Source of the DNA: Escherichia coli O127:H6 str. E2348/69
GTDB lineage: Bacteria; Pseudomonadota; Gammaproteobacteria; Enterobacterales; Enterobacteriaceae
DNA: 64,000 nucleotides
Direction: 5' to 3' (one strand)
Assembly: GCF_000026545.1 (NCBI RefSeq)
Contig: NC_011601.1
Shown: piece by piece, positions 1 to 64,000 of the stretch
Layout of the letters: every line of letters begins with the position of its first letter
Numbering within the stretch: the first letter of the stretch is position 1
Made by a program: the position numbers and the translations under genes
The notes under the pieces: model-generated
What the model was told of the DNA's origin: nothing
Database searches by the model: none
What the model saw: the letters and a program-made list of their open reading frames with translations, nothing else

Positions 1-1348
<1,348 letters not shown>

Positions 1349-1416
1349 CCTTAAAGAAGCGTACTTTGAAGTGCTCACACAGATTGTCTGATGAAAATGA
1401 GCAGTAAAACCTCTAC

Positions 1417-1493
<77 letters not shown>

Positions 1494-1535
1494 AATTTGC
1501 ACCGCAAATTTGAAGAGGTTTTAACTACATGTTAT

Positions 1536-1611
1536 GGGGCTATAGCTCAGCTGGGAGAGCGCCTGCTTTGCACGCAGGAGGTCTGCGGTTCGATCCCGCA
1601 TAGCTCCACCA
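1536..1611 (+). tRNA. alaT: tRNA-Ala (anticodon TGC) in the 16S-23S spacer
   Basis: 76-nt sequence GGGGCTATAGCTCAGCTGGGAGAGCGCCTGCTTTGCACGCAGGAGGTCTGCGGTTCGATCCCGCATAGCTCCACCA. Confidence 0.95.
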
Positions 1612-1794
1612 TCTCTGTAGTGATTAAATAAAAAATACTTCAGAGTGTACCTGCAAAGGTTCACTGCGAAGTTTTGCTCTTTAAAAATCTGGATCAAGCT
1701 GAAAATTGAAACACTGAACAACGAGAGTTGTTCGTGAGTCTCTCAAATTTTCGCAACACGATGATGGATCGCAAGAAACATCTTCGGGTTGTGA

Positions 1795-4698
<2,904 letters not shown>

Positions 4699-4796
4699 AC
4701 AACGCCGAAGATGTTTTGGCGGATTGAGAGAAGATTTTCAGCCTGATACAGATTAAATCGACAGGTCATAACGTGACGTGTTGATAAAACAGAATT

Positions 4797-4916
4797 TGCC
4801 TGGCGGCCTTAGCGCGGTGGTCCCACCTGACCCCATGCCGAACTCAGAAGTGAAACGCCGTAGCGCCGATGGTAGTGTGGGGTCTCCCCATGCGAGAGTA
4901 GGGAACTGCCAGGCAT
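4797..4916 (+). rRNA. rrfA: 5S ribosomal RNA
   Basis: 120-nt sequence TGCCTGGCGGCC...GGGAACTGCCAGGCAT matching enterobacterial 5S. Confidence 0.95.
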
Positions 4917-4930
4917 CAAATTTAGCGAAA

Positions 4931-4957
4931 GGCCCAGTCGGAAGACTGGGCTTTTTT
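4931..4957 (+). terminator. Rho-independent terminator of the rRNA operon
   Basis: GC-rich hairpin GGCCCAGTC-GGAA-GACTGGGC followed by TTTTTT. Confidence 0.8.
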
Positions 4958-5018
4958 GCGTTGGTGCGGAATAAATACCGGATGCGACGCTGGCGCGTCT
5001 TATCCAGCCTACTTTTGC

Positions 5019-5546
5019 TTATCCGTCCTGCTTTTGCATCCACTCCACCACAAAATCAGCCAGCCCCTCAACATCATTAATATCCAGTAACGCGACATCA
5101 AGATTAAGCGGCACATCACTGGCTACAGCAATAACATGCCTGTCTATCACTAATTCTTCCGGTCGATGTCCGGCTCCATCGCGAAACAGCACAATCTTTG
5201 CGATCTCTTCATGCTTAAACCCTTCGACCAGAATCAAATCCAGCTTTGAGGTATCCATTCGACTTGCGAGAAAATGTAGATCCAGCTCTTCTTCGTCTGG
5301 TGTTTCCGTCATCAAGGCCCATCGTTGCTGGCTGGCAACGATGGTTTGTGCCGCGCCAGCCTTGCGCAGCTCATAGCTATCTTTGCCTGGCTTATCAACA
5401 TCCATATCATGGTGCGTATGCTTAATCAGCCCTGGACGGATCCCTCTGGCGCATAATGCCGGGATCAGTTTTTTCAAAAGCGTAGTTTTTCCGGTACCAC
5501 TCCACGCGGCAAAGGCGAGTAACGGTATCATCGTTTTTCCTGCCAT
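5019..5546 (-). CDS. mobB: Molybdopterin-guanine dinucleotide biosynthesis adapter protein MobB (P-loop GTPase)
   Basis: 175-aa ORF with Walker A (SGTGKTTL); recognised MobB sequence; overlaps mobA start as in the mobAB operon. Confidence 0.9.
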
Positions 5547-6112
5547 CGGGCAAGCTCCTCTGGCGTATTCACGTTTATAAATGCCTCTTTACGATCGCTG
5601 AAATCAACCGCATGACCGCCAGCCAGACGCATAAATGCCATAACCCGGCGTTCTCCTGCTTGCAGATATTCCAGTAATAAAGGCTCAATTGCGCGGTTTA
5701 CCAGAGCAATAGTCGGGTGATCGCGTTCACCGTCGTGGACCCACACGACAGGCGTATCTTTGCGCTGATGATTAAGCCGGACGGCTAAATCATGGGGAAT
5801 GTAAGGCGTATCGCACGGGCAAAACAAAAACCACTCACCCGCTTCCTGCTGCATTACTGAAAGCATTCCTGCCAGAGGGCCAGGGTAATCCGCCAGTGAA
5901 TCTTCAATCACTTTCAGACCGCTTACCTGATAGATTTCCTGATGACGATTAGCATTAACCACGACGTGAGAAAGCTGCGTCATAAGCGCGTCAGCGACAT
6001 GCTGCCATAATGGTTTGCCGTTTAATTCAAGCAATCCTTTATCTACGCCGCCCATTCGTCTGGCTTTACCGCCCGCCAGCACAACGCCTGTTATCGTCGT
6101 CATCAGATTCAC
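5528..6112 (-). CDS. mobA: Molybdenum cofactor guanylyltransferase MobA
   Basis: 194-aa ORF beginning [22 protein letters not shown] (nucleotidyltransferase glycine-rich motif); conserved position upstream of mobB. Confidence 0.9.
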
Positions 6113-6181
6113 CGATATCGCCTCTTTTATTGTGGGATTGACCCTGCTAACGTGTCTGTCTCAAGAGTAAGGAGCATTACT

Positions 6182-6451
6182 ATGAAATGTAAACGTCTGA
6201 ATGAAGTTATTGAACTCCTCCAGCCAGCCTGGCAAAAAGACCCAGACCTTAACCTGCTGCAATTTTTGCAGAAACTGGCGAAAGAGTCAGGTTTTGACGG
6301 CGAACTGGCGGATTTGACGGATGACATTCTGATCTATCACCTGAAAATGCGTGATTCCGCGAAAGATGCGGTGATCCCGGGTTTGCAGAAAGATTATGAA
6401 GAAGATTTCAAAACGGCGCTATTACGCGCACGTGGCGTAATTAAAGAGTAA
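6182..6451 (+). CDS. yihD: DUF1040 family small protein YihD
   Basis: 89-aa product from the internal ATG at 6182 ([14 protein letters not shown]...) preceded by AAGGAG Shine-Dalgarno; the longer 99-aa track ORF is an upstream extension. Confidence 0.8.
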
Positions 6452-6527
6452 AAGCTTGTAAGCGGCGCAACCAAAATCATCGTGAAATGATATCCTTCAT
6501 CATTCGTAATGTTTTCCGGATGATGGG

Positions 6528-7514
6528 ATGAACAACAGCGCTTTTACTTTCCAGACACTACACCCGGATACCATCATGGACGCTCTGTTTGAGCATGGGA
6601 TTCGGGTGGATTCCGGTCTTACCCCGCTTAACAGCTATGAAAACCGTGTCTATCAATTTCAGGACGAAGATCGTCGACGTTTTGTCGTCAAATTTTATCG
6701 CCCTGAACGTTGGACAGCCGATCAAATCCTCGAAGAACATCAATTTGCGTTGCAGCTGGTTAACGATGAAGTTCCGGTCGCAGCACCTGTGGCCTTTAAT
6801 GGTCAGACTTTATTGAACCATCAGGGATTTTATTTCGCTGTTTTTCCAAGCGTCGGTGGTCGCCAGTTCGAAGCTGATAATATCGATCAGATGGAAGCGG
6901 TTGGGCGTTATTTAGGGCGTATGCACCAGACGGGGCGCAAACAGCTTTTTATCCATCGCCCGACCATCGGTTTGAATGAATATCTCATTGAGCCACGCAA
7001 GCTGTTTGAGGACGCTACACTGATACCTTCCGGGTTGAAAGCGGCATTTCTGAAAGCGACAGATGAGCTGATCGCCGCCGTTACAGCACACTGGCGGGAA
7101 GATTTCACCGTTCTGCGGCTACATGGAGACTGCCACGCCGGGAATATTCTCTGGCGCGATGGTCCAATGTTTGTTGATCTGGATGATGCACGTAATGGTC
7201 CGGCTATTCAGGATTTGTGGATGTTGCTCAATGGCGATAAAGCCGAGCAGCGGATGCAACTGGAAACTATTATTGAAGCTTATGAAGAATTTAGCGAGTT
7301 CGACACCGCTGAAATCGGACTGATTGAACCTTTACGCGCCATGCGTTTGGTTTATTATCTTGCCTGGCTAATGCGGCGTTGGGCTGATCCCGCGTTCCCG
7401 AAAAATTTCCCGTGGTTAACCGGGGAAGATTACTGGCTGCGACAGACGGCGACTTTTATAGAACAGGCAAAAGTTCTACAAGAACCCCCTTTGCAATTAA
7501 CACCTATGTATTAA
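6528..7514 (+). CDS. srkA: Stress response Ser/Thr protein kinase SrkA (YihE/RdoA)
   Basis: 328-aa ORF with kinase-like catalytic motifs (HGDCHAGNILW, VDLDD); conserved position upstream of dsbA. Confidence 0.9.
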   Translation: MNNSAFTFQTLHPDTIMDALFEHGIRVDSGLTPLNSYENRVYQFQDEDRRRFVVKFYRPERWTADQILEEHQFALQLVNDEVPVAAPVAFNGQTLLNHQGFYFAVFPSVGGRQFEADNIDQMEAVGRYLGRMHQTGRKQLFIHRPTIGLNEYLIEPRKLFEDATLIPSGLKAAFLKATDELIAAVTAHWREDFTVLRLHGDCHAGNILWRDGPMFVDLDDARNGPAIQDLWMLLNGDKAEQRMQLETIIEAYEEFSEFDTAEIGLIEPLRAMRLVYYLAWLMRRWADPAFPKNFPWLTGEDYWLRQTATFIEQAKVLQEPPLQLTPMY

Positions 7515-7530
7515 TCGGAGAGAGTAGATC

Positions 7531-8157
7531 ATGAAAAAGATTTGGCTGGCGCTGGCTGGTTTAGTTTTAGCGTTTAGCGCATCGGCGGCGCAGTATGAAG
7601 ATGGTAAACAGTACACTACCCTGGAAAAACCAGTTGCTGGCGCGCCGCAAGTGCTGGAGTTTTTCTCTTTCTTCTGCCCGCACTGCTATCAGTTTGAAGA
7701 AGTTCTGCATATTTCTGATAACGTGAAGAAAAAACTGCCGGAAGGCGTGAAGATGACTAAATACCACGTCAACTTCATGGGGGGTGACCTGGGCAAAGAG
7801 CTGACTCAGGCATGGGCTGTGGCGATGGCGCTGGGCGTGGAAGACAAAGTCACAGTTCCGCTGTTTGAAGGCGTACAAAAAACCCAGACCATTCGTTCAG
7901 CATCTGATATCCGCGATGTATTTATCAACGCAGGTATTAAAGGTGAAGAGTACGACGCGGCGTGGAACAGCTTCGTGGTGAAATCTCTGGTCGCTCAGCA
8001 GGAAAAAGCTGCAGCTGACGTGCAATTGCGTGGTGTTCCGGCGATGTTTGTTAACGGTAAATATCAGCTGAATCCGCAGGGTATGGATACCAGCAATATG
8101 GATGTTTTTGTTCAGCAGTATGCTGATACTGTGAAATATCTGTCCGAGAAAAAATAA
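7531..8157 (+). CDS. dsbA: Periplasmic thiol:disulfide oxidoreductase DsbA
   Basis: 208-aa ORF with signal peptide and CPHC active site ([13 protein letters not shown]). Confidence 0.95.
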
Positions 8158-8176
8158 TTCAATGTAAATTACATAA

Positions 8177-8205
8177 AGCCCGTGAATATTCACGGGCTTT
8201 TTTTA
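8177..8205 (+). terminator. Rho-independent terminator downstream of dsbA
   Basis: Hairpin AGCCCGTGAATATTCACGGGCT followed by a T-run. Confidence 0.75.
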
Positions 8206-8311
8206 TTATTAAATAAATATAAATACATTCTGATAATGCGTCCTGCTGCTGGACATTATTTCAGCATAAGTGGATATTCAAAGTTTTGCTGTTTTATCAG
8301 GGAATATTTAT

Positions 8312-9742
8312 ATGATACGTAAGTCAGCTACAGGTGCTATTGTTGCGTTAGCCGTAATCTGGGGTGGTGGCACATGGTACACAGGTACGCAAATTCAACC
8401 TGGTGTCGAAAAGTTTATTAAAGGTTTTAACGATGCTAAAAAGAAAGGTGAACATGCCTACGATATGACGTTAAGTTATAAAAATTTTGACAAAGGCTTT
8501 TTTAATTCCCGTTTTCAAATGCAAATGACATTTGATAACGGTGCACCCGATCTCGATATCAAGCCAGGCCAGAAAATTGTATTTGATGTGGATGTTGAGC
8601 ACGGTCCGTTGCCCATCACAATGTTAATGCGTGGTAATGTCATCCCCGCACTGGCAGCGGCAAAAGTGAAATTAGTGAATAATGAACTGACACAACCGCT
8701 ATTTATCGCCGCGAAAAATAAATCGCCCGTGGAAGCGACATTGCGATTCGCGTTTGGTGGCTCATTCTCCACGACATTAGATGTTGCCCCTGCAGAGTAT
8801 GGAAAGTTTTCTTTTGGTGAAGGCCAGTTTACTTTTAATGGTGATGATAGTTCATTGTCTAACCTGGATATTGAAGGCAAAGTCGAAGATATTGTTCTGC
8901 AATTTTCACCAATGAACAAAGTAACGGCGAAAAGTTTTACCATTAATTCTCTGGCGCGATTAGAAGAAAAGAAATTTCCGGTTGGTGAAAGCGAGTCGAA
9001 ATTTAATCAGGTTAATATTATCAACCAAGGGGAAGTCGTTGCCCAAATCGATGCTTTCGTTGCAAAAACCAGGCTGGATCGCGTTAAAGACAAAGATTAT
9101 ATCAATGTCAATCTGACCTACGAACTTGATAAGTTAATAAAAGGGAATCAGCAACTCGGTAGTGGTGAGTGGTCATTGATTGCTGAATCTATTGATCCAT
9201 CAGCGGTGCGCCAATTTATCATCCAGTATAACATTGCGATGCAGAAGCAGCTTGCTGCACACCCCGAGTTAGCAAACGATGAAGTTGCTCTGCAAGAAGT
9301 GAATGCTGCATTGTTCAAAGAGTATTTACCGTTATTACAAAAAAGTGAGCCGACCATTAAACAACCGGTAAGATGGAAGAACGCACTCGGCGAACTAAAG
9401 GCCAATCTGGATATCAGTATTGCCGACCCAGCCAAATCTTCATCATCCACAAACAAAGATATTAAATCGCTCAATTTTGATATGAAGTTACCGCTTAATG
9501 TCGCCACAGAAACCGCAAAACAGCTTAATTTATCTGAAGGGATGGATGCGGAAAAAGCGCAAAAGCGGGCTGATAAGCAAATCAGTGGGATGATGACATT
9601 AGGTCTGATGTTACAGTTAATCACGATTGACAACAATACCGCCTCGCTGCAACTGCGTTATACACCGGGTAAAGTTGTTTTTAACGGACAGGAGATGAGC
9701 GAAGAAGAATTTATGTCTCGTGCCGGACGTTTTGTTCATTAA
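8312..9742 (+). CDS. yihF: DUF945 family protein YihF
   Basis: 476-aa product from the ATG at 8312 (MIRKSATGAIVALAV..., N-terminal hydrophobic segment); the track ORF starts 14 codons upstream. Synteny dsbA-yihF-yihG-polA. Confidence 0.8.
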   Translation: MIRKSATGAIVALAVIWGGGTWYTGTQIQPGVEKFIKGFNDAKKKGEHAYDMTLSYKNFDKGFFNSRFQMQMTFDNGAPDLDIKPGQKIVFDVDVEHGPLPITMLMRGNVIPALAAAKVKLVNNELTQPLFIAAKNKSPVEATLRFAFGGSFSTTLDVAPAEYGKFSFGEGQFTFNGDDSSLSNLDIEGKVEDIVLQFSPMNKVTAKSFTINSLARLEEKKFPVGESESKFNQVNIINQGEVVAQIDAFVAKTRLDRVKDKDYINVNLTYELDKLIKGNQQLGSGEWSLIAESIDPSAVRQFIIQYNIAMQKQLAAHPELANDEVALQEVNAALFKEYLPLLQKSEPTIKQPVRWKNALGELKANLDISIADPAKSSSSTNKDIKSLNFDMKLPLNVATETAKQLNLSEGMDAEKAQKRADKQISGMMTLGLMLQLITIDNNTASLQLRYTPGKVVFNGQEMSEEEFMSRAGRFVH

Positions 9743-9782
9743 AATACTCACTCGCCTCTGCTCATTCAGAGGCGAGTAAAAC

Positions 9783-10715
9783 TTACTTTTCCTGCCGCTG
9801 TGATGACATCAACGATGTCAGAAGCCGGTCTTTTTCCTGCCACAATGAGTTCAGCCATTGCTGAAAATGGCGCTTAAAGCTTTTGTCATTGATGTAGTCG
9901 CCATGTAACTCATCGGCAATAGGCTGTAAATCCACATGTACGACAATTCGCGTCAGTTTACCGCTTAACATATCGAAGAACGGCTGACGGTTATTGTCCG
10001 GATAACACAGCGTAACATTAAGCAGTTTATCGAATTGTTTACCCAGTACATTTAGCGCCATTGCAATGCCTGCCGCCTTTGGTGGCAACAAGTTTTGAAA
10101 AGTGGAGTGGGTTTGCTGATGTTTTTCTTGCGTGAAACGGGAGCCTTCAACGAAATTGACAATAGTGGTGGGATGCAGGCGAAACTTTTCACAAGAACGC
10201 CGAGTGGTTTCAACATCTTTACCACGTCGCTCCGGATGACGTAATAAATAAGCGCGGGAATAACGCTTCATAAACGGCATATCCAGCGCCCAGCACGCCA
10301 GGCCAAGAAAAGGCACCCAGGCCAGCTGCTGCTTGAGGAAATATTTATTCATCGGAATGTGCTTACGAAACAGCACGCACAGTACGACAATATCTGCCCA
10401 ACTACGGTGGTTACAAATAAGCAGATACCAGTTCTTCTTACTTAACCCTTCCAGCCCGTGAACTTCCCATTGCAGGTATGGGTTCAGATGCAGTAATACC
10501 GCCAGACATTCACACCAGCAATACATCATAAAATCACAAAAACGCGAAACCTTTCGCCAAATGACTGGCACAGGTAGCAATAGTTTTACAATCCCGGCAA
10601 TGATGATCGGGACGGAACAAAAAATAGTGACCAAAATGGTCAATACGATACTCAGCAAAAGGGTTATCGCAGCGAGTATTCTCGTCATAATGAATTTATT
10701 CAAAAGGTTAGCCAT
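9783..10715 (-). CDS. yihG: Acyltransferase YihG (PlsC-like lysophospholipid acyltransferase family)
   Basis: ORF with HXXXXD acyltransferase motif ([12 protein letters not shown]) and N-terminal transmembrane segments; start ambiguous (10739 or 10715). Confidence 0.8.
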
Positions 10716-11078
10716 AGACAGTGCGCTAAAGAAGCGCAAGGCGCAGATTTTAGCAGAAAACGACCCAAATAACGGATGATCCTTAAGGAGAAAAATAATT
10801 CATATCTATCCACATTAGAAAAAATCCCATTATCTCAATTATTAGGGATGGCTTTATTTTTAACTGCATGAAAAACAAAGACAAACATCATGCTGTAAAA
10901 AGCATGATAATAAATTAAAAGCGATGTAAATAATTTATGCACAAAGTTATCCACATGACGATTTGCGAGCGATCCAGAAGATCTACAAAAGATTTTCGCG
11001 AAAAGCGGTGAAAAACTCATGTTTTTATCCTGTCTGTGGCATCCTTTACCCATAATCTGATAAACAGGCACGGACATT

Positions 11079-13865
11079 ATGGTTCAGATCCCCCAAAATC
11101 CACTTATCCTTGTAGATGGTTCATCTTATCTTTATCGCGCATATCACGCGTTTCCCCCGCTGACTAACAGCGCAGGCGAGCCGACCGGTGCGATGTATGG
11201 TGTCCTCAACATGCTGCGCAGTCTGATCATGCAATATAAACCGACGCATGCAGCGGTGGTCTTTGACGCCAAGGGAAAAACCTTTCGTGATGAACTGTTT
11301 GAACATTACAAATCACATCGCCCACCAATGCCGGACGATCTGCGTGCACAAATCGAACCCTTGCACGCGATGGTTAAAGCGATGGGACTGCCGCTGCTGG
11401 CGGTTTCTGGCGTAGAAGCGGACGACGTTATCGGTACTCTGGCGCGCGAAGCCGAAAAAGCCGGGCGTCCGGTGCTGATCAGCACTGGCGATAAAGATAT
11501 GGCGCAGCTGGTGACACCAAATATCACGCTTATCAACACCATGACGAATACCATCCTCGGACCGGAAGAGGTGGTGAATAAGTACGGCGTGCCGCCAGAA
11601 CTGATCATCGATTTCCTGGCGCTGATGGGTGACTCCTCTGATAACATTCCCGGCGTACCGGGCGTCGGTGAAAAAACCGCGCAGGCATTGCTGCAAGGTC
11701 TTGGCGGGCTGGATACGCTGTATGCCGAGCCAGAAAAAATTGCTGGGTTGAGCTTCCGTGGCGCGAAAACAATGGCAGCGAAGCTCGAGCAAAACAAAGA
11801 AGTTGCTTATCTCTCATACCAGCTGGCGACGATTAAAACCGACGTTGAGCTGGAGCTGACCTGTGAACAACTGGAAGTGCAGCCACCGGCGGCGGAAGAG
11901 TTGTTAGGGCTGTTCAAAAAGTATGAGTTCAAACGCTGGACTGCTGATGTCGAAGCGGGCAAATGGCTACAGGCTAAAGGGGCGAAACCCGCAGCCAGGC
12001 CGCAGGAAACCAGTGTTGCAGACGAAGCGCCAGAAGTGACGGCAACGGTGATTTCTTATGACAACTACGTCACCATCCTTGATGAAGAAACACTGAAAGA
12101 GTGGATTGCGAAGCTGGAAAAAGCGCCGGTATTTGCATTTGATACCGAAACCGACAGCCTTGATAACATCTCTGCTAACCTGGTCGGGCTTTCTTTTGCT
12201 ATCGAGCCAGGCGTAGCGGCATATATTCCGGTTGCTCATGATTATCTTGATGCGCCCGATCAAATCTCTCGCGAGCGTGCACTCGAGTTGCTAAAACCGC
12301 TGCTGGAAGATGAAAAGGCGCTGAAGGTCGGGCAAAACCTGAAATACGATCGCGGTATTCTGGCGAACTACGGCATTGAACTACGTGGGATTGCGTTTGA
12401 TACCATGCTGGAGTCCTACATTCTCAATAGCGTTGCCGGGCGTCACGATATGGACAGCCTCGCGGAACGTTGGTTGAAGCACAAAACCATCACTTTTGAA
12501 GAGATTGCGGGTAAAGGCAAAAATCAACTGACCTTTAACCAGATTGCCCTCGAAGAAGCCGGACGTTACGCCGCCGAAGATGCAGATGTCACCTTGCAGT
12601 TGCATCTGAAAATGTGGCCGGATCTGCAAAAACACAAAGGGCCGTTGAACGTCTTCGAGAATATCGAAATGCCGCTGGTGCCGGTGCTTTCACGCATTGA
12701 ACGTAACGGTGTGAAGATCGATCCGAAAGTGCTGCACAATCACTCTGAAGAGCTCACCTTGCGTCTGGCTGAGCTGGAAAAGAAAGCTCATGAAATTGCA
12801 GGTGAAGAATTTAACCTTTCTTCCACCAAGCAGTTACAAACCATTCTGTTTGAAAAACAGGGCATTAAACCGCTGAAGAAAACTCCGGGTGGCGCGCCGT
12901 CAACGTCGGAAGAGGTACTGGAAGAACTGGCGCTGGACTATCCGTTGCCAAAAGTGATTCTGGAGTATCGTGGTCTGGCGAAGCTGAAATCGACCTACAC
13001 CGACAAGCTGCCGTTGATGATCAACCCGAAAACCGGGCGTGTACATACCTCTTATCACCAGGCAGTAACCGCAACGGGACGTTTATCGTCAACCGATCCT
13101 AACCTGCAAAACATTCCGGTGCGTAACGAAGAAGGTCGCCGTATCCGCCAGGCGTTTATTGCGCCAGAGGATTATGTGATTGTCTCAGCGGACTACTCGC
13201 AGATTGAACTGCGCATTATGGCGCATCTCTCGCGTGACAAAGGCTTGCTGACCGCATTCGCGGAAGGAAAAGATATCCACCGTGCAACGGCGGCAGAAGT
13301 GTTTGGTTTGCCACTGGAAACCGTCACCAGCGAGCAACGTCGTAGCGCGAAAGCGATCAACTTTGGTCTGATTTATGGCATGAGTGCTTTCGGTCTGGCG
13401 CGGCAATTGAACATTCCGCGTAAAGAAGCGCAGAAGTACATGGACCTTTACTTCGAACGCTACCCTGGCGTGCTGGGGTATATGGAACGCACCCGTGCTC
13501 AGGCGAAAGAGCAGGGCTACGTTGAAACGCTGGACGGACGCCGTCTGTATCTGCCGGATATCAAATCCAGCAATGGTGCTCGTCGTGCAGCGGCTGAACG
13601 TGCAGCCATTAACGCGCCAATGCAGGGAACCGCCGCCGACATTATCAAACGGGCGATGATTGCCGTTGATGCGTGGCTACAGGCTGAGCAACCGCGTGTG
13701 CGTATGATCATGCAGGTACACGATGAACTGGTATTTGAAGTCCATAAAGATGATGTCGATGCCGTCGCGAAGCAGATTCATCAACTGATGGAAAACTGTA
13801 CCCGTCTGGATGTGCCGTTACTGGTGGAAGTGGGGAGTGGCGAAAACTGGGATCAGGCGCACTAA
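11079..13865 (+). CDS. polA: DNA polymerase I
   Basis: 928-aa ORF with 5'-3' exonuclease, 3'-5' exonuclease and polymerase motifs (e.g. [17 protein letters not shown]). Confidence 0.97.
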
Positions 13866-14013
13866 GATTCGCCTGAACATGCCCTTTTTTCGTAAGTAAG
13901 CAACATAAGCTGTCACGTTTTGTGATGGCTATTAGAAATTCCTATGCAACAACTGAAAAAAAATTACAAAAAATGCTTTCTGAACTGAACAAAAAAGAGT
14001 AAAGTTAGTCGCG

Positions 14014-14122
14014 TAGGGTACAGAGGTAAGATGTTCTATCTTTCAGACCTTTTACTTCACGTAATCGGATTTGGCTGAATATTTTAGCCGCCCCAGTCAG
14101 TAATGACTGGGGCGTTTTTTAT
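14014..14122 (+). ncRNA. spf: Spot 42 small regulatory RNA
   Basis: Sequence GTAGGGTACAGAGGTAAGATGTTCTATCTTTCAGACC...GCCGCCCCAGTCAGTAATGACTGGGGCGTTTTTTA recognised as Spot 42, ending in its intrinsic terminator; lies directly downstream of polA as expected. Confidence 0.85.
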
Positions 14123-14139
14123 TGGGCGAAAGAAAAGAT

Positions 14140-14245
14140 CCGTAATGCCTGATACGCCATGTTTATCAGGCCAACGGTAGAATTGTAATCTATTGAATTT
14201 ACGGGCCGGATACGCCATATCCGGCACAAGCATTAAGGCAAGAAA
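14140..14245. repeat. REP (repetitive extragenic palindromic) element cluster
   Basis: Palindromic units GCCTGATACGCCATG...TATCAGGCC and GGCCGGATACGCCATATCCGGCAC in the spf-engB intergenic region. Confidence 0.7.
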
Positions 14246-14246
14246 A

Positions 14247-14879
14247 TTATTCGCCGTCCTGCGTTTCTTCTACAGGCTGCATCTCGCTAAACCAGGTATC
14301 CAGTTTCTGCCGCAGCTTGTCCACGCCTTGTTTCTTCAGCGAAGAAAACGTTTCAACCTGCACATCACCGTTAAACGCCAGCACCGCTTCACGCACCATA
14401 TTCAATTGCGCTTTACGTGCGCCGCTTGCCAGTTTGTCCGCTTTGGTCAGCAGTACCAGCACGGCGATATTGCTGTCTACCGCCCACTCAATCATCTGCT
14501 GATCCAAATCTTTCAGCGGATGGCGAATATCCATTAGCACCACCAGACCTTGCAGGCTCTGACGTTTTTCGAGGTACTCGCCGAGCGCGCGCTGCCATTT
14601 GCGCTTCATCTCTTCCGGGACTTCCGCATAACCGTACCCAGGCAAGTCAACCAGACGCTTGCCGTCAGCCACTTCAAACAGGTTGATAAGCTGGGTGCGC
14701 CCCGGGGTTTTTGAGGTACGAGCCAGGCTTTTCTGGTTAGTCAGCGTGTTCAGCGCGCTGGATTTACCTGCGTTGGAACGGCCTGCAAAAGCCACTTCAA
14801 TTCCGGTATCGGAAGGTAGGTGGCGAATATCAGGCGCACTCATCACAAAATGCGTCTGTTGATAATTCAAATTAGTCAA
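14247..14879 (-). CDS. engB: Ribosome biogenesis GTP-binding protein EngB/YihA
   Basis: GTPase with G1 motif GRSNAGKSS; 210-aa product if translation starts at the TTG at 14877-14879 ([12 protein letters not shown]...), which is my recollection of the reference start; the track ORF begins 5 codons upstream at an ATG. Confidence 0.85.
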
Positions 14880-15149
14880 AGCGGTCGTCTCCATCAGTCA
14901 AAGCTTTGCGGCGATTATACCTGAACCATAATAAAAGGCGGATTTTTCGGCGTGAGCGTTGTAAGTAAAAGCCATATGCTTTGTGAGACATTGCCGATAG
15001 TCTTTATGCGAAATAGCAGAGAAAATTCTGCGACGTATGTCAAATAAGCTATATAAATCAGTTAATTGCTTTTATATAAAACTCTGAAAATGTGCAAATA
15101 CTGATGGCGGTTGATTGTTTATTTAAAGCAAAGGCGTAAAGTAGCACCC

Positions 15150-15394
15150 ATAGAGCGAGGACGCTAACAGGAACAATGACTCAGGATGAGGGTCAGGAGC
15201 GCCAGGAGGCGAAGACAGAGGATTGTCAGGAAGATAAACGTCCGGAGACGTAATTAAATGGAAATGGAATCAACACGGATTGTTCCGGCTAATGGAAAAA
15301 CAGGGTGTGTTGGCGGCCTGCAAGGATTGTAAGACCCGTTAAGGGTTATGAGTCAGGAAAAAAGGCGACAGAGTAATCTGTCGCCTTTTTTCTT
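15150..15394 (+). ncRNA. csrC: CsrC small RNA (CsrA-sequestering)
   Basis: About 245 nt containing many GGA motifs (CAGGATGAGGGTCAGGAGCGCCAGGAGGCGAAGACAGAGGATTGTCAGGAAG...) and ending in the terminator AAAAAAGGCGACAGAGTAATCTGTCGCCTTTTTTC; between engB and yihI as in E. coli. Ends are approximate. Confidence 0.75.
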
Positions 15395-15460
15395 TGCTTG
15401 CTTTCTGTTAGATTCCGCCGCAAATCTATACTGAATAAAACGGCTAAAAGACGAACCATT

Positions 15461-15970
15461 ATGAAACCATCATCTTCAAACTCACGCAGCAAAGGTCATG
15501 CAAAAGCGCGTCGAAAAACACGCGAGGAGCTGGATCAGGAAGCTCGTGACCGTAAGCGTCAGAAAAAACGTCGTGGTCATGCGCCGGGCAGCCGCGCAGC
15601 GGGCGGTAACACCACGTCAGGCAGCAAAGGTCAGAACGCACCAAAAGATCCACGTATTGGCAGTAAAACCCCTATTCCATTGGGCGTGACTGAAAAAGTC
15701 ACCAAACAGCACAAACCGAAGAGTGAGAAACCTATGCTTTCACCGCAGGCGGAGTTGGAGTTACTGGAAACGGATGAGCGTCTGGATGCGCTGCTGGAAC
15801 GTCTGGAAGCAGGCGAAACCCTGAGCGCCGAAGAGCAATCCTGGGTGGATGCCAAACTGGATCGTATTGATGAGTTGATGCAGAAACTCGGCCTCTCTTA
15901 TGACGATGACGAAGAAGAGGAAGAAGACGAGAAGCAAGAAGACATGATGCGTCTGCTGCGGGGCAACTAA
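15461..15970 (+). CDS. yihI: Der GTPase-activating protein YihI
   Basis: 169-aa highly basic N-terminus and acidic C-terminus ([11 protein letters not shown]), starting at the ATG at 15461 ([13 protein letters not shown]...); the track ORF is an upstream extension. Confidence 0.85.
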
Positions 15971-16158
15971 CGGATTGCCGCCGTGGGCCTTCCCGTTCTG
16001 CTGATAACCCTTCCGGTTATATGTTATCTGGTGTGGTTATTCGTTAAACTACAGCGGTTGTCGCGGCGACAAAAGTGGCTGCGCAACCGGCTGATGACTC
16101 GAAACGGGCATCCGCCGGTACGCCGTAGCCGCCAGAGACGCCATCGGAAGGAGTGAGC

Positions 16159-17532
16159 ATGTCTGTACAGCAAATCGACTGGGATCTGGCCCTGATCCAG
16201 AAATATAACTATTCCGGGCCACGATACACCTCGTACCCGACCGCGCTGGAGTTTTCAGAAGACTTCGGCGAACAGGCGTTTTTACAAGCCGTGGCGCGCT
16301 ATCCTGAGCGTCCATTATCTCTCTACGTACATATTCCGTTCTGCCATAAGCTTTGTTACTTCTGCGGTTGCAATAAGATTGTTACTCGCCAGCAGCACAA
16401 GGCCGATCAGTATCTGGACGCGCTGGAGCAAGAAATCGTCCATCGTGCACCGCTGTTCGCCGGGCGTCACGTCAGCCAATTGCACTGGGGCGGCGGAACG
16501 CCGACGTATCTGAATAAAGCGCAAATCAGCCGTCTGATGAAGCTGCTGCGCGAAAACTTCCAGTTCAATGCCGATGCGGAGATCTCGATCGAAGTCGATC
16601 CGCGGGAAATCGAACTGGATGTACTCGATCATTTACGCGCCGAAGGCTTTAATCGGCTGAGCATGGGCGTGCAGGACTTCAACAAAGAAGTGCAACGTCT
16701 GGTTAACCGCGAGCAGGATGAAGAGTTCATCTTTGCACTGCTTAACCATGCGCGTGAGATTGGCTTTACCTCCACCAACATCGACCTGATTTACGGCCTG
16801 CCGAAACAGACGCCGGAGAGTTTCGCCTTTACCCTGAAACGCGTGGCGGAGCTGAACCCCGATCGTCTGAGCGTCTTTAACTACGCGCATTTGCCGACCA
16901 TTTTTGCTGCTCAGCGCAAAATCAAAGACGCTGAACTGCCGAGTCCGCAGCAAAAACTCGATATCCTGCAGGAAACCATCGCCTTCCTGACACAATCGGG
17001 CTATCAGTTTATCGGTATGGATCACTTTGCCCGTCCGGATGACGAGCTGGCGGTGGCCCAGCGTGAAGGCGTGCTGCATCGTAACTTCCAGGGCTACACC
17101 ACTCAGGGCGATACCGATCTGCTGGGGATGGGCGTTTCCGCCATCAGCATGATTGGCGACTGCTACGCGCAGAACCAGAAAGAGTTGAAGCAGTACTATC
17201 AGCAAGTGGATGAACAAGGCAATGCGCTGTGGCGTGGTATTGCGCTAACGCGTGATGACTGTATTCGCCGCGATGTGATTAAGTCGCTCATCTGCAACTT
17301 CCGTCTGGATTACGCCCCTATTGAGCAACAGTGGGATTTGCTCTTCGCTGATTACTTTGCGGAAGATCTCAAGTTGCTCGCCCCGTTAGCAAAAGATGGG
17401 CTGGTGGATGTGGATGAGAAGGGAATACAGGTGACGGCGAAAGGTCGCTTGCTGATCCGCAACATTTGCATGTGCTTTGATACCTATCTGCGCCAGAAAG
17501 CGCGGATGCAGCAGTTCTCTCGGGTGATTTAA
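16159..17532 (+). CDS. hemN: Oxygen-independent coproporphyrinogen III oxidase (radical SAM)
   Basis: Radical-SAM CxxxCxxC motif (CHKLCYFCGC) and HemN-like length; ATG at 16159 (the track ORF starts 2 codons upstream at GTG). Confidence 0.93.
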   Translation: MSVQQIDWDLALIQKYNYSGPRYTSYPTALEFSEDFGEQAFLQAVARYPERPLSLYVHIPFCHKLCYFCGCNKIVTRQQHKADQYLDALEQEIVHRAPLFAGRHVSQLHWGGGTPTYLNKAQISRLMKLLRENFQFNADAEISIEVDPREIELDVLDHLRAEGFNRLSMGVQDFNKEVQRLVNREQDEEFIFALLNHAREIGFTSTNIDLIYGLPKQTPESFAFTLKRVAELNPDRLSVFNYAHLPTIFAAQRKIKDAELPSPQQKLDILQETIAFLTQSGYQFIGMDHFARPDDELAVAQREGVLHRNFQGYTTQGDTDLLGMGVSAISMIGDCYAQNQKELKQYYQQVDEQGNALWRGIALTRDDCIRRDVIKSLICNFRLDYAPIEQQWDLLFADYFAEDLKLLAPLAKDGLVDVDEKGIQVTAKGRLLIRNICMCFDTYLRQKARMQQFSRVI

Positions 17533-17589
17533 ATTGTGAATGGCGCTTCGTTTACAAAGTAGAAAACGAAAGCGCCATCAATGTGCTGA

Positions 17590-17760
<171 letters not shown>

Positions 17761-17764
17761 AGCT

Positions 17765-17875
17765 TCAGCTAAACAGCCCTATCATCGCGGCACACAGCAC
17801 GGCAGCAACAGCAGTTTGCGGTGTGTGGCTGTCAACTGCGCCACTCGATACCAGATTAATTATTGATTCCAGCAT
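17765..17875 (-). CDS. yshB: Small hydrophobic protein YshB (36 aa)
   Basis: Minus-strand ORF translating to MLESIINLVSSGAVDSHTPQTAVAAVLCAAMIGLFS; below the 60-aa cutoff of the ORF track; position between hemN and glnG matches the annotated E. coli small protein as I recall it. Confidence 0.55.
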   Translation of the reverse strand: MLESIINLVSSGAVDSHTPQTAVAAVLCAAMIGLFS

Positions 17876-17986
17876 AATGACTCTCCCCGTTTTCCGGGCA
17901 AGATCATACTGAACTTATAGGAACAGTAAAGCGCAAAATACCAGCAATTTGCGCTCAATAATCAATCTTTACACACAAGCCGTGAA

Positions 17987-19396
17987 TCACTCCATCCCCA
18001 GCTCTTTTAACTTACGCGTCAGGGTGTTGCGGCCCCAGCCAAGTAGCCGCGCCGCTTCCTGTTTATGCCCCTGCGTATGTCGCAGCGCGGTGGTCAGTAA
18101 CGTCCGTTCCAGCTCTGGCTGTGCTTCGGAAAGCAGGTTTTGATGACCGGAACGCAGCGCTCTGTCTGCCCACTGTGCTAACAGCGTTGCCCAACTGTCC
18201 GGCTGCATGTGCGAAGGGCTTTCTGCTACGGTGGATTCAAACAGTTCGCCAGGCAAATCCTGAATCAACACTTCCTGTCCGGCAGCCATTACCGTTAGCC
18301 AGCGGCAGGTGTTTTCCAGCTGGCGCACGTTGCCTGGCCACGTCAGACGCGTCAGCGCGGCTTCGGTTTCCGGATGCAGCAACTTCGCTTCTACGCCCAG
18401 CTCTCGCGCGGCAACCTGTAAAAAATGGCGCGCCAGACGGGGAATATCTTCCCGACGTTCGCGCAGCGGCGGCAGATGAACGCGGATGACGTTCAGGCGG
18501 TGGAACAGATCCTCACGGAACTTGCCTTCCTGCACCCGCTGTTCAAGATTCTGGTGAGTGGCAGCGATAATCCGCACATCTACTTTCACCGGCGCATAGC
18601 CGCCAACGCGATAAAACTGACCGTCTGCCAGCACGCGCAGCAAACGCGTCTGCACATCTAGCGGCATATCGCCAATTTCATCGAGAAATAATGTACCGCC
18701 ATCAGCCTGTTCAAAACGCCCCTGACGAATGGTATTCGCGCCGGTAAATGCGCCTTTCTCGTGACCAAACAGTTCGGATTCGATCAAATCCTTCGGGATA
18801 GCCGCCATATTGAGCGCGATAAACGGCGCTTTGGCTCGCGGACTGTGGCGATGCAGGGCATGAGCGACCAGTTCTTTACCGGTGCCGGACTCGCCGTTAA
18901 TCAGCACGCTAATAGAAGAACGCGAAAGCCGACCGATAATCCGGAACACGTCCTGCATGGCTGGCGCCTCACCGATGATATCGGTCGTTGGGCCGTTAAG
19001 CTGAACATTACGCGGCTGCTGCTGTTCCTGGTAATGACTGATGGCGCGCTCAACCAGCGCCACGGCTTCGTCGATATCAAACGGTTTGGGCAGATAATCA
19101 AATGCCCCTTGTTGATAGGCGCTGACGGCAGCATCCAGATCGGAATGTGCGGTCATAATGATGACCGGAAGCATCGGATGGCGCTGTTTAATCTGCTTGA
19201 GCAGCGCCAGCCCGTCCATTCCCGGCATACGGATATCTGAAAGCAGCACATCCGGCGTTTTGCTCGCCAGCGCCTCCAGTACTTCCGCGCCGTTCTCAAA
19301 TGTCGTACAGGTTAAACCCGCTCCAGCGAGCGCACGTTCAAGCACCCAACGGATGGAACTATCGTCATCGACTACCCAGACTATCCCTCGTTGCAT
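17987..19396 (-). CDS. glnG: Nitrogen regulation response regulator NtrC (sigma-54 activator)
   Basis: 469-aa product from the ATG at 19396 ([12 protein letters not shown]...): receiver domain, AAA+ sigma-54 interaction domain with GAFTGA motif (EKGAFTGA), C-terminal HTH. Confidence 0.95.
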
Positions 19397-19407
19397 AAAC
19401 GTCACCT

Positions 19408-20457
19408 TTATTTCCTGATAGGCAGGTAAACCGAGAACTCGGTATGACCTGGCCAACTGGTAAATTCAATTTTGCCTGAATGCTGATCAATCAAATTACG
19501 GGCGATGGATAAGCCAAGCCCGGTGCCACCTTCGCGGCCGCTGACCATCGGGTAAAACAGCGTATCCTGCAAATGAGGCGGAATGCCCGGCCCGTTATCT
19601 TCCACATCAATCCGCGCCGCCAGCCGATAGCGCTCGCCGTGTAAGGTCAGTTGAAACGCTGTGCGGGTACGCAGAATGATTTCACCACCCTCCGGCCCCA
19701 GCGCCTGTAGCGCATTGCGCACAATATTCAGCAAGACCTGTTCAATTTGATCCGGGTCGTGCGCCAGTTCCGGCAGGCTGGGGTCGTAATCCCGAATCAA
19801 CCGCACGTTGTTCGGCAGTTCCATCGACACCAGCGTCACCACGCGTTCAGCCACTTTGTGAATACTTTCGGTAATGCGCGTACCGGGCAGCTGCGGCCCC
19901 AACAGACGGTCGACCAGATTTCGCAGCCGGTCCGCCTGTTCGATAATCACTTTGGTATATTCGAGTAGTGACGGGTCAGGTAATGCTTTGCTGAGCAGCT
20001 GCGCCGCGCCACGTAAACCGCCAAGCGGATTTTTAATCTCATGTGCCAGGCCGCGCACTAAATCACGGGCAGCAACCTGCTGGGCGTGCTGTAGCTGTTC
20101 CTGACTTAAGCGGCGCTGGTTATCCATCGGTGCCATCTCCAGCAGGATCATGCCGTCCGGCATACGCTGAGCCGTCACAGAAAGGATATGCGAGCGCCCG
20201 TCGATGACCAGCGTCACTTCGTTATCGGTAAAACCTTGCCCCGCCTCCAGACTTTCTTGCATCAGCTCGATATTTAATGAGAAGTAGCTCAACAGTTCCG
20301 GTAACGGCGTACCAAACAATTTGCGGGAGCTTTGGGCGAGCAGTTGTTGCGCGGCGGGGTTGGCGTAATGGATCGCCAGATTGTCATCGATTAACAAAAT
20401 ACTGTTAATCAGCGAGTTGAGGATCTGCCCAGCATCGGGCTGCGTGCCTGTTGCCAT
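19408..20457 (-). CDS. glnL: Nitrogen regulation sensor histidine kinase NtrB
   Basis: 349-aa ORF with PAS-like N-terminus, H-box (LAHEIKNPL) and ATPase G-boxes; sits between glnA and glnG. Confidence 0.95.
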
Positions 20458-20544
20458 AAAGCAGTCTCCTGAACAGGTTGCACCATTTTAGTGCATTATA
20501 GCTTTTTACGGATAAAAAGCGCGAAGCATCAGAGAATTGACGGA

Positions 20545-20570
20545 GAAAAAAGCCCATGCAGAGATGGGCT
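20545..20570 (-). terminator. Rho-independent terminator downstream of glnA
   Basis: On the minus strand: hairpin AGCCCATCTCTGCATGGGCT followed by TTTTTT. Confidence 0.7.
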
Positions 20571-20630
20571 GAAAGTTTCCACGGCAACTAAATCCCGGCG
20601 TTGTTGCGCCGGGTAGTACAACTTCAACTA

Positions 20631-22040
20631 TTAGACGCTGTAGTACAGCTCAAACTCTACCGGATGCGGAGTCATACGCACGCGGTCATCTTCTTCGCGA
20701 CGCAGAGCGATGTACGCATCGATCGCTTCATCCGTGAACACGCCACCAGCTTTCAGGAACTCGCGATCCAGATCCAGTTCGTTCAGTGCTTCTTCCAGAG
20801 AGCCTGCAACCTGTGGGATCTCTTTCGCTTCTTCTGGCGGCAGGTCATACAGGTTTTTGTCCATGGCTTCGCCCGGATGGATCTTGTTCTTGATGCCATC
20901 AAGACCGGCCATCAGCAGGGCAGCAAAGCACAGGTACGGGTTAGCCGCCGGGTCCGGGAAACGTACTTCGATACGACGTGCTTTCGGAGAAGAAACCACC
21001 GGAATACGGATAGACGCAGAACGATTACGCGCAGAGTAAGCCAGCATTACCGGTGCTTCGTAGCCCGGGACCAGACGCTTGTAAGAGTTGGTGGTCGGGT
21101 TTGCCAGGGCGTTAATCGCTTTCGCGTGTTTGATTACGCCGCCAATGTAGTACAGCGCCTGTTCAGACAGACCTGCGTATTTGTCGCCAGCAAACAGGTT
21201 GACGCCGTTTTTAGACAGCGACATGTGGCAGTGCATACCGGAACCGTTATCACCGAACATCGGTTTTGGCATAAAGGTCGCGGTCTTGCCGAAACGGTGC
21301 GCCACGTTGTGCACGACATATTTGTAGATCTGAATTTCGTCAGCTTTTTTGGTCATGGTATTGAAGCGGGTAGCCACTTCGTTCTGACCTGCGGTAGCGA
21401 CTTCGTGGTGATGAGCTTCAACCACCAGACCCATCTGTTCCATCACCAGACACATTTCAGAACGAATATCCTGAGCTGAGTCTACCGGCGGAACCGGGAA
21501 GTAACCGCCTTTCACTGCCGGACGGTGACCTTTGTTACCACCTTCATATTGGGTGGAGGAGTTCCATGCGCCTTCGATATCGTCGATAGCAACGTGGGAA
21601 CCGGAGATAGACGATCCGAAACGGATGTCATCGAACAGGAAGAATTCAGGTTCTGGCCCGAACAGTACGGTGTCGGCAATGCCAGTAGAACGCAGGTAAT
21701 CTTCAGCGCGCTTCGCAATAGAGCGCGGGTCACGGTCATAGCCTTGCAGGGTGCCAGGTTCAAGGATGTCGCAACGGATAATCAGGGTAGAATCGGCGAA
21801 GAACGGGTCAATCACTGCGGTGGATGCGTCTGGCATCAGCACCATATCGGATTCGTTAATGCCTTTCCAGCCGCCAATCGAGGAGCCGTCAAACATTTTG
21901 CCTTCTTCGAAGAATTCGGCATTCACCTGATGAGCAGGGATAGTGACGTGCTGTTCTTTACCTTTGGTATCGGTGAAGCGCAAATCAACAAACTTCACTT
22001 CGTGCTCGTTCAGCATCGTCAGTACGTGTTCAGCGGACAT
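20631..22040 (-). CDS. glnA: Glutamine synthetase (type I)
   Basis: 469-aa ORF with characteristic GS motifs (e.g. the adenylylation-site region NLYDLPPEE, and [14 protein letters not shown]). Confidence 0.97.
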
Positions 22041-22123
22041 ACTTTAACTCTCCTGGATTGGTCATTGTCGTCGTGGTAACGAAATCTGCAATTAAATGGG
22101 CCGTGTCGCCGTAAAAAAGATAA

Positions 22124-22139
22124 AGCGAAATCTGTGCCA
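22124..22139 (-). promoter_or_regulatory. Sigma-54 promoter glnAp2 (-24 TGGCAC / -12 TCGCT)
   Basis: Minus-strand sequence TTGGCACAGATTTCGCTTTAT matches the sigma-54 consensus TGGCAC-N5-TTGCA and lies about 85-100 nt upstream of the glnA start. Confidence 0.8.
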
Positions 22140-22213
22140 ACTTTTAAATTGCCCCTAAAAGGCGTTATCATGCTTAACATCGTGCAAAAGGGCTGCACCA
22201 TGATGTGAATGTT

Positions 22214-22261
22214 GCACCAATATAGTGCTTCAATGGAAACATTAAGCACCATATTGGTGCA
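22214..22261. promoter_or_regulatory. Tandem NtrC enhancer binding sites upstream of glnAp2
   Basis: Two dyad-symmetric sites TGCACCAATATAGTGCT and GCACCATATTGGTGCA resembling the NtrC consensus TGCACCA-N3-TGGTGCA, about 100-140 nt upstream of the sigma-54 promoter. Confidence 0.75.
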
Positions 22262-22412
22262 ATGACCTTTGGATAACCCTTTTTATGCTCCGTGAAAGCG
22301 ATCACAAAGGGACTCTGCAATACTTGTTTGCGGAGGATGTTTGTGATCCTGTTTTGTAGTGCGATTAATCCGTGTACAATAACGCGCTATTTCTAATGCC
22401 TGAGGCAAAGTT

Positions 22413-24236
22413 GTGATCGAAAAATTGCGTAATATCGCCATCATCGCGCACGTAGACCATGGTAAAACCACCCTGGTAGACAAGCTGCTCCAACAATCCG
22501 GTACGTTCGACTCTCGTGCCGAAACCCAAGAGCGCGTGATGGACTCCAACGATTTGGAGAAAGAGCGTGGGATTACCATCCTCGCGAAAAACACCGCTAT
22601 CAAATGGAATGATTACCGTATCAACATCGTTGATACCCCGGGGCACGCCGACTTCGGTGGTGAAGTTGAACGTGTAATGTCCATGGTAGACTCAGTGCTG
22701 CTGGTGGTTGACGCATTTGACGGCCCGATGCCGCAAACGCGCTTCGTAACCAAAAAAGCGTTTGCTTACGGCCTGAAGCCGATTGTTGTTATCAACAAAG
22801 TTGACCGCCCTGGCGCGCGTCCTGATTGGGTTGTGGATCAGGTATTCGATCTGTTCGTTAACCTCGACGCGACCGACGAGCAGCTGGACTTCCCGATCGT
22901 TTACGCTTCTGCGCTGAACGGTATCGCGGGTCTGGACCACGAAGATATGGCGGAAGACATGACCCCGCTGTATCAGGCGATTGTTGACCACGTTCCTGCG
23001 CCGGACGTTGACCTTGACGGTCCGTTCCAGATGCAGATTTCTCAGCTCGATTACAACAGCTATGTTGGCGTTATCGGCATTGGCCGCATCAAGCGCGGTA
23101 AAGTGAAGCCGAACCAGCAGGTTACTATCATCGATAGCGAAGGCAAAACCCGCAACGCGAAAGTCGGTAAAGTGCTGGGCCACCTCGGTCTGGAACGTAT
23201 CGAAACCGATCTGGCGGAAGCTGGCGATATCGTGGCGATCACGGGTCTTGGCGAACTGAACATTTCTGACACCGTTTGCGACACGCAAAACGTTGAAGCG
23301 CTGCCGGCACTCTCCGTTGATGAGCCGACCGTTTCTATGTTCTTCTGCGTTAACACCTCGCCGTTCTGCGGTAAAGAAGGTAAGTTCGTAACGTCTCGTC
23401 AGATCCTGGATCGTCTGAACAAAGAACTGGTACACAACGTTGCGCTACGCGTAGAAGAAACCGAAGACGCCGATGCGTTCCGCGTTTCTGGTCGTGGCGA
23501 ACTGCACCTGTCTGTTCTTATTGAAAACATGCGTCGTGAAGGTTTCGAACTGGCGGTATCCCGTCCGAAAGTAATCTTCCGTGAAATCGACGGTCGTAAA
23601 CAAGAGCCGTATGAAAACGTGACGCTGGACGTTGAAGAACAGCATCAGGGTTCTGTGATGCAGGCGCTGGGCGAACGTAAAGGCGACCTGAAAAACATGA
23701 ATCCAGACGGTAAAGGCCGCGTACGTCTCGACTACGTGATCCCAAGCCGTGGTCTGATTGGCTTCCGTTCTGAGTTCATGACCATGACTTCTGGTACTGG
23801 TCTGTTGTACTCCACCTTCAGCCACTACGACGACGTACGTCCGGGTGAAGTGGGTCAGCGTCAGAACGGCGTACTGATCTCTAACGGTCAGGGTAAAGCG
23901 GTAGCGTTCGCGCTGTTCGGTCTGCAGGATCGCGGTAAGCTGTTCCTCGGTCACGGTGCTGAAGTTTACGAAGGTCAGATTATCGGTATTCACAGCCGCT
24001 CTAACGACCTGACTGTAAACTGCCTGACCGGTAAGAAACTGACCAACATGCGTGCTTCCGGTACTGACGAAGCCGTTGTTCTGGTTCCGCCTATCCGCAT
24101 GACTCTGGAACAAGCTCTGGAGTTCATCGATGATGACGAGCTGGTAGAAGTGACTCCGACCTCTATCCGTATTCGTAAACGTCACCTGACGGAAAACGAT
24201 CGTCGTCGCGCCAACCGCGCACCGAAAGACGATTAA
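22413..24236 (+). CDS. typA: Ribosome-associated translational GTPase BipA/TypA
   Basis: 607-aa ORF with EF-G-like GTPase motifs ([18 protein letters not shown]). Confidence 0.95.
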
Positions 24237-24259
24237 TTTCGTTTTTTAGTCATAAAAAA

Positions 24260-24285
24260 CCTGCCAGCGATGGCAGGTTTTTTTT
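24260..24285 (+). terminator. Rho-independent terminator downstream of typA
   Basis: Hairpin CCTGCCAGCGATGGCAGG followed by an 8-nt T-run. Confidence 0.8.
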
Positions 24286-24342
24286 GGCTTATGGAAAACA
24301 AAATCCGCTGAAATTCCCAGCGGATTTTCCGAAGTTTCAATT

Positions 24343-25131
24343 TCAGGATACTTCTTGCTCGGCAACCACCAGTTCAACATTCTCTTCACTTAACAACTGG
24401 CAGAAAGAATTGGGAGGTGGGGCATCAGTAAAAAAAGCCCTGACATTCCGTGCATTGCCAATTGAAACGGCAGCAGACGCGGTAAACTTCGTATGATCGG
24501 CCACTAACAATGTATTCCGCGCATGTTTAATCATCGTTCTCGCGACTAACGCTTCATTGACATCAAATTCCAGCAGGGTGCCGTCATGTTCAATGGCACC
24601 TATACTGGTGATTAAATAATCTGCGCGGAAGCCTTCAATAAAATCCACGGCTCCTGGGCCGATAATCCCACCGTTATGAGCGCGTAAAGTGCCTCCCGGC
24701 ACCATCACTTCAATATCCTGATTCTTATAAAGAATCTGTGCCACACGCAGGCTATTAGTGATAATGCGTAAATCACGCCGGTTGAGTAATGCCCTGGCAA
24801 CGGCTTCTACGGTTGTACCGATGGTGATAAAGACGGTACAGCGTTCGGGAAGGTAATCGGCGACTGCCTCAGCGATCGCCCGTTTCTCGGCGGTGAGCGA
24901 AAGTTCCCGTTGCTCAAAAGCGGTATTCATGACGCTGGAGACGCGCCCGGCCCCTCCATGATGACGGGTGATCAAGCCCTGCTCACTGAGTTTTCGGATA
25001 TCCCGGCGCACGGTTTGCGTTGAAACATCCAGCAGTTGTGCCAGTTCTTCAATATTCATATAACCGCGTTCTGCGATTAGATGAACGAGTTGGTCATGGC
25101 GTGGATTACCTGTCACTGCGATGATACTCAT
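24343..25131 (-). CDS. DeoR-family transcriptional repressor, CsqR/YihW-like
   Basis: 262-aa ORF with N-terminal HTH (LLDVSTQTVRRDIRKLSEQGLI) and DeoR C-terminal sugar-phosphate binding domain; similar to, but clearly diverged from, E. coli K-12 YihW as I recall it. Confidence 0.8.
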   Translation of the reverse strand: MSIIAVTGNPRHDQLVHLIAERGYMNIEELAQLLDVSTQTVRRDIRKLSEQGLITRHHGGAGRVSSVMNTAFEQRELSLTAEKRAIAEAVADYLPERCTVFITIGTTVEAVARALLNRRDLRIITNSLRVAQILYKNQDIEVMVPGGTLRAHNGGIIGPGAVDFIEGFRADYLITSIGAIEHDGTLLEFDVNEALVARTMIKHARNTLLVADHTKFTASAAVSIGNARNVRAFFTDAPPPNSFCQLLSEENVELVVAEQEVS

Positions 25132-25170
25132 GAATACTCCCTTGCCCCTCCTCGGTAGATGTTTACCATT

Positions 25171-26067
25171 TTACGCATAAAGTGACAAAAATGATTCGGT
25201 TTGCTCACGATTAGGAATGCCGGCCCGACCGCCAGGCTGGGTACATTTCATCGCGGCAACCGCACTGGCAAAACGAATAGCCTCTTTTGTTGGCATTTTT
25301 TCTGCCAACGCTACCGCGAGTGCGCCGTGAAAAACATCGCCTGCTCCAGTGGTATCAACCACATTGACAGAAAATGCCTCCTGTTGACACAAATGACCAT
25401 CTTCAATCCACAACGATCCTTCAGAACCCAGCGTAACATACACTTTACCTGCTGTTTGTGTCGTTGCCTGGAACAAACCTTCTTCAGGTGACTGCAGGCC
25501 AGTCATGCGTTTCAGCCCTGGTGTTGAGAACACGGCGTGATCGGCAAGCGCGACAAGTGGAGAAATATCCTGCGGTGTCATATCGGCGTCTAAAAGCGTT
25601 GTCACACCCGCAAGGCGCGCTAGCGAGAATGCTTTTTCAGTACCGCTATGCCAGCGAACATCGGCCAGAATCAGATCATAACGAGAGAAATCGATCGCTT
25701 CTAACCATTCGGCATCAGTACCGAGATCAGGACTTGGATAATTAACGATAATCCGTTCGCCATGCTGATCAACGAGGATCGCTGATTGCGACGAACGGGC
25801 GTTAGGATATCGGCGGCAAAATGCGGTATTGACGCCCCAACCCTCAAGTTCTGCAAGTAAGGTATTTCCACAACTGTCATCGCCGACGCGACCGATGAAA
25901 TCAACCTCCACGCCAAGCTTTGCGATTGCAACAGCGGCTGTTGCTGCCGGGCCGCCACCAATCTCAAGATAATGATTTGCCTGATATTTCCCGCCACCCT
26001 CCGGCAGAGTGGGCAAAGAATAAATTCTGTCCTGAACTGTGATACCCACGCATGCAATTCTGGTCAT
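25171..26067 (-). CDS. PfkB-family sugar kinase, YihV (sulfofructose kinase)-like
   Basis: Ribokinase/PfkB motifs ([12 protein letters not shown] near the C-terminus); 298 aa from the internal ATG at 26067 ([11 protein letters not shown]...); the longer 315-aa track ORF would overlap the divergent neighbour. Confidence 0.8.
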
Positions 26068-26239
26068 ATTTGTCTTGTCCTGTTTAATTTTGTCGTCTTT
26101 GGTCAATTTAAATGACACAAATGATCAAATTAGTGATGCGTGTCGTGTTTTTGAACATAAATTACAAATATGCTCAAAAACAGACGAAAACGAATTTTCA
26201 ATTGTCATTATTTTGTCAATGTCAGACAGGAGAGTATTC

Positions 26240-27118
26240 ATGGCAACCATTGCATTTCTCGGGCTGGGGCAGATGGGTAGCCCAATGGCTAACAATCTAT
26301 TGCAAAAAGGGCATTCATTGCAGGTATTTGATGTCAATACACAGGCCGTCGATGCGCTAGTTACGCAGGGGGCCACTGCGGCACAAACCCCAGCGGAAGC
26401 GGCAGCAAGCGCTGAATTTATCATCACTATGCTTCCCAATGGGGACATTGTTCGACAGGTGCTGTTGGGGGAAAAAGGCGTCTGTGAAACTGTTTCATCT
26501 GACGCGTTATTGATTGATATGTCGACTATTCATCCCTTACAGACCGATGCATTAATACGGGAATTACAAGAAAAAGGCATCAATATGATGGACGCCCCCG
26601 TGGGCAGAACGTCAGTGAATGCGATTGATGGCACATTGCTGATTTTAGCGGGCGGCACTGATGAGCAGATTGCGCGTGCACGCCCGATTCTCATGTGCAT
26701 GGGTAATGAGCTGGTCGAGGCTGGCGGCCCAGGAATGGGGATCCGCGTGAAGCTAATTAACAACTATATGAGCATTGCGCTTAATGCGCTGTCCTCCGAA
26801 GCCGCTGTGTTATGTGAGTCACTGGGATTAAATCTTGATGTCGCAATTAAGGTGATGAGTGGTACGGCAGCAGGGAAAGGACATTTTACGACCACCTGGC
26901 CTGGCAAAGTGCTGAAAGGCGATCTTTCTCCCGCCTTCATGGTGGACCTGGCATTGAAAGATCTGCGTATTGCAGTTGACGTCGCTCGGGAAACGGGGGC
27001 GCCGCTCAATATGGGGATTGCAGCAGAAAGTTATTACGCCGCAGCAAGTCAAGACGGCAAAGGGCGGCAGGACTGGAGCGCCCTGCTAAATCAGGTTCGC
27101 CAGCAGGCTGGTCTTTAA
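26240..27118 (+). CDS. NAD(P)-dependent beta-hydroxyacid dehydrogenase, YihU (sulfolactaldehyde reductase)-like
   Basis: Rossmann motif at the N-terminus ([17 protein letters not shown]) typical of the HIBADH/GarR/YihU family; ATG at 26240 preceded by an AGGAGAG Shine-Dalgarno. The 359-aa track ORF is an upstream extension. Confidence 0.8.
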
Positions 27119-27142
27119 TTTTATCTATTAACAGGAGTTTCT

Positions 27143-28030
27143 ATGTCATCCCACTTCACCCCATTTACGCTGAAAGATATCTCCCGCCCAGGTGGTGGAT
27201 TCGCCATGTTAGCTGTCGATCAGCGTGAGGCCATGCGCCTGATGTTTGCGGCAGCAGGGCAGCCAAAACCCATCGCCGACAGTGTACTCACCGATTTTAA
27301 AGTTGCCGCGACCCGAATCCTTTCTCCTTATGCTTCTGCCGTTCTGGCGGATAAACAATTTTGTCTTGAACAAATAGTCGAGCAGGGCGCTGTGGCTAAT
27401 TCTTGCGGCCTGATTGTCGCTGCCGATCTTTTTATCCCAGGTAATGGCATCCCGGTTGATAGCGTTGAAATAGATATGTCCGTCGACCCGCATAAAGCCC
27501 GTGAAATGGGGGCTAAGGCAATGAAATTACTTGTACTCTGGCGTGAAGATGAACCCGCAGAGGAACGTCTGGCAATGGTTGATAAATTTGTTCGTCGCTG
27601 CCGTAGTGCCGGGCTGGTTAGCATTATTGAACCTGTGGTGCGTCCACCTCGTCGCGGTTGGGACTTTGATCGTGAAAGCGCCATTGTTGCCGCCGCCGCA
27701 GAGCTTGGTGGAACAGAGGCTGATCTTTACAAAGCCGAGATGCCATTAGGGGGCAAAGGCGATGAAAAAACCTTACTTGCCGCCTGTCAGCAACTTAACG
27801 ATCAGATGAAGATGCCGTGGGTAATTCTTTCTTCTGGCGTTGATGCCGATATTTTTGGCCGTGCAGTAAGTATTGCCATGAAAGGTGGTGCGTCGGGCTT
27901 CCTGGCTGGACGAGCGGTTTGGGCGTCGGTTGTTGGTGCACAAGATCCACAAACCATGCTGCGCGATGTCTCCGTTCCACGCTTGCAACGGCTGGCTGAA
28001 ATTGTCGATGAAGGTATCGCGCAACGCTAA
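27143..28030 (+). CDS. Class I aldolase, YihT (sulfofructose-phosphate aldolase)/LacD-like
   Basis: 295-aa ORF (…[15 protein letters not shown]…, IEPVVRPP) homologous to YihT/tagatose-bisphosphate aldolase; diverged from the K-12 YihT sequence as I recall it. Confidence 0.8.
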
Positions 28031-28062
28031 TCCCCTATGGATATCGATTCTGGAGAATAACA

Positions 28063-29073
28063 ATGGATAAAATTACCCAGGTTTTATTTTCAGATATTGG
28101 GAAAGTCACCACTCAATATGTTGAAGTACCACACCAGCAACTTAAACCGCACGAAGTACGGATTGCGCCCGTGTTCTACGGGATATGCGGTTCGGATCTG
28201 CATGTTCTGAAAGGCGGTCATCCGTTTGCCAAACCGCCTGTCGTCCCCGGTCATGAAATTGCAGCGCGCGTTACGGAAGTGGGCAGCGACGTTAAAAATG
28301 TACAGCCGGGCGATCATGTTGTGGTCGATCCCATCATGGCTTGCATGGAATGCCGAGCCTGCAAAGCAGGACGTTTTAATCTTTGTGAACCACCGCAGGT
28401 TGCTGGTTTTCGCGCACCGGGCTTTGCTCGCTCACAACACATTGTTCCTGCGCGTAATTGCCATGTCGCACCAGCCTCTTTACCGCTAAAAGTGTTGGCC
28501 TTTGCCGAACCGGCGGCTTGTGCTCGTCACTGCGTTAACCGAATGCCGAAAGCTTCTCTGGAAAGCGTACTGGTGATTGGTGCCGGAACGATAGGCTTAT
28601 CCATCGTGCAGGCACTGCGCATTATGGGGGCAGGTAAGATTACCGTGATTGAACCTGACGCTGCCAAACGCGCGCTGGCGTTAAAACTGGGCGCAGCAGA
28701 AGTTTGGGCACCAGGTGAGCTGGCCGCAGATGTGCGATTTACGGGGGCGATTGATGTCGTTGCAGCGCAGGCCACGCTTAACGATGCATGTACCCGTGTA
28801 TATGCCGGAGGCACCGTCGTGTGCATGGGCGTACCAAGTGGGCCGCGTGAAATACCATTACCGATGATGCAACGTTTCGAGCGTGACTTGCTCAACTCTG
28901 GCATGTACATCCCTGAAGATTTCGATGCTGTTATCGAATGGCTGGCGGATGGGCGGTTTGATACCAGTGAACTGGTTACCGATTTATTTGCCATTGAGGA
29001 TGCAGCGGCGGCATTCGAACGCGCGCAGCAAAATGACTCCATAAAGGTCATGCTGCAATTTGCGCCGGAATGA
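28063..29073 (+). CDS. Zn-dependent medium-chain alcohol/polyol dehydrogenase (sorbitol/threonine dehydrogenase-like)
   Basis: 336-aa ORF with catalytic-zinc motifs GICGSDLH and PGHE, structural-zinc Cys cluster (CMECRACKAGRFNLC) and Rossmann GAGTIG. Confidence 0.8.
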   Translation: MDKITQVLFSDIGKVTTQYVEVPHQQLKPHEVRIAPVFYGICGSDLHVLKGGHPFAKPPVVPGHEIAARVTEVGSDVKNVQPGDHVVVDPIMACMECRACKAGRFNLCEPPQVAGFRAPGFARSQHIVPARNCHVAPASLPLKVLAFAEPAACARHCVNRMPKASLESVLVIGAGTIGLSIVQALRIMGAGKITVIEPDAAKRALALKLGAAEVWAPGELAADVRFTGAIDVVAAQATLNDACTRVYAGGTVVCMGVPSGPREIPLPMMQRFERDLLNSGMYIPEDFDAVIEWLADGRFDTSELVTDLFAIEDAAAAFERAQQNDSIKVMLQFAPE

Positions 29074-29142
29074 TTTTCTAAATCTCTGTCTGGCGCTGCG
29101 TCACGTCAGCGCCACCCTACAACAATTAAAAAGGACACTGCG

Positions 29143-30576
29143 ATGAGTCAAATCACCAGTCCTGAAACTTATTCAATTAGTCGGCCACAGGACGTAATTG
29201 ATATTGTTAATAAGAACTCTGCAATCAACACCAGTATCGGCGTTATTTTTATTGCTTTGGGCGGCATATTGATTGATGCCTACCAGGCGGCGATGGTGGG
29301 GTTTGGTAATAAATACATTGCCGCTCAATTCGGCATTTCGCCGGGTCTTGCTGCAACCGTCAATGCATCAGTATTAATCGCCGCGTTAATTGGCGGTTTA
29401 TTAGCGAACCGAGTAATAAACCGCTTTGGGCAAAAGCGGGCATTTATTATTGGCATGGGGCTGTGCACCATCGGTGCTGCAGCGGTAGCTATTGCTCCCA
29501 GTATCTGGTGGGTGCTGGTGTGCCGCGTCATCATGGGCTTTGGTTTAGGCATCGACTTCCCTTTGGCAACCAATGCCGTGGCAGAGCTTCGTGGTTCAAC
29601 GTCGAAGAAAACCGGAACGTCGGTCAACCTCTGGCAAATGGCCTGGTATGTTTCGACAACCGTTGTTTATTTGGTGCTTTTGCCGCTGCTTCTGTCGGGT
29701 ATCGCTGAAGAACAATTGTGGCGTTACGGAATATTCATCGGAGCTATTTTTGCAGTCATCTTCATGATTTTGCGTTACTTCTTTATTGGTGAATCCGCAA
29801 TGTGGGCCGCACGCGTCGGGCGTTACCAGGAAGCGTGCGACATTCTGGGAAAACGTTATGGTGTTCAGGCTCGCGTTGCGGCATCGGGTACAACAGAAGC
29901 GAAATTCTCGGAAAAAGCAGAGAATAAATACAGTGGTGGATATGGCATCTTATTTAATGATCGTTACCGCAAACGCACCATTCTTGGCTGTGTCGTGGCA
30001 ACCATGCAGGCGTGGCAATATAACGCCGTAGGTGTTTATCTTCCTCTTACGTTGGCGGGAATAATAAGTGGCGGGCTTACTGGCGCGTTGACCGGTTCTG
30101 CCGTCGTGAATGCCCTTTGTGGGGTGACAGGCGGGATGATCGGCTCGTTTATTCTCCAACGACTGGGTACTCGCCGACAGTCGATGTATGGATTTGCTGT
30201 TGTGACCTTAGCATTGCTGTCGTTAGGCGCACTGGCAACGACTAATCCCTGGCTGTCTTTAGGGTTATTGGGATCAATTATTTTCTTCCATTCAGCGGGT
30301 CCTGGTGGGCTGGGCATGACCATTGCCACACTCTCTTATCCTCCCGCTATTCGCCCTACTGGGGTCGGATTTGCCCGCGCTATTATGCGCACAGGGGCAA
30401 TTGCAGGACTCATTTTCTGGCCGATGCTGTGGGGTGCGTTGAAAACTGAAGCGTTTTACTGGTTGGCAATCGTGCCATTCCTGGGATTCCTGACCTGTGT
30501 ATTGATTAATTGGGAACCACTGGGTGCAAATGTTGATGCTGAGGACGCAGAGGTTCTGGCTGAATTGAAGAAATAA
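29143..30576 (+). CDS. MFS transporter (12 predicted transmembrane segments)
   Basis: 477-aa highly hydrophobic ORF with MFS-like loop motifs (ANRVINRFGQKRAF); substrate unknown. Confidence 0.7.
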   Translation: MSQITSPETYSISRPQDVIDIVNKNSAINTSIGVIFIALGGILIDAYQAAMVGFGNKYIAAQFGISPGLAATVNASVLIAALIGGLLANRVINRFGQKRAFIIGMGLCTIGAAAVAIAPSIWWVLVCRVIMGFGLGIDFPLATNAVAELRGSTSKKTGTSVNLWQMAWYVSTTVVYLVLLPLLLSGIAEEQLWRYGIFIGAIFAVIFMILRYFFIGESAMWAARVGRYQEACDILGKRYGVQARVAASGTTEAKFSEKAENKYSGGYGILFNDRYRKRTILGCVVATMQAWQYNAVGVYLPLTLAGIISGGLTGALTGSAVVNALCGVTGGMIGSFILQRLGTRRQSMYGFAVVTLALLSLGALATTNPWLSLGLLGSIIFFHSAGPGGLGMTIATLSYPPAIRPTGVGFARAIMRTGAIAGLIFWPMLWGALKTEAFYWLAIVPFLGFLTCVLINWEPLGANVDAEDAEVLAELKK

Positions 30577-30579
30577 TTT

Positions 30580-30609
30580 AATGCGCATCGGTTTAAGCCG
30601 ATGCGCATT
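30580..30609. other. Perfect 12-bp-stem inverted repeat between the two MFS genes (possible terminator or operator)
   Basis: AATGCGCATCGG-TTTAAG-CCGATGCGCATT directly after the stop codon of the first MFS gene; no strong T-run follows. Confidence 0.5.
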
Positions 30610-30674
30610 AATTCAAACTGCCCACGTTTAGTGGTTCGTATCCCAGATTTCTCGCCTACCAGGAGAGGAAAATT

Positions 30675-32024
30675 ATGTCTGAAAAGTTACCCGCACCGCG
30701 TGAAGGGCTTTCCGGTAAAGCCATGAGACGTGTCGTTATGGGCAGTTTCGCAGGCGCGTTAATGGAATGGTATGACTTCTTTATTTTTGGCACGGCAGCA
30801 GGACTGGTATTTGCACCGCTGTTTTATCCAGACAGCGATCCTTTTATAGGTCTTATAGCTTCCTTTGCGACCTTTGGTGTCGGTTTTCTGACTCGTCCTT
30901 TAGGTGGCATCGTCTTTGGTCATTTTGGCGATAAAATAGGGCGAAAAATAACGCTTATCTGGACGTTGGCTATTGTCGGTTGCTCCACATTTTTGATTGG
31001 TTTTATTCCGACGCATCAGGAAATTGGGATCTGGGCACCGCTCATATTAATGGTGCTACGTTTAATTCAGGGCTTTGGTCTTGGTGGCGAGTACGGCGGA
31101 GCGGCATTGATGACCATAGAATCAGCGCCCGAATCCCGACGCGGATTTTTAGGTTCACTCCCGCAAACGGCTGCGTCTGTGGGTATTATGCTGGCAACCG
31201 GTATTTTTGCTCTCTGTAACCATTTTCTGACTTCGGAGCAGTTTCTCTCCTGGGGATGGCGCATTCCGTTTTGGCTTTCTGCGGTGATGTTGATCGTTGG
31301 GCTGTTTATCCGCCTGCATACCGAAGAAACGCTGGATTTTCAAAAGCAAAAAACGACGAATAATAAAGAAAAGCCCGTTCCTCCGTTGATTGAATTATTC
31401 AAAAAACATCCACGAAATATTTTATTGGCACTGGGTGCGAGGCTGGCGGAAAGTGTCTCCTCTAATATTATTAACGCCTTTGGTATTGTCTATATTTCCA
31501 GCCAATTAGCATTGTCGCGAGATATTCCCCTGACGGGTATGTTGATTGCCTCGGCGATCGGTATTTTCAGTTGTCCATTGGTTGGATGGTTATCAGATCG
31601 TATAGGTCAAAAAAGTCTGTATTTGTCGGGAGCAGGATTTTGTGTCCTGTTCGCGTTTCCTTTCTTCTTATTACTGGATAGCAAAAGTACGCTCATCATC
31701 TGGTGCAGTATGATCCTCGGCTACAACTTAGGTCCGACGATGATGTTTGCCGTGCAGCCAACACTTTTCACCCGCATGTTCGGTACCAAAGTACGATATA
31801 CCGGCCTTTCTTTTGCTTATCAATTTTCCGCGATTCTTGGCGGACTAAGCCCCCTTATCGCCTCAAGTTTGCTGGCGCTAGGGGGAGGAAAACCGTGGTA
31901 TGTCGCTCTGTTTTTATTTGCTGTCTCAGTTCTTTCCTTTGTTTGCGTCTGGCTGATTGAGCCGACCGATGAACAAGAAACCGCTTCTTACTGCTACATC
32001 AGGGAACAATCTCATGAAAACTGA
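30675..32024 (+). CDS. MFS metabolite:H+ symporter (MHS family, ProP/KgtP-like)
   Basis: 449-aa ORF with the characteristic MHS motif GHFGDKIGRKITL and 12 hydrophobic segments. Confidence 0.75.
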   Translation: MSEKLPAPREGLSGKAMRRVVMGSFAGALMEWYDFFIFGTAAGLVFAPLFYPDSDPFIGLIASFATFGVGFLTRPLGGIVFGHFGDKIGRKITLIWTLAIVGCSTFLIGFIPTHQEIGIWAPLILMVLRLIQGFGLGGEYGGAALMTIESAPESRRGFLGSLPQTAASVGIMLATGIFALCNHFLTSEQFLSWGWRIPFWLSAVMLIVGLFIRLHTEETLDFQKQKTTNNKEKPVPPLIELFKKHPRNILLALGARLAESVSSNIINAFGIVYISSQLALSRDIPLTGMLIASAIGIFSCPLVGWLSDRIGQKSLYLSGAGFCVLFAFPFFLLLDSKSTLIIWCSMILGYNLGPTMMFAVQPTLFTRMFGTKVRYTGLSFAYQFSAILGGLSPLIASSLLALGGGKPWYVALFLFAVSVLSFVCVWLIEPTDEQETASYCYIREQSHEN

Positions 32025-32901
32025 ACGAAAAAACGAGCATTACCTGGCGCTACAACAGGCGTTTGACGCGCCATGGCCTGGGCCTGTAGGAGAGTTAGTG
32101 ATGCTGGAAAAAGGCAATATTCACCTGCAGATTTATCCGCATGATGGTGCCAGGATAACCTCGTTAAAGGCATTTGGTTCTGAAGTATTACGCCAATGGC
32201 AGCCGCAGCGCAGAGCTTTTCAGTATAGCTGTTTCCCAATGGTGCCGTGGGCAGGGCGACTGGGGAATGCGACGCTGAATGCTGGTGGGCAATGTTATTC
32301 TTTACCCGCCAATAAACCACCACATGCGTTGCATGGTATGGCTTGTTACTCAACGTGGGAAATCATCGACAAAACAGCAGATTCCCTGACTTTACGTATG
32401 CCCCTGGCTTCACCGTGGCCCTGGCAAGGGGAAGTGATTCAGACTTTTTTGCTGGAGAACGATGCGCTGGTTTTGCAACTGGAAGTCCATTCATATGCCG
32501 ATACATTCCCGGCCTCCGCAGGCTGGCATCCGTGGTTTGCGAAAAAGCTGACTCCGCAAAATACAGAATCGTTGCAGGTGCTTTTTGATGCGGACTGGCA
32601 AGAAGAAGCGGGTAGTGATGAACTGCCAACTGGAAATCGTATCTCTCCTCAAGTTGGTCCCTGGGATGACTGTTTTGGTTTTTATGACGGGGTGAAGGTT
32701 AAGTTACTGTGGCCTGGTAAACTCGCGATGACCATGACCTCTTCTGCAAACAGTCTGGTGGTATTTGATAAACAGCCCGATGCCACCTGTATTAACCCAC
32801 TGACTCAGGCACCTAACGCAATAAATCTAACGCCGGAATTTGTGACACCAGATAAGCCGCTGGTCATCGAAACTCGTTGGCAATTTACACCTGAATCTTA
32901 A
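32014..32901 (+). CDS. Aldose 1-epimerase (mutarotase) family protein, YihR-like
   Basis: About 295 aa from the ATG at 32014 (MKTERKNEHYLALQQ...) preceded by an AGGGAA Shine-Dalgarno; start overlaps the stop of the upstream MFS gene (ATGAAAACTGA), suggesting translational coupling. Mutarotase-like fold is inferred from sequence character only. Confidence 0.65.
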   Translation: MKTERKNEHYLALQQAFDAPWPGPVGELVMLEKGNIHLQIYPHDGARITSLKAFGSEVLRQWQPQRRAFQYSCFPMVPWAGRLGNATLNAGGQCYSLPANKPPHALHGMACYSTWEIIDKTADSLTLRMPLASPWPWQGEVIQTFLLENDALVLQLEVHSYADTFPASAGWHPWFAKKLTPQNTESLQVLFDADWQEEAGSDELPTGNRISPQVGPWDDCFGFYDGVKVKLLWPGKLAMTMTSSANSLVVFDKQPDATCINPLTQAPNAINLTPEFVTPDKPLVIETRWQFTPES

Positions 32902-33041
32902 CCATTCATCTATTGCGAAAAAGCCAGTGAAATTACTCTGCTTTTTCGCAATCAGCATCACAAGATTACCCTTATTGCCACATAGCCAAACCCATCCTTT
33001 CCCGCTACAGTTAATTTCTTGTGGCGCGAAAGGAGGCAAAA

Positions 33042-33641
33042 ATGCTCTATATCTTTGATTTAGGTAATGTGATTGTCGATATCGACTTTAACCGTGTGCT
33101 GGGGGCCTGGAGCGATTTAACGCGTGTTCCACTGGCTACGCTTAAGAAGAGTTTCCACATGGGCGAGGCGTTTCATCAGCATGAGCGTGGGGAAATTAGC
33201 GACGAAGCGTTCGCAGAGGCACTGTGTCATGAGATGGCCCTGCCGCTAAGCTATGAGCAGTTCTCCCACGGTTGGCAGGCGGTATTTGTTGCGCTACGAC
33301 CGGAAGTGATCGCCATCATGCATAAACTGCGTGAGCAGGGGCATCGCGTGGTGGTGCTTTCCAATACTAACCGCCTGCATACTACCTTCTGGCCGGAGGA
33401 ATACCCGGAAATCCGTGATGCTGCTGACCATATCTATCTGTCGCAAGACTTGGGTATGCGCAAACCTGAAGCACGAATTTATCAGCATGTTTTGCAGGCA
33501 GAAGGTTTTTCACCAGACGATACGGTCTTTTTCGACGATAACGCCGATAATATAGAAGGAGCTAATCGGCTAGGCATTACTAGTATTCTGGTGAAAGATA
33601 AAACCACCATCCCGGACTATTTCGCGAAGGTGTTATGCTAA
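33042..33641 (+). CDS. yihX: HAD-family alpha-D-glucose-1-phosphate phosphatase YihX
   Basis: 199 aa from the ATG at 33042 ([13 protein letters not shown]..., HAD motif I DxGxV) with an AGGAGG Shine-Dalgarno. Confidence 0.85.
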
Positions 33642-34507
33642 AAACCATTCAGGACAAAGCCAAGCATCGTACCCGTCCACTATGGGCCTGGCTAAAACTA
33701 CTCTGGCAACGCATTGATGAGGACAACATGACAACCCTGGCAGGTAACCTTGCCTATGTGTCGTTGCTCTCATTAGTGCCGCTGGTTGCCGTTGTTTTTG
33801 CGCTTTTCGCCGCTTTTCCCATGTTTTCCGACGTCAGCATTCAGTTGCGTCACTTTATTTTTGCCAACTTTCTGCCTGCTACTGGCGATGTTATCCAGCG
33901 ATATATCGAACAGTTTGTCGCCAATTCCAACAAAATGACCGCCGTCGGGGCGTGCGGGCTGATCGTCACGGCGTTATTGTTGATGTACTCCATCGATAGC
34001 GCGTTGAATACCATCTGGCGCAGTAAACGAGCGCGACCCAAAATTTACTCGTTTGCCGTGTACTGGATGATTTTAACGCTGGGGCCGCTGTTGGCAGGGG
34101 CCAGTCTGGCGATCAGCTCCTATCTGCTCTCTCTGCGCTGGGCGAGCGATCTCAATACTGTCATCGATAATGTGTTGCGTATTTTTCCGCTGCTGTTGTC
34201 GTGGATCTCTTTCTGGCTGCTGTACAGCATCGTTCCTACCATCCGTGTACCTAACCGCGACGCGATTGTCGGCGCGTTTGTCGCCGCGCTCCTGTTCGAA
34301 GCAGGAAAGAAAGGTTTCGCGCTTTATATCACCATGTTCCCATCATATCAGCTCATTTACGGTGTGCTGGCGGTGATCCCCATTCTCTTTGTTTGGGTCT
34401 ACTGGACATGGTGTATCGTCTTGCTTGGCGCGGAAATTACTGTCACTCTCGGGGAATACCGCAAATTAAAACAAGCTGCTGAACAAGAAGAAGACGACGA
34501 ACCATGA
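33635..34507 (+). CDS. yihY: YihY/BrkB family inner membrane protein
   Basis: 290-aa multi-pass membrane ORF; synteny yihX-yihY-dtd. Confidence 0.85.
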
Positions 34508-34941
34508 TTGCATTAATTCAACGCGTAACCCGTGCCAGCGTCACCGTGGAGGGAGAAGTGACGGGTGAAATTGGCGCGGGACTTTTGGTGTTATTGGGTG
34601 TCGAAAAGGATGACGACGAACAGAAAGCAAACCGTCTGTGCGAGCGTGTGCTCGGCTACCGCATCTTTAGCGATGCCGAAGGCAAGATGAATCTCAACGT
34701 GCAACAGGCGGGCGGCAGTGTACTGGTGGTTTCCCAGTTTACCCTTGCCGCAGATACCGAACGGGGGATGCGCCCAAGTTTCTCCAAAGGCGCATCACCG
34801 GATCGCGCAGAGGCGTTATATGACTATTTCGTCGAACGCTGCCGTCAGCAAGAGATGAACACGCAAACAGGACGCTTCGCTGCGGATATGCAGGTATCGC
34901 TGGTCAATGATGGCCCCGTGACATTCTGGTTGCAGGTATGA
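34504..34941 (+). CDS. dtd: D-aminoacyl-tRNA deacylase
   Basis: 145-aa ORF beginning [17 protein letters not shown] and carrying the conserved SQFTL motif. Confidence 0.93.
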
Positions 34942-35927
34942 GCCAGCTTCCAGGGTTGTCACGGGAAACAAGAGAGAGTATCGCTATGTATCACCTTCGG
35001 GTTCCACAAACAGAAGAAGAATTAGAGCGTTACTATCAGTTTCGCTGGGAAATGTTGCGTAAGCCCCTGCATCAACCAAAAGGTTCGGAACGCGACGCGT
35101 GGGATGCGATGGCGCATCACCAGATGGTCGTCGACGAGCAGGGTAATCTGGTAGCGGTAGGCCGACTGTATATTAATGCCGACAATGAAGCGTCCATTCG
35201 CTTTATGGCCGTTCATCCCGACGTGCAGGACAAAGGGTTAGGCACGCTGATGGCGATGACCCTGGAGTCGGTGGCACGTCAGGAAGGCGTTAAGCGCGTG
35301 ACCTGTAGCGCCCGTGAAGACGCGGTGGAGTTTTTCGCCAAGCTGGGGTTTGTTAATCAGGGAGAAATCACCACGCCAACCACCACGCCGATTCGCCATT
35401 TTTTGATGATTAAACCCGTCGCCACTCTGGATGATATTCTTCATCGCGGCGACTGGTGCGCCCAGCTCCAGCAAGCGTGGTATGAACATATCCCGTTAAG
35501 CGAAAAAATGGGTGTGCGCATTCAGCAATATACCGGGCAAAAATTTATCACCACCATGCCGGAAACCGGCAATCAGAATCCGCATCACACGCTGTTTGCC
35601 GGGAGTTTATTCTCGCTGGCTACGCTCACCGGTTGGGGGCTTATCTGGCTGATGCTGCGCGAACGCCACCTCGGCGGAACGATTATTCTGGCGGATGCGC
35701 ATATCCGCTATAGCAAACCGATTAGCGGTAAACCCCATGCGGTAGCCGACCTTGGTGCCTTAAGTGGCGATCTCGACCGTCTGGCGCGCGGACGAAAAGC
35801 GCGGGTACAAATGCAGGTCGAAATCTTTGGCGACGAGACGCCGGGTGCAGTGTTTGAAGGCACGTATATCGTTCTGCCCGCGAAGCCATTTGGCCCGTAT
35901 GAAGAGGGCGGGAACGAAGAAGAGTAG
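34938..35927 (+). CDS. yiiD: GNAT acetyltransferase / hotdog thioesterase fusion protein YiiD
   Basis: 329-aa ORF; N-terminal GNAT-like region and C-terminal thioesterase-like region; synteny with dtd. Confidence 0.85.
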
Positions 35928-35990
35928 GGGCGTTTTACTTGACTGAAAAGGTTTTCAATCTGAAAACCTTTTCTGGGCCCTGGTCCGGAG

Positions 35991-36911
35991 TTACCTTCCC
36001 GCTCTCCAGGCAACATCCCGTAGCGCCGATCGCGCAGCCTCACTGATACCACCTAACTGAAAAAATCCGTGGATAACGCCAAGGTAGCGTTGGCAGGTGC
36101 ATTGCACTCCTTGCCCTGTCATGCGGTGATACAACGCTTCACCTTCATCGCAAAGTGGGTCGTATTCAGCGGTAATGATATGTACAGGTGGCAATCCATT
36201 GAAATCATTGCGCCAAATAGGGCTGGCTTCAGGATGCCTGCGTTCAATGCCTGGCAGGTACATCTCAAAGCCGCTCAGTAAAGTGTCGCGTGTGATGATG
36301 TAATCGTGACCATTGCGTATGTAGCTTTCGAAATGCGCAGTCGCATCAAGCATAGGATAAATTAAGATGAGTTGTGCTGGTTGCCACTCGCCAGCACGCT
36401 TCAATCGCAAAGCAGTTACCTGCGCCAGATGCCCTCCCGCACTGTCACCGGCAAGAGTTATTCGTTGTTTATCAACGCCGAGTCGTTCGGCGTGTTGCCG
36501 GACTAATTCTGCACCTCGTTGTGCATCATCATGGGCGGCGGGGAAAGTATGTTCCGGTGCCAGCCGATACTGGACGGCAATAATCCGACATTGCCCGTAA
36601 TAGGCTAACTGGCGCAGCTGGTTGTCGTGAGTTGCGAACCCGCCGCTAACAAAACAGCCACCGTAGTAATAAATTATCGTCGGGAGTAATGTCGGGGCAT
36701 TCAGCGGTGACACTATTCGTAAGGTCATCCCTTCAAGTTCGATAGTCTGAATATCTACCCGCGTTTCTGTCTCACCCGCAAGGACAGCGCTGGCGATATA
36801 GCCCTCTCTGCGCTGCGTAATACTTTGTTGGCGCGATGAGGGGCGACCCGCAGCGATAAACTCTTCGACTAACTCTGCAATTCCTTTTTCCAGTGCCATA
36901 GTAGAACTCAT
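35991..36911 (-). CDS. Alpha/beta-hydrolase fold-3 esterase/lipase (HSL family)
   Basis: Oxyanion-hole region YYYGGCFVSGG and nucleophile elbow GDSAGG; catalytic Asp/His candidates downstream. Start ambiguous (GTG at 36941, ATG at 36911 or 36899). Not in the K-12 yiiD-fdhE interval as I recall it. Confidence 0.75.
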   Translation of the reverse strand: MSSTMALEKGIAELVEEFIAAGRPSSRQQSITQRREGYIASAVLAGETETRVDIQTIELEGMTLRIVSPLNAPTLLPTIIYYYGGCFVSGGFATHDNQLRQLAYYGQCRIIAVQYRLAPEHTFPAAHDDAQRGAELVRQHAERLGVDKQRITLAGDSAGGHLAQVTALRLKRAGEWQPAQLILIYPMLDATAHFESYIRNGHDYIITRDTLLSGFEMYLPGIERRHPEASPIWRNDFNGLPPVHIITAEYDPLCDEGEALYHRMTGQGVQCTCQRYLGVIHGFFQLGGISEAARSALRDVAWRAGR

Positions 36912-37127
36912 TTTGCTGTATGAATGTACAGTTTTATACACCCGTTTTTACTGGATGGATACAGGGAAATTCACGGGCGTGAAAAATCTGGAAAGCGCCT
37001 CGCAAATGTAAAGACAAACCCGGCAGAGACGTGGTTTTGCTGGAGCACTATCAGTAAGCTAGTGGTTTCAAGGGTACGTCAATGACGTACAAAAAGGATT
37101 GTTACTCTAAGCCAATGGCGTATAATT

Positions 37128-37439
37128 ATGCTCTTCATCGAAACGGAAATTTTTACTGAAGATGTTCAAAAACTGCTGACCGACGATGAATTCAGTCGTT
37201 TTCAGTTTTTCCTGGCCTTGAATCCTGACTATGGTGAGGTAATACCTGAAACTGGTGGGTTAAGAAAGGTTCGATGGGTGTCAGGAGGAAAGGGGAAACG
37301 TGCTGGTGTCAGGGTTATTTACTTTCATCAGGTTAAACATTATGAGATCAGATTACTGCTTATTTATCGTAAGGGTATTAAAGATGATCTGTCTCCCCAG
37401 GAAAAAGCAATGCTCCGGTTGTTAAATACGAGGTGGTAA
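37128..37439 (+). CDS. Type II toxin, HigB-2-like (RelE/ParE superfamily)
   Basis: 103-aa ORF resembling Vibrio cholerae HigB-2 (…GDVIPETGGLRKVRWVSGGKGKRAGVRVIYF…); toxin encoded upstream of an HTH antitoxin with stop and start abutting (TAA-ATG). Confidence 0.8.
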   Translation: MLFIETEIFTEDVQKLLTDDEFSRFQFFLALNPDYGEVIPETGGLRKVRWVSGGKGKRAGVRVIYFHQVKHYEIRLLLIYRKGIKDDLSPQEKAMLRLLNTRW

Positions 37440-37730
37440 ATGGATAAGGCACTTTTTGAGCGGTTGACTCACAGCATGGCCCAGATGAATGAAATTATTG
37501 AAGGAACGCGACAGCCTTCGCGGACTTTTGAAGTTGATGCTATGAAAATCAAAGAAATACGCCGCGCTTCAGGGTTGTCACAATCTAAATTTGCCGATCT
37601 TATTTCTGTAAGCGTAGACACGTTGCGTAACTGGGAGCAGGGGCGACGTTCACCGACCGGGCCTGCAAAGGCTTTGCTGCGAGCGATTGCCAATGATCCG
37701 CAACATGTGCTGCAAGCACTTAACCGTTAG
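37440..37730 (+). CDS. Type II antitoxin, HigA-2-like HTH (XRE family)
   Basis: 96-aa ORF with XRE-type helix-turn-helix (IRRASGLSQSKFADLISVSVDTLRNWEQGRR) immediately after the toxin gene. Confidence 0.8.
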   Translation: MDKALFERLTHSMAQMNEIIEGTRQPSRTFEVDAMKIKEIRRASGLSQSKFADLISVSVDTLRNWEQGRRSPTGPAKALLRAIANDPQHVLQALNR

Positions 37731-38334
37731 AGGCATGGTTATGCCATACAGAAAGCACCAGCATTCAGAACTCCTGTGAAAGCGGCGTAGTGCCACCTGC
37801 TCAGGAGTTTTGCTATGACCCGTAATCGTGCTGACCGTTGCCACCCTATGATGCGATTAAAAAAACTCATCGTCGCGCCGATGATTGACGTCAATGCTAT
37901 CGGATGATGTCAGGGGTGTTCCGGAAGGAATTCCTTGTTTCCCGAACTGTTACCAACAAAATTATAACGATGAGCAAGTTAAGACCGGTTGGTAGCAGTA
38001 CTGACCGGTCTGTGATGGATGATTAATTTCACCTTAAATCCGGGTGCTGTTAGGATGCTGACATTTTTCGGCTACACCATTCAGATTATGCAATTAAAGA
38101 TCCAATCAAAAAATAAACATCCCTGTATATAATATATTCATAGCACCTATAATTCATTTTGGGCGATAACTAAACCATTTTTGAGTAACAAATGAAACAA
38201 CTGCAACGGACTTATTATTTCTGGAAAACGTCTCGCAAAAACAAAACAATATGAAAAAATCCGCTTTCGTTAATTAACTTTCCGGCGTAATTTTCGCACA
38301 TACATTAATGAGTAATATATGTAAGGTGGTGGTA

Positions 38335-38553
38335 ATGGCGATGAATACGGTTTTTCTTCATTTATCAGAAGAGGCAATTAAACGGCTGAACAAGCTTCGG
38401 GGATGGCGTAAGGTTTCGCGCTCTGCAATTTTACGCGAAGCGGTAGAGCAATATCTGGAGCGGCAGCAATTTCCGGTGCGTAAGGCAAAAGGCGGCAGGC
38501 AAAGGGACGAGGCAGTTGGTGTTGAAGAACTATGTAAGCAGCATAAGGAATGA
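38335..38553 (+). CDS. Ribbon-helix-helix (CopG-like) small protein, YiiE/YiiF family
   Basis: 72 aa from the ATG at 38335 (MAMNTVFLHLSEEAIKRLNKLRGWRKVSRSAILREAVEQYL...), RHH signature; which of the two K-12 paralogs (yiiE or yiiF) it corresponds to is uncertain. Confidence 0.7.
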   Translation: MAMNTVFLHLSEEAIKRLNKLRGWRKVSRSAILREAVEQYLERQQFPVRKAKGGRQRDEAVGVEELCKQHKE

Positions 38554-38776
38554 CAAAAAGATTTTTTCATTCTTGAATATAAAAACAAAAAACCAGATGA
38601 CCTTATTCTGGTATTAATACAAGGTTGTTTTACTTGAACTTATAATAACTGCAACTGTTACATCATATCTGGAAAACGCCTCGCGAAATACGAGAGATTT
38701 TGCGGGAATAGCAGGTGTCGTCACACCCTATGAGCTGTAATCCGGGCGACCAGCGCCACCCGGAAAACGTCAGAGA

Positions 38777-39706
38777 TTACTCCCCTTCACCCGGAAACAG
38801 GAACGGGTTAATGGAACTACGGGCATAGCCTTCTTGCTCCATTCGCGCGTCCAGTACCAGAGAGGCGAGGTCATCTGCCACGGCTTCAACTTTCGGTTCT
38901 TTTTCCTGATAAAGAATCTTCAGGTAAGTGCCGCAGTCATCGCAGCTTTCGGCTTTAATCGCGGCCTGTTCGTCATCCAGCGACCAGTAATGCAGTTTGC
39001 CGCTCTGTTCACAGTTGCTGCATTTTACGCGCACTACGTGCCATTCAGTTTCACACAGGTTGCAGCGCAGGTAACGCAGACCCTGAGTGGTGCCAATTTG
39101 CACCATGCTGGACACCGGCATAGAGCCACATACCGGGCAATATTGACGTTGTTCGCCGTATTCAGCGCGGGCTTTGCCGGGGATCAGATTAGCCATCTGC
39201 GCCCAGTAGAGCGACAGCGCAGCCCAGATAAACGGCGCTTTATCGCTGCTGACGGACGAGAAATCAGAGGCAAACAGCGCGCTGGCCATATCTTCCAGCT
39301 CCTGAGTCGATGCCTTCTCCAGATTCTCAATCACTGCCAGCGCCGGGCCGCTCATTTCAGGTTTCAGCTCAGCAATTAGCGCCATCAGCAGCTTTTGCCA
39401 GTGCTTATCACGCGGCAGAACGTGAATATCCAGCGGGGGCTTGCCCTGTGCGCTGGCTTCTTTAATGCGCGCGGTCAGATCCATCTCCAGCGGATGGTCG
39501 TACAGCACCACTTCCTGGGCGTGGGCGATAAGCGCAGCAAAGCGCAGGTAATCACCCAGCGGATTATTTTCTGCCAGCTCGCGCAGACGCTCGGCGCGGC
39601 GGTTGTATAAATTCTTGAGCCGAGGGAACAATAACGGCGGAATCATATCCGCCGTACGTTTCTCGCTCGAACCCAGCTCATCTTGCGGGATTATGCGAAT
39701 ACTCAT
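38777..39706 (-). CDS. fdhE: Formate dehydrogenase formation protein FdhE
   Basis: 309-aa ORF with four CxxC pairs ([27 protein letters not shown]). Confidence 0.93.
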
Positions 39707-40338
39707 TCAGCTTTCTTTTCCGTTGTCTTGCGGACCTCACGGTACCAGCGCGGGTGATGTTTCTTTGCCCAGGCGCTGGTCACCCATCCTTCCACCATGG
39801 CGGTAATCGTGCCTTTCACCCAAAGGGCGGCGTAGATATGCACCATGATAACCACAATTAACGCCACTGCGGCAAATGAATGCAGCATTAACGCGAATCG
39901 GATCACCGGGATTGAGAAAGCAGGCGCAAAATAAGGACGCCAGATAATCACGCCGCTCACCAGCAGCAGAACCAGGAAAATAATCGCCGCCCAGAAAACG
40001 CATTTCTGACCGAAGTTATAACGCCCGGTGTCACCTACTTCCTCGTTGACGACGATCTTACGAATATTCTTCGCCCAAAAGATATCATCCCGATTGATTA
40101 GGTTGTGATGCCAGTAACGGAAAAACATGATGATGAACGAGGCAAACATAACCACGCCGACAAACGGGTGCAGAATGCGCGCCAGCTGCGGTGTGCCCAT
40201 GATTTGCATCAACCAGTTGAAGGACGGGAACAAAAAGCCCAGCCCGCTCACCGCCGCCAGGATGAAGCAGAAGGCGGTGATCCAGTGGTTGATACGTTCC
40301 GGCGCGGTGTAGCGCACGATGGTGTCACGTCGTTTCAT
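39703..40338 (-). CDS. fdoI: Formate dehydrogenase-O cytochrome b556 subunit
   Basis: 211-aa membrane ORF with haem-ligand histidines; overlaps fdoH stop. Confidence 0.9.
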
Positions 40339-41237
40339 TTGCGCTCCTCGTCTTTCTCTTCGTGCAGATTATTCTCTTCCTCATCCGCACGGTTCGGACC
40401 GACACCCACGTAGTGGAAGATACTGGCTGCGAAGGTAGCCGCAAAGCCAACAGCTGCGAGCGGTTTCCAGATGCCTTTCCAGAATTTCACGGTTTCGCTG
40501 ATTTCCGGGTTCTCCGGCAAGCCATGATACAGATTTGGCTTGTCAGCATGGTGCAGCACGTACATAACATGTGTACCACCGACGCCTGCCGGGTCGTACA
40601 AACCCGCATTGTCGTAACCACGGGTTTTCAGCTCCGCCACGCGCTCGCTCGCCAGCGTTTTCATCGACTCTTTCGTACCGAAGTGAATCGCGCCCGTTGG
40701 GCAGGTCTTCACGCAGGCCGGTTCTTGCCCAACCACCACGCGGTCAACGCACAGCGTACATTTGTAGACGCGGTTGTCTTCCGGGTTGAGGCGCGGAATG
40801 TCGAACGGACAGCCCGCAATGCAATAACCGCAGCCGATGCACTGCTCGGACTGGAAGTCGACGATACCGTTGGAATACTGAATAATTGCCCCTTCCGCCG
40901 GGCACGCTTTCAGGCAGCCTGGATCGGAACAGTGCATACAGCCGTCTTTGCGGATCAGCCATTCCAGTTTGTCGTTCTGCTCCACTTCCGAGAATCGCAT
41001 CACCGTCCACGATTTGGCACTTAAATCATTGGGGTTGTCGTACACCCCAATGTTATTGCCGACGGTATCGCGAATGTCGTTCCACTCTGAACACGCCACC
41101 TGACAGGCTTTACAGCCGATACAGGTGGTAACGTCGATGAGTTTCGCCACTTCTTCCTGGAAGTCCCGCGCCTGAGGCGCGGGGGTCAGACCGTTAGTCG
41201 CGGAACGACGAATGATATCTTGCGATTGATAAGCCAT
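40335..41237 (-). CDS. fdoH: Formate dehydrogenase-O iron-sulfur subunit
   Basis: 300-aa ORF with four ferredoxin-type Cys clusters ([44 protein letters not shown]...C) and a C-terminal transmembrane anchor. Confidence 0.93.
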
Positions 41238-41249
41238 ATGTCGTCTCCG

Positions 41250-44200
41250 TTACACCTTTTCCACATTCACAAGGAAGGACTTAAACTCCGGCGTCTGCGT
41301 GTTCGCATCACCGACGAATGGCGTCAACGTATTGGCAATAAAGCCTTTTTTCGCAACACCTTCATAGCCCCAGTGAATCGGAATACCGATGGTATCGATA
41401 TCTTTGCCGTTTGCTTTCAGCGTGCGAATACGTTTGGTCACTACCGCTTTGGCTTTGATATAGCCACGGTTGGAGGAGACTTTCACAGTATCGCCCTGGG
41501 CAATGCCAAGTTTATTCGCCAGCGACTCCCCGATTTCCACAAACTGCTCTGGTTGCAAAATCGCATTCAACAGCGCGTGTTTGGTCCAGTAGTGGAAGTG
41601 CTCGGTCAGACGATAGGTGGTTCCGACATACGGGAACTTATCGGCTTTACCCAATGCTTCGGCGTCGTCTTTAAAGATACGCGCAGCCGGGTTCGAGATA
41701 ACGTTTGGATGCAGCGGGTTAGTTCCCAGCGGCGTTTCAAACGGCTCGTAGTGTTCCGGGAACGGACCTTCCGCCATCTTATCGAGGGCAAACAGACGTC
41801 CCATGCCTTCCTGCTGCATGATAAACGGCCCTACGCCGCTGCCCGGAGGCGCTGCGCTGTAGTCCGGAATATCCCAGCCGGTCCACTTAGTGCCGTCCCA
41901 TTTCAGCAACTGACGCTTCGGATCCCATGGGTTACCCTGCGGATCTGCGGAGGCGCGGTTATACAGAATGCGGCGGTTTAGCGGCCATGCCCATGCCCAG
42001 CCCAGCGTGTTACCGAGGCCAGACGGATCGGCGTTATCACGACGCGCCATCTGGTTGCCTTCCGGCGTCCAGCTACCGGCGAAAATCCAGCAGCCACAGG
42101 AGGTTGTACCGTCATCGCGCAGTTGGGCGAACGAGCTAAGTTGTTGGCCTTTCTTGACGATAACCGCACCGGTTGCCGGGTCGGTAATATCGGCCAGCGC
42201 TTTGCCGTTGCTCTCCATTGCCACTTCTTCTGAAGATGGCTCATGCGGAATGGCGTAGTTCCAGGTCATGTTCAGCACCTGGTCCGGGTTCGCGCCACCC
42301 TGTTCGGCATACATCTTGCGCAAGCGCAGGAAGATACCGGAGAGGATCTCGCCATCAGTCAGCGCAATCCCCGGGGCGTCCGCACCTTTCCAGTGCCACT
42401 GTAACCAGCGACCTGAGTTAACGATAGAACCGTTCTCTTCCGCGAAGCAGGTCGATGGTAGACGGAACACTTCGGTCTGGATCTTCGACGAGTCAACTTC
42501 GTTCAGCTCACCGTGGTTCTGCCAGAAGTTAGAGGTTTCAGTGTTCAGCGGGTCGATAGTCACGAGGAATTTCAGCTTCGACAGACAGCCGATCACTTTG
42601 TTTTTGTTCGGGAATGAGGCAACAGGGTTAAAGCCCTGGCAGATATAGCCATTGACCTTGCCTTCTTTCATCATCTCGAAGTATTGCAGGACGTCGTAGC
42701 CTTTATCCCACTTCGGCAACCAGTCAAAGCCCCAGCTATTTTCCGCCGTCGCTTTATCACCAAAGAAGGCCTTCATCATAGAGACGAAGAATTTCGGGTA
42801 GTTGCCCCAGTAGTTTACCTGGCCTTCCAGCAGCGGTTTTGGCGTGTTGGCGGTAAGGTAGGTTTGCAGATCGGTCTGCTTCTCGCTTGGCAGCGTCATG
42901 TAACCTGGCAGGCTCTGCGACAGCAGCCCCAGGTCGGTCAGCCCCTGAATATTGGAGTGACCGCGCAGGGCGTTAACGCCGCCGCCAGCCATCCCCATAT
43001 TGCCGAGCAGCAACTGGATCATCGCCATCGTACGGATGTTCTGCGCACCGATGGAGTGTTGCGTCCAGCCGAGCGCGTAAAGGAACGAGGCAGTTTTATC
43101 GTGAGCACTGGTTTCGGCGATGTATTCGCAGACTTTCAGGAATGCGTCTTTTGGCGTACCACAGATGTTTTCAACCACATCTGGCGTGTAGCGGGAAACG
43201 TGCTGTTTCAGCAAGTTCCACACGCAACGTGGATGTTGCAGGGTAGTATCGCGTTTGGCGAAGCCGTTTTCGTCCAGTTCGTAAGTCCAGGTGGACTTAT
43301 CGTACTTGCGTTTTTCCGCGTCGTAGCCGGTGAACAGGCCATCTTCAAAGCCGTAATCCTCACGCACGATCAGGCTAGCGTTGGTATAGGCTTCGGTGTA
43401 TTCGCGGTTGAATTTTTCATTGTTCAGCAGGTACAGCAATACGCCTGACAGGAAAGCAATGTCAGTACCGGAACGGATAGGGGCATAGTAGTCAGCCACC
43501 GCCGCTGTACGTGTAAAGCGAGGATCGATCACAATCAGCTTCGCGCCGTTGTGAATTTTGGCTTCCATCGCCCAGCGGAACCCGACCGGGTGAGCTTCAG
43601 CGGCGTTACCGCCCATCACCACGACGAGGTTGGCATTCTTGATGTCGACCCAGTGGTTGGTCATCGCACCGCGACCAAATGTTGGAGCAAGACTTGCTAC
43701 CGTTGGTCCGTGTCAGACACGCGCCTGGTTGTCGACCGCGAGCATACCCAGCGCGCGGGAGAATTTTTGCGTTAAATAGCCGGTTTCGTTACTCGACGCG
43801 GAAGCACACAGCATCCCGGTGGAGAGCCAGCGGTTAACAGTCACGCCTTCGGCGTTTTGCGCAATGTAGTTCGCATCGCGGTCTTCTTTCATCAGTTTGG
43901 CGATGCGATCAAACGCCTCTTCCCAACTGATTTGCTGCCATTTATCAGAACCTGGCGCACGGTATTCCGGAAACTTCAGGCGGCTTTCGGAGTGGATGAA
44001 ATCCACCAGGCCAGCGCCTTTCGGACAAAGTGCTCCGCGGTTGACCGGGTGATCCGGGTCACCTTCGATATGGAAGATAGATGCTTTGGCGTTTTTTGCT
44101 CCGTCACCGAGGCTGTACATCAACAGCCCACAGCCTACGGAACAATAGGTGCAGGTATTACGGGTTTCGCGGGTGCGCAGCAGTTTATACTGCCGGGTTT

Positions 44201-44300
44201 CCGCGAGTGCTACGCTGGGTGCAAAACCCAGTGCCGCTGCCGTGGTGCCTGCCATACCGCCAGCGCAGATCTTAAAGAACTGCCTTCTGCTGACCTGCAT
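41250..44300 (-). CDS. fdoG: Formate dehydrogenase-O major subunit (selenocysteine-containing; in-frame UGA at 43713-43715)
   Basis: Two track ORFs (43713..44300 and 41250..43664) are in the same frame, separated only by a TGA; joined product is 1016 aa with a Tat signal (RRQFFK) and ends ...QARV-U-HGPTVASLAPTFG, the canonical Sec site of formate dehydrogenases. Confidence 0.93.
43670..43712 (-). promoter_or_regulatory. Predicted bacterial SECIS hairpin immediately 3' of the fdoG UGA
   Basis: mRNA sequence after the UGA (CACGGACCAACGGUAGCAAGUCUUGCUCCAACAUUUGGUCG) can form a stem-loop; position inferred from the known requirement for a SelB-binding hairpin directly downstream of Sec codons. 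Fold not computed. Confidence 0.55.
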
Positions 44301-44493
44301 GGATTGCTCCTTGTTTCGACATTGTCACGTCCCATTTACATTCGCTTGCTGCGTGTGCAGGGAGTGGGAGTTATTTTTCTTTGCGGAAGGGGCCGCAAAG
44401 GTCCAGAATTGGCTCAATTTCCCTCCATCCAGGAAGGGTTTGTAACAGAATACCATAATGTTGGTGTGTGTGTTCTTATCTGGTTAATAGAAA

Positions 44494-45330
44494 GTGAAAA
44501 AAACACAGCAAAAAGAAATCGAGAATGTGACAAATATCACAGGTGTTCGTCAAATTGAGTTATGGCGGCGTGATGATTTACAACACCCACGGTTAGATGA
44601 GGTGGCGGAAGAAGTTCCCGTTGCGCTGGTCTACAACGGCATTTCGCATGTGGTGATGATGGCGTCGCCCAAAGACCTTGAGTACTTTGCGCTCGGTTTT
44701 TCGCTTTCCGAAGGAATTATCGAAAGCCCGCGCGATATCTTCGGCATGGATGTCGTTCCTTCCTGTAATGGCCTGGAAGTACAAATTGAGCTTTCCAGCC
44801 GCCGCTTTATGGGGTTGAAGGAACGCCGCCGGGCGCTGGCGGGACGTACGGGCTGTGGCGTATGCGGTGTAGAACAGCTTAACGATATCGGTAAACCGGT
44901 GCAGCCGCTGCCGTTCACCCAGACGTTTGATCTCAACAAACTGGATGATGCATTACGTCATCTCAATGATTTCCAGCCAGTGGGGCAACTGACTGGTTGT
45001 ACTCACGCCGCTGCATGGATGTTGCCATCTGGCGAACTGGTCGGCGGGCATGAAGACGTGGGTCGCCATGTGGCGCTGGACAAACTGTTAGGCCGCCGGT
45101 CACAAGAAGGGGAAAGCTGGCAGCAAGGTGCGGTGCTGGTTTCCAGCCGTGCCAGTTATGAAATGGTGCAAAAGTCGGCGATGTGCGGCGTAGAGATTTT
45201 GTTTGCGGTGTCTGCCGCGACCACACTTGCTGTAGAAGTGGCTGAGCGCTGTAATCTGACGCTGGTGGGCTTTTGTAAACCGGGTCGGGCAACGGTTTAT
45301 ACCCATCCGCAGCGTTTGGTTCATAATTAA
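44494..45330 (+). CDS. fdhD: Formate dehydrogenase sulfurtransferase/accessory protein FdhD
   Basis: 278-aa ORF with conserved CGVCG motif; divergently transcribed from fdoGHI-fdhE. Confidence 0.93.
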
Positions 45331-45640
45331 AGAAATACCGCAATTCTGATTCTGGATTGCGGTTTTATTTTTCTATTAAATAATCCTCAATATATTATTC
45401 AGCATTTAAATAATAATTTCACCACAATAAATTATCTCGTTAATTCCGGTTTATATCGATATACTCCGGTCGCATTAATCCTTTAAGAATTAATCATTAT
45501 TTATATAAGACATTTTGTTTTAATCATCGCGTCAATAAATAAATGTTTCTGATGAGTGAATGCAAATAACAAACCTTGCACCGGTTGTAAAAACAGCAAT
45601 GTATTTTCAATAGTGGGTGATGGATTATGAGTATTGAAAA

Positions 45641-47476
45641 ATGAGTACATTACAGTTACCTGGCAGTTCATATTCTACTGAAGTTAATTTAAACGGCTTA
45701 ATTGAGGTGCTCAGTAAGCACCTTTACTCTACCCCCGTGGTCGCCGTGCGCGAGCTGGTGCAGAACGGACACGATGCGATCGTGCGCCGCAGGATTGAGC
45801 AGCCCGATGCGCCAAAGGATAACCAAATTCGTGTGGTGGCAGACGTGGCGAAGTCCACCATCACCATTACCGATACCGGTGCGGGTTTGACAGAAAGCGA
45901 AATTCACGGCTTCCTGGCAACAGTGGGCGTGGGTTATACCCGAATGTTGCGCCAGCAGGATGACAACACCGGTTTAATTGGTATGTTCGGCCTTGGTTTC
46001 TTGTCAGCATTTGTACTTGCAAAAGAGGTCACGGTGTTGACCACATCCTGGCAAACGCCGGATCAGAGCTGGAAATACCACTCTACCGACGGGCAAAAAT
46101 ATACCGTTACGCCGCATCAGTCCTCGGAAACGGGAACGCAGGTGATTCTGACGCTCAAAGAAGAGTACAGCCATCTGGCGAGTAACAATTTGCTGAACCG
46201 CGTTCTTTCCCGCTACTGTGTATTGCTGCACGAACCGGTCTATGTCGGCGATGCCAGCGAGCCGGTAAATAAACTTCAACCACCGTGGCGTGAAGTTGCC
46301 CCCGAAGGCGTAACCATACACCGCGCGCTGGTACAGCGTAAAAATCTCGCCTTTGCCGCCCAGTTTGAATCCTCCTTCGAACCGATTTGCACCATTCCGG
46401 TGGTGCCAGCGGGAATGAGCGACGCGGTTGGGATTTTATGGATTCAGGATGGCGCGACCTACGGCACCAGCGATAACCGCAACCTGTCGTTGTTTTTGCG
46501 CGGCATGTTACTGGATGATGAAGCGCGTGAGTTGTTACCGCCCTGGGCCGGATTTATTGGCGGCGTGATTGAGTCATCGAAACTGACGCCGACGGCGAGC
46601 AGGGAAGATCTCCAGCGGGATGCAACCTGGGTTGCGGTACAGGAGGCGTTAAAAGAGGCGCTGATTTCTGGTTTGTCCGATCTCGCACAAAATCAGCCAG
46701 AAATCTGGCGGCGGGTATTAATGCGCCACAACGAAGCGTTGCTGGGTGCGGCCTTGTGTGATGACCGTCTGTTTGATTTGCTCAAAGATCGCTTGCAGGT
46801 GCCAACGTCAAAAGGGGCGCTGCTGGCGAAGGATTTACGCGTTAATAACAGCATTCATATTCTGTTAAGCCGCGACGGCGGTTTTGAAGAGATGTTGTTC
46901 CATATTCTGCAACGGCCTGTAGCCCGTGGCGATCGCTATGCGGTGGTGCCATTTTTACGCCGTTGGGCGCTGTTATATCACTGCCGGATTGTCGAAGTCG
47001 GTACGCAAACGGGTAATGAGCAGTTGTTCAGCCTGGCAGAATTACCCAAAGAGCAGGTGGCTTATCTGGAAGAGCATCTCTGCGACGGCGAGCAATTAAT
47101 TATCTCACGCTTCGAACCCGCCGTTTTACCGTTAGTGGTTACACCAGACCGCGAAGCAGAATTAAAACAAATTCTCGAACAGGATGACGCAGATAAACGC
47201 ATCAGTACCGCAGCGTTAATGCTGGCGCGGCAATTTACCTCGCAAATCCAAAAATCTAAAACTTCAAGTCTGTATATCAACCTTAATAACCCCTGTGTCA
47301 TGCAACTGGTGACGGCCTTACAACACCATCAACAGCCAGCGGCAGCATTACGGTTATTAAAATCGCTGAAAGTGATTTTGTGCTCCAGCGGTAATAAAGA
47401 ACAGCAGTGGGATTTACACCAGGCACTGGAAGATTTTACTCAGGTTATTCCTGTCTTAATTAATCAAGGAAAATAA
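45641..47476 (+). CDS. Hsp90/HtpG-family paralog (GHKL ATPase), full length
   Basis: 611-aa ORF aligning by eye with HtpG through the N-terminal ATPase domain: N-box RELVQNGHDA (HtpG RELISNASDA), G1 ITDTGAGL (ISDNGVGM), G2 LIGMFGLGFLSAF (LIGQFGVGFYSAF), and beyond. Not the housekeeping htpG (wrong locus, divergent). Confidence 0.8.
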   Translation: MSTLQLPGSSYSTEVNLNGLIEVLSKHLYSTPVVAVRELVQNGHDAIVRRRIEQPDAPKDNQIRVVADVAKSTITITDTGAGLTESEIHGFLATVGVGYTRMLRQQDDNTGLIGMFGLGFLSAFVLAKEVTVLTTSWQTPDQSWKYHSTDGQKYTVTPHQSSETGTQVILTLKEEYSHLASNNLLNRVLSRYCVLLHEPVYVGDASEPVNKLQPPWREVAPEGVTIHRALVQRKNLAFAAQFESSFEPICTIPVVPAGMSDAVGILWIQDGATYGTSDNRNLSLFLRGMLLDDEARELLPPWAGFIGGVIESSKLTPTASREDLQRDATWVAVQEALKEALISGLSDLAQNQPEIWRRVLMRHNEALLGAALCDDRLFDLLKDRLQVPTSKGALLAKDLRVNNSIHILLSRDGGFEEMLFHILQRPVARGDRYAVVPFLRRWALLYHCRIVEVGTQTGNEQLFSLAELPKEQVAYLEEHLCDGEQLIISRFEPAVLPLVVTPDREAELKQILEQDDADKRISTAALMLARQFTSQIQKSKTSSLYINLNNPCVMQLVTALQHHQQPAAALRLLKSLKVILCSSGNKEQQWDLHQALEDFTQVIPVLINQGK

Positions 47477-47477
47477 A

Positions 47478-49784
47478 ATGGATACATGGGAGTGGTACAA
47501 CAAATATAGTCAAGAGTTGCGTGATGCCGGGCAAGAATATATTCCGCAGCTTATTGATGATTTTTCAGAAAGTGTTTTGCACCTACAAATAGAAAAATGT
47601 GATTCGCTATTGCCGGAAATGAAAGCACTGAATCAAGTCGCCAAAAATCCGTGGCTGGAAATATTTATTGGTCACTGGGAAATGCGTCATCGCCTGACTA
47701 ACTATGAAGAAGGTGAAAAGGTGCTGCCAGACGTGGTAGCGCTGTTTGAAAAAGCGCATCGGGAAGAGGCGAAAGATTGCCCGCAATCTATCTGCGTTAC
47801 CCAGGATTTATCAGCCTGCTACGAAAATATTGACGCACCAGGCTGGGCGAATGAACGCATGGCGGTGTGTGAAGAAACCATCGCGCGCATTGATCCGACC
47901 TGGAGCTGTTTTCAGTGTTTGTCCACTGAATATGCCAGCGCACTGATAGATTCCAAAAGAACAGAGGAGGCACTGGCTTATCTGGATCGGCAAATCGACG
48001 CAGTTAAAGCAGCCGGGAAAGATGATATTGATCCATTACTTTATACTCGCGCCGATATTCTGATTGAACTTCAGCGTTATGATGAAGCACGCAAATTGAT
48101 TGATGAGCTGACAGAAGCCAATGATTACTGGGGCCGCGACCGCATTAGTAATCACCTAAAAAAACTGTACATCATGGCGTTATGCGGGCAGGACGAAGAA
48201 GTCTGGGAGGAATTACCGCGTTGGTCCGATCTGACTCCGCATTCATGGGGGTCATGGCTGAAAATCATTACTGTGTTACTTCCCCGTCATCCACAAAGAA
48301 ACAACTGGCAACTGGCGCGCATCATCCAGAAAATGCTGGAGCAACGTTCACAGGCCGGGGCGCATCGAAAAGTGGTTAATCTGGCAAAACTACAAATCAC
48401 CCTGGCGCTGGAGCGTGAATCCGTCTGGGTTGCCAAAATAGCGATGAAACTGGCCCAGCGACACATGCCAAAATTACGCGCGTTACTGGGCGTCGATCGC
48501 GAGTTTCTCGAACTTAGCGAAAAAATCGCCACCAAAGAAGCAGAGTTGCTTGCTCGTCCGGTTGTAGAAGTACCTGAAAATAGCGACGAAGAAACGCAGC
48601 CAGATCCAGAAAAAGACGTCGAAATATTCCGCCGCGCTTATCTGAACACACCAGACGATGCAGAGTTACTGGGCAAACTGGTCAATGCGTTAAATGCCTG
48701 TAATGCGATTAATGAGTCAATTGAACTTCTGCAACGCTATGTTGAAAGCCACCTCCATGAAGATAATGGTCTTTGCTTCGATCTGTTGGATTTATTGCTC
48801 CACCGTGACGATCTGCAAACCATTGAGCACCTGGCGAAGCAGTATGAACAGGCGGGGCTGCTACATATGGCCTTGTGGTTCCGGGCGCGAGTGATCAACC
48901 AACAGGAAGACTGGAGTGAACTGGAGTCGATTGGACAACAGTTGCTGCAAAACGAAAAAGGGCGTGAGTGGGTTGGCGTTTATCGCATGTGCTCCTGGGC
49001 AGCACAAAAACAGGAAGCCTGGGATCGACAGCTGGATTATTTACAACAATTGCAGCAACTGATGATTAGCCGTGAAGAAGATATTCGTAATCTCCAGTGG
49101 GATATCATGGCGACCGCCAGCATCCTGCAACAATGGGATTTGGTTCGTGCTATTGCTGCTGAACTGGAAATCGAACTCACGGAAGGTGAAGGTTTTATTG
49201 ACGAAAAATGGGGGCTGCTAAACATTCGCTTCCGGGAAAATTATGAATACCGCTATTACTATGCTCAACGTATTGGGCCGGTAACCGCAAGGATCATTGA
49301 GCCAACTTACCGGACCGATTATCCGCAACATGTTGATGAGGTTGTGGTATTCGATGCAGAAATGTTGAATACCCGACCAGAGGATGAGGAAGAGCAGAAG
49401 AATTTCACTCCGCTTTATGGGTGCCTGAAAACCATTATCCCGACCGAATACGGCGAGTCCTGGTTCTGCGAAGGTGTCATGCCTGGTGAAGAAGAGTTTA
49501 ATACTTTCCGTGAGGCGCTCCGTGAACGAAACTGGTACTACTGGAGCAACAGTAATGACGACTATACGTTAACGGACAGTCATCAAGGAGAAGGCGCTGA
49601 GCCGCTGTCTGCATTCTATTTTGTTATCAGTGCGCCGCGTTCAGTTTCTAAAGGTGATATCGACAAGACCTTGCACGAATTGACCGCTGACTGGAAACAT
49701 CCGTTGTGCTGGTGGCGTCTTGCCAAAGAAGCCGGGGCGAATGAAGAGAAACATGCTGCTATTGCCGAGAGATATGGAATGTAA
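47478..49784 (+). CDS. Large hypothetical protein (768 aa), predicted alpha-helical/TPR-like with Cys cluster; translationally coupled to the Hsp90 paralog
   Basis: ATG 1 nt after the upstream stop, with an AAGGAAAA Shine-Dalgarno inside the upstream gene; helix-rich composition, Cys-rich stretch (DCPQSIC...SACYEN...AVCEET...WSCFQC), acidic segment (PENSDEETQPDPEKD); no catalytic motif recognised by eye. Confidence 0.6.
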   Translation: MDTWEWYNKYSQELRDAGQEYIPQLIDDFSESVLHLQIEKCDSLLPEMKALNQVAKNPWLEIFIGHWEMRHRLTNYEEGEKVLPDVVALFEKAHREEAKDCPQSICVTQDLSACYENIDAPGWANERMAVCEETIARIDPTWSCFQCLSTEYASALIDSKRTEEALAYLDRQIDAVKAAGKDDIDPLLYTRADILIELQRYDEARKLIDELTEANDYWGRDRISNHLKKLYIMALCGQDEEVWEELPRWSDLTPHSWGSWLKIITVLLPRHPQRNNWQLARIIQKMLEQRSQAGAHRKVVNLAKLQITLALERESVWVAKIAMKLAQRHMPKLRALLGVDREFLELSEKIATKEAELLARPVVEVPENSDEETQPDPEKDVEIFRRAYLNTPDDAELLGKLVNALNACNAINESIELLQRYVESHLHEDNGLCFDLLDLLLHRDDLQTIEHLAKQYEQAGLLHMALWFRARVINQQEDWSELESIGQQLLQNEKGREWVGVYRMCSWAAQKQEAWDRQLDYLQQLQQLMISREEDIRNLQWDIMATASILQQWDLVRAIAAELEIELTEGEGFIDEKWGLLNIRFRENYEYRYYYAQRIGPVTARIIEPTYRTDYPQHVDEVVVFDAEMLNTRPEDEEEQKNFTPLYGCLKTIIPTEYGESWFCEGVMPGEEEFNTFREALRERNWYYWSNSNDDYTLTDSHQGEGAEPLSAFYFVISAPRSVSKGDIDKTLHELTADWKHPLCWWRLAKEAGANEEKHAAIAERYGM

Positions 49785-49881
49785 GCGGCACTAACGTTTG
49801 TCCGACTCTGGTGTAGCTGAACGGTGAAATCCCAGGTCGGACAACAAACCGTACTAACGGGGGGCCCAAAAATTGTGTCTC

Positions 49882-51630
49882 TCACCCCTGACGAAGTAAC
49901 GCCATAAACGCTTCATACCCTGTTAACCTGGCAATAGTTTCCGCCGGATGCTGACACAGGACGCTGGCAAGATAGCTGAATATTTTCAACTCGTGACGCG
50001 CATCGGCGGCGGCACAGGCGATCAACACGTGGTTAATGACTTCGTTATTCACCTCGATCGGGTGGGCGAGGGTAATAAAAAATCCACGAAAACGTCGCTC
50101 CTGCTCGCTCCAGCAATGTGGGATGGCGAGGCGATTAACAATCAGGTTTTCACCTTCGCCTTCGCGGGCGATGATGCGTTGTGCTTCATCGGTGGTAATA
50201 TGGTGTTGCGTCACTAATTGCGCACAAATTTGCCGGGTAATATGTTGCCAGCTTTCACCGCGTACATTCGAATAATGAAAACTTCCGGGGGCAGAGAAAA
50301 AACGCTCCGGTTGCTGGCGAATAAATGCCGTCGCCAGAAAATGTTTTATTTGTTCGATACCGGCAGCCGTAATGATATTTTTTACGGTGATGTAATTATT
50401 TACCGCGTCATCCAGTAAATAATGGCTGTTGTTAATGATCAATAACGGCTCAATTTCTTCGCGAATGGCAACAAGTTCGCTTAAGCTACGGGCAATAATC
50501 ACCCGACAATTTAAAACATCGCGCTCAATGGCGAGCTGATTAATAGTGGCAATCGCGTTCTGATCAGAGAGCAAAATGATCGGCTGGCGTTCGTTTTGAT
50601 GCCGTTCCAGCGCACAGGCAAAATACAAACCGATCAGATCGCTGTCGAAAAGGGGAATATCGAGTTGTTCACGCAGTAGCGTAATAAAGTGCAGACTCAT
50701 ATCAAAGGCCGCAGGCCAGGCGGCTTTCAGGTTATTCATGCTGCTTTGGCGGTGCTCACCAATCCACACCGGCGCGGCAAGGCAACGTAATAAATGCCCG
50801 GTAATATTCTCAACCAGCTGCGTATCAATAATATTCAATGACGCGATGCCCGGCACCCTTTGCAGCAACCCCTGCACATTATCGGCAGAAATTACCTGTG
50901 CTTGCTGATGCTGTTTCTCTATCAAACCTGTCAGGGTTCTTACAGCGTTATCACCAAGAAACATGCCGCTTTGTTCAACGATTTGTTTTATCTCGTCACC
51001 GGGATATTGCGGCCACTCATCGGTCAGTTGATTACGCAGGGCGTAAATAGCCAGTATCAGGCTGGAGAGATAATCACCCTGCATAAGCGGCAAGCGGTGT
51101 TGGTTGTCGCAGGCTGTGGATAAATGCTGAAGGTTGTCTCGTGTTACGCCAGCCAGAGGAATTAAAAACGGATCTTTGCGCAGCAAGTTCGCCAGCAAAA
51201 TAACGCGTTTCTCTTCTGTCTCATCAATGAAATGGCCCAAACCGGGGCGACTGGCCAGGCAGCAAGTGCGCTCATAACGTTGCTTTAATCGTGGCAGACG
51301 CTCTGCGACCCACGTTTCTGGCAAATTAAGCGCCGAGGCGAGCTGCGCACGGGGAGTAAAGGTATTCAGTAATAACAACGCCAGCAGCCGATCGTCGTTA
51401 TCGTGCTTTTGCAGCAACTGAAAAAAGCTGCGGCGCTCGAAGATTTCCAGCTGATAGCCCGCACTACCACTGGCAGAAATGCGGGCTTTGCCGTTAAGGG
51501 TAAAGTTGAGATAGTCAATATCACGCAGTATGGTCCTGCCAGAAACGCCAGTCTGTTGCGCCAGCTCACCAGGCGTGCGCGGCTGTTGCTCCAGCAGATC
51601 GACAATCTTTAACTGGCGTTCGTTTAGCAT
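49882..51630 (-). CDS. frvR: Transcriptional regulator FrvR (HTH plus PRD/PTS regulatory domains)
   Basis: 582-aa ORF with N-terminal HTH (…ELAQQTGVSGRTILRDIDYL…); last gene of the frvABXR operon. Confidence 0.88.
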   Translation of the reverse strand: MLNERQLKIVDLLEQQPRTPGELAQQTGVSGRTILRDIDYLNFTLNGKARISASGSAGYQLEIFERRSFFQLLQKHDNDDRLLALLLLNTFTPRAQLASALNLPETWVAERLPRLKQRYERTCCLASRPGLGHFIDETEEKRVILLANLLRKDPFLIPLAGVTRDNLQHLSTACDNQHRLPLMQGDYLSSLILAIYALRNQLTDEWPQYPGDEIKQIVEQSGMFLGDNAVRTLTGLIEKQHQQAQVISADNVQGLLQRVPGIASLNIIDTQLVENITGHLLRCLAAPVWIGEHRQSSMNNLKAAWPAAFDMSLHFITLLREQLDIPLFDSDLIGLYFACALERHQNERQPIILLSDQNAIATINQLAIERDVLNCRVIIARSLSELVAIREEIEPLLIINNSHYLLDDAVNNYITVKNIITAAGIEQIKHFLATAFIRQQPERFFSAPGSFHYSNVRGESWQHITRQICAQLVTQHHITTDEAQRIIAREGEGENLIVNRLAIPHCWSEQERRFRGFFITLAHPIEVNNEVINHVLIACAAADARHELKIFSYLASVLCQHPAETIARLTGYEAFMALLRQG

Positions 51631-52706
51631 TAATCCACCTGACGGAACTGGCTAAACGCGTTGACTTTCTCCGCAGTTAAGGTCGTCAGAAAATCCCGTA
51701 TCAGCATGAGCAGAGCATCGTAATCGGCTTTTGAAATCATGCCGCTGTTAGCGTGCAGATAACGAGTTGGCAGACACAGCGCAACAACCGGACGCCCGCC
51801 GCCCATTACGTTGTAGCGCCCGCCATCCGTCGCACCGGTTTTCATGGTGGAAAATTGCAGCGGTAAATCATTCTGCGTGGCACAGCTTTTTAACGCCACC
51901 ACCAGCTTCTGGTTGGGGAAGTAGCGTTTATCAAACAGCATCAGCCCCGGCCCCTGGCCCAGTTTTAGCGGGTATTTAATGTTATCAATGCCCGGAACAT
52001 CGCCTGCGACGGCGGTATCCAGCACGATCACAACATCCGGTTTAATGTGTTCCGCCGAGGTTTGCGCCCCGCGCAGGCCAACTTCTTCTTCCACACTGCC
52101 AACGCCATACAGCGTAATTTCGGGATTATTCACCGTCTGCAATAGCTCAGCCATCATTGCGCAGCCGATGCGGTTATCCAACGCCTTGCCGACCACTTTA
52201 TCTTCGCCCCAGCAGGCAAAATTGGCTTCCGGGCTAATAAAATTACCAATTTCCACGCCGCATTTTTCCGCTTCTTCGCGGCTGTTCGCGCCAATATCAA
52301 TGAACATCTCATCAAATGACAGCGGTTGTTGCTTTTGCTTTTCGGTTAACGCATGTGGCGCGACGGAACCAATCACACCAAGGATTTTAAATCCCTTGTG
52401 TGTGCGTATGGTTACCCGGTGGTTGAGCATCGACTGATTCCACCAGCCACCAATGGTGGTGAAACGCAGAAAACCGCTCTCGTCGATGTGGGTGACCATA
52501 AAGCCGACTTCATCCATATGCCCGACAACGGCAACTTTTGGACCTTTATTCCCCTTACGGGCAACAAAGCTGCCCAGACCATCAAAGGTGATCTCATTAA
52601 TGCAAGGTTCCAGCGTGTTTATCAGAATGTCGCGAACTTCCTGTTCATCGCCGCTAACGGCGCTGGCTTCGCACAACTGTTGCAGTAACTCAATGTTCAT
52701 GGACAA
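51630..52706 (-). CDS. frvX: M42-family aminopeptidase/cellulase-like protein FrvX
   Basis: About 356 aa with M42 peptidase features (metal-binding His/Asp/Glu); operon position. Confidence 0.88.
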   Translation of the reverse strand: MSMNIELLQQLCEASAVSGDEQEVRDILINTLEPCINEITFDGLGSFVARKGNKGPKVAVVGHMDEVGFMVTHIDESGFLRFTTIGGWWNQSMLNHRVTIRTHKGFKILGVIGSVAPHALTEKQKQQPLSFDEMFIDIGANSREEAEKCGVEIGNFISPEANFACWGEDKVVGKALDNRIGCAMMAELLQTVNNPEITLYGVGSVEEEVGLRGAQTSAEHIKPDVVIVLDTAVAGDVPGIDNIKYPLKLGQGPGLMLFDKRYFPNQKLVVALKSCATQNDLPLQFSTMKTGATDGGRYNVMGGGRPVVALCLPTRYLHANSGMISKADYDALLMLIRDFLTTLTAEKVNAFSQFRQVD

Positions 52707-54141
52707 GCTCCTGTTGTGCGGCTTTCGCTTTGCGGCGTAACCACAATCCTTTCAGGACGATAATGAATGAAATGTTCAGCGCCAGACCAATCGCCAGCAC
52801 CAGATAAAACGAACCTACCGGCGACATCAGGCCGATCAGCGGGTCAAAGATACCTAAACCCGGTGCCAGACGTTTGATTCCGAAAGCGATCACCAGCACG
52901 CCGGTAATGCCGCCCGCCAGCGTATTGGCGGTAATCATCGGCAACGGAGCTGCCAGAGCGTAAGGAATAGCTGGTTCGGTTGCGACTGTGGCACCGACCA
53001 CAATGGCACTACTGGCAGCCTCTTTTTCCTGTTGAGTAAACAGTTTGGGCGCAATGAACGTCGCAAGACCCGACGCGACGGGCGGCATCAGCGCGACAAC
53101 GCCGACGATGGCGTACCAGTCATAAATGTGTTTTTCCAGCAGCGAGAAGCAGAAGAACCAGGCAGTTTTGTTGATGGGGCCGCCCATATCGAACGCCAGC
53201 ATCGCACCAACCAGAAACGCCGCCGCAAACTTCATTGACGGAGGAATAGTATTCAGGAAGTGCAGCAGCCCGCCCATGAGGTCGGACATCACCGGCCCGA
53301 TAACGTAGTAAGTGAGCACGCCAAAAACCAGCAGAGTAACGAACGGGATCAGCATTGAACCGAGCAGCGGTTGTAATGCTTTGCCAAGGCGCACTTTGCG
53401 GAACCAGAAGACGAAGTAGCCAATTGCCAGCCCCAGCACCACCGCACCGAGGAAGCCCGCGCCAGACTGGGTGCCGAGCAACGCTTTGTCGTTCGCCAGA
53501 TAGCAAACCAGAAACGCCGGAGCGAAAGCGGGTTTATCGGCAATCGACGAGGCAATATAAGCGCCCATGATGGGGATCATAAAGGTGAAGCCGAGATAAC
53601 CGATGGATTCAACCACCCAGGTAAACGACGGCGCGCCTTTCGACATATCGGTATACGGCAAACCGAACTGCACCAGCATGTTGGCAAGCGCCACCAGAAT
53701 ACCGCCGCCGATGACAAACGGCAGTGCCGCAGAGACGCCCGCCATCAGGTGGCTCATCACGCTGCCGCTTTGTACTTCCTGTTTGCCGAGCTTTACGCCG
53801 CTATCTGCGGCAAAAAGCTGCGAGTTTGTCGGTAATTCACTGAAAATCTGGTCGATATTTTTCAACGCCTGGGAGATGGCAATCTCATAAACCTTCTTCC
53901 CGGCAAACCGCGCGCGATCGTCGCCGCTCAGACCACGCCCGGTGGCGAGAATCACGTAATCGGCAGCGGCAATCTCTTCGCTGGATAAGCGGTTTTCAAC
54001 GCCGCTTGATCCTTGAGTTTCCACTTTAATGGTATAGCCGAGAGAACGGGCTTTCTGTTCCAGGGCTTCCGCCACCATGTAGGTGTGAGCGATCCCGGCA
54101 GGGCAGTTGGTGATCGCGACAATACGTAAGGATGACTCCAT
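52690..54141 (-). CDS. frvB: PTS fructose-like permease EIIBC component FrvB
   Basis: 483-aa ORF: N-terminal EIIB-like domain with a conserved Cys (IVAITNCPAGIAHTYM) followed by a multi-pass EIIC domain. Confidence 0.9.
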   Translation of the reverse strand: MESSLRIVAITNCPAGIAHTYMVAEALEQKARSLGYTIKVETQGSSGVENRLSSEEIAAADYVILATGRGLSGDDRARFAGKKVYEIAISQALKNIDQIFSELPTNSQLFAADSGVKLGKQEVQSGSVMSHLMAGVSAALPFVIGGGILVALANMLVQFGLPYTDMSKGAPSFTWVVESIGYLGFTFMIPIMGAYIASSIADKPAFAPAFLVCYLANDKALLGTQSGAGFLGAVVLGLAIGYFVFWFRKVRLGKALQPLLGSMLIPFVTLLVFGVLTYYVIGPVMSDLMGGLLHFLNTIPPSMKFAAAFLVGAMLAFDMGGPINKTAWFFCFSLLEKHIYDWYAIVGVVALMPPVASGLATFIAPKLFTQQEKEAASSAIVVGATVATEPAIPYALAAPLPMITANTLAGGITGVLVIAFGIKRLAPGLGIFDPLIGLMSPVGSFYLVLAIGLALNISFIIVLKGLWLRRKAKAAQQELVHEH

Positions 54142-54151
54142 CGCTACGTCC

Positions 54152-54598
54152 TTATGAGCTGAGGGTTTGATTTAACAAAGCAAGCACCTGGTCGGCGTCG
54201 CCCTGTCGCAGTTGGTTGATAAAATCCTGGTGGATAATTTTGCGACATAGTGTGCCGATGAGTTTGACCTGATCCTCTTCGCCGCTTTGCGGTACGCCGA
54301 GGCAGATCCAGCAATTGACGTCTTCGCCATCGCTGGCTTGCCAGTCAATGGCTTGTGTTTTACGTGCGAACAGCACGAACGGTTGTTTAACGCAGGCGCT
54401 TTTACCGTGCGGTACGGCGATGCCGGAACCAAAACCGGTGGAGTGCATTTTTTCGCGCAGTAGTAACGTTTGCAGGAATTGGTGTGAGTCGGTGATAAAA
54501 CCGTTTTGTAACGCTATTGTCGCCAGTTGCTTCAGAATGGAATAAGCGCCGTTGCCCTGAATATTCAGGTCAATACAGCTTGCAGTAAGTGCTGCCAT
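54152..54598 (-). CDS. frvA: PTS fructose-like EIIA component FrvA
   Basis: 148-aa ORF with the PTS EIIA(Fru/Mtl) phosphorylation-site histidine region (FGSGIAVPHGKS). Confidence 0.9.
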   Translation of the reverse strand: MAALTASCIDLNIQGNGAYSILKQLATIALQNGFITDSHQFLQTLLLREKMHSTGFGSGIAVPHGKSACVKQPFVLFARKTQAIDWQASDGEDVNCWICLGVPQSGEEDQVKLIGTLCRKIIHQDFINQLRQGDADQVLALLNQTLSS

Positions 54599-55073
54599 TA
54601 TCAGACTCCATGAAAAATATTTCAGTTAATTGTAATCGCGGGGCGGGTTTGTGATGAGCGCGGATATGTCACGAAGTCGCGACAATATAAAGCAGAGTGA
54701 AAGGTAAAATTTGCGGTACCAGACACATATCAGTAGATAAAATAAACTTTGTGAATAAAGTATTATTATTTAATGATTTTGTGAATGTTTAAATGCCCAG
54801 GATATCTTGCCATAACGTTATTTATATTTGTGGCTTATGAGTCAGCGTGAATTATATCTAATATTTTTTACGATATTTAGTTAAAAACGGCACTATTGTT
54901 ATATTCCTCACATTCCAGGAAATCAGCGGATTTACTCATATTATGCAGCGGGATACTATCCATCGGCCTGCTGAAGTTGGATTAAAAATTCGAAAGTGCA
55001 CACCTTATATTTCTCTATATACGTATTCCTTTTGGAAAGCGTAGGGTCTCCTTTATTTCAGGGAACGTAAATA

Positions 55074-56468
55074 ATGAAAAAATCGACATTATCTTTAGCC
55101 ATCGGTTTATTATTGGCATGTAGTACCGGTATGGCAAAAACACAGCATTTAACGCTGGAACAACGCATGGCATTGCTGGAAGAACGCCTGGAAGCGGCAG
55201 AAATGCGGGCAGCAAAAGCAGAGGGGCAGGTTAAACAGCTTCAGACACAACAAGCCGCCGAGATCCGCGAAATTAAGATCGCACAGGGCAACACGCCGGT
55301 AAACGGTCAATCAACGACGGAGTCAGAGAAGAAAAACGCCACCCCGCCTAATCTCCTGCTTTCAGGGTATGGCGATTTAAAAATCTACGGTGACGTAGAA
55401 TTTAATATGGATGCGGAAAGTAATCATGGCCTGCTGGCAATGACCAACGCTGATGTGAATAGCGATCCCACTAATGAACAGTGGAATCTCAATGGTCGTA
55501 TTCTGTTAGGTTTTGATGGTATGCGAAAACTGGATAATGGCTATTTCGCTGGGTTCTCCGTACAACCGCTGGGGGATATGCACGGTTCAGTAAATATCGA
55601 TGATGCGGTTTTCTTCTTTGGCAAAGAAAACGACTGGAAGGTCAAAGTAGGCCGTTTTGAAGCCTACGATATGTTCCCGCTGAATCAGGATACCTTTGTT
55701 GAACATTCCGGTAATACTGCGAACGATCTTTATGACGATGGCAGCGGTTATATCTATATGATGAAAGAGGGCCGCGGGCGTTCTAACGCTGGCGGTAATT
55801 TCCTCGTCAGCAAACAACTCGATAACTGGTATTTTGAATTAAACACGTTACTTGAAGACGGAACATCTTTATATAATGACGGTAATTATCATGGACGCGA
55901 TATGGAGCAGCAGAAAAATGTTGCTTATCTGCGTCCGGTAATTGCCTGGTCGCCGACGGAAGAATTCACCGTTTCCGCAGCGATGGAAGCGAACGTAGTA
56001 AATAATGCTTATGGTTATACCGATAGCAAGGGTAATTTTGTCGATCAGTCCGATCGTACCGGCTATGGTATGAGCATGACCTGGAATGGCCTGAAAACGG
56101 ATCCGGAAAATGGCGTCGTGGTTAATCTTAATACCGCCTATTTAGATGCTAATAATGAGAAAGATTTCACTGCCGGGATTAACGCGCTGTGGAAACGTTT
56201 CGAGCTGGGTTATATCTACGCACATAATAAGATTGATGAATTTAGTGGCGTGGTTTGTGATAACGATTGCTGGATTGATGATGAAGGAACATACAACATT
56301 CACACCATTCATGCGTCTTATCAGTTCGCTAATGTGATGGATATGGAGAACTTTAATATTTACCTCGGCACGTATTACTCCATTCTGGATAGCGACGGCG
56401 ATAAGATACACGGCGACGATAGTGATGACCGTTACGGCGCACGCGTTCGCTTTAAATACTTCTTCTGA
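55074..56468 (+). CDS. Putative outer-membrane glycoporin (ScrY/RafY-like) with N-terminal coiled-coil
   Basis: 464-aa ORF with a signal peptide (MKKSTLSLAIGLLLACSTGMA), a charged heptad-like stretch (LEQRMALLEERLEAAEMRAAKAEGQVKQLQ), Gly/Tyr/Asn-rich beta-strand-like body and C-terminal aromatic ending ...RFKYFF typical of outer-membrane beta-barrels. Confidence 0.65.
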   Translation: MKKSTLSLAIGLLLACSTGMAKTQHLTLEQRMALLEERLEAAEMRAAKAEGQVKQLQTQQAAEIREIKIAQGNTPVNGQSTTESEKKNATPPNLLLSGYGDLKIYGDVEFNMDAESNHGLLAMTNADVNSDPTNEQWNLNGRILLGFDGMRKLDNGYFAGFSVQPLGDMHGSVNIDDAVFFFGKENDWKVKVGRFEAYDMFPLNQDTFVEHSGNTANDLYDDGSGYIYMMKEGRGRSNAGGNFLVSKQLDNWYFELNTLLEDGTSLYNDGNYHGRDMEQQKNVAYLRPVIAWSPTEEFTVSAAMEANVVNNAYGYTDSKGNFVDQSDRTGYGMSMTWNGLKTDPENGVVVNLNTAYLDANNEKDFTAGINALWKRFELGYIYAHNKIDEFSGVVCDNDCWIDDEGTYNIHTIHASYQFANVMDMENFNIYLGTYYSILDSDGDKIHGDDSDDRYGARVRFKYFF

Positions 56469-56508
56469 TGAAAGGGCGGTGCTGGATATTATCCGGCACC
56501 GCAACTCA

Positions 56509-56823
56509 TTAAGGCAGGTAAAACACTTCTTGCAGTTCGCTACTGACTGGGCTGTTATCCGCATTAGCGGGCATAACGTCGATCATATATTTCCACCAAC
56601 GTTGGCAAACATCTGTACTGGCAACCGCATTCCACCGCTCTTCAGATTCAATCTCTATCGTGGCAAATAGCAGATTACGCGCTTTGTCGAGATAGATGGC
56701 GTAGTTATGCGCACCGTGAGATTTCAGCACTGCTTCCAGTTCCGGCCAGATGGGATTATGCCGACGCTGATACTCTTCGTGGGCGTCGGGGTTTACCTGC
56801 ATGACAAAGGCTTTGCGGATCAT
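56509..56823 (-). CDS. rhaM: L-rhamnose mutarotase
   Basis: 104-aa [33 protein letters not shown]... recognised as RhaM/YiiL; immediately downstream of rhaD. Confidence 0.9.
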
Positions 56824-56832
56824 GTTTGCTCC

Positions 56833-57657
56833 TTACAGCGCCAGCGCACTGGCGAGTGGTGTAACGCCGAAACGCTGGCCGAGCGCTATCAACTCTTCAC
56901 GACTGATGGTCTGTTTCATGCCGCCCATCGAATAAACCTTCACTAATACTTGTGCTGATTTTTCTGCGGTGTCGATTAAACCGAATGTTTCATCCAGTGT
57001 CGGACCGCTGCCGAAGACGCCGTGGAAGGGCCACAACACCAGCGAATGTTTTTGCATTTCCTGTGCGGTCGCCTGGCCGATTTCGTCCGTGCCGGGCACC
57101 ATCCACGGCAGAATTCCAACGCCATCCGGGAACACTACCAGACACTCGGTGCTGCCTTCCCAAAGCTGGCGAGTGAAGACCGCGGTGTCGTTTTCCAGTA
57201 CGTAGGTAAGGGCGATCAGGTTGGTGGCATGGCAGTGCATGATCACCCGATCTTTACCGTTGGTGGCTTTAATGCGCTCGCAATGAGAGAGAAAGTGAGC
57301 CGGAAGTTCGGATGTCGGGACGGCTTCGTTGGTTAACCCCCAGAGAATATGGTAGCCCGCGCCGTCGCTGTCGACTTTTACGACGCCTAAGTTAGCCGCA
57401 GGATCAAGCTGGACGTTACGGAAGAATTTGCCGGAGCCGGTGACAATAAACGGTGTATTTGCCAGTAAAGGCATGGGCTGGCTGAGCGGGATATAGCGCG
57501 GTTGTGCATGAAAGTTGCCGTGATAAGGCGCGATATCGGCGTCATCCAGGCGCAGCGTCAGGTTACCACCATTGCGCTCGTCCCAGCCTTTCAGCCAGGC
57601 ATCGGTGGTGGCTTTGATCATTCCCTGGACAAACCAGGACTGGGTTATGTTTTGCAT
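56833..57657 (-). CDS. rhaD: Rhamnulose-1-phosphate aldolase
   Basis: 274-aa class II aldolase ORF; operon rhaBAD. Confidence 0.93.
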
Positions 57658-57679
57658 GTTCTGTGTTCCTGTTAATTGG

Positions 57680-57847
57680 ACGTCCGTGCCTGTTGCCGGA
57701 TGTACGATCTGTAGGCCGGATAAGGCACTCGTGCCGCATCCGGCATTTGAGCAGGATGCCTGATGCGACGCTGTCGCGTCTTATCAGGCCTACAACTATT
57801 GCCGACCCGTAGGCCGGATAAGGCACTTGTGCCGCATCCGGCAGTGT

Positions 57848-57850
<3 letters not shown>
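57680..57850. repeat. BIME/REP cluster between rhaA and rhaD
   Basis: Repeated palindromic units TAGGCCGGATAAGGCACTCGTGCCGCATCCGGCA and GCCTGATGCGACGCTGTCGCGTCTTATCAGGCC. Confidence 0.8.
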
Positions 57851-60860
<3,010 letters not shown>

Positions 60861-61697
60861 ATGACCGTATTACATAGTGTGGATTTTTTTCCGTCTGGTA
60901 ACGCGTCCGTGGCGATAGAACCCCGGCTCCCGCAGGCGGATTTTCCTGAACATCATCATGATTTTCATGAAATTGTGATTGTCGAACATGGCACGGGTAT
61001 TCATGTATTTAATGGGCAGCCCTATACCATCACCGGTGGGACGGTCTGTTTCGTACGCGATCATGATCGGCATCTGTATGAACATACCGATAATCTGTGT
61101 CTGACCAATGTGCTGTATCGCTCGCCGGATCGATTTCAGTTTCTCGCCGGGCTGAATCAGTTGCTGCCACAAGAGCAGGATGGGCAGTATCCGTCTCACT
61201 GGCGCGTTAACCACAGCGTATTGCAGCAGGTGCGACAGCTGGTTGCACAGATGGAACAGCAGGAAGGGGAAAATGATTTACCCTCGACCGCCAGTCGCGA
61301 GATCTTATTTATGCAATTATTGCTCTTGCTGCGTAAAAGCAGTTTGCAGGAGAACCTGGAAAACAGCGCATCACGTCTCAACTTGCTTCTGGCCTGGCTG
61401 GAGGACCATTTTGCCGATGAGGTGAATTGGGACGCTGTGGCGGATCAATTTTCTCTTTCATTGCGTACGCTGCATCGCCAGCTTAAGCAGCAAACGGGGC
61501 TGACGCCTCAGCGTTACCTGAACCGCCTGCGACTGATGAAAGCCCGACATCTGCTACGCCACAGCGAGGCCAGCGTTACTGACATCGCCTATCGCTGCGG
61601 ATTCAGCGACAGTAACCACTTTTCGACGCTTTTTCGCCGAGAGTTTAACTGGTCACCGCGTGATATTCGTCAGGGACGGGATGGTTTTCTGCAATAA
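60861..61697 (+). CDS. rhaS: AraC-family transcriptional activator RhaS
   Basis: 278-aa ORF with cupin N-domain and C-terminal AraC HTH. Confidence 0.93.
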
Positions 61698-61770
61698 CGC
61701 GAATCTCCTCAACGTATTTGTACGCCATATTGCGAATAATCAACTTCGTTCTCTGGCCGAGGTAGCCACG

Positions 61771-62619
61771 GTGGCGCATCAGTTAAAACTTCTCAAAGAT
61801 GATTTTTTTGCCAGCGACCAGCAGGCAGTCGCTGTGGCTGACCGTTATCCGCAAGATGTCTTTGCCGAACATACACATGATTTTTGTGAGCTGGTGATTG
61901 TCTGGCGCGGTAATGGTCTGCATGTACTCAACGATCGCCCTTATCGCATTACCCGTGGCGATCTCTTTTATATTCATGCTAACGATAAACACTCCTACGC
62001 TTCCGTTAACGATCTGGTTTTGCAGAATATTATTTATTGCCCGGAGCGGCTGAAGCTGAATCTTGACTGGCAGGGAGCGATTCCGGGATTTAGCGCCAGC
62101 GCAGGGCAACCACACTGGCGCTTAGGTAGCGTGGGGATGGCGCAGGCGCGGCAGGTTATCGGTCAGCTTGAGCATGAAAGTAGTCAGCATGTGTCGTTTG
62201 CTAACGAAATGGCTGAGTTGCTATTCGGGCAGTTGGTGATGTTGCTGAATCGCCATCGTTACACCAGTGATTCGTTGCCGCCAACATCCAGCGAAACGTT
62301 GCTGGATAAGCTGATTACCCGGCTGGCGGCTAGCCTGAAAAGTCCCTTTGCGCTGGATAAATTTTGTGATGAGGCATCGTGCAGTGAGCGCGTTTTGCGT
62401 CAGCAATTTCGTCAGCAGACTGGAATGACCATCAATCAATATCTGCGACAGGTCAGAGTGTGTCATGCGCAATATCTCCTCCAGCATAGCCGCCTGTTAA
62501 TCAGTGATATTTCGACCGAATGTGGCTTTGAAGATAGTAACTATTTTTCGGTGGTGTTTACCCGGGAAACCGGGATGACGCCCAGCCAGTGGCGTCATCT
62601 CAATTCGCAGAAAGATTAA
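61771..62619 (+). CDS. rhaR: AraC-family transcriptional activator RhaR
   Basis: 282 aa if started at the GTG at 61771 ([18 protein letters not shown]...); the track ORF starts further upstream and overlaps rhaS. AraC-type HTH at the C-terminus. Confidence 0.88.
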
Positions 62620-63650
62620 TTCGCCATGCCGATGCCGACGATGTTAGCGGCGACAATAATCACCACACAACCGAGGCTCAACACCGTTACCGGACGGCGT
62701 CCTGCATTGTTCCACTCTTTCAGCACCAGCCCGACGATACCGCCGCACAATACATAGAAGCTCATATGCAGCATCCAGCTGATGTAGTCATACTGCGCCG
62801 GAATGCGGGCGTGGCCCCAGGCATAGAAAAAGAATTGCAGATACCACATCAACCCGCCCAGTGCTGAGAGTAACACATTGTGAATGATCAGCGGTTTTGC
62901 CAGCGAGAAGTCGGCTTTTAGCGACAAATCTTTCACTTTTGCCAGACGAATGAAGCAGAAGCCGAGGTTGATGATTGCGCCGCCGCCCATGATGACAACA
63001 TAGCTTGGCAGAGCGACATACAGGGGATCGACGCCCAGCGCGGCAGCGGCTTCATGCATCGGTTTTGCGGCGTTCATCGCAAAGGACATCCCGGCAGAGA
63101 AAATGCCGCACATCACCGCCAGCACCAGCCCTTTTTTCAGATTGAACTCTTCGGCTTTAATGCCCATCTTGCGCTCTTTCAACTGCCCGGCGCGAGTTAC
63201 AATCCCTACGCCAATCAGCGCCACCAGAACGCCGAGCAACGTCATGCGTCCGCCTTCGGTATTAATCAGCACATCGAAATTGCCGTTGATAATTGGCGTC
63301 ATCAGCGTACCGACAATCAACGTAATGCCAATGGCGATGCCAATTCCCATCGACATGCCGAGATAACGCATGGTCAGGCCGTAGTTGATATTACCGATCC
63401 CCCACATAGCGCCGAACAGAAAAACAGGCAGCAGCGTAGAGAGACTAAACGAGCTGTAATACGCCCAGAAATTCGGTAGTAACAGGGCGCTGATGGCCCA
63501 CGGCAGGATAATCCACGAAACAATCCCACCGACTGACCACATGGTTTCCCATGACCATTTTTTTACTTTTTTGAACGGAGCGTAAAAACAGGCTGCACTG
63601 GCCGCGCCGATCAAATGCCAAAATATCCCCATCGTAATCGCGTTACTCAT
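62616..63650 (-). CDS. rhaT: L-rhamnose-proton symporter
   Basis: 344 aa from the ATG at 63650 ([26 protein letters not shown]...); multi-pass membrane protein. Confidence 0.92.
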
Positions 63651-63935
63651 CTTCTTATCCTCATCATTTTTTCGTCGCGTCACATCTCCGACGAGATGAG
63701 TGTAAAAATTGAGCTGTCGATTAACCTTTCGCCTGTTGCCGCCGCTGCCGATTTACTGGCAATCACGGCATTAAGTGGGTGATTTGCTTCACATCTTGGG
63801 CATTTTCCTGCAAAACCATACCCTTATGAAAAGTACGGCATTGATAATCATTTTCAATATCATTTAATTAACTATAATGAACCAACTGCTTACGCGGCAT
63901 TAACAATCGGCCGCCCGACAACACTGGAGATGAAT

Positions 63936-64000
63936 ATGAGTTATACCCTGCCATCCCTGCCGTATGCTTACGATGCCCTGGAACCGCACTTCGATAAGCA
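63936..64000 (+). CDS. sodA: Superoxide dismutase [Mn], 5' fragment truncated by the window edge
   Basis: Begins MSYTLPSLPYAYDALEPHFDK, the conserved SodA N-terminus; only the first 21 codons are in the window. Confidence 0.85.
   Translation, partial: MSYTLPSLPYAYDALEPHFDK

Follow-up and report, generated by a model that had tools for sequence, protein, structure and literature searches.

The DNA analysed here, a window of 64,000 nucleotides, is 100% identical to the chromosome of Escherichia coli E2348/69 (EPEC O127:H6) and corresponds to positions 4709516-4773515 of NZ_CP059840.2 in reverse complement, with zero differences. The stretch under study almost certainly represents the polA-spf-yihA-csrC-yihI segment of this chromosome, with two regulatory RNA genes that are independent of each other and were characterised before, spf (Spot 42) and csrC (CsrC). 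Spot 42 and CsrC are textbook regulators of E. coli. Both genes are found at their usual places on either side of yihA (engB), so that the finding as such is an ordinary one.

An overview of the locus is given in Table 1. The borders of the features were obtained by mapping the curated features of K-12 MG1655 onto the window. The spf gene is located directly 3' of polA and is convergent with yihA. The csrC gene is found between yihA and yihI, which are encoded on opposite strands, and is transcribed in the direction of yihI.

To identify structured RNAs, the whole window was scanned with Rfam 15 at gathering thresholds. A score of 122.8 bits (cut-off 80; E = 3.6e-24, model positions 1-115 of 115) was obtained for the Spot_42 model (RF00021) at 14003-14121 (+), and one of 276.7 bits (cut-off 61; E = 2.9e-87, model positions 1-255 of 255) for the CsrC model (RF00084) at 15150-15403 (+). 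Both matches slightly overrun the mature RNAs, since the models include flanking columns. A sequence-only reading of the same DNA had proposed the two RNAs flanking engB and had named an Rfam scan as the test that could refute them; both families scored far above their cut-offs at these places, and the open reading frame between them is indeed YihA/YsxC (= EngB) according to TIGR03598. Its placement of CsrC at about 15150-15394 is exact for the 245-nt RNA. For Spot 42, placed at 14014-14122, the identity is borne out by Rfam and by the identity to K-12, but the coordinates are off by one nucleotide, the start being 14013.

Within 13800-15600, a permissive E-value scan with Rfam revealed no further RNA family in the spacers. 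The sub-threshold matches of this region (Thr_leader, miRNA families, SpF25, BjrC68, VrrA, NsiR1, ctRNA and a reverse-strand CsrC fragment) were rejected as generic-terminator noise because all of them overlap the terminator hairpin of spf or csrC, with VrrA spanning the entire spf gene. An inverted-repeat search of the spacer between spf and yihA identified two REP-like palindromes, GCCTGATA...TATCAGGC at 14147-14171 and GCCGGATA...TATCCGGC at 14205-14225. The K-12 annotation does not list them as repeats, and the Rfam naRNA4 model does not match them.

Table 1 Features of the polA-yihI segment (coordinates refer to the 64,000-nt window)
Feature	Position	Strand	Evidence and remarks
polA (DNA polymerase I), upstream neighbour of spf	11079-13865	+	NCBIfam NF004397, 1251 bits; polA in E2348/69 and K-12 annotation
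CRP-like site TGTGATGGCTATTAGA upstream of spf, centre about -84.5	13921-13936	+	Match to the pattern TGTGA-N6-TNANA (sequence match only)
Candidate -10 element of spf, TAAAGT, -13 to -8	14000-14005	+	Read from the sequence
spf, 109-nt Spot 42 sRNA	14013-14121 (K-12 RefSeq end: 14123, 111 nt)	+	Rfam RF00021; identity to K-12 b3864
spfP, 15-codon ORF in Spot 42, translation MFYLSDLLLHVIGFG followed by stop UGA	14031-14078	+	Translation; annotated as spfP in E2348/69 and K-12
Sole GGA of Spot 42	14067-14069	+	Within single-stranded 14061-14072; unpaired in the MFE fold
spf Rho-independent terminator, 11-bp GC-rich stem and T6 run	14089-14120	+	Terminator scan; fold; covariation at 7/10 stem pairs
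yihA (= engB / ysxC), ribosome-biogenesis GTPase, 210 aa	14247-14879	-	NCBIfam TIGR03598 (YihA/YsxC), 252 bits vs cut-off 124; annotation
UvrY upstream activating site of csrC	14960-14999	+	Half-site TGTAAG at 14960-14965; 18-nt imperfect inverted repeat TGTGAGACATTGCCGATA at 14982-14999, centre about -160
csrC, 245-nt CsrC sRNA, 14 GGA motifs	15150-15394 (K-12 RefSeq end: 15395, 246 nt)	+	Rfam RF00084; identity to K-12 b4457
Spurious PGAP pseudogene inside csrC ('hypothetical protein; frameshifted; internal stop')	15176-15342	+	E2348/69 and RM14723 annotation; not a real gene
csrC Rho-independent terminator, 18-bp stem, A6/T6 arms	15355-15394	+	Terminator scan; fold; pairs invariant or covarying
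yihI (Der GTPase-activating protein), downstream neighbour of csrC	15461-15970	+	NCBIfam NF003560, 169 bits vs 90; annotation

Spot 42, its embedded reading frame and the promoter regions

The spf gene is identical to K-12 b3864 at 111 of 111 nt. The copy in the window resembles K-12 spf (b3864, RF00021) with spfP (b4837) in sequence, in its position between polA and yihA, in its terminator and in the ORF for the 15-aa SpfP. There is no detectable difference in the gene itself, and the region upstream of the transcription start site differs by one indel and one substitution, at 13882 and 13973.

In the predicted fold of Spot 42, the 5' hairpin is separated by a single-stranded stretch (14061-14072) from a second hairpin (14073-14089), which is followed by the terminator (14089-14114) with its T6 run. 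Its minimum free energy is -40.6 kcal/mol (z = -5.1 compared to dinucleotide shuffles). For comparison across species, Spot 42 loci were gathered with a 17-nt core pattern, yielding 120 loci from one genome per species, and the window sequence was aligned with 33 of them for the covariation analysis (34 species in total). Compensatory changes were found at 11 of 26 pairs, among them 4/4 pairs of the second hairpin and 7/10 of the terminator. As the 5' hairpin does not vary among the species sampled, it is uninformative for covariation; this invariance is partly imposed by the 17-nt search pattern. The sole GGA motif of the RNA is located in the single-stranded stretch; CsrA was reported to bind Spot 42 at its single GGA, which stabilises the RNA or protects it from RNase E (PMC8916003).

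Spot 42 is not purely non-coding. The RNA is known as a dual-function transcript that also encodes SpfP, a small protein that was shown experimentally to bind CRP and that blocks CRP activation at some promoters (PMC8916003). In the window, a Shine-Dalgarno motif, GAGG (14023-14026), precedes the start codon AUG of spfP at 14031. About 100 of 116 species loci retain the frame of 15 codons and the position of its stop, a count in which the first seven residues are fixed by the search pattern; Shewanella-like genomes have lost the frame. The sequence-only reading had described both RNAs as not represented in the track of open reading frames. This applies to the RNAs, but Spot 42 does hold a real ORF, which is missing from the track because it is too short.

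CRP is known to repress spf (PMC8916003). The CRP-like match upstream of spf, known here from the pattern, fits well to one half-site and poorly to the other; it may be the site through which this repression is exerted. No promoter was detected upstream of spf or csrC when 13800-15600 was scanned with a stringent sigma-70 consensus. The hexamer TAAAGT that precedes spf is also found upstream of csrC at 15137-15142, where it likewise spans -13 to -8 relative to the annotated 5' end. Since both promoters are too far from the consensus for the sigma-70 scan, the two hexamers are listed as candidate -10 elements, read by eye. The K-12 promoters likewise fail the stringent scan, as their sequence is the same or nearly the same.

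CsrC, its GGA motifs and its allele

The CsrC RNA of the window contains 14 GGA motifs in 245 nt, compared to a window-wide mean of 3.3 per 245 nt (standard deviation 1.9). This count is the maximum on either strand of the 64 kb and is reached at 0.07% of the window positions, all of which overlap csrC. Among dinucleotide-preserving shuffles, 17 of 2000 reach 14 GGA motifs. CsrC, described as GGA-motif-rich in the sequence-only reading, is thus the densest such cluster in the window. Placed on the Rfam consensus structure, six of the motifs fall into hairpin loops and five into single-stranded linkers, so that 11 of 14 are unpaired; the other three are partly paired. The minimum free energy fold is more stable than that of shuffled sequences (z = -6.1), and CsrC, like Spot 42, has a strong intrinsic terminator at its 3' end. 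In an alignment of 25 Enterobacteriaceae, compensatory changes were observed at 12 of 39 CsrC pairs, and hairpins that present GGA in the loop, such as CGCCAGGAGGCG and ACGUCCGGAGACGU, are conserved.

CsrC is related to CsrB (RF00018), which belongs to the same clan (CL00106); both are multi-GGA sponges of CsrA that are activated by BarA-UvrY. CsrB, in contrast to csrC, is longer, has more GGA sites, adjoins syd and needs IHF for activation by UvrY (PMC4682653). The RNA in the window matches the CsrC model and not the CsrB model of Rfam. UvrY sites at csrC were reported from ChIP-exo and DNase footprinting (PMC4682653). In the window, the TGTAAG half-site, located 16 bp 5' of the repeat, and the imperfect inverted repeat TGTGAGACATTGCCGATA are exact matches to these published sites.

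Compared to K-12 b4457, csrC is identical at 243 of 246 nt. The copy in the window shares with K-12 csrC (b4457, RF00084) the position between yihA and yihI, the UvrY inverted repeat, the terminator and every GGA site. It differs by C to T at 15235, C to T at 15259 (ACGGA to AUGGA) and A to T at 15293 (AAGGA to AUGGA). The substitutions at 15259 and 15293 flank GGA motifs, and none of the three destroys a GGA. A strain-specific csrC allele was considered and rejected: of the 5424 E. coli genomes that gave a match, 2502 (about 46%) carry an allele at least 99% identical to that of the window (within 2 nt), so the allele is a common one and not a strain-specific lesion.

These differences bear on the question of whether spf and csrC could be inert relics in E2348/69, either untranscribed or broken by strain-specific changes in promoter or gene sequence. 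Expression of the two genes in this strain is inferred, the consensus promoter scan was negative, and csrC has three substitutions, together with several more in its upstream spacer, relative to K-12; all of this would fit such relics. Against this, Spot 42 does not differ from that of K-12, and of the 5424 E. coli genomes in which it was matched, 5423 carry it at 99% identity or more. The csrC allele is shared with the many genomes counted above, and the GGA motifs, the two terminators and the UvrY inverted repeat are all undamaged. The chance that the two sequences are relics is accordingly considered very small, and intact genes are the preferred reading.

Annotation of the two RNA genes

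The two RNA genes are poorly represented in automated annotation. In RefSeq records produced by PGAP, spf is usually unannotated, and csrC is overlaid by a pseudogene, as seems to be the case for most E. coli entries of RefSeq; H4J01_RS25580 and C5099_RS25195 are examples of locus tags given to this pseudo-CDS. A view of the locus based on ORFs or on PGAP either misses spf or displays only the later-added spfP micro-ORF, and shows csrC under a bogus pseudogene. According to the sequence-only reading, such regulatory RNA might pass for empty intergenic space; this understates the problem, as csrC also carries a spurious pseudogene CDS besides spf usually being left unannotated.

Taken at face value, the pseudogene would mean that the csrC stretch codes for a protein or did so until recently. 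A pseudo-CDS is placed inside csrC by PGAP in both E2348/69 and RM14723, and all RefSeq records sampled show a 'hypothetical protein' at the csrC match. However, stop codons are found in all three forward frames of 15176-15342, the region reaches the above score against the CsrC covariance model, and its compensatory changes are of the RNA type, keeping the hairpins with GGA in the loop and not any reading frame. The curated K-12 record, moreover, annotates csrC as an ncRNA. On the strength of the stops in all frames and the RNA-type conservation, a protein-coding csrC was rejected, its remaining probability being negligible. The csrC 'protein' is most readily accounted for by a mis-called ORF that was passed on by homology transfer, and RefSeq systematically mis-annotates csrC, a known sRNA gene.

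For genome scans, 14013-14123 and 15150-15395 should be masked as known ncRNA genes, as they would otherwise be flagged as empty or anomalous. The scientific weight of the locus is small, given known RNAs at canonical core-genome positions in a sequenced reference EPEC strain; its practical value lies in annotation.

Conservation, regulation and further features of the window

Among 5426 complete E. coli genomes, the 1.6-kb block from the 3' end of polA to the start of yihI is present in 5425, and spf and csrC are each present in 5424. The core-genome synteny assumed in the sequence-only reading is supported by these counts, and the locus marks this side of the window as part of the conserved core genome. 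Across the 116 species loci with Spot 42, spf is directly preceded by polA in the same orientation in 97 and directly followed by yihA in the opposite orientation in 99; 86 loci show both neighbors, and many of the remaining ones are cut by contig ends. The order polA-spf-yihA is held across Enterobacterales, Vibrionaceae, Aeromonas and Shewanella.

Sequence matches to csrC obtained with nhmmer are confined to Enterobacteriaceae, apart from weak ones in Erwiniaceae and one Yersinia locus. An Rfam scan of 11 distant loci (from Citrobacter, Yersinia, Serratia, Edwardsiella, Erwinia, Vibrio, Photobacterium, Aeromonas and Shewanella) detected Spot_42 in all of them, and a gathering-level CsrC match among these 11 in Citrobacter only. 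A GGA-rich stretch on the yihI strand, with 12-18 GGA per 250 nt, is nonetheless located between yihA and yihI in Yersinia, Serratia, Edwardsiella, Erwinia, Vibrio and Photobacterium. The count is 14-18 in nine of these loci, three from Yersinia, one each from Serratia, Edwardsiella and Erwinia, and three from Vibrio and Photobacterium. In Pectobacterium, Dickeya and Brenneria, the gap between yihA and yihI measures 224-347 nt and contains 1-3 GGA, and the GGA-rich stretch is absent from it. The csrC gene was previously described as always located next to yihA/yihI, a universal context (Kulkarni et al. 2006, PMC1488887). The distant GGA-rich spacers are the positional csrC homologues already described in that study for Yersinia, Serratia, Edwardsiella, Erwinia and Vibrionaceae. 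They share the GGA-rich yihA-yihI spacer with the window but, unlike csrC of the window, are too diverged to reach the gathering score of the Rfam CsrC model. This model thus covers only part of the positional csrC family.

For E2348/69, expression of spf and csrC, binding of Hfq, CsrA and CRP, and the regulatory outcomes are expected to follow the literature. Transcription of spf would occur when cAMP-CRP is low (PMC8916003), giving rise to Spot 42. Spot 42 is known to bind Hfq and to base-pair with galK and other carbon-utilisation mRNAs (PMC8916003). In the presence of glucose, mRNAs that serve the use of non-preferred carbon sources, galK among them, would be repressed through pairing with its single-stranded regions. 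SpfP, made from the same transcript, would block activation by CRP at some promoters, and the two activities of Spot 42 would both strengthen catabolite repression. CsrC is known to be activated by BarA-UvrY and to sequester CsrA via its GGA sites, and its turnover involves CsrD and RNase E (PMC4682653, PMC1488887). The 245-nt CsrC of the window, a protein-sponge RNA, would be transcribed upon binding of phosphorylated UvrY (BarA-UvrY) to the inverted repeat at 14982-14999. Its 14 GGA motifs, mostly exposed in hairpin loops and single-stranded linkers, would then bind CsrA dimers and titrate CsrA off its mRNA targets in this strain.

The adjacency of spf and csrC around yihA might be regarded as a functionally coupled 'carbon-status sRNA' neighborhood and not as a neutral accident of synteny. 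The Csr system and Spot 42 are connected through the reported binding of CsrA to the single GGA of Spot 42 (14067-14069), which stabilises this RNA. In the literature, UvrY ChIP-exo signal is drawn at spf as well as at csrC, and the pairing of spf with yihA, with a GGA-rich spacer between yihA and yihI beyond it, is retained from Enterobacteriaceae to Vibrionaceae. If the co-location did matter, for instance through a shared UvrY-bound domain or local co-transcriptional coupling, this would add a new layer to the cross-talk between Csr and CRP. The conservation of the co-location could, on the other hand, merely reflect linkage to the essential genes polA and yihA, and functional coupling is considered improbable.

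Several further elements were observed elsewhere in the window. A two-gene insert between fdhD and frvR (45641-49784, +) encodes a 611-aa GHKL/HSP90-like ATPase (Pfam HATPase_c_3, HSP90) and a 768-aa TPR protein. PADLOC returned only weak matches for this insert, which are TmtA/REase-like and of the N-terminal ATPase type. The insert looks like accessory DNA within otherwise core synteny and is possibly a defence-type pair. At the gathering level, Rfam additionally detected the sRNA ES222 at 22224-22331 (+, 133 bits), naRNA4/REP325-type elements at 17657-17728 (+) and 57714-57790 (+), a SECIS_3 element at 43660-43718 (-) in the gene for the alpha subunit of formate dehydrogenase, and StyR-44 at 1679-1787 (+) in the rrn spacer upstream of the 23S gene. 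The end of rrnA in K-12 was reported to carry dual terminators that enclose the read-through sRNA rrA (PMC8144298). In the window, the region downstream of the rrnA 5S gene (4915-5020) displays, by eye, a single hairpin with a T run at about 4930-4957, followed by REP-like sequence.

Follow-up and report, generated by a model that had tools for sequence, protein, structure and literature searches.

EngB, also called YihA, is an essential GTPase of ribosome assembly that acts on the 50S subunit and is present in the cell at low abundance. The closest described counterpart of the locus considered here is yihA/engB of Escherichia coli K-12 (b3865, NP_418301.3; PDB 1PUI). Its translation start was established by Nakahigashi et al. 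in 2016 (PMC4909307), who mapped initiating ribosomes with tetracycline (TetRP) in K-12 BW25113 and carried out COFRADIC N-terminal proteomics on six replicate cultures. Table S2 of that work gives yihA a new start, the codon TTG, 36 nt upstream of the start in the 2006 annotation (U00096.2), which was the ATG of Met13; the TTG matches the 2014 GenBank record. TetRP reads were 181, 190, and 153 at the TTG versus 0, 0.36, and 0 at the 2006 ATG, and an N-terminal peptide with Met at the TTG was recovered in 6 samples, while the older start yielded none (PMC4909307 Table S4). A methionine at a TTG-encoded position arises only by initiation, and the start is thereby settled for K-12. The TTG start of engB is therefore already known, as a standard and experimentally supported annotation.

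Three further genes from the same TetRP table, ybeZ, bisC, and yhjK, exemplify the same situation. Like engB, they have a conserved non-AUG start (UUG or GUG) that was reannotated from a nearby ATG, their weak start codon is served by a proper Shine-Dalgarno (SD) sequence, and they were corrected through conservation analysis together with initiation profiling. Unlike them, engB has attracted two wrong ATGs: Met13 downstream and an upstream ATG, limited to about 19% of strains, that arose from a single-nucleotide polymorphism (SNP) inside the ribosome-binding site. The TetRP study additionally described dual starts for 28 E. coli genes (PMC4909307). The supplements of two other data sets, the TRAINSPOTTER E. 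coli N-terminomics and a Salmonella riboproteogenomics study, do not mention yihA or engB.

Here, we consider the engB start in the enteropathogenic strain E. coli O127:H6 E2348/69, using a stretch of 64,000 nt from contig NC_011601.1 (hereafter, the window). We conclude with high confidence that the gene is translated from the UUG at 14879..14877 on the minus strand to give a 210-amino-acid protein and that the upstream ATG is no start signal. To what was known, the analysis adds that this ATG is a polymorphism overlapping the SD sequence, that a 215-amino-acid model persists in public databases, and that the start is a non-AUG codon in all 80 species compared.

The engB locus of E2348/69

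The gene lies on the minus strand and was identified as EngB/YihA of E. coli. Its translation contains the GTPase motifs G1 (the P-loop, GxxxxGKS), G3 (DxPG), and G4 (xKxD), and it matches the YihA/YsxC equivalog profile TIGR03598 with a score of 252.1 bits (cut-off, 124.45) over residues 15 to 198 of the 215-amino-acid open reading frame (ORF), a profile that starts downstream of every candidate start and thus does not discriminate between them. The solved structure of E. coli EngB, PDB 1PUI, has 210 residues, all of which (210/210; E-value, 2.7e-136) are identical to residues 6 to 215 of the long ORF. A 951-nt engB region was found in 5,425 of 5,426 complete E. coli genomes, and the neighborhood is the canonical polA - spf (Spot 42) - yihA - csrC - yihI - hemN. 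K-12 shares with the window this gene order, the same 210-amino-acid sequence, the TTG, the GGAG, and the 9-nt spacer between them. Coordinates of the features discussed are collected in Table 1.

Both neighbors of engB are small RNAs, and each carries an annotated reading frame of its own. RefSeq/PGAP places a pseudo-CDS ("hypothetical protein; frameshifted; internal stop") inside CsrC at about 15176..15342 (+) in E2348/69 and likewise in K-12 GM4792, while the MG1655 record has csrC as an ncRNA in place of the pseudo-CDS; the pseudo-CDS looks like an annotation artifact on a noncoding RNA. Inside Spot 42, RefSeq annotates SpfP, a 15-amino-acid dual-function small protein, at about 14031..14078 (+).

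Table 1. Features of the engB start region and neighboring genes, in window coordinates
Feature	Position	Strand	Basis
engB/yihA CDS, TTG start through stop (210 aa, 633 nt)	14247..14879	-	RefSeq CDS of E2348/69 at same coordinates; 1PUI identity; TIGR03598
TTG initiation codon	14877..14879	-	RefSeq start (K-12 and three ATG-allele genomes); 80-species conservation; TetRP peak and Met-initiated peptide in K-12
Shine-Dalgarno core GGAG, 9 nt upstream of TTG	14889..14892	-	Best anti-SD duplex in region; 80/80 species, columns invariant
Upstream in-frame ATG, longest-ORF choice	14892..14894	-	C-to-T polymorphism at 14893 (ACG in K-12)
In-frame TGA shutting the frame 7 codons upstream of TTG	14898..14900	-	Direct sequence reading
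Met13 ATG, start in 2006 K-12 annotation, since dropped	14841..14843	-	TetRP ~0; moved -36 nt in 2014 record
Probable -10 hexamer TATAAT (perfect)	14914..14919	-	Conserved in 80 species; inferred
sRNA CsrC	15150..15403	+	Rfam RF00084, 276.7 bits
Spot 42 sRNA, just downstream of engB, convergent	14003..14121	+	Rfam RF00021, 122.8 bits

Signals for initiation at the TTG

On the minus strand, the start region reads ...TATAATCGCCGCAAAGCTT TGA CTG ATG GAG ACG ACC GCT TTG ACT AAT TTG AAT TAT CAA CAG ACG CAT TTT GTG ATG AGT.... A mechanical ORF list takes the longest frame, 14247..14894 (-), which begins at the ATG two codons downstream of the TGA and encodes 215 amino acids. The TTG is codon 6 of this frame, and starting there trims exactly five residues, METTA, to leave a 210-amino-acid protein that begins MTNLNYQQ. 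The first-pass annotation, which had proposed this TTG as the probable start and counted five added residues for the ATG of the ORF track, was accurate in both the residues and the coordinates.

The two codons differ sharply in their context. The first G of the GGAG is the G of the upstream ATG, such that the ATG overlaps the ribosome-binding site (AUGGAG). When the 3' end of 16S rRNA was matched to the 20 nt upstream of each candidate, the anti-SD duplex reached -7.3 kcal/mol for the TTG versus -0.7 kcal/mol for the upstream ATG and -1.1 kcal/mol for the Met13 ATG. An in-frame TTG close to an N terminus is not unusual by itself; three things lift this one above chance: a GGAG that precedes it by 9 nt, the conservation of that element in 80 of 80 species, and direct experimental data from K-12.

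From these elements, a simple mechanism can be proposed. The GGAG 9 nt upstream would position the 30S subunit at the UUG, which the initiator tRNA would read as formyl-Met. The upstream AUG is then best read as a decoy, a by-product of a presumably neutral C-to-T change immediately 5' of the GGAG; judging from the 3'-end sequence of 16S rRNA, neither U nor C at that position would pair with the anti-SD. This AUG has no ribosome-binding site of its own, and only about 13 nt would separate it from the inferred transcription start.

Two other features of the region were considered. The CTG right after the in-frame TGA was rejected as a start, since it lacks both an SD and conservation and since the K-12 peptide has Met at the TTG. 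Also, two copies of a 9-mer, GCTTTGACT, lie 22 nt apart; one directly follows the inferred transcription start, and the other spans the TTG start codon (region 14882..14904, minus strand). The TTG within the upstream copy is out of frame. The repeat is probably due to chance, because it is not kept in the Citrobacter youngae type or in other genera.

Conservation of the start across Enterobacteriaceae

The start region was compared in 80 species of Enterobacteriaceae (loci L003 to L082), codon aligned to the TTG of the window. Of the aligned codons, 74 are TTG and the remaining 6 are GTG; none is ATG. GGAG is present in all 80, with a spacer of 6 to 9 nt to the start codon (9 nt in 61 species). 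By comparison, the hexamer ATGGAG is found in 28 of the 80, in frame in 21 and out of frame in 7, the latter because the spacer length differs. In 35 of the 80 species, the open frame upstream of the start codon contains no in-frame ATG, GTG, or TTG; this open frame is 6 codons long in Escherichia, Salmonella, and many Citrobacter.

Column entropy, computed on the 51 distinct sequences with a 9-nt spacer, marks where coding begins. Downstream of the TTG, the values are 0.09, 0.28, and 0.78 bits for codon positions 1, 2, and 3, which is the periodicity of coding sequence, and residues 2 to 12 are conserved in this manner. For the 15 nt that precede the TTG, the corresponding values are 0.39, 0.62, and 0.42 bits, without periodicity, and the conserved block is GGAGA. 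Conservation does not extend to Met13 itself; other species have ACC as the consensus codon, and the middle base is C in 75% of sequences.

The start codon is non-ATG in all 80 species although neighboring third positions vary freely. A start that is never ATG would fit selection that favors a weak start codon and low engB expression, a reading of the alignment that falls short of proof and leaves room for phylogenetic inertia.

A construct of the Klebsiella protein offers a related observation. In PDB 7SZS, chain A reads ...M-L-T-N-W-N-Y-Q around residues 9 to 11, and the K. pneumoniae genome (L064) has GTC TTG ACC AAC TGG. Apparently, cloning preserved the native TTG, which was then translated as Leu behind a Met supplied by the vector or primer. 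If so, this Leu would be a minor practical effect of having a non-ATG start.

The upstream ATG is a polymorphism within E. coli

Exact-match counts of the 61-nt start region in 5,424 complete E. coli genomes defined haplotypes by the bases at two variable positions, 15 and 31, the latter being the middle base of the ATG/ACG codon. The K-12 haplotype, A/C, has ACG as the upstream codon and occurs in 3175 genomes; G/C, also with ACG, occurs in 1180; and G/T, the haplotype of the window, has ATG and occurs in 1051, leaving 18 genomes with other haplotypes. ACG is thus the codon in 4355 of 5424 genomes (about 80%), and the upstream ATG is a minority allele at about 19%. K-12 and the window differ at two bases of this region: the base that turns ACG into ATG five codons upstream of the TTG and one more just downstream of the inferred -10 hexamer. 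Since the outgroups E. albertii, Salmonella, and another Escherichia sp. have ACG, the ATG is most simply derived within E. coli.

This polymorphism bears on how the K-12 experiments are read. Because K-12 has ACG upstream, it has no competing in-frame ATG, and the data from BW25113, which carries that allele, are silent on the use of the ATG in E2348/69. We infer the use of the TTG in E2348/69 itself from K-12.

A putative promoter and short leader

Upstream of the start codon, at a distance of 31 to 39 nt, every one of the 80 species has TATAAT (73) or TATACT (7), which points to a conserved -10 element. The poor -35 meant that a strict two-hexamer sigma-70 scan yielded no promoter; we regard the conserved hexamer as a probable -10 element and do not count the outcome of the strict scan against it. 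If TATAAT is the -10, transcription would start near 14907, and the leader would be about 13 nt to the ATG and about 28 nt to the TTG. Among published start-site maps, the Cappable-seq supplement has no coordinates near the predicted engB transcription start, and the SMRT-Cappable-seq supplement has no yihA entry.

In folds of this putative leader, the upstream AUG is predicted to be unpaired. A leader hairpin at the start codon (AAAGC with GCUUU) was set aside: it depends on the assumed transcription start, and Citrobacter and other genera do not retain the bases that would pair.

Competing readings of the start

Because the direct data come from a strain with ACG, the alternative that deserves most attention is dual initiation in E2348/69, in which the TTG would be the main start and the ATG would be used at a low level, yielding a minor 215-amino-acid proteoform extended by METTA, with the TTG read as Leu. 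AUG is an intrinsically stronger start codon than UUG. The ATG of the window is in frame, it is predicted to be unpaired in the folds of the inferred leader, about 19% of complete E. coli genomes carry it, and the 28 genes with dual starts (PMC4909307) set a precedent. Against these points, the ATG has no upstream SD (-0.7 kcal/mol) and instead overlaps the one that serves the TTG, the inferred leader gives it only about 13 nt, and the five extra codons do not display coding-type conservation, the ATG even being out of frame in 7 species. On balance, we consider low-level use of the ATG unlikely.

Much less probable still is that the upstream ATG is the true, principal start in E2348/69 and that the protein has 215 residues. 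The proposal follows the longest-ORF choice, and it can cite the 215-amino-acid sequence deposited from NCBI, JGI/IMG, ENA, and UniRef (ENGB_ECOK1) on 549 contigs, but a principal start would have to work with no SD and with a codon that 80% of E. coli genomes and the closest outgroups lack. Moreover, RefSeq takes the TTG even in genomes with the ATG allele, and the K-12 protein demonstrably begins at the TTG. The internal start at Met13, which the 2006 K-12 annotation (U00096.2) used for a 198-amino-acid protein, is an ATG preceded by a GTG. We give it almost no credence, since published data refute it: TetRP reads were 0, 0.36, and 0, and no N-terminal peptide was found (PMC4909307). Its anti-SD duplex (-1.1 kcal/mol) is weak beside that of the TTG, and the ACC consensus at this codon, with C at the middle base in 75%, together with the coding periodicity of residues 2 to 12, also argues against it. 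The preferred reading, initiation at the TTG, is the one that RefSeq, 1PUI, the SD sequence, the 80-species conservation, and the TetRP and N-terminal peptide data from K-12 bear out.

Annotation of the start in databases

RefSeq places the start at the TTG (633 nt, 210 amino acids) in E2348/69, K-12 GM4792, and MG1655 (NP_418301.3, 4050133..4050765), and the protein WP_000183349.1 is common to K-12 GM4792 and E2348/69. For the E2348/69 CDS, locus position 1772 corresponds to window position 14879. The TTG start is likewise annotated in two further genomes with the ATG allele, such that all three ATG-carrying genomes that were checked, E2348/69 included, agree.

The 215-amino-acid mis-annotation does persist in public databases. 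This exact ATG model has been deposited for several E. coli strains, from NCBI, JGI/IMG, ENA, and UniRef, and occurs on 549 contigs; its UniRef representative is ENGB_ECOK1 (n=19). UniProt entries of this kind generally take over the gene model of the submitter rather than experimental evidence. The caution in the first-pass annotation that a non-ATG start is easily mis-annotated is borne out by this model. That annotation had also named two checks, and both agree with the TTG: the curated EngB/YihA entries of RefSeq, including NP_418301.3, and of 1PUI have 210 residues, and N-terminal proteomics of K-12 BW25113 found, in 6 samples, the peptide whose Met lies at the TTG (PMC4909307). As for curated references that might back the ATG instead, one does so nominally, ENGB_ECOK1, and no experimental support for the ATG was found.

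Over its annotation history, yihA has been given two different wrong ATG starts, Met13, 36 nt downstream of the TTG, and the upstream ATG; NP_418301 stands at version 3. The text of EcoGene 3.0 names yihA only as an uncharacterized gene and holds nothing on its start.

Implications

The significance of these findings is small beyond annotation hygiene. Gene callers that prefer ATG or the longest ORF keep spreading the 215-amino-acid model in strains with the upstream ATG, and the locus exemplifies how an SNP adjoining an SD sequence can make a decoy ATG. It is also conceivable, though we think it improbable, that strains with the AUGGAG allele, which make up about one-fifth of E. coli and include the enteropathogenic strain E2348/69 and those with deposited 215-amino-acid models, may use the SNP-created AUG at a low level, which would give rise to a lineage-specific EngB extended at the N terminus or would slightly alter EngB output through competition with the UUG.

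What the first reader, a model, noticed from the sequence alone, without database searches (positions are those of the whole stretch)
17765..17875. Small ORF (36 aa) missed by the ORF track between hemN and glnG
The minus strand encodes MLESIINLVSSGAVDSHTPQTAVAAVLCAAMIGLFS, which I recognise as the small membrane protein YshB; the overlapping plus-strand 70-aa track ORF (17700..17912) is probably spurious. A reminder that sub-60-aa genes are invisible in the supplied track.
Basis: partly seen in the sequence, partly recalled or inferred. Interest (0 to 1): 0.15.

Follow-up and report, generated by a model that had tools for sequence, protein, structure and literature searches.

The report
Known small membrane protein gene yshB
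The 36-codon reading frame is yshB, a well-annotated and experimentally detected small membrane protein gene of E. coli, and the longer frame on the opposite strand is a by-product of it, so the finding is correct but ordinary.

Summary
Window 17765..17875 (-) encodes MLESIINLVSSGAVDSHTPQTAVAAVLCAAMIGLFS. This is identical to UniProt YSHB_ECOLI, and RefSeq annotates it as yshB at exactly this position in E. coli E2348/69, the strain the window matches at 100% identity.

- **Family match:** it scores 72.1 bits against NCBIfam NF033841, whose cut-off is 34.
- **Distribution:** it is a single-copy gene in 5425 of 5426 complete E. coli genomes.
- **Synteny:** it sits about 100-112 nt downstream of glnG in six enterobacterial lineages.
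- **Expression signals:** a sigma-70-like promoter (TTTACT-16-TATGAT), a GGAG ribosome-binding site and the ATG are conserved across those lineages.
- **Coding signature:** synonymous divergence from Salmonella equals that of its neighbours, and pN/pS is 0.08.
- **Published work:** papers report detection of the protein by top-down mass spectrometry, cleavage by the RseP intramembrane protease, and a virulence role in Salmonella.

The 70-aa plus-strand ORF (17700..17912) is a shadow ORF. Its ATG lies inside a REP palindrome. It matches no family and is absent from a 15-billion-protein collection. Its frame is interrupted by a stop or lacks an equivalent start in every other lineage.

The molecular mechanism of YshB is still unknown. 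I infer, without testing it, that YshB uses a transmembrane helix to modulate a larger membrane protein. Already known; low interest.

The parts
17765..17875 (-). yshB coding sequence: 36 codons plus a TGA stop
   Evidence: Translation. RefSeq CDS WP_000893994.1 at the same coordinates. NF033841 at 72.1 bits. Identical to YSHB_ECOLI. pN/pS is 0.079 against Salmonella, and variable columns by codon position are 18/7/31.
17883..17886 (-). Shine-Dalgarno core GGAG, 7 nt upstream of the ATG, inside the run GGGGAGAG (17881..17888)
   Evidence: Read from the sequence. The G-rich block is conserved in all 7 aligned loci.
17903..17930 (-). Sigma-70-like promoter: -35 TTTACT (17930..17925), 16-nt spacer, -10 TATGAT (17908..17903). 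The inferred transcription start is near 17896.
   Evidence: This is the only promoter-like site in 17450..18100. TTTAC and TATnAT are among the few conserved blocks of the glnG-yshB spacer in 7 loci. PMC9731577 states that Salmonella yshB has its own promoter. The start position is an inference, not a measurement.
17929..17956 (-). Possible glnG terminator hairpin (GAGCGCAAA / UUUGCGCUU) that abuts the yshB -35 hexamer
   Evidence: Fold at -13 kcal/mol, no better than shuffled sequence (z = -0.51). Conserved in E. coli, Salmonella and L009, but not in the most distant loci. Tentative.
17596..17758 (.). Cluster of REP palindromes (BIME) in the yshB 3' region, between the yshB stop and the hemN stop
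   Evidence: Inverted repeats I1-I8. Rfam naRNA4 (a REP-derived family) scores 77 bits at 17657..17728. The 601-nt query has a median of 29 matching places per E. coli genome. The minus strand folds at -54.4 kcal/mol, z = -4.8. Absent in Salmonella, where the spacer is 89 nt rather than 232 nt.
17700..17912 (+). 70-aa shadow ORF antisense to yshB; not a gene
   Evidence: No family hit. Exact sequence not in the protein collection. Not annotated. The ATG lies within the REP palindrome GCCTGATGCGACGC. The frame is stopped or lacks a start codon in the other lineages.

Best explanation
**What it is.** This is yshB, a known core gene of E. coli and related Enterobacteriaceae. It is transcribed from its own sigma-70-type promoter just downstream of glnG and translated from a canonical GGAG/ATG start into a 36-residue hydrophobic protein.

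**Shape of the protein.** It consists of a short N-terminal amphipathic helix (about residues 2-14), an invariant H-T-P-Q-T hinge, and a C-terminal transmembrane helix (about residues 19-34) that carries an invariant cysteine.

**Most likely mechanism (inferred, not shown).** Like MgrB, MgtS or AcrZ, YshB probably sits in the inner membrane and changes the activity or stability of a larger membrane protein through helix-helix contact. Its level would be set by growth phase or stress and by degradation through the site-2 protease RseP.

**The opposite strand.** The 70-aa ORF is a shadow ORF. It stays open because its wobble positions coincide with those of yshB, and a start codon supplied by a REP element extends it.

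**Confidence.** The figure given refers to the identity of the gene. The partner-modulation mechanism stands at roughly 0.4.
For: **Identity**
- The translation is exact.
- The window matches E. coli E2348/69 at 100%, with yshB annotated at the same coordinates.
- NF033841 scores 72.1 bits against a cut-off of 34.
- The sequence is identical to YSHB_ECOLI.
- It is single-copy in 5425 of 5426 E. coli genomes at 95% identity or more, and always annotated yshB in the rows shown.

**Conservation**
- Orthologues lie directly after glnLG in six lineages, with a spacer of 100-112 nt.
- The promoter hexamers, SD and ATG are conserved.
- E. coli against Salmonella gives 15.5 synonymous and 3.5 non-synonymous differences (binomial P = 2e-7).
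- pS is 0.55, against 0.61 for glnG and 0.60 for hemN. pN/pS is 0.079, against 0.039 and 0.074.
- Variable columns by codon position are 18/7/31.

**Protein anatomy**
- GRAVY is 1.12, and the C-terminal 16 residues have a mean hydropathy of 2.2.
- The N-terminal 14 residues are amphipathic.
- AlphaFold gives helices at 2-14 and 19-34, with pLDDT 70.
- The invariant residues are M1, E3, H17, Q20, T21, A22, C28, A29 and F35.

**Literature**
- YshB was detected by top-down mass spectrometry (PMC12529367).
- It was cleaved by RseP in all four assays, including with purified enzyme (PMC10470546).
- It is estimated at more than 11,000 copies per stationary-phase cell (PMC7549839, PMC10502375).
[quoted passage not shown] 2019, which I could not read).
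Against: **Identity:** nothing here contradicts it.

**Mechanism:**
- No partner protein is known.
- The hydrophobic C-terminal segment is short (about 16 residues) and runs to the very C-terminus.
- The protein has no lysine or arginine, so the usual positive-inside rule gives no topology.
- His-tagged YshB could not be detected after plasmid expression in one study (PMC7549839).
- The RseP experiments used N-terminally tagged fusions, not the native protein.
- The AlphaFold model is of only moderate confidence.
Confidence: 0.97

Rival explanations
1. The plus-strand 70-aa ORF (17700..17912) is the real gene, or a second real gene, and the 36-aa frame is its shadow.
For: It is the longer ORF. 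Between E. coli and Salmonella its frame also shows a low pN/pS (0.138), because its wobble positions coincide with those of yshB.
Against: It has no family match, its exact sequence is not in the 15-billion-protein collection, and it is not annotated. Its ATG lies inside a REP palindrome that Salmonella lacks. Salmonella retains only a 26-aa GTG ORF. L004, L005 and L006 have no start codon in the open stretch, and stops interrupt the frame within the yshB body in L004, L005, L006, L008 and L009. In its frame, codon position 2 would vary more than position 1 (18 against 7 columns), which is the reverse of a coding pattern.
Confidence: 0.01
2. The locus acts mainly as a regulatory RNA, either non-coding or dual-function, and the peptide is incidental.
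For: The transcript is short, has its own promoter, and lies in an intergenic region. From my own memory, the Salmonella gene was found during a small-RNA study (Bomjan et al. 2019, not readable here).
Against: No Rfam family other than the REP-derived naRNA4 hits the region, and that hit lies outside the ORF. Synonymous divergence (pS 0.55) is as high as in glnG and hemN (0.61 and 0.60), so there is no extra constraint at the RNA level. What is conserved is the amino-acid sequence. The protein itself has been detected (PMC12529367).
Confidence: 0.04
3. YshB is a type I toxin-like membrane-damaging peptide, in the manner of Hok, Ibs or Ldr.
For: It is small and hydrophobic. Like HokB and HokE, it is a class I RseP substrate (PMC10470546).
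Against: It is a single-copy core gene with fixed synteny in 5425 of 5426 genomes, whereas toxin loci are usually multi-copy or variable. No antisense or adjacent sRNA family was detected. It has no positively charged residues. It is reported to be very abundant in stationary phase without any reported toxicity (PMC7549839).
Confidence: 0.03
4. It is a chance ORF that was propagated by annotation.
For: ORFs of this size are common by chance: 76 ORFs of at least 20 aa overlap this 5-kb stretch.
Against: The ORF is conserved across genera with the same length and the same start and stop, although synonymous sites are close to saturation. The SD and promoter are conserved. Mass-spectrometric detection has been reported (PMC12529367).
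Confidence: 0.005

Closest known systems
YshB of E. coli K-12 (UniProt YSHB_ECOLI; NCBIfam NF033841; Pfam PF28018)
   Same: The 36-residue sequence is identical. It has the same position between glnG and hemN, and its HMM score is twice the cut-off.
   Different: Nothing differs. It is the same gene in strain E2348/69.
YshB of Salmonella enterica (Bomjan et al. 2019, J Bacteriol 201:e00314-19)
   Same: It is the orthologue: 33 of 36 residues are identical (V23L, M31L, I32V), with the same glnL-glnG-yshB-hemN-yihI synteny and the same promoter and SD blocks.
   Different: Salmonella lacks the REP cluster downstream of the gene (89-nt spacer rather than 232 nt). The reported virulence and intracellular-replication role has not been tested in E. 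coli E2348/69.
Regulatory small inner-membrane proteins: MgrB (PhoQ), MgtS (MgtA/PitA), AcrZ (AcrB)
   Same: They are under 50 aa, have a single predicted transmembrane helix, are expressed in response to stress or growth phase, and are encoded by stand-alone genes. MgrB is also cleaved by RseP in some assays (PMC10470546).
   Different: There is no sequence similarity, and no partner is known for YshB. YshB has no basic residues and has an unusual invariant HTPQT hinge. The resemblance is one of kind, not of family.

Membership tests
YshB family small membrane protein (NCBIfam NF033841, equivalog) | Score at or above the curated cut-off of the family HMM over its full length | tested here: met
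   72.1 bits against a cut-off of 34, E = 2.4e-20, residues 1-36 on profile positions 1-40 of 40.
YshB family small membrane protein (NCBIfam NF033841, equivalog) | Identity or near-identity to the reference protein YSHB_ECOLI | tested here: met
   The exact sequence is in a cluster that UniRef names YSHB_ECOLI. RefSeq WP_000893994.1 is annotated at the same coordinates.
YshB family small membrane protein (NCBIfam NF033841, equivalog) | Length of 36-37 aa with the conserved H-T-P-Q-T-A hinge and a conserved cysteine in the C-terminal hydrophobic helix | tested here: met
   Invariant residues are M1, E3, H17, Q20, T21, A22, C28, A29 and F35 across 10 sequences; T18 and P19 are at least 90% conserved.
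YshB family small membrane protein (NCBIfam NF033841, equivalog) | Location immediately downstream of glnLG, on the same strand | tested here: met
   Window and loci L002-L009. The spacer is 100-112 nt.
YshB family small membrane protein (NCBIfam NF033841, equivalog) | The ORF is translated into a protein | not testable with these tools
   Literature only: top-down mass-spectrometric detection (PMC12529367) and a copy-number estimate cited in PMC7549839. The computed coding signature is consistent with translation.
YshB family small membrane protein (NCBIfam NF033841, equivalog) | Insertion in the inner membrane | not testable with these tools
   Consistent with the hydropathy profile, with the helix-hinge-helix model at pLDDT 70, and with cleavage of tagged YshB by the intramembrane protease RseP (PMC10470546).
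Type I toxin small hydrophobic peptides (Hok/Ldr/Ibs type) | A cognate antisense or adjacent sRNA antitoxin | tested here: not met
   At E <= 1, no Rfam family covers yshB or its 5' region. The only hit is the REP-derived naRNA4, downstream of the ORF. An undescribed antisense RNA cannot be excluded.
Type I toxin small hydrophobic peptides (Hok/Ldr/Ibs type) | Multi-copy or strain-variable distribution | tested here: not met
   Exactly one place per genome in 5425 of 5426 E. coli genomes.
Regulatory small membrane proteins that bind a larger membrane protein (MgrB/MgtS/AcrZ kind; functional class, not a sequence family) | A single transmembrane helix in a protein under 50 aa | tested here: met
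   36 aa, one strongly hydrophobic C-terminal segment, and a predicted helix at residues 19-34.
Regulatory small membrane proteins that bind a larger membrane protein (MgrB/MgtS/AcrZ kind; functional class, not a sequence family) | An identified partner whose activity or stability changes on binding | not testable with these tools
   None of the papers that mention yshB in the searchable library reports a partner.

The most novel reading that the evidence does not exclude
Several features of YshB are unusual. Its position about 100-112 nt after glnG is fixed, and is kept even where the hemN side of the locus has been rearranged (L006/L007). It has no basic residues at all. It has an invariant HTPQT hinge and an invariant Cys28. 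Together these could mean that YshB is not a generic tail-anchored peptide but a helical-hairpin or re-entrant regulator, with a specific and still unknown membrane partner linked to nitrogen or stationary-phase physiology. Its abundance would be gated by RseP proteolysis. Nothing here tests this. One paper reports that yshB is not induced by nitrogen limitation.
Probability: 0.08. Interest if true: 0.35.

Novelty: already known. Interest (0 to 1): 0.05.

Why it matters
It matters only as a quality-control point. ORF tracks with a 60-aa floor hide real small-protein genes and can display their antisense shadow ORFs in their place.

There is also a methodological caution. The shadow frame shares wobble positions with the true gene, so it inherits an apparently low dN/dS (0.14 against 0.08 between E. 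coli and Salmonella). Strand assignment therefore needs other evidence: stop-codon interruptions in more distant relatives, the order of variability across codon positions, and the expression signals.

The biology of YshB itself remains open, in particular its partner, its topology and its role outside Salmonella. This window adds nothing new to those questions.

Tried and rejected
I used the representative search, the exact-cluster look-up and the encoding-contig look-ups instead.
- **The local Pfam-A copy** gave no hit, although the precomputed annotations list PF28018:YshB. This is probably a difference between Pfam versions.
- **A profile search of the PDB** found nothing, so I ran no fold search on a 36-residue model.
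- **Primary papers** could not be read because they are not held: Hemm 2008, Hemm 2010, Fontaine 2011, Storz 2014 and Bomjan 2019. What I say about them comes from papers that cite them or from memory, and is marked as such.
- **The consensus terminator scan** found no intrinsic terminator for yshB or glnG. The candidate glnG hairpin is no more stable than shuffled sequence.
- **dN/dS between E. coli and Salmonella** did not discriminate between the two strands, so I rejected it as the deciding test.
- **A scan of genome contigs or metagenome contigs** was not run. Its cost is not justified for an already annotated gene, so the taxa of loci L004-L009 remain unnamed. Their GlnG proteins are 92.5-94.7% identical to that of E. 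coli (L008 was not measured because its glnG is fragmented).

Full report
**Observation.** The mechanical ORF list also shows the plus-strand 70-aa ORF at 17700..17912. A 36-codon ORF is not remarkable in itself, since 76 ORFs of at least 20 aa overlap the 5 kb around it. The case for a gene therefore has to rest on other evidence.

**Identity.** A 601-nt stretch around the ORF matches the chromosome of E. coli E2348/69 (EPEC O127:H6) at 100% identity. RefSeq annotates three genes there:
- hemN at window 16159..17532 (+);
- yshB, 'YshB family small membrane protein' (WP_000893994.1), at 17765..17875 (-);
- glnG at 17987..19396 (-), followed by glnL.

The peptide scores 72.1 bits against the NCBIfam equivalog model NF033841 (small_YshB), whose cut-off is 34. 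Its exact sequence sits in a cluster that UniRef names YSHB_ECOLI. The gene with its promoter (171 nt) is present exactly once in 5425 of 5426 complete E. coli genomes, always at 95% identity or more. It is annotated yshB in every row sampled across the ranking.

**Conservation beyond E. coli.** A search of 1.84 billion representative proteins found only 15 hits with E <= 0.001. All are variants of the same short protein, so the family is narrow.

Contigs that encode the Salmonella protein and four more divergent representatives all place the gene directly after glnL-glnG on the same strand. In most of them hemN and yihI follow convergently. In L006/L007 a solute-binding-protein gene replaces hemN, yet the glnG linkage is kept. 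The spacer from the glnG stop to the yshB ATG is 100-112 nt in every lineage measured. GlnG in these loci is 92.5-95.7% identical to the E. coli protein, so they are all fairly close Enterobacteriaceae. I could not name the organisms.

**Expression signals.**
- The only sigma-70-like site in 17450..18100 is TTTACT-16 nt-TATGAT on the minus strand, at 17930..17903.
- The core GGAG lies 7 nt upstream of the ATG.
- In an alignment of the 130 nt upstream of the gene from seven loci, the conserved blocks after the end of glnG are TTTAC (-35), TATnAT (-10), the G-rich Shine-Dalgarno sequence and the ATG. The sequence between them is divergent.
- A hairpin between glnG and the -35 hexamer (17956..17929) could be the glnG terminator, but it is no more stable than shuffled sequence.
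- No canonical intrinsic terminator was found for yshB.
- The yshB 3' region consists of a cluster of REP palindromes at 17596..17758, followed by a strong hairpin at 17539..17579 next to the hemN stop.

**Coding signature and choice of strand.** Between E. coli and Salmonella, yshB has 15.5 synonymous and 3.5 non-synonymous differences. Under neutrality the binomial probability of that split is 2e-7.

| Gene | pS | pN/pS |
|---|---|---|
| yshB | 0.55 | 0.079 |
| glnG | 0.61 | 0.039 |
| hemN | 0.60 | 0.074 |

yshB therefore evolves like an ordinary protein-coding gene, with no extra constraint on synonymous sites. That argues against an overlapping RNA function.

One caveat applies. The antisense frame of the 70-aa ORF shares its third codon positions with yshB, so it also shows a low pN/pS (0.138) in the same comparison. 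This test alone does not pick the strand. Four other observations do:
- **Interrupted frame.** The antisense frame carries a stop within the yshB body in L004, L005, L006, L008 and L009. Salmonella retains only a 26-aa GTG ORF. L004-L006 have no start codon at all in the open stretch.
- **Order of variable columns.** By codon position the counts are 18/7/31 in the yshB frame, the expected order for a coding sequence. In the antisense frame they would be 7/18/31, which is the wrong order.
- **Start codon in a REP element.** The ATG at 17700 lies inside the REP palindrome GCCTGATGCGACGC, part of a cluster that Salmonella lacks.
- **No independent support.** The 70-aa product matches no NCBIfam or Pfam family, its exact sequence is absent from a collection of 15 billion predicted proteins, and it is not annotated in RefSeq.

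The plus-strand ORF is a shadow ORF.

**The protein.**
- YshB is strongly hydrophobic (GRAVY 1.12). The last 16 residues have a mean hydropathy of 2.2, and the first 14 form an amphipathic stretch.
- It contains no lysine or arginine. Its only ionisable residues are E3, D15 and H17.
- Across ten family members the invariant residues are M1, E3, H17, Q20, T21, A22, C28, A29 and F35. T18 and P19 are nearly invariant, which makes a fixed HTPQTA hinge between the two halves.
- AlphaFold2 with this small alignment gives helix 2-14, a break, and helix 19-34, at moderate confidence (pLDDT 70).
- No solved structure is related by sequence.

**What is known experimentally, from papers I could read.**
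- YshB was detected by top-down proteomics. It has no tryptic sites, which explains why bottom-up methods miss it (PMC12529367).
- It is cited as predicted to reach more than 11,000 copies per stationary-phase cell (PMC7549839 and PMC10502375, citing Li et al. 2014).
- Tagged YshB is a class I substrate of the site-2 intramembrane protease RseP. It was cleaved in all four assays, including by chromosomally encoded RseP and by the purified enzyme. Unidentified proteases also cleave it on the periplasmic side (PMC10470546).
- The Salmonella orthologue is reported to promote intracellular replication and virulence (Bomjan et al. 2019, as cited in PMC10470546 and PMC9731577). I could not read the paper itself.
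- C-terminally His-tagged YshB was not detectable after plasmid expression in one study (PMC7549839).

**Mechanism.**
- *Shown here:* the gene is real and conserved, it has its own conserved expression signals, and it encodes a hydrophobic helix-hinge-helix peptide.
- *Shown in the literature:* the protein exists and RseP can cleave it within the membrane.
- *Inferred:* by analogy with MgrB, MgtS and AcrZ, YshB most likely binds a larger inner-membrane protein through its transmembrane helix and alters that protein's activity or stability. RseP would limit its abundance. I put this at about 0.4.
- *Alternatives:* a toxin-like action on the membrane is disfavoured by the single-copy core distribution, the lack of a detectable antitoxin RNA and the reported high abundance. 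An RNA-level function is disfavoured by the unconstrained synonymous sites.

**Verdict.** The feature is an already known and already annotated gene. The window adds nothing new to its biology beyond a clear example of a shadow ORF seeded by a REP element. Interest is low.

Noticed in passing
window 17596-17758: A cluster of about four REP palindromes (BIME) fills the yshB-hemN spacer. It scores above the gathering threshold for Rfam naRNA4 (RF02564: 77 bits on +, 51.9 on -). The 601-nt query around it has a median of 29 matching places per E. coli genome. Salmonella lacks the cluster, with an 89-nt spacer rather than 232 nt. The naRNA4 hit is probably generic REP similarity rather than a specific sRNA gene.
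   Followed up: partly
window 17539-17579: A strong hairpin lies immediately after the hemN stop codon (-20.5 kcal/mol, z = -4.6 on the minus strand; -19.7 kcal/mol, z = -2.7 on the plus strand). Neither strand has a U-tract after it. It may be a terminator or RNA-stabilising structure shared by the convergent hemN and yshB transcripts.
   Followed up: partly
window 17765-17875 (protein level): YshB has no lysine or arginine, so the positive-inside rule gives no topology. The invariant residues include the H17-T-P-Q-T21 hinge and Cys28.
   Followed up: partly
window 17765-17875, both strands: The antisense frame whose wobble positions coincide with those of yshB inherits an apparently low pN/pS (0.138 against 0.079 for the sense frame, E. 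coli against Salmonella). Pairwise dN/dS therefore cannot by itself decide which strand of a small gene is coding.
   Followed up: yes
L006/L007 2501-2614 and flanks: In this more divergent lineage (37-aa YshB, 58% identical) hemN is not downstream. An SBP_bac_5 solute-binding-protein gene lies there instead, while the glnL-glnG-yshB linkage and spacing are kept.
   Followed up: no
window 17876-17986; loci L002-L009: The spacer from the glnG stop to the yshB ATG is nearly constant (100-112 nt) across six lineages, although most of its sequence is divergent. In E. coli and Salmonella a possible glnG terminator hairpin abuts the yshB -35 hexamer.
   Followed up: partly
P0011 (Salmonella, 43 aa); L008 2501-2656: Stop-loss variants of YshB occur. 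A Salmonella serovar Uzaramo form carries a 7-residue C-terminal extension. A metagenome contig gives a 51-aa form, but glnG is also fragmented on that contig, which suggests assembly errors.
   Followed up: no
window about 15176-15342 (+): RefSeq annotates a frameshifted pseudogene with an internal stop ('hypothetical protein') upstream of yihI.
   Followed up: no
window 16153, 19456, 15398: The mechanical ORF list over-extends three neighbours relative to RefSeq. hemN starts at GTG 16153 rather than 16159, glnG at TTG 19456 rather than ATG 19396, and yihI at TTG 15398 rather than 15461.
   Followed up: no
(database note): The precomputed annotations list a Pfam family PF28018:YshB, but the local Pfam-A library returned no hit for the peptide even at E <= 1. 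This is probably a difference between Pfam versions.
   Followed up: no

Follow-up and report, generated by a model that had tools for sequence, protein, structure and literature searches.

A candidate isomerase-independent sulfo-EMP locus between typA and yihX in Escherichia coli E2348/69

Gene content of the typA–yihX interval

The window analysed here is a 64-kb stretch of the chromosome of E. coli O127:H6 E2348/69. Its typA–yihX interval holds 8 intact genes at 24343-32901. Their coordinates match the ORF calls exactly and agree with how RefSeq annotates the E2348/69 chromosome, to which the window is 100% identical. The features are as follows.

24343-25131, minus strand: DeoR/GlpR-family regulator, a CsqR (YihW) homologue, divergent from the catabolic operon
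25171-26067, minus strand: PfkB-family kinase, predicted 6-deoxy-6-sulfofructose 1-kinase
26068-26239, no strand: divergent promoter/operator region between kinase and reductase, aligns with the K-12 yihV-yihU intergenic region
26240-27118, plus strand: YihU-like HIBADH-family reductase, predicted 3-sulfolactaldehyde reductase that makes DHPS
27143-28030, plus strand: class I (DeoC/LacD family) aldolase, predicted sulfofructose-1-phosphate aldolase
28063-29073, plus strand: Zn-ADH, polyol-dehydrogenase subfamily of the Zn medium-chain dehydrogenases, proposed entry enzyme
29143-30576, plus strand: MFS1 transporter, weakly similar to aromatic-acid and sugar porters
30578-30611, no strand: perfect palindrome with a 14-bp stem, between the MFS1 and MFS2 genes
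30675-32024, plus strand: MFS2 transporter, metabolite:H+ symporter family, ShiA/KgtP-like
32014-32901, plus strand: aldose-1-epimerase-family protein (Pfam PF01263), accessory

Intergenic gaps in the six-gene plus-strand operon are short or overlapping, and the palindrome may be a hairpin within it. In K-12 the same flanking genes enclose yihLMN-ompL-yihOPQRSTUVW. The segment replaced in E2348/69 is 24289-32974, and its flanks are 98.8% and 96.7% identical to K-12. Four genes are common to both strains, at about 65-67% DNA identity and in inverted orientation. An earlier note on this DNA had reported the isomerase, the sulfoquinovosidase, the GPH transporters and the porin as missing. This holds, since tblastn of all K-12 yih proteins against the 64-kb window found no homologue of YihS, YihQ, YihO, YihP, OmpL or YihLMN. 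Across all eight genes dN/dS is 0.02-0.16, lowest in the Zn-ADH and 0.16 in the epimerase-like gene. All eight are under purifying selection.

Core enzymes and regulator

The kinase is 67% identical to K-12 YihV. It keeps the sulfonate triad K27-N109-R138, the catalytic D244 and the sugar ligands D13 and S95. The reductase is 72% identical to K-12 YihU and keeps R123, K171, N174 and S178. It matches the NCBIfam equivalog NF012005, 'sulfolactaldehyde 3-reductase', with 581.6 bits against a cut-off of 348. The aldolase is 67% identical to K-12 YihT and keeps the Schiff-base lysine K197 (= K193), S230/S231 and R257 (= R253). The sulfonate-pocket and catalytic positions for this comparison were taken from PMC8006165. 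The regulator is 71% identical to K-12 CsqR over 260 aa and matches the DeoR/GlpR models of NCBIfam. The view that these proteins are diverged sulfo-EMP homologues is therefore sound (67-72% identity to CsqR, YihV, YihU and YihT). Judged from sequence, every published sulfonate-pocket residue is retained in the core enzymes. The predicted kinase, aldolase and reductase steps (3-5 of the pathway below) are well supported by these conserved specificity residues.

The intergenic region at 26068-26239 shares conserved blocks with K-12 yihV-yihU, for example ATAAATTACAAATA...TCAAAAACAGAC. A CsqR-like repressor would control the divergent promoters. Kaznadzey et al. 2025 (PMC12608037) described a 'short yih cassette (yihTUVW)' in Nissle 1917 and pathogenic strains. 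Its regulator is 72% identical to K-12 CsqR and binds the kinase/reductase intergenic DNA in EMSA. Sulfoquinovose (SQ) releases this YihW from the DNA, more weakly than it does K-12 CsqR, and binding is weak at 37 degrees C. SQ does not induce the locus in Nissle 1917 (PMC12608037). The natural inducer of the regulator is probably not SQ itself.

Distribution of the cluster

The same gene set occurs in 21 species representatives and further genomes, about 25 loci in total. They belong to the Enterobacterales, Vibrio, the Alphaproteobacteria and the Actinobacteria. Because the set recurs in this way, the arrangement is far beyond chance. The genome-neighbourhood comparison that the earlier note proposed finds a cluster that recurs as a unit, with YihS or YihQ within 10 kb in 0 of 24 loci. 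The note had also considered that this might be the common, characterised form of a known pathway. Common it is: many genera have it, and among complete E. coli genomes the share is about 24-25% (1,384 E. coli genomes carry it). It is not, however, a characterised pathway. Carriers include EPEC E2348/69 and the probiotic Nissle 1917.

One could suppose that the locus is a truncated, functionally decaying yihTUVW remnant that lies by chance next to unrelated genes. Its description as a 'short cassette' and the lack of a transcriptional SQ response in Nissle 1917 (PMC12608037) would fit. However, eight genes are syntenic across several phyla, the six plus-strand genes are packed with short or overlapping gaps, and selection acts on every gene. 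The four shared genes are only 65-67% identical to K-12 in DNA and are nearer to the Citrobacter variant clusters (82-92% amino-acid identity). This implies an old separate lineage and not a recent deletion. We reject the truncated remnant as the identity of this locus, since the cluster recurs as a unit in about 25 loci and all eight genes are under purifying selection. It would be a very far-fetched explanation.

The aldolase is class II in the Leminorella, Budvicia and Vibrio versions. The Leminorella and Budvicia enzymes are 78% identical to YaSqiA, an experimentally validated SFP aldolase, and the Vibrio enzyme is 57% identical to it. The Leminorella enzyme scores 500 bits to PDB 8Q58. 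In one distant version of the cluster, genes for a TauE sulfonate/sulfite exporter and an aldehyde dehydrogenase are also present. Alphaproteobacterial and actinobacterial kinases and reductases share only about 30% identity with those of E. coli, and the K-N-R and N-S residues are missing in the alphaproteobacterial ones, which are those that were checked. In these distant versions it is thus only the aldolase that speaks for sulfonate specificity.

The aldolases bear on the stereochemistry of the substrate. It could be another stereoisomer or derivative of a sulfosugar, such as one obtained from sulfofucose or sulforhamnose, or it could be a sulfonated ketose that is not SF. In that case a sulfo-ketohexose epimer, for instance sulfotagatose, would be what the kinase and the aldolase work on. 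The variant-cluster aldolases form their own group across phyla, and the E. coli enzyme is closer to the R. palustris variant-cluster aldolase (73%) than to K-12 YihT (67%). LacD-family aldolases tolerate C3/C4 epimers, which we also count in favour. Rare sulfosugars are catabolised in nature (PMC12421959), and P. wurundjeri has a Zn-ADH, clustered with a PfkB kinase and a DeoC aldolase, that rises on sulfofucose. That enzyme shares only 27% identity with the Zn-ADH here and is thus no orthologue of it. The residues with which the kinase contacts the C3 and C4 hydroxyls of SF (D13 and S95) are conserved, and the class II aldolases of Leminorella and Budvicia are closely similar to an enzyme validated on SFP. 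We consider a different stereoisomer unlikely.

The Zn-dehydrogenase

The Zn-ADH (WP_000357981.1) adjoins the kinase and aldolase in 24/24 loci. Its catalytic-Zn ligands C42, H64, E65 and E149 are invariant, and the structural-Zn ligands C94, C97, C100 and C108 are present. The cofactor should be NAD because of the GxGxxG at 173-178 and E197. The AF2 model has a pLDDT of 95.6, and its closest folds are 4EJ6, RspB, L-idonate 5-DH, ketose reductase, L-arabinitol 4-DH, YdjJ (5VM2) and sorbitol DH. On this model the enzyme belongs structurally among the acyclic polyol/aldonate 2(5)-dehydrogenases. Two arginines, R117 and R271, do not vary among the 33 closest homologues in the alignment, and neither position is Arg in the three aligned PDB relatives examined (RspB, 4EJ6 and ketose reductase). 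Since the epimerase-like gene is dispensable in Actinobacteria, Zn-ADH is the only invariant candidate for producing the kinase's substrate. The earlier note had argued that the canonical pathway is impossible here, which suggests a variant pathway or a different substrate, for example one that is oxidised by the Zn-ADH first. Both the 24/24 adjacency and the fold class agree with this.

It is worth considering whether the substrate is sulfonated at all. The yih-like enzymes could have been recruited to new chemistry on a 6-deoxy or other polyol, or on a sugar acid. Carboxylated or neutral polyols are the substrates of the solved enzymes nearest to Zn-ADH. In E. coli the ydj cluster, which serves a non-sulfonated substrate, is laid out in a similar way (DeoR, PfkB, aldolase, Zn-dehydrogenases, two MFS), and its YdjJ is among the fold neighbours listed above. 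The missing SQ induction in Nissle 1917 (PMC12608037) points the same way. However, the sulfonate-pocket residues of kinase, aldolase and reductase are all kept, and the reductase is above the SLA-reductase equivalog cut-off. The link to the validated SqiA is close, the distant version has TauE, and in vitro the regulator still recognises SQ as a ligand (PMC12608037). A non-sulfonated substrate is thus highly improbable. Of the alternatives that the earlier note offered, the sulfonated one survives and the 6-deoxy sugar alcohol is disfavoured because all sulfonate-pocket residues are kept.

Transporters and the epimerase-like protein

The two MFS transporters do belong to different subfamilies, as the earlier note had it: MFS2 is metabolite:H+ symporter-like and MFS1 weakly resembles aromatic-acid and sugar porters. 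All NCBIfam matches of MFS1 are below cut-off. It is found wherever the reductase is found and is missing from the single-MFS actinobacterial versions L027 and L028. We infer that MFS1 is a DHPS exporter. Against the shikimate-transporter model MFS2 reaches 408 bits and against TIGR00883 404 bits, and neither score passes the cut-off. It is the sole MFS type retained in the minimal clusters L027 and L028 (56% identity), and is the putative substrate importer.

The epimerase-like protein matches PF01263 (E = 1.8e-21) and is only 27% identical to K-12 YihR. His, His and Asp are conserved. The catalytic-base position, which we take to be equivalent to Glu304 in L. lactis GalM, is Asn in the E. 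coli/Citrobacter clade and Glu in Leminorella, Pantoea, Roseospira and others. The gene is missing from actinobacterial clusters.

The proposed pathway

We argue that the locus is an eight-gene catabolic unit for a free sulfonated six-carbon compound, an isomerase-independent sulfo-EMP variant with Zn-ADH entry. We give this a probability of about one half. In the canonical pathway the entry module comprises a porin, two GPH transporters, a sulfoquinovosidase, a mutarotase and an aldose-ketose isomerase. In this locus their place is taken by a pair of MFS transporters, a Zn polyol-type dehydrogenase that should use NAD+, and an epimerase-like protein in an accessory role. In step 1 the MHS-type MFS2 would import the anionic substrate. 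In step 2 Zn-ADH would oxidise the hydroxyl adjoining the terminal CH2OH. The likeliest substrate would be 6-deoxy-6-sulfo-D-glucitol or 6-deoxy-6-sulfo-D-mannitol, giving 6-deoxy-6-sulfofructose, because of the enzyme subfamily and the invariant adjacency to the kinase. The conversion of a sulfo-hexitol to sulfofructose would be analogous to that of L-gulonate to D-fructuronate by RspB-type enzymes. The YihV-like kinase would then make sulfofructose-1-phosphate (step 3), the YihT-like aldolase would split this into DHAP and sulfolactaldehyde (step 4), and the YihU-like reductase would convert sulfolactaldehyde to DHPS (step 5), which MFS1 would export (step 6). About a quarter of E. coli strains would then probably carry a conserved operon for a related sulfonated compound.

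It must be noted that no natural sulfonated hexitol is reported in the full-text literature searched. This is uncomfortable for a cluster that is ecologically widespread. The ubiquity of SQ would match that spread, and the substrate may be SQ itself, with Zn-ADH standing in for YihS. There are two routes. SQ could be reduced to sulfoquinovitol by an unlinked aldose reductase and then oxidised to SF, a fungal-style oxidoreductive path. Alternatively, Zn-ADH could be a redox-neutral isomerase that oxidises C2 and reduces C1 with bound NAD. No medium-chain dehydrogenase is known to us that works as a redox aldose-ketose isomerase, and in Zn-ADH none of the features of a nicotinoprotein were noted. 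None of the about 25 clusters has a conserved aldose reductase. In the SQ scenario the epimerase-like protein would serve as mutarotase for SQ, and cells would use the locus to scavenge the free sugar that other organisms release; having neither glycosidase nor porin is in line with uptake of a free monosaccharide. Most clusters carry a mutarotase-family gene, a better fit to a reducing sugar than to an alditol, which weakens the hexitol reading. On the other hand, the actinobacterial clusters do without this gene, and the E. coli protein has Asn in place of the catalytic Glu.

Neither yihS nor yihQ is present in Nissle 1917, and short-cassette strains have no yihOPQRS elsewhere in the genome, yet Nissle 1917 reportedly matches K-12 in growth on SQ (PMC12608037). 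This too weakens the hexitol reading, as it could mean SQ use through a constitutive locus. SQ frees Nissle YihW from its operators in vitro, and weak repressor binding at 37 degrees C makes constitutive expression possible, hence 'not differentially expressed' (PMC12608037). However, growth was low for both strains and SQ gave no induction (PMC12608037). SQ as the substrate is a tentative alternative that we think improbable, though it deserves serious consideration.

Comparison with known systems

The short yih cassette (PMC12608037) is the same locus in the same position and orientation, with a regulator about 71-72% identical to K-12 CsqR. There it is a four-gene truncated form, whereas we see an eight-gene unit under selection and conserved far beyond E. 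coli. PMC12608037 says nothing in its text of the Zn-dehydrogenase, of either MFS transporter or of the epimerase-like gene, and none of these four extra genes is among the differentially expressed genes of Nissle 1917.

Zn-ADH shares its fold (TM 0.89-0.91), its catalytic and structural Zn ligands and its NAD motif with the polyol/aldonate Zn-dehydrogenases (sorbitol DH, RspB-type L-gulonate 5-DH, IdnD, GatD, YdjJ). A GHNPFAK-like motif is found in Zn-ADH and RspB alike. However, the identity of Zn-ADH to the solved enzymes of this branch is no more than 24-28%.

The K-12 sulfo-EMP pathway (sulfo-EMP1; Denger et al. 2014; Sharma et al. 2021, PMC8006165) occupies the same typA–yihX slot. Its regulator, SF kinase, SFP aldolase and SLA reductase are homologous to those of E2348/69 (67-72% identity, identical sulfonate-pocket residues), as is its divergent promoter region, and the predicted products, DHAP and DHPS, are the same. 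The E2348/69 locus is inverted and lacks the SQ isomerase, sulfoquinovosidase, GPH transporters and porin of K-12. It carries instead the Zn polyol-type dehydrogenase, a pair of MFS transporters from other subfamilies and an epimerase-like protein that is only distantly related. Unlike K-12 sulfo-EMP, the variant locus is not induced by SQ in Nissle 1917 (PMC12608037).

The hybrid sulfo-EMP1/2 clusters (Sharma et al. 2023, PMC10665668) use a class II SFP aldolase, for example SqiA of Yersinia aldovae. Aldolase class is interchangeable in the variant clusters, as it is in known sulfo-EMP clusters. The Y. aldovae order is regulator, kinase, reductase and SqiA, then a right half of epimerase (mutarotase), PF02952 isomerase, GH31 sulfoquinovosidase, two GPH transporters and a KdgM porin. 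The left half is shared by Leminorella and Budvicia at 66-82% identity, but their right half is Zn-ADH, MFS1, MFS2 and the epimerase-like gene. This swap of the entry module parallels the one between K-12 and E2348/69.

The locus between typA and yihX

The window matches the E. coli O127:H6 strain E2348/69 chromosome at 100% identity. Eight open reading frames occupy 24343-32901, exactly where an earlier note had placed a variant yih-type cluster. RefSeq annotates the same eight.

Genes of the cluster (each from the ORF and from RefSeq)
24343-25131, minus strand, DeoR regulator
25171-26067, minus strand, sugar kinase
26240-27118, plus strand, 'sulfolactaldehyde 3-reductase'
27143-28030, plus strand, aldolase
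28063-29073, plus strand, zinc-dependent alcohol dehydrogenase (Zn-ADH)
29143-30576, plus strand, MFS transporter 1 (MFS1)
30675-32024, plus strand, MFS transporter 2 (MFS2)
32014-32901, plus strand, aldose 1-epimerase

The cluster is flanked by typA and yihX, and in K-12 MG1655 the slot between the same two genes holds yihLMN-ompL-yihOPQRSTUVW. Homology to K-12 ends 52 bp beyond typA (at 24288) and returns shortly ahead of yihX. An 8.7-kb segment (24289-32974) stands in place of 15.2 kb of K-12 sequence. The four genes shared with K-12 are inverted and their DNA is just 65-67% identical or thereabouts. Their proteins are 71% (CsqR), 67% (YihV), 72% (YihU) and 67% (YihT) identical to those of K-12, which bears out the earlier reading of them as diverged yih homologues; the epimerase-like protein and YihR share 27% identity. 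That note had also reported YihS, YihQ, the GPH transporters and the porin as absent, and tblastn agrees: homologues of YihS, YihQ, YihO, YihP, OmpL and YihLMN are missing from the whole 64-kb window. The intergenic gaps of the plus-strand operon are 24, 32, 69, 98 and -11 bp.

Several features of the DNA lie in or near the segment. The convergent typA and regulator genes are separated by a 106-bp gap with two back-to-back hairpins (24254-24328), each followed by a T run. K-12 homology stops just beyond the typA-side hairpin, which places the recombination junction between the two. The 98-bp gap between MFS1 and MFS2 contains a perfect palindrome (30578-30611) with a 14-bp stem, TTAATGCGCATCGG...CCGATGCGCATTAA. 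This could be an intra-operon hairpin for differential mRNA stability or partial termination. An inverted repeat spotted by eye, ATTGCGAAAAAGC...GCTTTTTCGCAAT (32912-32952), lies just 3' of the epimerase-like stop codon within the variant-specific segment; it has no T run and may be the operon terminator. Another strain-specific indel is found between fabY and yiiE (about 35991-37730), where E2348/69 has a gene for an alpha/beta hydrolase with two small ORFs (hypothetical and NadS-family) adjacent to each other. The corresponding interval in K-12 is just an unannotated gap of about 850 bp.

Frequency in E. coli and the short cassette

Megablast matches the segment in 1,384 of 5,426 complete E. 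coli genomes. It is covered to at least 80% in 1,325 of them, and the K-12 yihO-yihS block is covered to at least 80% in 3,881. These counts imply that the two forms are roughly alternative alleles at one locus. The K-12 pathway has been taken as 'the' E. coli route, but about a quarter of complete genomes, including Nissle 1917 and the EPEC strain E2348/69, have the other locus instead.

The locus is already annotated and has been described in part. Kaznadzey et al. 2025 (PMC12608037) distinguish a 'long' cassette from a 'short' yihTUVW cassette that is reversed in orientation, enriched in pathogens and present in Nissle 1917. Genomes carrying the short form have no yihOPQRS homologues elsewhere. 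Nissle YihW is 72% identical to K-12 CsqR and its DNA binding is weaker. The short cassette was not differentially expressed when Nissle 1917 was given sulfoquinovose (SQ), and the conclusion was that the locus no longer takes part in SQ breakdown (PMC12608037). The text of that paper does not mention the Zn-ADH, either MFS gene of the locus or the epimerase-like gene. By position these four are Nissle K8943_RS13585-13600. They do not appear in the supplement's list of differentially expressed genes, which gives no baseline expression, so constitutive expression of the four could be compatible with their absence from it. What is new here is the eight-gene nature of the locus, its wide distribution and its likely role.

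Distribution and conservation

The Zn-ADH was searched against one genome per species, and 21 loci have a clear relative. In 21/21 it is followed by MFS1, MFS2 and an epimerase-like gene, with a reductase gene placed between the two MFS genes in three alphaproteobacterial loci. All 21 also have a kinase, reductase and aldolase, as far as the contig extends. The loci come from Citrobacter, Phytobacter, Mixta, Erwinia, Enterobacter, Trabulsiella, Edaphovirga, Leminorella, Budvicia, Pantoea, Tenebrionibacter, Vibrio, Roseospira, Pleomorphomonas and an alphaproteobacterial MAG. The order in Rhodopseudomonas palustris is DeoR, PfkB, DeoC, ADH, MFS, reductase, MFS, epimerase. Streptomyces marincola has the same set minus the epimerase, a Propionibacteriaceae MAG also has the cluster, and more distant actinobacterial forms consist of PfkB, DeoC, ADH and MFS.

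The genome-neighbourhood comparison that the earlier note had proposed shows that YihS and YihQ are not hiding just outside the cluster. About 25 related loci have no YihS (PF07221) or SqvD (PF02952) isomerase and no YihQ within 10 kb. Nor do the related loci have a GH31 YihQ, the GPH transporters YihO/YihP or a porin.

One can imagine a scenario where the locus is a truncated, decaying yih cassette. This is contradicted by purifying selection: in a comparison of E2348/69 with Escherichia sp. MOD1-EC7003, seven genes have a dN/dS of 0.02-0.09 and the epimerase-like gene has 0.16 (an MFS1 comparison with Erwinia was excluded as a frame artefact). Together with the short or overlapping operon gaps, these ratios rule that reading out. 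Against the 2025 conclusion that the locus is no longer involved, we find a complete operon under selection that is common to Citrobacter, Erwinia, Vibrio, Rhodopseudomonas and Streptomyces. The E. coli proteins share 82-94% identity with those of the Citrobacter variant cluster and only 67-72% with those of K-12, so the variant must be an old, separate lineage. The cluster has a dS of about 1.5-2.7 between E. coli and Citrobacter sp. R56 (L004), and the adjacent typA has 0.55. This contrast hints at a history that is deeper or more horizontally mixed than that of the flanks.

The core enzymes

The sulfonate pockets of the K-12 enzymes have been published (Sharma et al. 2021, PMC8006165). In YihV the pocket is K27-N109-R138, with catalytic D244 and sugar ligands D13 and S95. 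YihT has the Schiff-base K193, S226/S227 and R253, and YihU has N174, S178 and the R123 backbone (PMC8006165). All of these residues are kept in the window proteins and in most orthologues from the variant clusters. The kinase, 67% identical to YihV, has the marks of a sulfo-EMP sulfofructose (SF) kinase, namely the K27-N109-R138 triad and D244. K197, S230, S231 and R257 of the aldolase align with YihT K193, S226, S227 and R253, as expected of a sulfofructose-1-phosphate (SFP) aldolase. The reductase scores 581.6 bits (cut-off 348) against the NCBIfam sulfolactaldehyde (SLA) reductase equivalog NF012005 and keeps R123, N174 and S178. Judging by residue conservation, the kinase, aldolase and reductase probably act on SF, SFP and SLA respectively. 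We regard it as unlikely that the substrate of the locus is a non-sulfonated compound. The stretch between the kinase and reductase genes can be aligned with the K-12 yihV-yihU region through conserved blocks, which agrees with the cross-binding seen in published EMSAs.

It must be noted that the alphaproteobacterial and actinobacterial kinases and reductases are not orthologous to those of E. coli (about 30% identity), and the alphaproteobacterial ones, which were the ones checked, do not have the E. coli pocket residues. Their aldolases are 51-74% identical to the window aldolase. The sulfonate link in these groups depends on the aldolase, plus TauE in one case. That case is L028, a Streptomyces locus (GCA_014205315.1, 3658-12486) with DeoR, PfkB, DeoC, TauE, a Zn-ADH (43% identical) and an MFS2-type transporter. 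An aldehyde dehydrogenase and an enolase-superfamily gene adjoin it, with IS elements on either side of the whole. These features suggest an oxidative, sulfolactate-forming, mobile variant.

The entry module is exchanged as a unit

Leminorella, Budvicia and Vibrio have a class II aldolase in place of the class I enzyme. The Leminorella aldolase scores 500 bits against PDB 8Q58/8Q57 (ketose-bisphosphate aldolase, KbaY, in the PDB table), presumably the SqiA structures from Hafnia and Yersinia that Sharma et al. 2023 (PMC10665668) reported. The Leminorella and Budvicia aldolases are 78% identical to Y. aldovae SqiA (YaSqiA). The Y. aldovae locus runs regulator, kinase, reductase, SqiA, mutarotase, PF02952 isomerase, GH31 sulfoquinovosidase, two GPH transporters and a KdgM porin. 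Its left half is shared with Leminorella and Budvicia (regulator 81-82%, kinase 66-70%, reductase 75%, aldolase 78%). The right half differs: where Y. aldovae has the mutarotase-to-porin genes, Leminorella and Budvicia have Zn-ADH, MFS1, MFS2 and the epimerase-like gene. The same exchange around a constant core has thus occurred in two independent aldolase backgrounds. We argue this is the strongest evidence that the kinase can be fed in another functional way, through the Zn-ADH module. The proposal of the earlier note, that the locus encodes a variant pathway or uses a different substrate, is supported.

The Zn-dehydrogenase and its substrate

The Zn-ADH (WP_000357981.1) looks like an intact MDR zinc polyol dehydrogenase. 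The catalytic zinc ligands C42, H64, E65 and E149, the structural zinc cysteines C94, C97, C100 and C108, and the GxGxxG glycines G173, G175 and G178 are all invariant. E197, an acidic residue at the site that determines preference for NAD over NADP, is found in at least 90% of sequences. The fold (AlphaFold pLDDT 95.6) matches sorbitol dehydrogenase (SDH), RspB and IdnD. Its closest solved folds are 4EJ6 (a putative Sinorhizobium Zn-dehydrogenase), RspB, L-idonate 5-dehydrogenase and whitefly ketose reductase, followed by L-arabinitol 4-dehydrogenase, YdjJ, sorbitol dehydrogenase and galactitol-1-phosphate dehydrogenase. Sequence and fold searches against the PDB give 24-28% identity throughout, so no relative is near enough to assign a substrate.

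Polyol/aldonate Zn-dehydrogenases of this subfamily oxidise the secondary hydroxyl beside a terminal CH2OH to give a 2-ketose or 5-keto-aldonate. The resulting 2-ketose has a free C1 hydroxyl, as a 1-kinase requires. From its nearest structural relatives and its adjacency to a 2-ketose 1-kinase, we infer that the Zn-ADH would oxidise the carbon beside the terminal CH2OH of an acyclic polyol or aldonate. The predicted step would convert 6-deoxy-6-sulfo-D-glucitol or 6-deoxy-6-sulfo-D-mannitol to SF. The RspB-type conversion of L-gulonate to D-fructuronate would be a formal analogue. R117 and R271 are invariant in an alignment of the 33 closest homologues, and RspB, 4EJ6 and ketose reductase have Arg at neither position. 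Judging by sorbitol dehydrogenase structures, both arginines lie in regions that presumably line the substrate site; we treat this as a lead only.

Two other leads can be set aside. DHPS, the predicted excreted product, is a poor substrate candidate: the (S)-DHPS dehydrogenase HpsP (8WWD) matches no closer than sorbitol or threonine dehydrogenases, and the Zn-ADH is kept in clusters that would oxidise SLA instead of reducing it. Cluster 2 of Paracoccus wurundjeri has a Zn-ADH, MDP0926266, alongside a PfkB kinase and a DeoC aldolase; this protein rises in abundance on sulfofucose and is inactive on SLA (PMC12421959). Translated from the supplement of that paper, MDP0926266 is just 27% identical to our enzyme and is not an orthologue. 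The cluster may be an independent instance of the same kinase, aldolase and Zn-dehydrogenase logic.

We put a probability of about 0.6 on a joint alternative. Either a sulfonated hexitol (e.g. 6-deoxy-6-sulfo-glucitol) would be a widespread, unrecognised natural metabolite for which bacteria of gut, soil and water have a dedicated operon, or the Zn-ADH would turn SQ into SF by a redox route that needs no isomerase. Searchable full-text literature has no record of a natural sulfonated hexitol under sulfoquinovitol, sulfo-alditol or related names. The main rival to the sulfonated hexitol is that SQ is used through a constitutively expressed locus, hidden behind the lack of differential expression. 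Low growth of Nissle 1917 on SQ, comparable to that of K-12, has been reported, and DNA binding by the Nissle repressor is poor at 37 degrees C (PMC12608037); both speak for this scenario. It would require either an aldose reductase encoded elsewhere in the genome or a redox isomerisation for which there is no precedent.

The epimerase-like protein and the transporters

The epimerase-like protein belongs to PF01263 (E = 1.8e-21), and its HG, HP and DD motifs (two His and an Asp) align with YihR, as in an aldose 1-epimerase. The catalytic base, the Glu of an 'EP' motif near the C-terminus, is replaced by Asn (CINP) in E. coli, Citrobacter, Erwinia and Vibrio, and Phytobacter, Mixta and Trabulsiella likewise have Asn. 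The Glu form (CVEP) is kept in Leminorella, Pantoea, Roseospira and Pleomorphomonas, and Budvicia also has Glu. The gene is absent from the actinobacterial clusters. Given that absence and the loss of the Glu, the protein must be accessory and cannot be the missing isomerase. That a mutarotase-like gene is present points to a reducing sugar.

Where a minimal cluster has a single transporter, it is of the MFS2 type (56% identity), so MFS2 is probably the substrate importer. MFS1 travels with the reductase and would export DHPS. Organic anions are the typical cargo of both families.

Significance and comparison with known systems

A large share of the sulfur cycle runs through sulfoquinovose and its products, and in the gut DHPS feeds sulfide-producing Bilophila. 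If either half of the joint alternative is true, the locus would be a new entry branch to sulfoglycolysis and would account for sulfosugar handling in one E. coli strain out of four (Nissle 1917, EPEC and many ExPEC among them). Once the substrate is identified, sulfoglycolysis would gain a defined new entry reaction, and the natural sulfonates perhaps a new member. A metabolic distinction between E. coli lineages would become clearer as well.

The January 2026 review of SQ catabolism recognises sulfo-EMP, EMP2, ED, TAL, TK, ASMO and ASDO. It has no variant with Zn-dehydrogenase entry, and there is likewise no relevant full-text literature on a sulfo-EMP3. A 2023 neighbourhood survey of SFP aldolases curated out those outside the recognised sulfo-EMP groupings. 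The locus departs from sulfo-EMP in two defining features, having neither an SQ-SF isomerase nor a sulfoquinovosidase, and induction by SQ is also lacking (PMC12608037). From sulfofructose onward its sequences are those expected of sulfo-EMP.

What the first reader, a model, noticed from the sequence alone, without database searches (positions are those of the whole stretch)
30580..30609. Perfect 12-bp inverted repeat between the two MFS transporter genes
AATGCGCATCGG-TTTAAG-CCGATGCGCATT is a perfect palindrome directly after the first MFS stop codon and about 65 bp before the second MFS start. It lacks a clear U-tract, so it may act as an operator for a dimeric regulator (the cluster's DeoR-type regulator is a candidate) or as an mRNA-stabilising or partial-termination hairpin that sets relative expression of the two transporters.
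Basis: seen in the sequence. Interest (0 to 1): 0.3.

Follow-up and report, generated by a model that had tools for sequence, protein, structure and literature searches.

The report
Conserved mRNA hairpin between two transporter genes
The palindrome is real and is best read as an ordinary RNA stem-loop in the messenger between two co-transcribed transporter genes. Related bacteria keep its base-pairing, so it is not a binding site for the cluster's DeoR regulator.

Summary
AATGCGCATCGG-TTTAAG-CCGATGCGCATT lies at 30580-30609. The perfect arms are really 14 bp (30578-30591 and 30598-30611). The stem starts 2 nt after the MFS1 stop codon and ends 63 nt before the MFS2 start. Shuffled sequence gives about 0.03 such repeats per window.

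The window is E. coli E2348/69, and the locus is the published "short yih cassette". The palindrome is single-copy and occurs in 1328 of 5426 complete E. coli genomes. In the four E. coli alleles aligned, the arms are identical.

In 20 distinct orthologous spacers (Escherichia, Citrobacter, Mixta, Trabulsiella and others), 6 of 12 stem pairs carry changes on both sides. G·U wobbles occur at 6 pair positions on the sense strand and A·C never. More distant taxa have unrelated hairpins at the same position. Pairing in the sense-strand RNA is therefore what is conserved, not a DNA sequence.

The arms do not recur in any promoter region. The likely YihW/CsqR operator is a different conserved repeat at 26146-26182. 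The U-tract is poor in E. coli (2 of 8) and variable elsewhere.

Best reading: a stabilising or weakly attenuating stem-loop between the two genes that favours MFS1 over MFS2 expression. This is a new member of a known kind, of low interest.

The parts
29143..30576 (+). MFS1: upstream MFS transporter gene (477 aa); stop codon TAA at 30574-30576
   Evidence: ORF list; RefSeq annotation WP_000078442.1; weak matches to NCBIfam aromatic acid/H+ and sugar porter MFS subfamilies
30578..30611 (+). Hairpin 1, the finding: 14 perfect base pairs (30578-30591 with 30598-30611) plus a U30592·G30597 wobble and a UUAA loop. The reported 12-6-12 palindrome is 30580-30609
   Evidence: -24.2 kcal/mol, z -6.5; covariation in 20 orthologous spacers; sense-strand G·U bias
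30622..30634 (+). Hairpin 2: small CCAC-GUUUA-GUGG stem-loop, followed by the U-rich UUCGUAU. In the Enterobacter/Phytobacter/Erwinia clade its counterpart is an 11-bp terminator-like hairpin followed by UUUUCUC
   Evidence: -5.2 kcal/mol, not significant in E. coli; compensatory change in L036
30648..30670 (+). Helix 3: UUUCUC (30648-30653) pairs with GAGGAA (30665-30670), and CCU (30655-30657) with AGG (30661-30663). This occludes the MFS2 Shine-Dalgarno sequence AGGAGAGG (30661-30668)
   Evidence: -8.1 kcal/mol, z -1.3; 97.8% of cells paired in 20 sequences, with one pair covarying (GC 13, UA 4, GU 2)
30675..32024 (+). MFS2: downstream MFS transporter gene (449 aa, metabolite/H+ symporter family)
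   Evidence: TIGR00883, 404 bits; below the curated cut-off of 443

Best explanation
The palindrome acts as RNA, not DNA. It is a stable stem-loop in the sense-strand polycistronic mRNA of the yihU-aldolase-ADH-MFS1-MFS2-epimerase operon, and it abuts the MFS1 stop codon.

Shown here:
- The structure exists and is far more stable than chance.
- Its pairing, its strand and its position after the MFS1 stop codon are conserved across genera, while its sequence changes.

Inferred:
- The genes are co-transcribed. This rests on same-strand genes, a 98-nt spacer, and no promoter-like or good terminator-like match on the + strand.
- The stem-loop blocks 3'-to-5' exonucleases (PNPase, RNase II). After cleavage or termination downstream, the upstream segment ending in MFS1 would outlive the MFS2-epimerase segment. 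The hairpin may also cause a little termination.
- Together with the weak helix over the MFS2 ribosome-binding site, this would set MFS1 above MFS2.
- Because the stem starts 2 nt after the stop codon, each terminating ribosome must open it. This could additionally slow termination at MFS1, as reported for REP elements close to stop codons.
For: - Stability and chance.
- Single copy, found in 1328 of 5426 E. coli genomes, all within 3 differences of one 62-nt allele. The arms are identical in the four alleles aligned.
- 20 distinct orthologous spacers: 6 of 12 stem pairs have changes on both sides, 82.8% of cells are paired against 42-56% when the partner is slid, and 0 of 500 shuffles reach the covariation score.
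- In the 16 rows outside the Enterobacter clade there are 13 G·U cells at 6 pair positions and no A·C, so only the + strand transcript keeps the helix.
- Unrelated hairpins follow the MFS1 stop in Leminorella, Budvicia, Edaphovirga, Citrobacter Awk4/NCU1, Vibrio, Sutterella and Succinivibrionaceae. Five of the 7 spacers tested have z of -2.8 or lower.
- The base of the stem lies within 7 nt of the stop codon in most loci.
- The U-tract is variable (0-5 of 8), so the hairpin rather than termination is the constant feature.
- Precedent: U-less stable stem-loops mark and protect mRNA 3' ends in E. coli (Dar & Sorek 2018, PMC6061677). REP hairpins stabilise upstream mRNA, and those close to stop codons stall ribosomes (summarised in PMC12306157).
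- The K-12 long cassette also has a U-less GC hairpin between its two transporter genes yihP and yihO.
Against: - There are no transcript data for this site. The published Nissle 1917 RNA-seq supplement lists nothing for the two MFS genes.
- Covariation shows selection on pairing but does not tell a decay barrier from a leaky terminator.
- Three orthologous junctions (L021, L022, L032) have 15-19-nt spacers with no hairpin, and the Enterobacter/Phytobacter/Erwinia clade has a degenerate hairpin 1, so the element is dispensable.
- The sequences are related, so the shuffle control overstates significance.
- The GCGC core of the stem never varies and says nothing either way.
Confidence: 0.5

Rival explanations
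1. A leaky intrinsic terminator (attenuator). Part of the RNA polymerase population stops just after the GC-rich core stem, in the A/U-rich AUUAAUUC tail. This lowers MFS2-epimerase transcription relative to the upstream genes.
For: The GC-rich 9-bp core is followed by AUUAAUUC, which is 7 of 8 A/U. In a Citrobacter-like metagenome clade the homologous hairpin is followed by UUUUUCG (5 of 8 U), and in Vibrio by ACUUUUUCC. In the Enterobacter/Phytobacter/Erwinia clade the same spacer holds an 11-bp hairpin followed by UUUUCUC. Some termination between MFS1 and MFS2 therefore seems to recur.
Against: In E. coli only 2 of the 8 nt after the full stem are U, and the scan calls no + strand terminator. 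Most orthologues have 0-3 U. No promoter-like site exists in the spacer to restart MFS2 transcription. A ribosome stopping 2 nt upstream would hold the left arm open during coupled transcription and translation (inference).
Confidence: 0.25
2. An operator: a dimeric transcription factor (the cluster's DeoR/YihW protein or another) binds the 12-6-12 DNA palindrome and acts as a roadblock or a looping partner.
For: The dyad symmetry is perfect. Each arm contains the self-complementary octamer ATGCGCAT, and the two octamers are 20 bp apart centre to centre. YihW/CsqR forms cooperative multimeric complexes on DNA (PMC8006165, PMC12608037).
Against: - No second copy of the half-site occurs in the cluster or its promoters, in E. 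coli or in orthologues.
- The octamer frequency in the window is at chance.
- Orthologues change arm bases by compensatory and G·U changes that destroy DNA dyad symmetry.
- Distant orthologues have unrelated hairpin sequences at the same place.
- The promoter region where YihW is known to bind has a different repeat conserved with K-12, TGTTTTTGAACATA/TATGCTCAAAAACA.
Confidence: 0.04
3. A terminator for the opposite strand: the hairpin plus the following ATTATTTCTT stops antisense transcripts that start inside MFS2 before they enter MFS1.
For: The scan lists it as the best terminator-like site in 24000-33500, on the - strand: 14 pairs, 7 of them GC, with tail ATTATTTCTT. A promoter-like match on the - strand lies at 31492-31465.
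Against: The T-rich tail is the complement of the conserved C-terminal Lys/Glu codons and the TAA stop, so it is explained by coding. The G·U pairs in orthologues become A·C mismatches in the - strand RNA. Mixta, for example, would lose 3 of its 11 core pairs, in addition to the one mismatch it already has. The - strand helix is therefore not what is conserved.
Confidence: 0.05
4. No function: a chance or mutationally generated palindrome, for example made by template switching, that is simply tolerated in a non-coding spacer.
For: The spacer can do without it (L021, L022, L032; degenerate in the Enterobacter clade). The loop alleles TTTAAG and CTTAAA are reverse complements of each other, which shows that hairpin-associated mutation does occur here.
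Against: Pairing is maintained through changes on both sides at 6 of 12 pairs. Independent hairpins sit at the same junction in distant taxa. The arms are identical in the four E. coli alleles aligned, and all 1328 genomes lie within 3 differences of one 62-nt allele.
Confidence: 0.1

Closest known systems
U-less protective stem-loops at the steady-state 3' ends of Rho-dependent E. coli transcripts (Dar & Sorek 2018, PMC6061677)
   Same: An energetically stable stem-loop just after a coding region, not followed by a U-run, and suited to block PNPase and RNase II.
   Different: Here the next gene follows 63 nt later on the same transcript. No mapped 3' end is available. The C/G ratio downstream is unremarkable: 1.06 over 78 nt (77th percentile for the operon) and 2.0 over only the first 49 nt. 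A rut site is therefore not evident.
Intercistronic REP stabilisers (malE-malF type), and REP elements within about 15 nt of a stop codon that stall ribosomes (Newbury/Higgins work; Liang, Rudd & Deutscher 2015; as summarised in PMC12306157)
   Same: A stable palindrome between cistrons of one operon, close to the upstream stop codon, expected to favour the upstream gene's mRNA.
   Different: It is not a REP. It is single-copy in every genome, has no resemblance to the REP consensus as I recall it (own knowledge, not tested here), and is a perfect rather than an imperfect palindrome.
Intrinsic (Rho-independent) terminators and attenuators
   Same: A GC-rich stem with an A-rich 5' flank. Homologues in some species do carry a U-run.
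   Different: The E. coli copy has 2 U in the 8 nt after the stem, and it sits inside an operon.
The yihP-yihO intergenic hairpin of the K-12 long yih cassette
   Same: A GC stem-loop (ACGCCC-UGCG-GGGCGU) without a U-run, between the two transporter genes of the sister cassette.
   Different: The sequence is unrelated, the stem is much shorter (6 bp), the transporters belong to a different family, and it lies directly against the Shine-Dalgarno sequence.
Rfam psRNA14 (RF02351)
   Same: A long near-perfect hairpin with a similar top (CAUCGG-UUUAAG-CCGAUG against cAccGgcUAAAgcCggUg).
   Different: The score is 30.1 bits against a gathering threshold of 60, and it matches both strands. This is a generic resemblance between hairpins, not membership.

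Membership tests
Intrinsic terminator | GC-rich stem-loop of 5 or more pairs with a short loop | tested here: met
   14 pairs, 7 of them GC, 4-6 nt loop, -24.2 kcal/mol
Intrinsic terminator | U-run immediately 3' of the stem on the transcribed strand | tested here: not met
   The + strand tail is AUUCAAAC, with 2 of 8 U. It is not listed among the + strand sites
Intrinsic terminator | Measured termination of RNA polymerase | not testable with these tools
   Needs in vitro transcription or Term-seq
REP/BIME elements | Many dispersed copies per genome | tested here: not met
   One locus per genome in 1328 genomes. The 2 places reported per genome are the two strands of the same palindrome
REP/BIME elements | Extragenic position within transcription units | tested here: met
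   It lies between MFS1 and MFS2
DeoR/CsqR (YihW) operator | Located in a regulated promoter region | tested here: not met
   It lies between co-oriented genes, and the spacer holds no promoter-like match
DeoR/CsqR (YihW) operator | Shares a motif with the regions that YihW is known to bind (yihU/V and yihV/W spacers) | tested here: not met
   No half-site with up to 2 mismatches occurs in 24343-29143. The conserved repeat there is TTTTGA-N19-TCAAAA
DeoR/CsqR (YihW) operator | Both half-sites conserved as DNA sequence in orthologues | tested here: not met
   The arms vary by compensatory and G·U changes
DeoR/CsqR (YihW) operator | Protein binding | not testable with these tools
   Needs a gel shift or ChIP
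Protective 3' stem-loop / intercistronic mRNA stabiliser | Stable stem-loop on the sense transcript downstream of a cistron, without a U-run | tested here: met
Protective 3' stem-loop / intercistronic mRNA stabiliser | Pairing under selection on the sense strand | tested here: met
   6 of 12 pairs have changes on both sides; 13 G·U cells against 0 A·C
Protective 3' stem-loop / intercistronic mRNA stabiliser | C-rich, G-poor Rho-loading region just downstream (for the Rho-dependent subtype) | tested here: inconclusive
   C/G is 1.06 over 78 nt (77th percentile for the operon) and 2.0 over 49 nt
Protective 3' stem-loop / intercistronic mRNA stabiliser | RNA 3' end at the foot of the stem, and a longer half-life for the upstream segment | not testable with these tools
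   No transcript-end data were found for any strain with this cassette
Rfam psRNA14 (RF02351) | Score at or above the gathering threshold | tested here: not met
   30.1 bits against 60

The most novel reading that the evidence does not exclude
The stop-codon-abutting hairpin, the small middle hairpin and the helix over the MFS2 ribosome-binding site might form one conserved intercistronic control module. It would set the ratio of the two transporters (perhaps an importer and an exporter) of an uncharacterised 8-gene sulfosugar-like pathway. It could work by sensing ribosome traffic at the MFS1 stop, through ribosome stalling or remodelling of the spacer. In Mixta and C. amalonaticus, freeing the right arm lets GUCGGCG pair with CGCCGAC and opens the ribosome-binding site. 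This alternative pairing is absent in E. coli.
Probability: 0.08. Interest if true: 0.4.

Novelty: new member of a known kind. Interest (0 to 1): 0.15.

Why it matters
The significance is modest. It would explain how two adjacent transporter genes of one operon can be expressed unequally. The locus is the "short yih cassette", carried by about a quarter of complete E. coli genomes, including EPEC E2348/69 and ATCC 25922 here and, per the literature, Nissle 1917. Its substrate and regulation are still unknown. The result also removes a false lead: the palindrome should not be counted as a YihW/CsqR operator. The comparative data give a clean small example of selection on RNA pairing, with compensatory changes and strand-specific G·U pairs.

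Tried and rejected
- Other copies of the palindrome, its half-site or the ATGCGCAT octamer in the window and cluster promoters: none beyond chance. The same holds for the arms of 14 orthologous loci.
- A dispersed repeat family: blastn of 47-nt and 62-nt queries against 5426 E. coli genomes finds only this locus.
- Rfam: only a sub-threshold psRNA14 match, plus noise. No paper mentions psRNA14.
- A Rho-loading signature downstream: C/G ratio unremarkable.
- A ribosome-dependent switch between the right arm and the anti-Shine-Dalgarno region: predicted in Mixta and C. amalonaticus only, not in E. coli or most others. Rejected as a general mechanism.
- A - strand terminator: rejected because the G·U pairs become A·C on that strand.
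- Expression data: the supplement of PMC12608037 has no values for the two MFS genes. No Term-seq paper for Nissle 1917 is held. The Liang et al. 2015 paper could not be opened and is cited only through PMC12306157.
- No explicit CsqR motif was found in PMC10991401 or PMC8006165. The operator candidate is my own inference from conservation.

Full report
**Observation**

The window reads taa-ttt-AATGCGCATCGG-TTTAAG-CCGATGCGCATT-aattcaaac at 30574-30618. The pattern occurs once, and never in shuffles.

- The perfect complementarity runs two base pairs further out than reported. The arms are 14 bp, at 30578-30591 and 30598-30611.
- In RNA, a U·G pair closes a UUAA loop.
- The stem begins 2 nt after the TAA stop of the upstream MFS gene (29143-30576). 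The reported palindrome ends 65 nt before the ATG of the downstream MFS gene (30675-32024).
- The isolated hairpin folds at -24.2 kcal/mol, with z = -6.5.
- Perfect inverted repeats with 12-bp arms and 3-10-nt loops occur at four places in the window. Shuffles give a mean of 0.03.
- The other three have A/T runs within the outer ends of their arms, so their stems end in a T-run. This one alone lacks a T-run on the sense strand. The 8 nt after its stem hold 2 U, and the scan calls no + strand terminator there.

**Where this is**

The window is identical to the E. coli E2348/69 chromosome between typA and yihX. The cluster runs as follows:

- a DeoR regulator (24343-25131, - strand) and a sugar kinase (25171-26067, - strand);
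- divergently, yihU (26240-27118), an aldolase (27143-28030) and a Zn-dependent alcohol dehydrogenase (28063-29073);
- then MFS1, MFS2 and an aldose 1-epimerase (32014-32901).

The first four proteins are 67-72% identical to K-12 CsqR/YihW, YihV, YihU and YihT. The dehydrogenase and both MFS proteins have no counterpart in the K-12 cassette. This is the "short yih cassette" of Kaznadzey et al. 2025 (PMC12608037). That paper describes only yihTUVW. [quoted passage not shown]

**Population and copy number**

The site is present in 1328 of 5426 complete E. coli genomes, always at one locus. The two "places" reported per genome are the two strands of the same palindrome. It is therefore not a REP-like dispersed repeat.

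Identity bands indicate three main alleles. Counts are inferred from the bands and from one representative sequence per allele:

| Allele | Loop | Other change | Records |
|---|---|---|---|
| E2348 type | TTTAAG | none | about 865 |
| 13P484A type | CTTAAA | T-to-A at 30577, lengthening the stem to 16 bp | about 441 |
| PS10-3 type | CTTAAG | none; a perfect 34-bp palindrome | 20 |

All genomes lie within 3 differences of the 62-nt perfect allele. In the four alleles aligned, the differences lie in the loop or outside the 12-bp arms.

**Comparative evidence**

A scan of one genome per species with MFS1 returned 28 loci. A DNA-pattern scan of metagenomes added 11 more orthologous spacers. The whole 8-gene arrangement is conserved in Escherichia, Citrobacter, Mixta, Trabulsiella, Erwinia, Enterobacter, Phytobacter, Edaphovirga and Succinivibrionaceae. 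In Leminorella, Budvicia and Vibrio all but the aldolase were detected. It is rearranged in alpha- and betaproteobacteria.

Twenty distinct spacers could be aligned (alignment A3). On that alignment:

- 6 of the 12 pairs of the core helix carry changes on both sides. For example, pair 10-36 appears as AU, CG, UA, GC and GU, and pair 15-31 as GC, AU and GU.
- 82.8% of cells are paired, against 42-56% when the 3' partner is slid by 1-3 columns.
- No shuffle out of 500 reaches the covariation score. The sequences are related, so this control overstates significance.
- In the 16 rows outside the Enterobacter clade, the core holds 152 Watson-Crick cells and 13 G·U cells at six different pair positions. 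It holds no A·C cell.
- A G·U pair in the + strand RNA is an A·C mismatch in the - strand RNA and a mismatch between DNA half-sites. The conserved object is therefore the helix in the sense-strand transcript.

Beyond alignable sequences, unrelated GC-rich hairpins of -13 to -25 kcal/mol follow the MFS1 stop in Leminorella, Budvicia, Edaphovirga, Citrobacter Awk4/NCU1, Vibrio, Sutterella and Succinivibrionaceae. Five of the seven spacers tested fold with z of -2.8 or lower. In most loci the foot of the stem lies within 7 nt of the stop codon.

There are exceptions. Three divergent loci have 15-19-nt spacers with no hairpin. The Enterobacter/Phytobacter/Erwinia clade has a degenerate hairpin 1 but a strong second hairpin followed by UUUUCUC.

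**Operator hypothesis**

- The 12-mer half-site (up to 2 mismatches) and the internal octamer ATGCGCAT do not recur in the cluster beyond chance.
- The arms of 14 orthologous loci do not recur in their own promoter regions.
- The spacer has no promoter-like match.
- The kinase/yihU divergent promoter region holds a different inverted repeat, TGTTTTTGAACATA/TATGCTCAAAAACA at 26146-26182.
- The core of that repeat is conserved in the K-12 yihU/V spacer despite about 79% overall identity.
- That spacer is the DNA that both K-12 and Nissle YihW bind in gel shifts (PMC12608037; PMC8006165).
- The compensatory and wobble changes also make the two DNA half-sites unequal in other species. I put the operator reading at about 4%.

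**Terminator or stabiliser**

On the + strand the E. coli tail is poor in U. The core stem is followed by AUUAAUUC, which is A/U-rich. U content after the homologous stems ranges from 0 to 5 of 8. A Citrobacter-like metagenome clade has GCGCUUUUUCG and Vibrio has ACUUUUUCC. Weak termination is therefore possible and probably real in some species, but it is not the constant feature.

The constant feature is a stable, mostly U-less stem-loop at the end of MFS1. This matches two known cases: the stem-loops that define and protect steady-state 3' ends in E. coli (Dar & Sorek 2018, PMC6061677), and the classical REP stabilisers between cistrons (summarised in PMC12306157). A clear Rho-loading signature downstream is lacking.

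The scan does list the hairpin as terminator-like on the - strand, with tail ATTATTTCTT. That tail is the complement of the Lys-Lys-stop codons, and the wobble pattern rules out conservation of the - strand helix.

**Most likely mechanism**

- *Shown:* a stable sense-strand RNA helix, with its pairing and position conserved.
- *Inferred:* the genes are co-transcribed. After cleavage or termination downstream, 3' exonucleases stop at the helix. The yihU-to-MFS1 segment then persists longer than the MFS2-epimerase segment. A minor fraction of polymerases may also terminate at the helix.
- The weakly stable but sequence-conserved helix over the MFS2 Shine-Dalgarno sequence (30648-30670; 97.8% of cells paired, one covarying pair) would act in the same direction.
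- The helix abuts the stop codon, so a Liang-type slowing of termination at MFS1 is conceivable but untested.
- Rfam has no family for it.
- The K-12 long cassette has an analogous U-less hairpin between yihP and yihO.

**Verdict**

It is an undescribed but ordinary member of a known kind of element. Interest is low (0.15). The side observations on the locus are listed separately.

Noticed in passing
window 30592-30597 (hairpin loop) and 30577: The two major E. coli alleles have loops that are reverse complements of each other: TTTAAG in about 865 genomes and CTTAAA in about 441. A rare intermediate, CTTAAG (20 genomes), makes a perfect 34-bp palindrome. The CTTAAA allele also carries T-to-A at 30577, which lengthens the stem to 16 bp and keeps the folding energy about equal (-24.0 against -22.5 to -24.2 kcal/mol). 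The cause is either loop inversion by template switching or two C-to-T changes on opposite strands.
   Followed up: partly
window 30648-30670: UUUCUC, about 20 nt upstream, pairs with the MFS2 Shine-Dalgarno region (GAGGAA). The sequence is almost invariant across Escherichia, Citrobacter, Mixta, Enterobacter, Phytobacter and Erwinia. One inner pair covaries (U-A in E. coli, G-C in Citrobacter). The helix is only -8.1 kcal/mol (z -1.3). It is a possible brake on MFS2 translation.
   Followed up: partly
L010, L028, L030 about 7470-7500; L036 about 7440-7470: In Erwinia typographi, Enterobacter sp. 10-1, Phytobacter and a metagenome relative, hairpin 1 is degenerate. The same spacer holds an 11-bp hairpin CUGUGGGUGA...UCACCCACAG followed by UUUUCUC, with a compensatory variant (GGGC/GCCC) in L036. 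This is a terminator-like element whose U-run is also the anti-Shine-Dalgarno strand.
   Followed up: partly
window 32912-32952: A second U-less perfect inverted repeat (13-bp arms ATTGCGAAAAAGC/GCTTTTTCGCAAT, 15-nt spacer, -18.7 kcal/mol, z -4.8) starts 10 nt after the epimerase stop codon, at the end of the operon.
   Followed up: partly
window 26146-26182: The inverted repeat TGTTTTTGAACATA-N9-TATGCTCAAAAACA lies in the kinase/yihU divergent promoter region. Its core (TTTTTGA...TCAAAAACAGAC) is conserved in the K-12 yihV/yihU spacer. It is a likely YihW/CsqR operator, and the papers I could read gave no explicit motif.
   Followed up: partly
window 24343-32901; loci L005-L032: The published "short yih cassette (yihTUVW)" is really part of an 8-gene locus: DeoR, kinase, yihU-like reductase, aldolase, Zn-dependent alcohol dehydrogenase, two MFS transporters and an epimerase. 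The eight genes are syntenic across many Enterobacterales and Succinivibrionaceae; in Vibrio, Leminorella and Budvicia all but the aldolase were detected. The locus is rearranged in alpha- and betaproteobacteria. It has no isomerase (YihS) or sulfoquinovosidase (YihQ), which suggests a different, unidentified substrate.
   Followed up: partly
L055 3768-3809 (K-12 yihP-yihO spacer, - strand): The long cassette also has a GC hairpin without a U-run (ACGCCC-UGCG-GGGCGU) between its two transporter genes, directly upstream of the yihO Shine-Dalgarno sequence.
   Followed up: no
L016 and L009, spacer about 7432-7539: In Mixta and C. amalonaticus the right arm of hairpin 1 (GUCGGCG) is complementary to CGCCGAC inside the anti-Shine-Dalgarno helix. 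When the left arm is blocked, as by a terminating ribosome, the predicted fold frees the MFS2 ribosome-binding site. This is not seen in E. coli.
   Followed up: yes
window 24248-24328: Two back-to-back terminator-like hairpins lie between typA (+) and the DeoR gene (-): AAAAAACCUGCCA/UGGCAGGUUUUUUUU for typA, and AAAAUCCGCUG/CAGCGGAUUUU on the - strand for the regulator gene.
   Followed up: no

What the first reader, a model, noticed from the sequence alone, without database searches (positions are those of the whole stretch)
32014..32024. Start/stop overlap between the MHS transporter and the mutarotase gene
The sequence ATGAAAACTGA places the mutarotase ATG (32014) 8 nt before the transporter stop (TGA, 32022-32024), implying translational coupling and co-expression of uptake and anomer conversion. 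This supports treating 28063-32901 as one functional unit with the yihU/yihT homologs.
Basis: seen in the sequence. Interest (0 to 1): 0.2.

Follow-up and report, generated by a model that had tools for sequence, protein, structure and literature searches.

The report
Ordinary gene overlap in yih-variant operon
The 11-base overlap between a transporter gene and the following epimerase-family gene is real and the upstream ATG is the true start, but such overlaps are routine in bacterial operons, this one is already annotated, and related species do not keep it.

Summary
The window is E. coli E2348/69. ATGAAAACTGA sits at 32014-32024 as described, and RefSeq annotates the same 11-nt overlap. A rival downstream start (ATG 32101, with a stronger AGGAG) is rejected. 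ATG 32014 is invariant across genera. The motif AFDxPWPGP, encoded between the two candidates, is conserved in about 100 of 112 homologues. Third-codon-position wobble starts right after the junction (p=1e-4). ATG 32101 is private to this strain. The junction is identical in 1336 of 1339 E. coli genomes that carry it.

In 18 homologous clusters, 5 have the 11-nt overlap, 2 have about 4 nt, and 11 have gaps of 1-38 nt. The transporter's C-terminal tail is unconstrained. The epimerase start is therefore fixed, while the transporter stop has shifted position between genera. Co-transcription is well supported by synteny. Translational coupling is plausible but untested and clearly not a conserved requirement. 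Six of about 25 co-directional junctions nearby also overlap.

The labels need care. The "mutarotase" has Asn where mutarotases have their catalytic Glu, and the transporter could be an importer or an exporter. Side finding: the published "truncated short yih cassette" is really a conserved eight-gene cluster that keeps the sulfonate-binding residues. Its substrate is unknown.

The parts
32014..32024 (+). 11-nt start/stop overlap, ATGAAAACTGA. It holds the epimerase ATG (32014-32016) and the transporter TGA (32022-32024).
   Evidence: The 41-nt junction is identical in 1336/1339 E. coli genomes that carry it.
30675..32024 (+). MFS transporter gene, MHS-like, 449 aa. The last ~24 codons encode an unconstrained C-terminal tail that runs through the epimerase ribosome-binding site.
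   Evidence: NCBIfam TIGR00883 scores 404 bits, below the 443 cut-off; Pfam MFS_1/Sugar_tr. The tail varies equally at all codon positions: 22/24, 21/24, 22/24.
32014..32901 (+). Gene for an aldose-1-epimerase-fold protein, 295 aa. His107 and His172 are present; Asn261 occupies the catalytic-Glu position.
   Evidence: Pfam PF01263 77.6 bits. AF2 model pLDDT 92.3. Best structural match 3nre, TM 0.77. Catalytic positions.
32001..32005 (+). Shine-Dalgarno-like AGGGA, 8 nt upstream of ATG 32014 and inside the transporter coding sequence.
   Evidence: Anti-SD duplex -5.1 kcal/mol. CAG[GA]GAA is partly conserved in Enterobacteriaceae, even where the transporter has already terminated.
32059..32091 (+). 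Codons 16-26 (AFDAPWPGPVG). This conserved N-terminal motif lies upstream of the rival start.
   Evidence: F17 100/112, W21 107/112, P22 103/112, G23 107/112, P24 106/112. Model pLDDT block means 85-92.
32088..32103 (+). Rejected rival initiation site: AGGAG (32088-32092) followed by GTG 32098 / ATG 32101.
   Evidence: Stronger SD of -7.3 kcal/mol. However, ATG 32101 is ACG in other E. coli and in Escherichia sp., and GTG 32098 is GTA/ATC/ATT/GTT in other genera. Met at residue 30 occurs in only 5/112 homologues.
26240..28030 (+). yihU-like SLA reductase (26240-27118) and yihT-like class I aldolase (27143-28030), the first genes of the + strand operon.
   Evidence: They are 72% and 67% identical to K-12 YihU and YihT. 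Sulfonate-pocket residues are retained.
28063..30576 (+). Zn-dependent dehydrogenase (28063-29073) and first MFS transporter (29143-30576).
   Evidence: Syntenic in 17 of 19 related loci.
30578..30611 (+). Conserved stem-loop directly after the MFS1 stop, in the 98-nt gap before the MHS-like gene.
   Evidence: 14-bp palindrome. Consensus structure of 10 pairs, 4 with compensatory changes across 9 Enterobacteriaceae loci.
24343..26067 (-). Divergently transcribed yihW-like DeoR regulator (24343-25131) and yihV-like PfkB kinase (25171-26067).
   Evidence: They are 71% and 67% identical to K-12 CsqR and YihV. The KRN sulfonate triad is kept.
24289..32974 (.). Whole variable cassette. It replaces K-12 yihL-yihM-yihN-ompL-yihOPQRSTUVW between typA/bipA and yihX.
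   Evidence: blastn against K-12: 98.9% identity ends at 24288 and 96.7% identity resumes at 32975. yihWVUT in between aligns inverted at 65-67%.

Best explanation
This is a routine intra-operon junction. The epimerase-family gene starts at ATG 32014 (shown). The upstream MFS gene has a non-conserved cytoplasmic tail that, in Escherichia and a few relatives, reads through the epimerase ribosome-binding site and stops at codons 3-4 of the epimerase. That produces the 11-nt overlap (shown). The two genes are transcribed together as the distal end of a yihU-yihT-ADH-MFS-MFS-epimerase operon (inferred from synteny, short spacers, and the lack of predicted signals). Ribosomes probably reach ATG 32014 in two ways: de novo, through the AGGGA SD in an unstructured A-rich region, and by local re-initiation after terminating at UGA 32022, which needs the P site to move back only 5 nt. 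The share of each route is unknown (inferred). The overlap is best read as a by-product of the transporter stop codon changing position between lineages around a fixed epimerase start, not as a conserved regulatory device.
For: True start:
- ATG invariant in the 11-sequence DNA alignment.
- 83/112 homologues start at the same column, and the motif between the two candidate starts is conserved.
- Variable columns in 32026-32097 are 11/24, 11/24 and 22/24 by codon position, Fisher p=1.2e-4.
- Residues 11-30 are confidently modelled.
- PGAP makes the same call.

Moving stop:
- Overlap of +11 in 5/18 loci (TGA in Escherichia and Mixta, TAA in C. sedlakii and Enterobacter sp. 10-1), about +4 in 2, and gaps of 1-38 nt in 11.
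- The tail varies equally at all codon positions.
- The ~30 nt before the ATG are kept in Citrobacter even though they are intergenic there.

Operon:
- Gene order conserved across three proteobacterial classes.
- Spacers of 24, 32, 69, 98 and -11 nt.
- Three promoter-like hits against 8.7 expected, and none near the junction.

Accessible start region: fold z-score 0.42; SD -5.1 kcal/mol with 8-nt spacing.

Ordinary feature: 6 of ~25 co-directional junctions nearby overlap. Literature on overlaps: PMC10666635.
Against: - No transcript or translation data for this locus were available. The Nissle RNA-seq supplement held in the library does not list these genes.
- The junction is fixed within E. 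coli (1336/1339). The +11 geometry is also shared by four other taxa with two different stop codons, so some selection for keeping the stop at that exact place cannot be excluded.
- A conserved hairpin between MFS1 and the MHS-like gene could attenuate or process the transcript, so the last two genes may be expressed at a different level from the first four.
Confidence: 0.8

Rival explanations
1. The epimerase is really translated from the downstream GTG 32098 / ATG 32101 behind the strong AGGAG. The genes then do not overlap, and 73-76 nt of spacer separate them.
For: Stronger SD of -7.3 against -5.1 kcal/mol with good spacing. The Pfam domain match begins at residue 29.
Against: - ATG 32101 is ACG in the other E. 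coli examined and in Escherichia sp., and GTG 32098 is not a start codon in other genera.
- Met30 occurs in only 5/112 homologues.
- The AFDxPWPGP motif upstream of it is conserved down to 43% overall identity.
- Coding-type wobble is seen in 32026-32097, p=1.2e-4.
- Residues 11-30 are modelled with pLDDT 85-92.
Confidence: 0.03
2. The epimerase starts further upstream, at ATG 31969 or TTG 31957, giving a 56-68 nt overlap.
For: Both codons are in frame with no intervening stop in E2348/69.
Against: - No SD: -1.9 and -1.5 kcal/mol.
- In-frame stops lie between the equivalent positions and the conserved ATG in Citrobacter R56, Enterobacter 10-1 and Trabulsiella.
- In five loci the conserved ATG is the only candidate start.
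- Only 5 of 112 homologues extend beyond Met1.
- Nucleotides there are not conserved.
Confidence: 0.02
3. The overlap is a selected device for obligatory translational coupling. It would fix a stoichiometric ratio between transporter and epimerase, so that epimerase synthesis depends on transporter translation.
For: - Junction invariant in E. coli.
- The +11 geometry recurs in Mixta, C. sedlakii and Enterobacter 10-1 with a TGA/TAA change.
- The SD is weaker on average in overlapping loci, -4.7 against -6.4 kcal/mol.
- Short overlaps are known to couple translation (PMC6728339, PMC10666635).
Against: - Eleven of 18 homologous clusters have gaps, up to 30-38 nt. In native E. coli gene pairs, gaps of that size nearly abolished re-initiation.
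- The SD difference is not significant (p=0.27).
- The start region is unstructured, so no unmasking by upstream ribosomes is needed.
- According to PMC10666635, overlaps are enriched among subunits of heteromeric complexes, which is not expected for a membrane permease and a soluble enzyme.
Confidence: 0.12
4. The two genes are separately transcribed, with the epimerase driven by a promoter inside the transporter gene.
For: One weak sigma-70-like match on the + strand at 31337-31364 (9 of 12 matches).
Against: - That hit is ~650 nt upstream. The region has fewer promoter-like hits than shuffled sequence (3 against 8.7).
- No terminator-like site lies between the genes.
- Adjacency is conserved in 18 of 20 loci with spacing of 38 nt or less.
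Confidence: 0.07

Closest known systems
Overlapping stop/start junctions of co-directional genes, coupled by termination-reinitiation (Huber et al. 2019, PMC6728339; PMC10666635)
   Same: Same strand. The downstream start lies just upstream of the upstream stop, and an SD sits inside the upstream coding sequence. The spacing is too tight for a promoter or terminator.
   Different: The overlap is 11 nt, not the dominant 4, 1 or 8 nt, and it lies outside the -8..+10 window those authors treat as predictive. The partners are a permease and a soluble enzyme, not subunits of one complex. Coupling has not been measured here.
E. coli K-12 galK-galM junction
   Same: A mutarotase-fold gene is the last gene of a sugar operon, and its start overlaps the stop of the preceding gene (7 nt in the K-12 annotation).
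   Different: There the upstream partner is a kinase and GalM has the full His/His/Glu catalytic set. Here the partner is an MFS permease and the Glu position is Asn.
K-12 'long' yih cassette (sulfo-EMP pathway, ompL-yihOPQRSTUVW)
   Same: Same chromosomal site, between typA/bipA and yihX. Homologues of yihW, yihV, yihU and yihT are present with every published sulfonate-pocket residue retained.
   Different: The proteins are only 67-72% identical and the cassette is inverted. It lacks yihS, yihQ, yihR, yihO, yihP and ompL, and instead carries a Zn-dependent dehydrogenase, two unrelated MFS genes and a distant epimerase-fold gene. PMC12608037 reports that it is not induced by sulfoquinovose in Nissle 1917.
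YihR / HsSQM sulfoquinovose mutarotases and GalM (aldose 1-epimerase family, PF01263)
   Same: Same beta-sandwich fold. The two catalytic histidines are invariant: His107 and His172 correspond to GalM His104 and His175.
   Different: Only 27% identity to YihR, over 164 residues. The general-base Glu (YihR Glu273, GalM Glu309) is Asn261 here and in 71/112 family members. This family also has an extra conserved N-terminal helix plus the AFDxPWPGP motif.

Membership tests
Start/stop-overlapping gene pair coupled by termination-reinitiation | Co-directional genes, with the downstream start codon upstream of, or within, the upstream stop | tested here: met
   ATG 32014 and TGA 32022-32024 on the same strand.
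Start/stop-overlapping gene pair coupled by termination-reinitiation | The annotated downstream start is the start actually used | tested here: met
   Comparative evidence only: invariant ATG, conserved N-terminal motif, and wobble pattern. No direct translation data.
Start/stop-overlapping gene pair coupled by termination-reinitiation | Both genes on one transcript | tested here: inconclusive
   No promoter or terminator predicted between them and adjacency is conserved. No RNA data were available.
Start/stop-overlapping gene pair coupled by termination-reinitiation | Distance within the range shown or assumed to allow efficient re-initiation (-8 to +10 nt in PMC10666635) | tested here: not met
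   The overlap is 11 nt, just outside that window. Longer overlaps were not tested in that study.
Start/stop-overlapping gene pair coupled by termination-reinitiation | Downstream translation depends on translation of the upstream gene | not testable with these tools
   Needs reporter fusions carrying premature stops in the upstream gene.
Aldose 1-epimerase / mutarotase (PF01263) | Sequence match above the curated threshold | tested here: met
   PF01263 scores 77.6 bits against a gathering score of 27. The YihR equivalog NF011719 scores only 34 against a cut-off of 251, so it is not a YihR orthologue.
Aldose 1-epimerase / mutarotase (PF01263) | Galactose-mutarotase beta-sandwich fold | tested here: met
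   AF2 model with pLDDT 92.3. Foldseek matches: 3nre E=4e-21, TM 0.77; L. lactis and human GalM TM 0.73-0.77.
Aldose 1-epimerase / mutarotase (PF01263) | Two conserved active-site histidines | tested here: met
   His107 and His172 are present in 112/112 sequences and align with GalM His104 and His175.
Aldose 1-epimerase / mutarotase (PF01263) | Catalytic general-base glutamate (HsSQM Glu254; retained in all characterised hexose mutarotases per PMC5902678) | tested here: not met
   Asn261 aligns with YihR Glu273 (hhalign probability 98%) and, through the shared QGLAxE strand, with GalM Glu309. The family has Asn in 71 members and Glu in 39.
Aldose 1-epimerase / mutarotase (PF01263) | Measured mutarotase activity | not testable with these tools
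   Needs an enzyme assay, for example EXSY NMR as in PMC5902678.
Metabolite:H+ symporter (MHS) family of MFS transporters | Score above the curated family cut-off | tested here: not met
   TIGR00883 scores 404.2 bits against a 443.45 cut-off, and the shikimate transporter model scores 408 against 538. It is clearly an MFS protein (Pfam MFS_1 and Sugar_tr) and is MHS-like. Substrate and direction of transport are unknown.
Sulfo-EMP (yih) sulfoquinovose catabolic cassette | SF kinase, SFP aldolase and SLA reductase with sulfonate-binding residues | tested here: met
   K27/N109/R138; A26/K193/S226/S227/R253; R123/N174/S178 are all retained. The YihU equivalog model scores 580 bits against a 348 cut-off.
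Sulfo-EMP (yih) sulfoquinovose catabolic cassette | SQ isomerase YihS, sulfoquinovosidase YihQ, and YihO/YihP transporters | tested here: not met
   No BLASTP match of any cassette protein to K-12 YihS, YihQ, YihO or YihP. PMC12608037 reports none elsewhere in such genomes.
Sulfo-EMP (yih) sulfoquinovose catabolic cassette | Induction by sulfoquinovose | not tested
   PMC12608037 reports no induction of the short cassette in Nissle 1917. This was not tested for E2348/69.

The most novel reading that the evidence does not exclude
The overlap itself is ordinary, but the unit it closes may not be. The 'truncated short yih cassette' could be an intact, widely distributed eight-gene pathway, present in about 25% of complete E. 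coli genomes and in Citrobacter, Mixta, Sutterella, Succinivibrionaceae and alpha- and beta-proteobacteria. It would feed an unidentified sulfonated sugar or sulfo-alditol into the SF kinase / SFP aldolase / SLA reductase steps. The entry route would use a Zn-dependent dehydrogenase in place of the YihS isomerase, assisted by an epimerase-fold protein that lacks the canonical catalytic Glu and may therefore do something other than classical mutarotation.
Probability: 0.4. Interest if true: 0.55.

Novelty: already known. Interest (0 to 1): 0.1.

Why it matters
For the finding as given, very little. It confirms a RefSeq start-codon call and shows that the overlap is a lineage-specific detail of an operon junction.

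The useful by-products are three:
1. A stronger-looking downstream SD+ATG is excluded by comparative evidence, which gives a worked example of how to separate such candidates.
2. The 'mutarotase' and 'uptake' labels should not be taken at face value.
3. The cassette recently described as a truncated, SQ-unresponsive yihTUVW remnant carries four more conserved genes and intact sulfonate pockets. That reframes it as a candidate alternative sulfosugar pathway in gut and pathogenic E. coli (B2 strains, EPEC, ST131), and this can be tested directly.

Tried and rejected
- Downstream start 32098/32101: rejected.
- Upstream starts 31957/31969: rejected.
- mRNA structure masking the start site, which would imply coupling by unfolding: no structure beyond shuffled sequences, z=0.42.
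- Compensation between overlap and SD strength across loci: the trend is not significant, p=0.27, and the loci are not phylogenetically independent.
- Internal promoter or terminator: nothing convincing.
- Known RNA families in 24000-33200: only a borderline STnc370/REP-type hit at the cassette edge.
- Expression data: the Nissle RNA-seq supplement held in the library lists none of these genes.
- Sequence search of the PDB and the hhalign comparison to GalM covered only the N-terminal half, so the Glu assignment rests on the YihR profile alignment plus the shared QGLAxE motif.
- MAFFT placed Asn261 opposite GalM Glu311 rather than Glu309, an alignment ambiguity of two residues that I resolved by the strand motif.
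- My first regex survey of the catalytic motif missed most sequences and was replaced by an alignment-based count.
- A transporter-epimerase fusion by frameshifting was considered and dropped. Relatives have 30-38 nt spacers between the two genes and nothing suggests a slippery site.
- The 2026 SQ review does not mention this cassette.

Full report
OBSERVATION. The window is E. coli O127:H6 E2348/69 (100% identity over 4839 bases). At 32014-32024 the sequence reads ATGAAAACTGA. The 449-codon ORF 30675-32024 ends at the TGA, and ATG 32014 is in frame with the ORF that ends at 32901. RefSeq/PGAP annotates exactly these two CDSs, 'MFS transporter' and 'aldose 1-epimerase', with the same 11-nt overlap.

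IS ATG 32014 THE REAL START? A scan of in-frame start codons with anti-SD duplex energies found a serious rival. GTG 32098 / ATG 32101 sits behind AGGAG (-7.3 kcal/mol), against AGGGA (-5.1 kcal/mol, 8-nt spacing) for ATG 32014. Two upstream candidates, 31957 and 31969, have no SD. Six independent lines settle the matter in favour of 32014.
1. In a 25-protein alignment reaching 43% identity (Rhodopseudomonas, Vibrio, Sutterella), the motif AFDxPWPGPxG is conserved. It is encoded at 32059-32091, between the two candidate starts.
2. Among 112 homologues, F17, W21, P22, G23 and P24 are present in 100-107. Eighty-three start at the same column as Met1. Only 5 have Met at position 30.
3. In a DNA alignment of four E. 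coli, one other Escherichia and six other Enterobacterales loci, ATG 32014 is invariant. ATG 32101 is ACG in every other Escherichia sequence, and GTG 32098 is not a start codon in other genera.
4. In the disputed segment 32026-32097, variable columns by codon position are 11/24, 11/24 and 22/24 in the frame of ATG 32014 (Fisher p=1.2e-4).
5. An AlphaFold2 model (pLDDT 92.3, pTM 0.90) places residues 2-15 in a helix. Ten-residue block means are 85 for residues 11-20 and 92 for residues 21-30, and only residues 1-4 are disordered.
6. In several relatives an in-frame stop lies just upstream of the conserved ATG, which excludes longer N-termini.

IS THE OVERLAP CONSERVED? Within E. coli it is. 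The segment 28063-32901 is present in 1384 of 5426 complete genomes, and the 41-nt junction is identical in 1336 of the 1339 genomes that carry it. Between genera it is not. A scan of one genome per species returned 19 proteobacterial loci. In 17 of them, and in the window, the MHS-like gene lies directly upstream of the epimerase gene. Counting the window, that gives 18 junctions:
- 11-nt overlap in 5: E. coli, Escherichia sp. and Mixta with TGA; C. sedlakii and Enterobacter sp. 10-1 with TAA.
- About 4-nt overlap in 2: Trabulsiella and Pleomorphomonas.
- Gaps of 1, 1, 2, 2, 4, 11, 16, 19, 30, 30 and 38 nt in 11.

The last 24 transporter codons vary equally at all three codon positions (22/24, 21/24, 22/24) and carry indels. 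By contrast, the ~30 nt before the ATG are recognisably conserved even in two Citrobacter species where the transporter has already stopped and that stretch is intergenic. The fixed element is therefore the epimerase initiation region. The transporter stop lies at different positions around it in different lineages.

MECHANISM. Co-transcription is the best-supported part.
- The array yihU-yihT-ADH-MFS-MFS-epimerase, usually with yihV alongside, is syntenic in Enterobacterales, Alphaproteobacteria, Betaproteobacteria and Succinivibrionaceae.
- Spacers in E2348/69 are 24, 32, 69, 98 and -11 nt.
- The region has fewer promoter-like matches than shuffled sequence, and nothing terminator-like lies between the two genes.

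Translational coupling is plausible. A ribosome terminating at UGA 32022 has its P site on AAC 32019-32021, so it would need to move back only 5 nt to place AUG 32014 in the P site, and the AGGGA could hold the 30S subunit (inference). Three things keep coupling unproven.
- The start region is unstructured (z=0.42 against shuffles) and has its own SD, so de novo initiation needs no help.
- Eleven nt lies outside the -8..+10 window that PMC10666635 treats as predictive of termination-reinitiation. That study found overlaps of 4, 1 and 8 nt to be the common classes and longer ones to be rare.
- Relatives with 30-38 nt gaps, a distance that nearly abolished re-initiation in native E. coli gene pairs, evidently manage without it.

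Overlapping loci have slightly weaker SDs (-4.7 against -6.4 kcal/mol), but the difference is not significant (p=0.27). Overlaps as such are commonplace here: 6 of about 25 co-directional junctions in the first 50 kb of the window overlap, including yihX/yihY (7 nt) and yihY/dtd (4 nt) just downstream. K-12 galK/galM also overlap by 7 nt.

THE FUNCTIONAL LABELS. The downstream protein belongs to the aldose-1-epimerase fold: Pfam PF01263 at 77.6 bits, and a best structural match to E. coli YphB (3nre, TM 0.77) followed by bona fide galactose mutarotases. It is not a YihR orthologue (27% identity over 164 residues; NF011719 scores 34 bits against a cut-off of 251). PMC5902678 states that all characterised hexose and SQ mutarotases keep a His/His/Glu set, with the Glu acting in acid/base catalysis. 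Here His107 and His172 are invariant (112/112). The Glu position, however, is Asn261. It aligns to YihR Glu273 by hhalign at 98% probability and to GalM Glu309 through the shared QGLAxE strand. Across the family that position is Asn in 71 members and Glu in 39. From my own knowledge, E304Q and E304A variants of L. lactis GalM are inactive; crystal structures of those mutants appear among the structural hits. 'Anomer conversion' is therefore not established. The transporter is MFS and MHS-like but scores below the curated MHS cut-off (404 against 443 bits). Because the cluster has two MFS genes, and K-12 annotates one importer and one DHPS exporter in the long cassette, its direction of transport is unknown.

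CONTEXT (outside the finding). The cassette 24289-32974 replaces K-12 yihL...csqR between typA/bipA and yihX. Its yihW, V, U and T products are only 67-72% identical to K-12's, while YihX is 98% identical. Kaznadzey et al. 2025 (PMC12608037) describe this arrangement as a truncated 'short cassette (yihTUVW)'. They report that it is inverted, enriched in pathogens, present in Nissle 1917, and not induced by sulfoquinovose. They do not mention the four downstream genes. My data show that those four genes are conserved with yihT, yihU and yihV across three proteobacterial classes. Every sulfonate-pocket residue defined by Sharma et al. 2021 (PMC8006165) is retained in the kinase, the aldolase and the reductase. 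The cluster therefore looks like an intact alternative route into the lower sulfo-EMP steps, for a substrate that is not yet identified. I did not confirm directly that Nissle 1917 carries the same four genes.

VERDICT. As a start/stop overlap it is an ordinary, already annotated feature, and I score interest at 0.1. The more interesting matter is the cassette it belongs to, which I record as noticed in passing and as the novel case.

Noticed in passing
window 24289-32974: The 'truncated short yih cassette (yihTUVW)' of PMC12608037 is really an eight-gene cluster: yihW-like and yihV-like genes, divergent from yihU-like, yihT-like, Zn-dependent dehydrogenase, MFS, MHS-like MFS and an epimerase-fold gene. 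Its order is conserved in Citrobacter, Mixta, Enterobacter, Trabulsiella, Budvicia, Pantoea, Pleomorphomonas, Telmatospirillum, Propionivibrio, Sutterella and Succinivibrionaceae. It is 67-72% identical to K-12 at the protein level. All published sulfonate-pocket residues are retained in the kinase, aldolase and reductase. The substrate is unknown.
   Followed up: partly
window 32794-32796 (codon 261 of the epimerase-fold gene): Asn replaces the catalytic general-base Glu of mutarotases (YihR Glu273, GalM Glu309). Across 112 family members the position is Asn in 71, including all of the closest relatives, and Glu in 39. The two catalytic His residues are invariant.
   Followed up: partly
window 30578-30611: A perfect 14-bp palindrome (TTAATGCGCATCGG / CCGATGCGCATTAA) sits directly after the MFS1 stop, in the 98-nt gap before the MHS-like gene. 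A 10-pair stem is conserved in nine Enterobacteriaceae loci, and 4 pairs show compensatory changes. No T-run follows on the + strand. It could be an attenuator, a processing site or a stabilising hairpin that sets a different expression level for the last two genes.
   Followed up: partly
window 32101-32103: Met30 of the epimerase-fold protein (ATG) is private to E2348/69. The other E. coli examined and Escherichia sp. have ACG (Thr). This single change, next to a pre-existing AGGAG, creates a deceptive SD+ATG that looks like a better start site than the real one.
   Followed up: yes
window 24221-24289: A hit to the enterobacterial STnc370 model (53 bits against a gathering score of 54), of the REP-hairpin type, lies exactly where near-identity to K-12 ends (24288). 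That is the left boundary of the variable cassette.
   Followed up: no
window 32912-32952: A 13-bp inverted repeat, ATTGCGAAAAAGC (32912-32924) and GCTTTTTCGCAAT (32940-32952), with a 15-nt loop lies just after the epimerase stop and just left of the right cassette boundary (32975). It is not a canonical terminator, as no T-run follows. It could be an operon-end hairpin or a protein-binding site.
   Followed up: no
window 33635-33641 and 34504-34507: The neighbouring core genes also overlap: yihX/yihY by 7 nt and yihY/dtd by 4 nt. mobB/mobA (19 nt), fdhE/fdoI (4 nt) and fdoI/fdoH (4 nt) overlap elsewhere in the window. This gives a local baseline of about one overlap per four co-directional junctions.
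   Followed up: yes
L012, L015, L016 (about 4100-5520 in each locus): In the alpha- and beta-proteobacterial versions of the cluster, a second, distant YihU-like dehydrogenase (29-31% identity) sits between the two MFS genes, and the kinase is only about 30% identical. The conserved core is therefore the aldolase, the Zn-dehydrogenase, the two MFS genes and the epimerase-fold gene.
   Followed up: no
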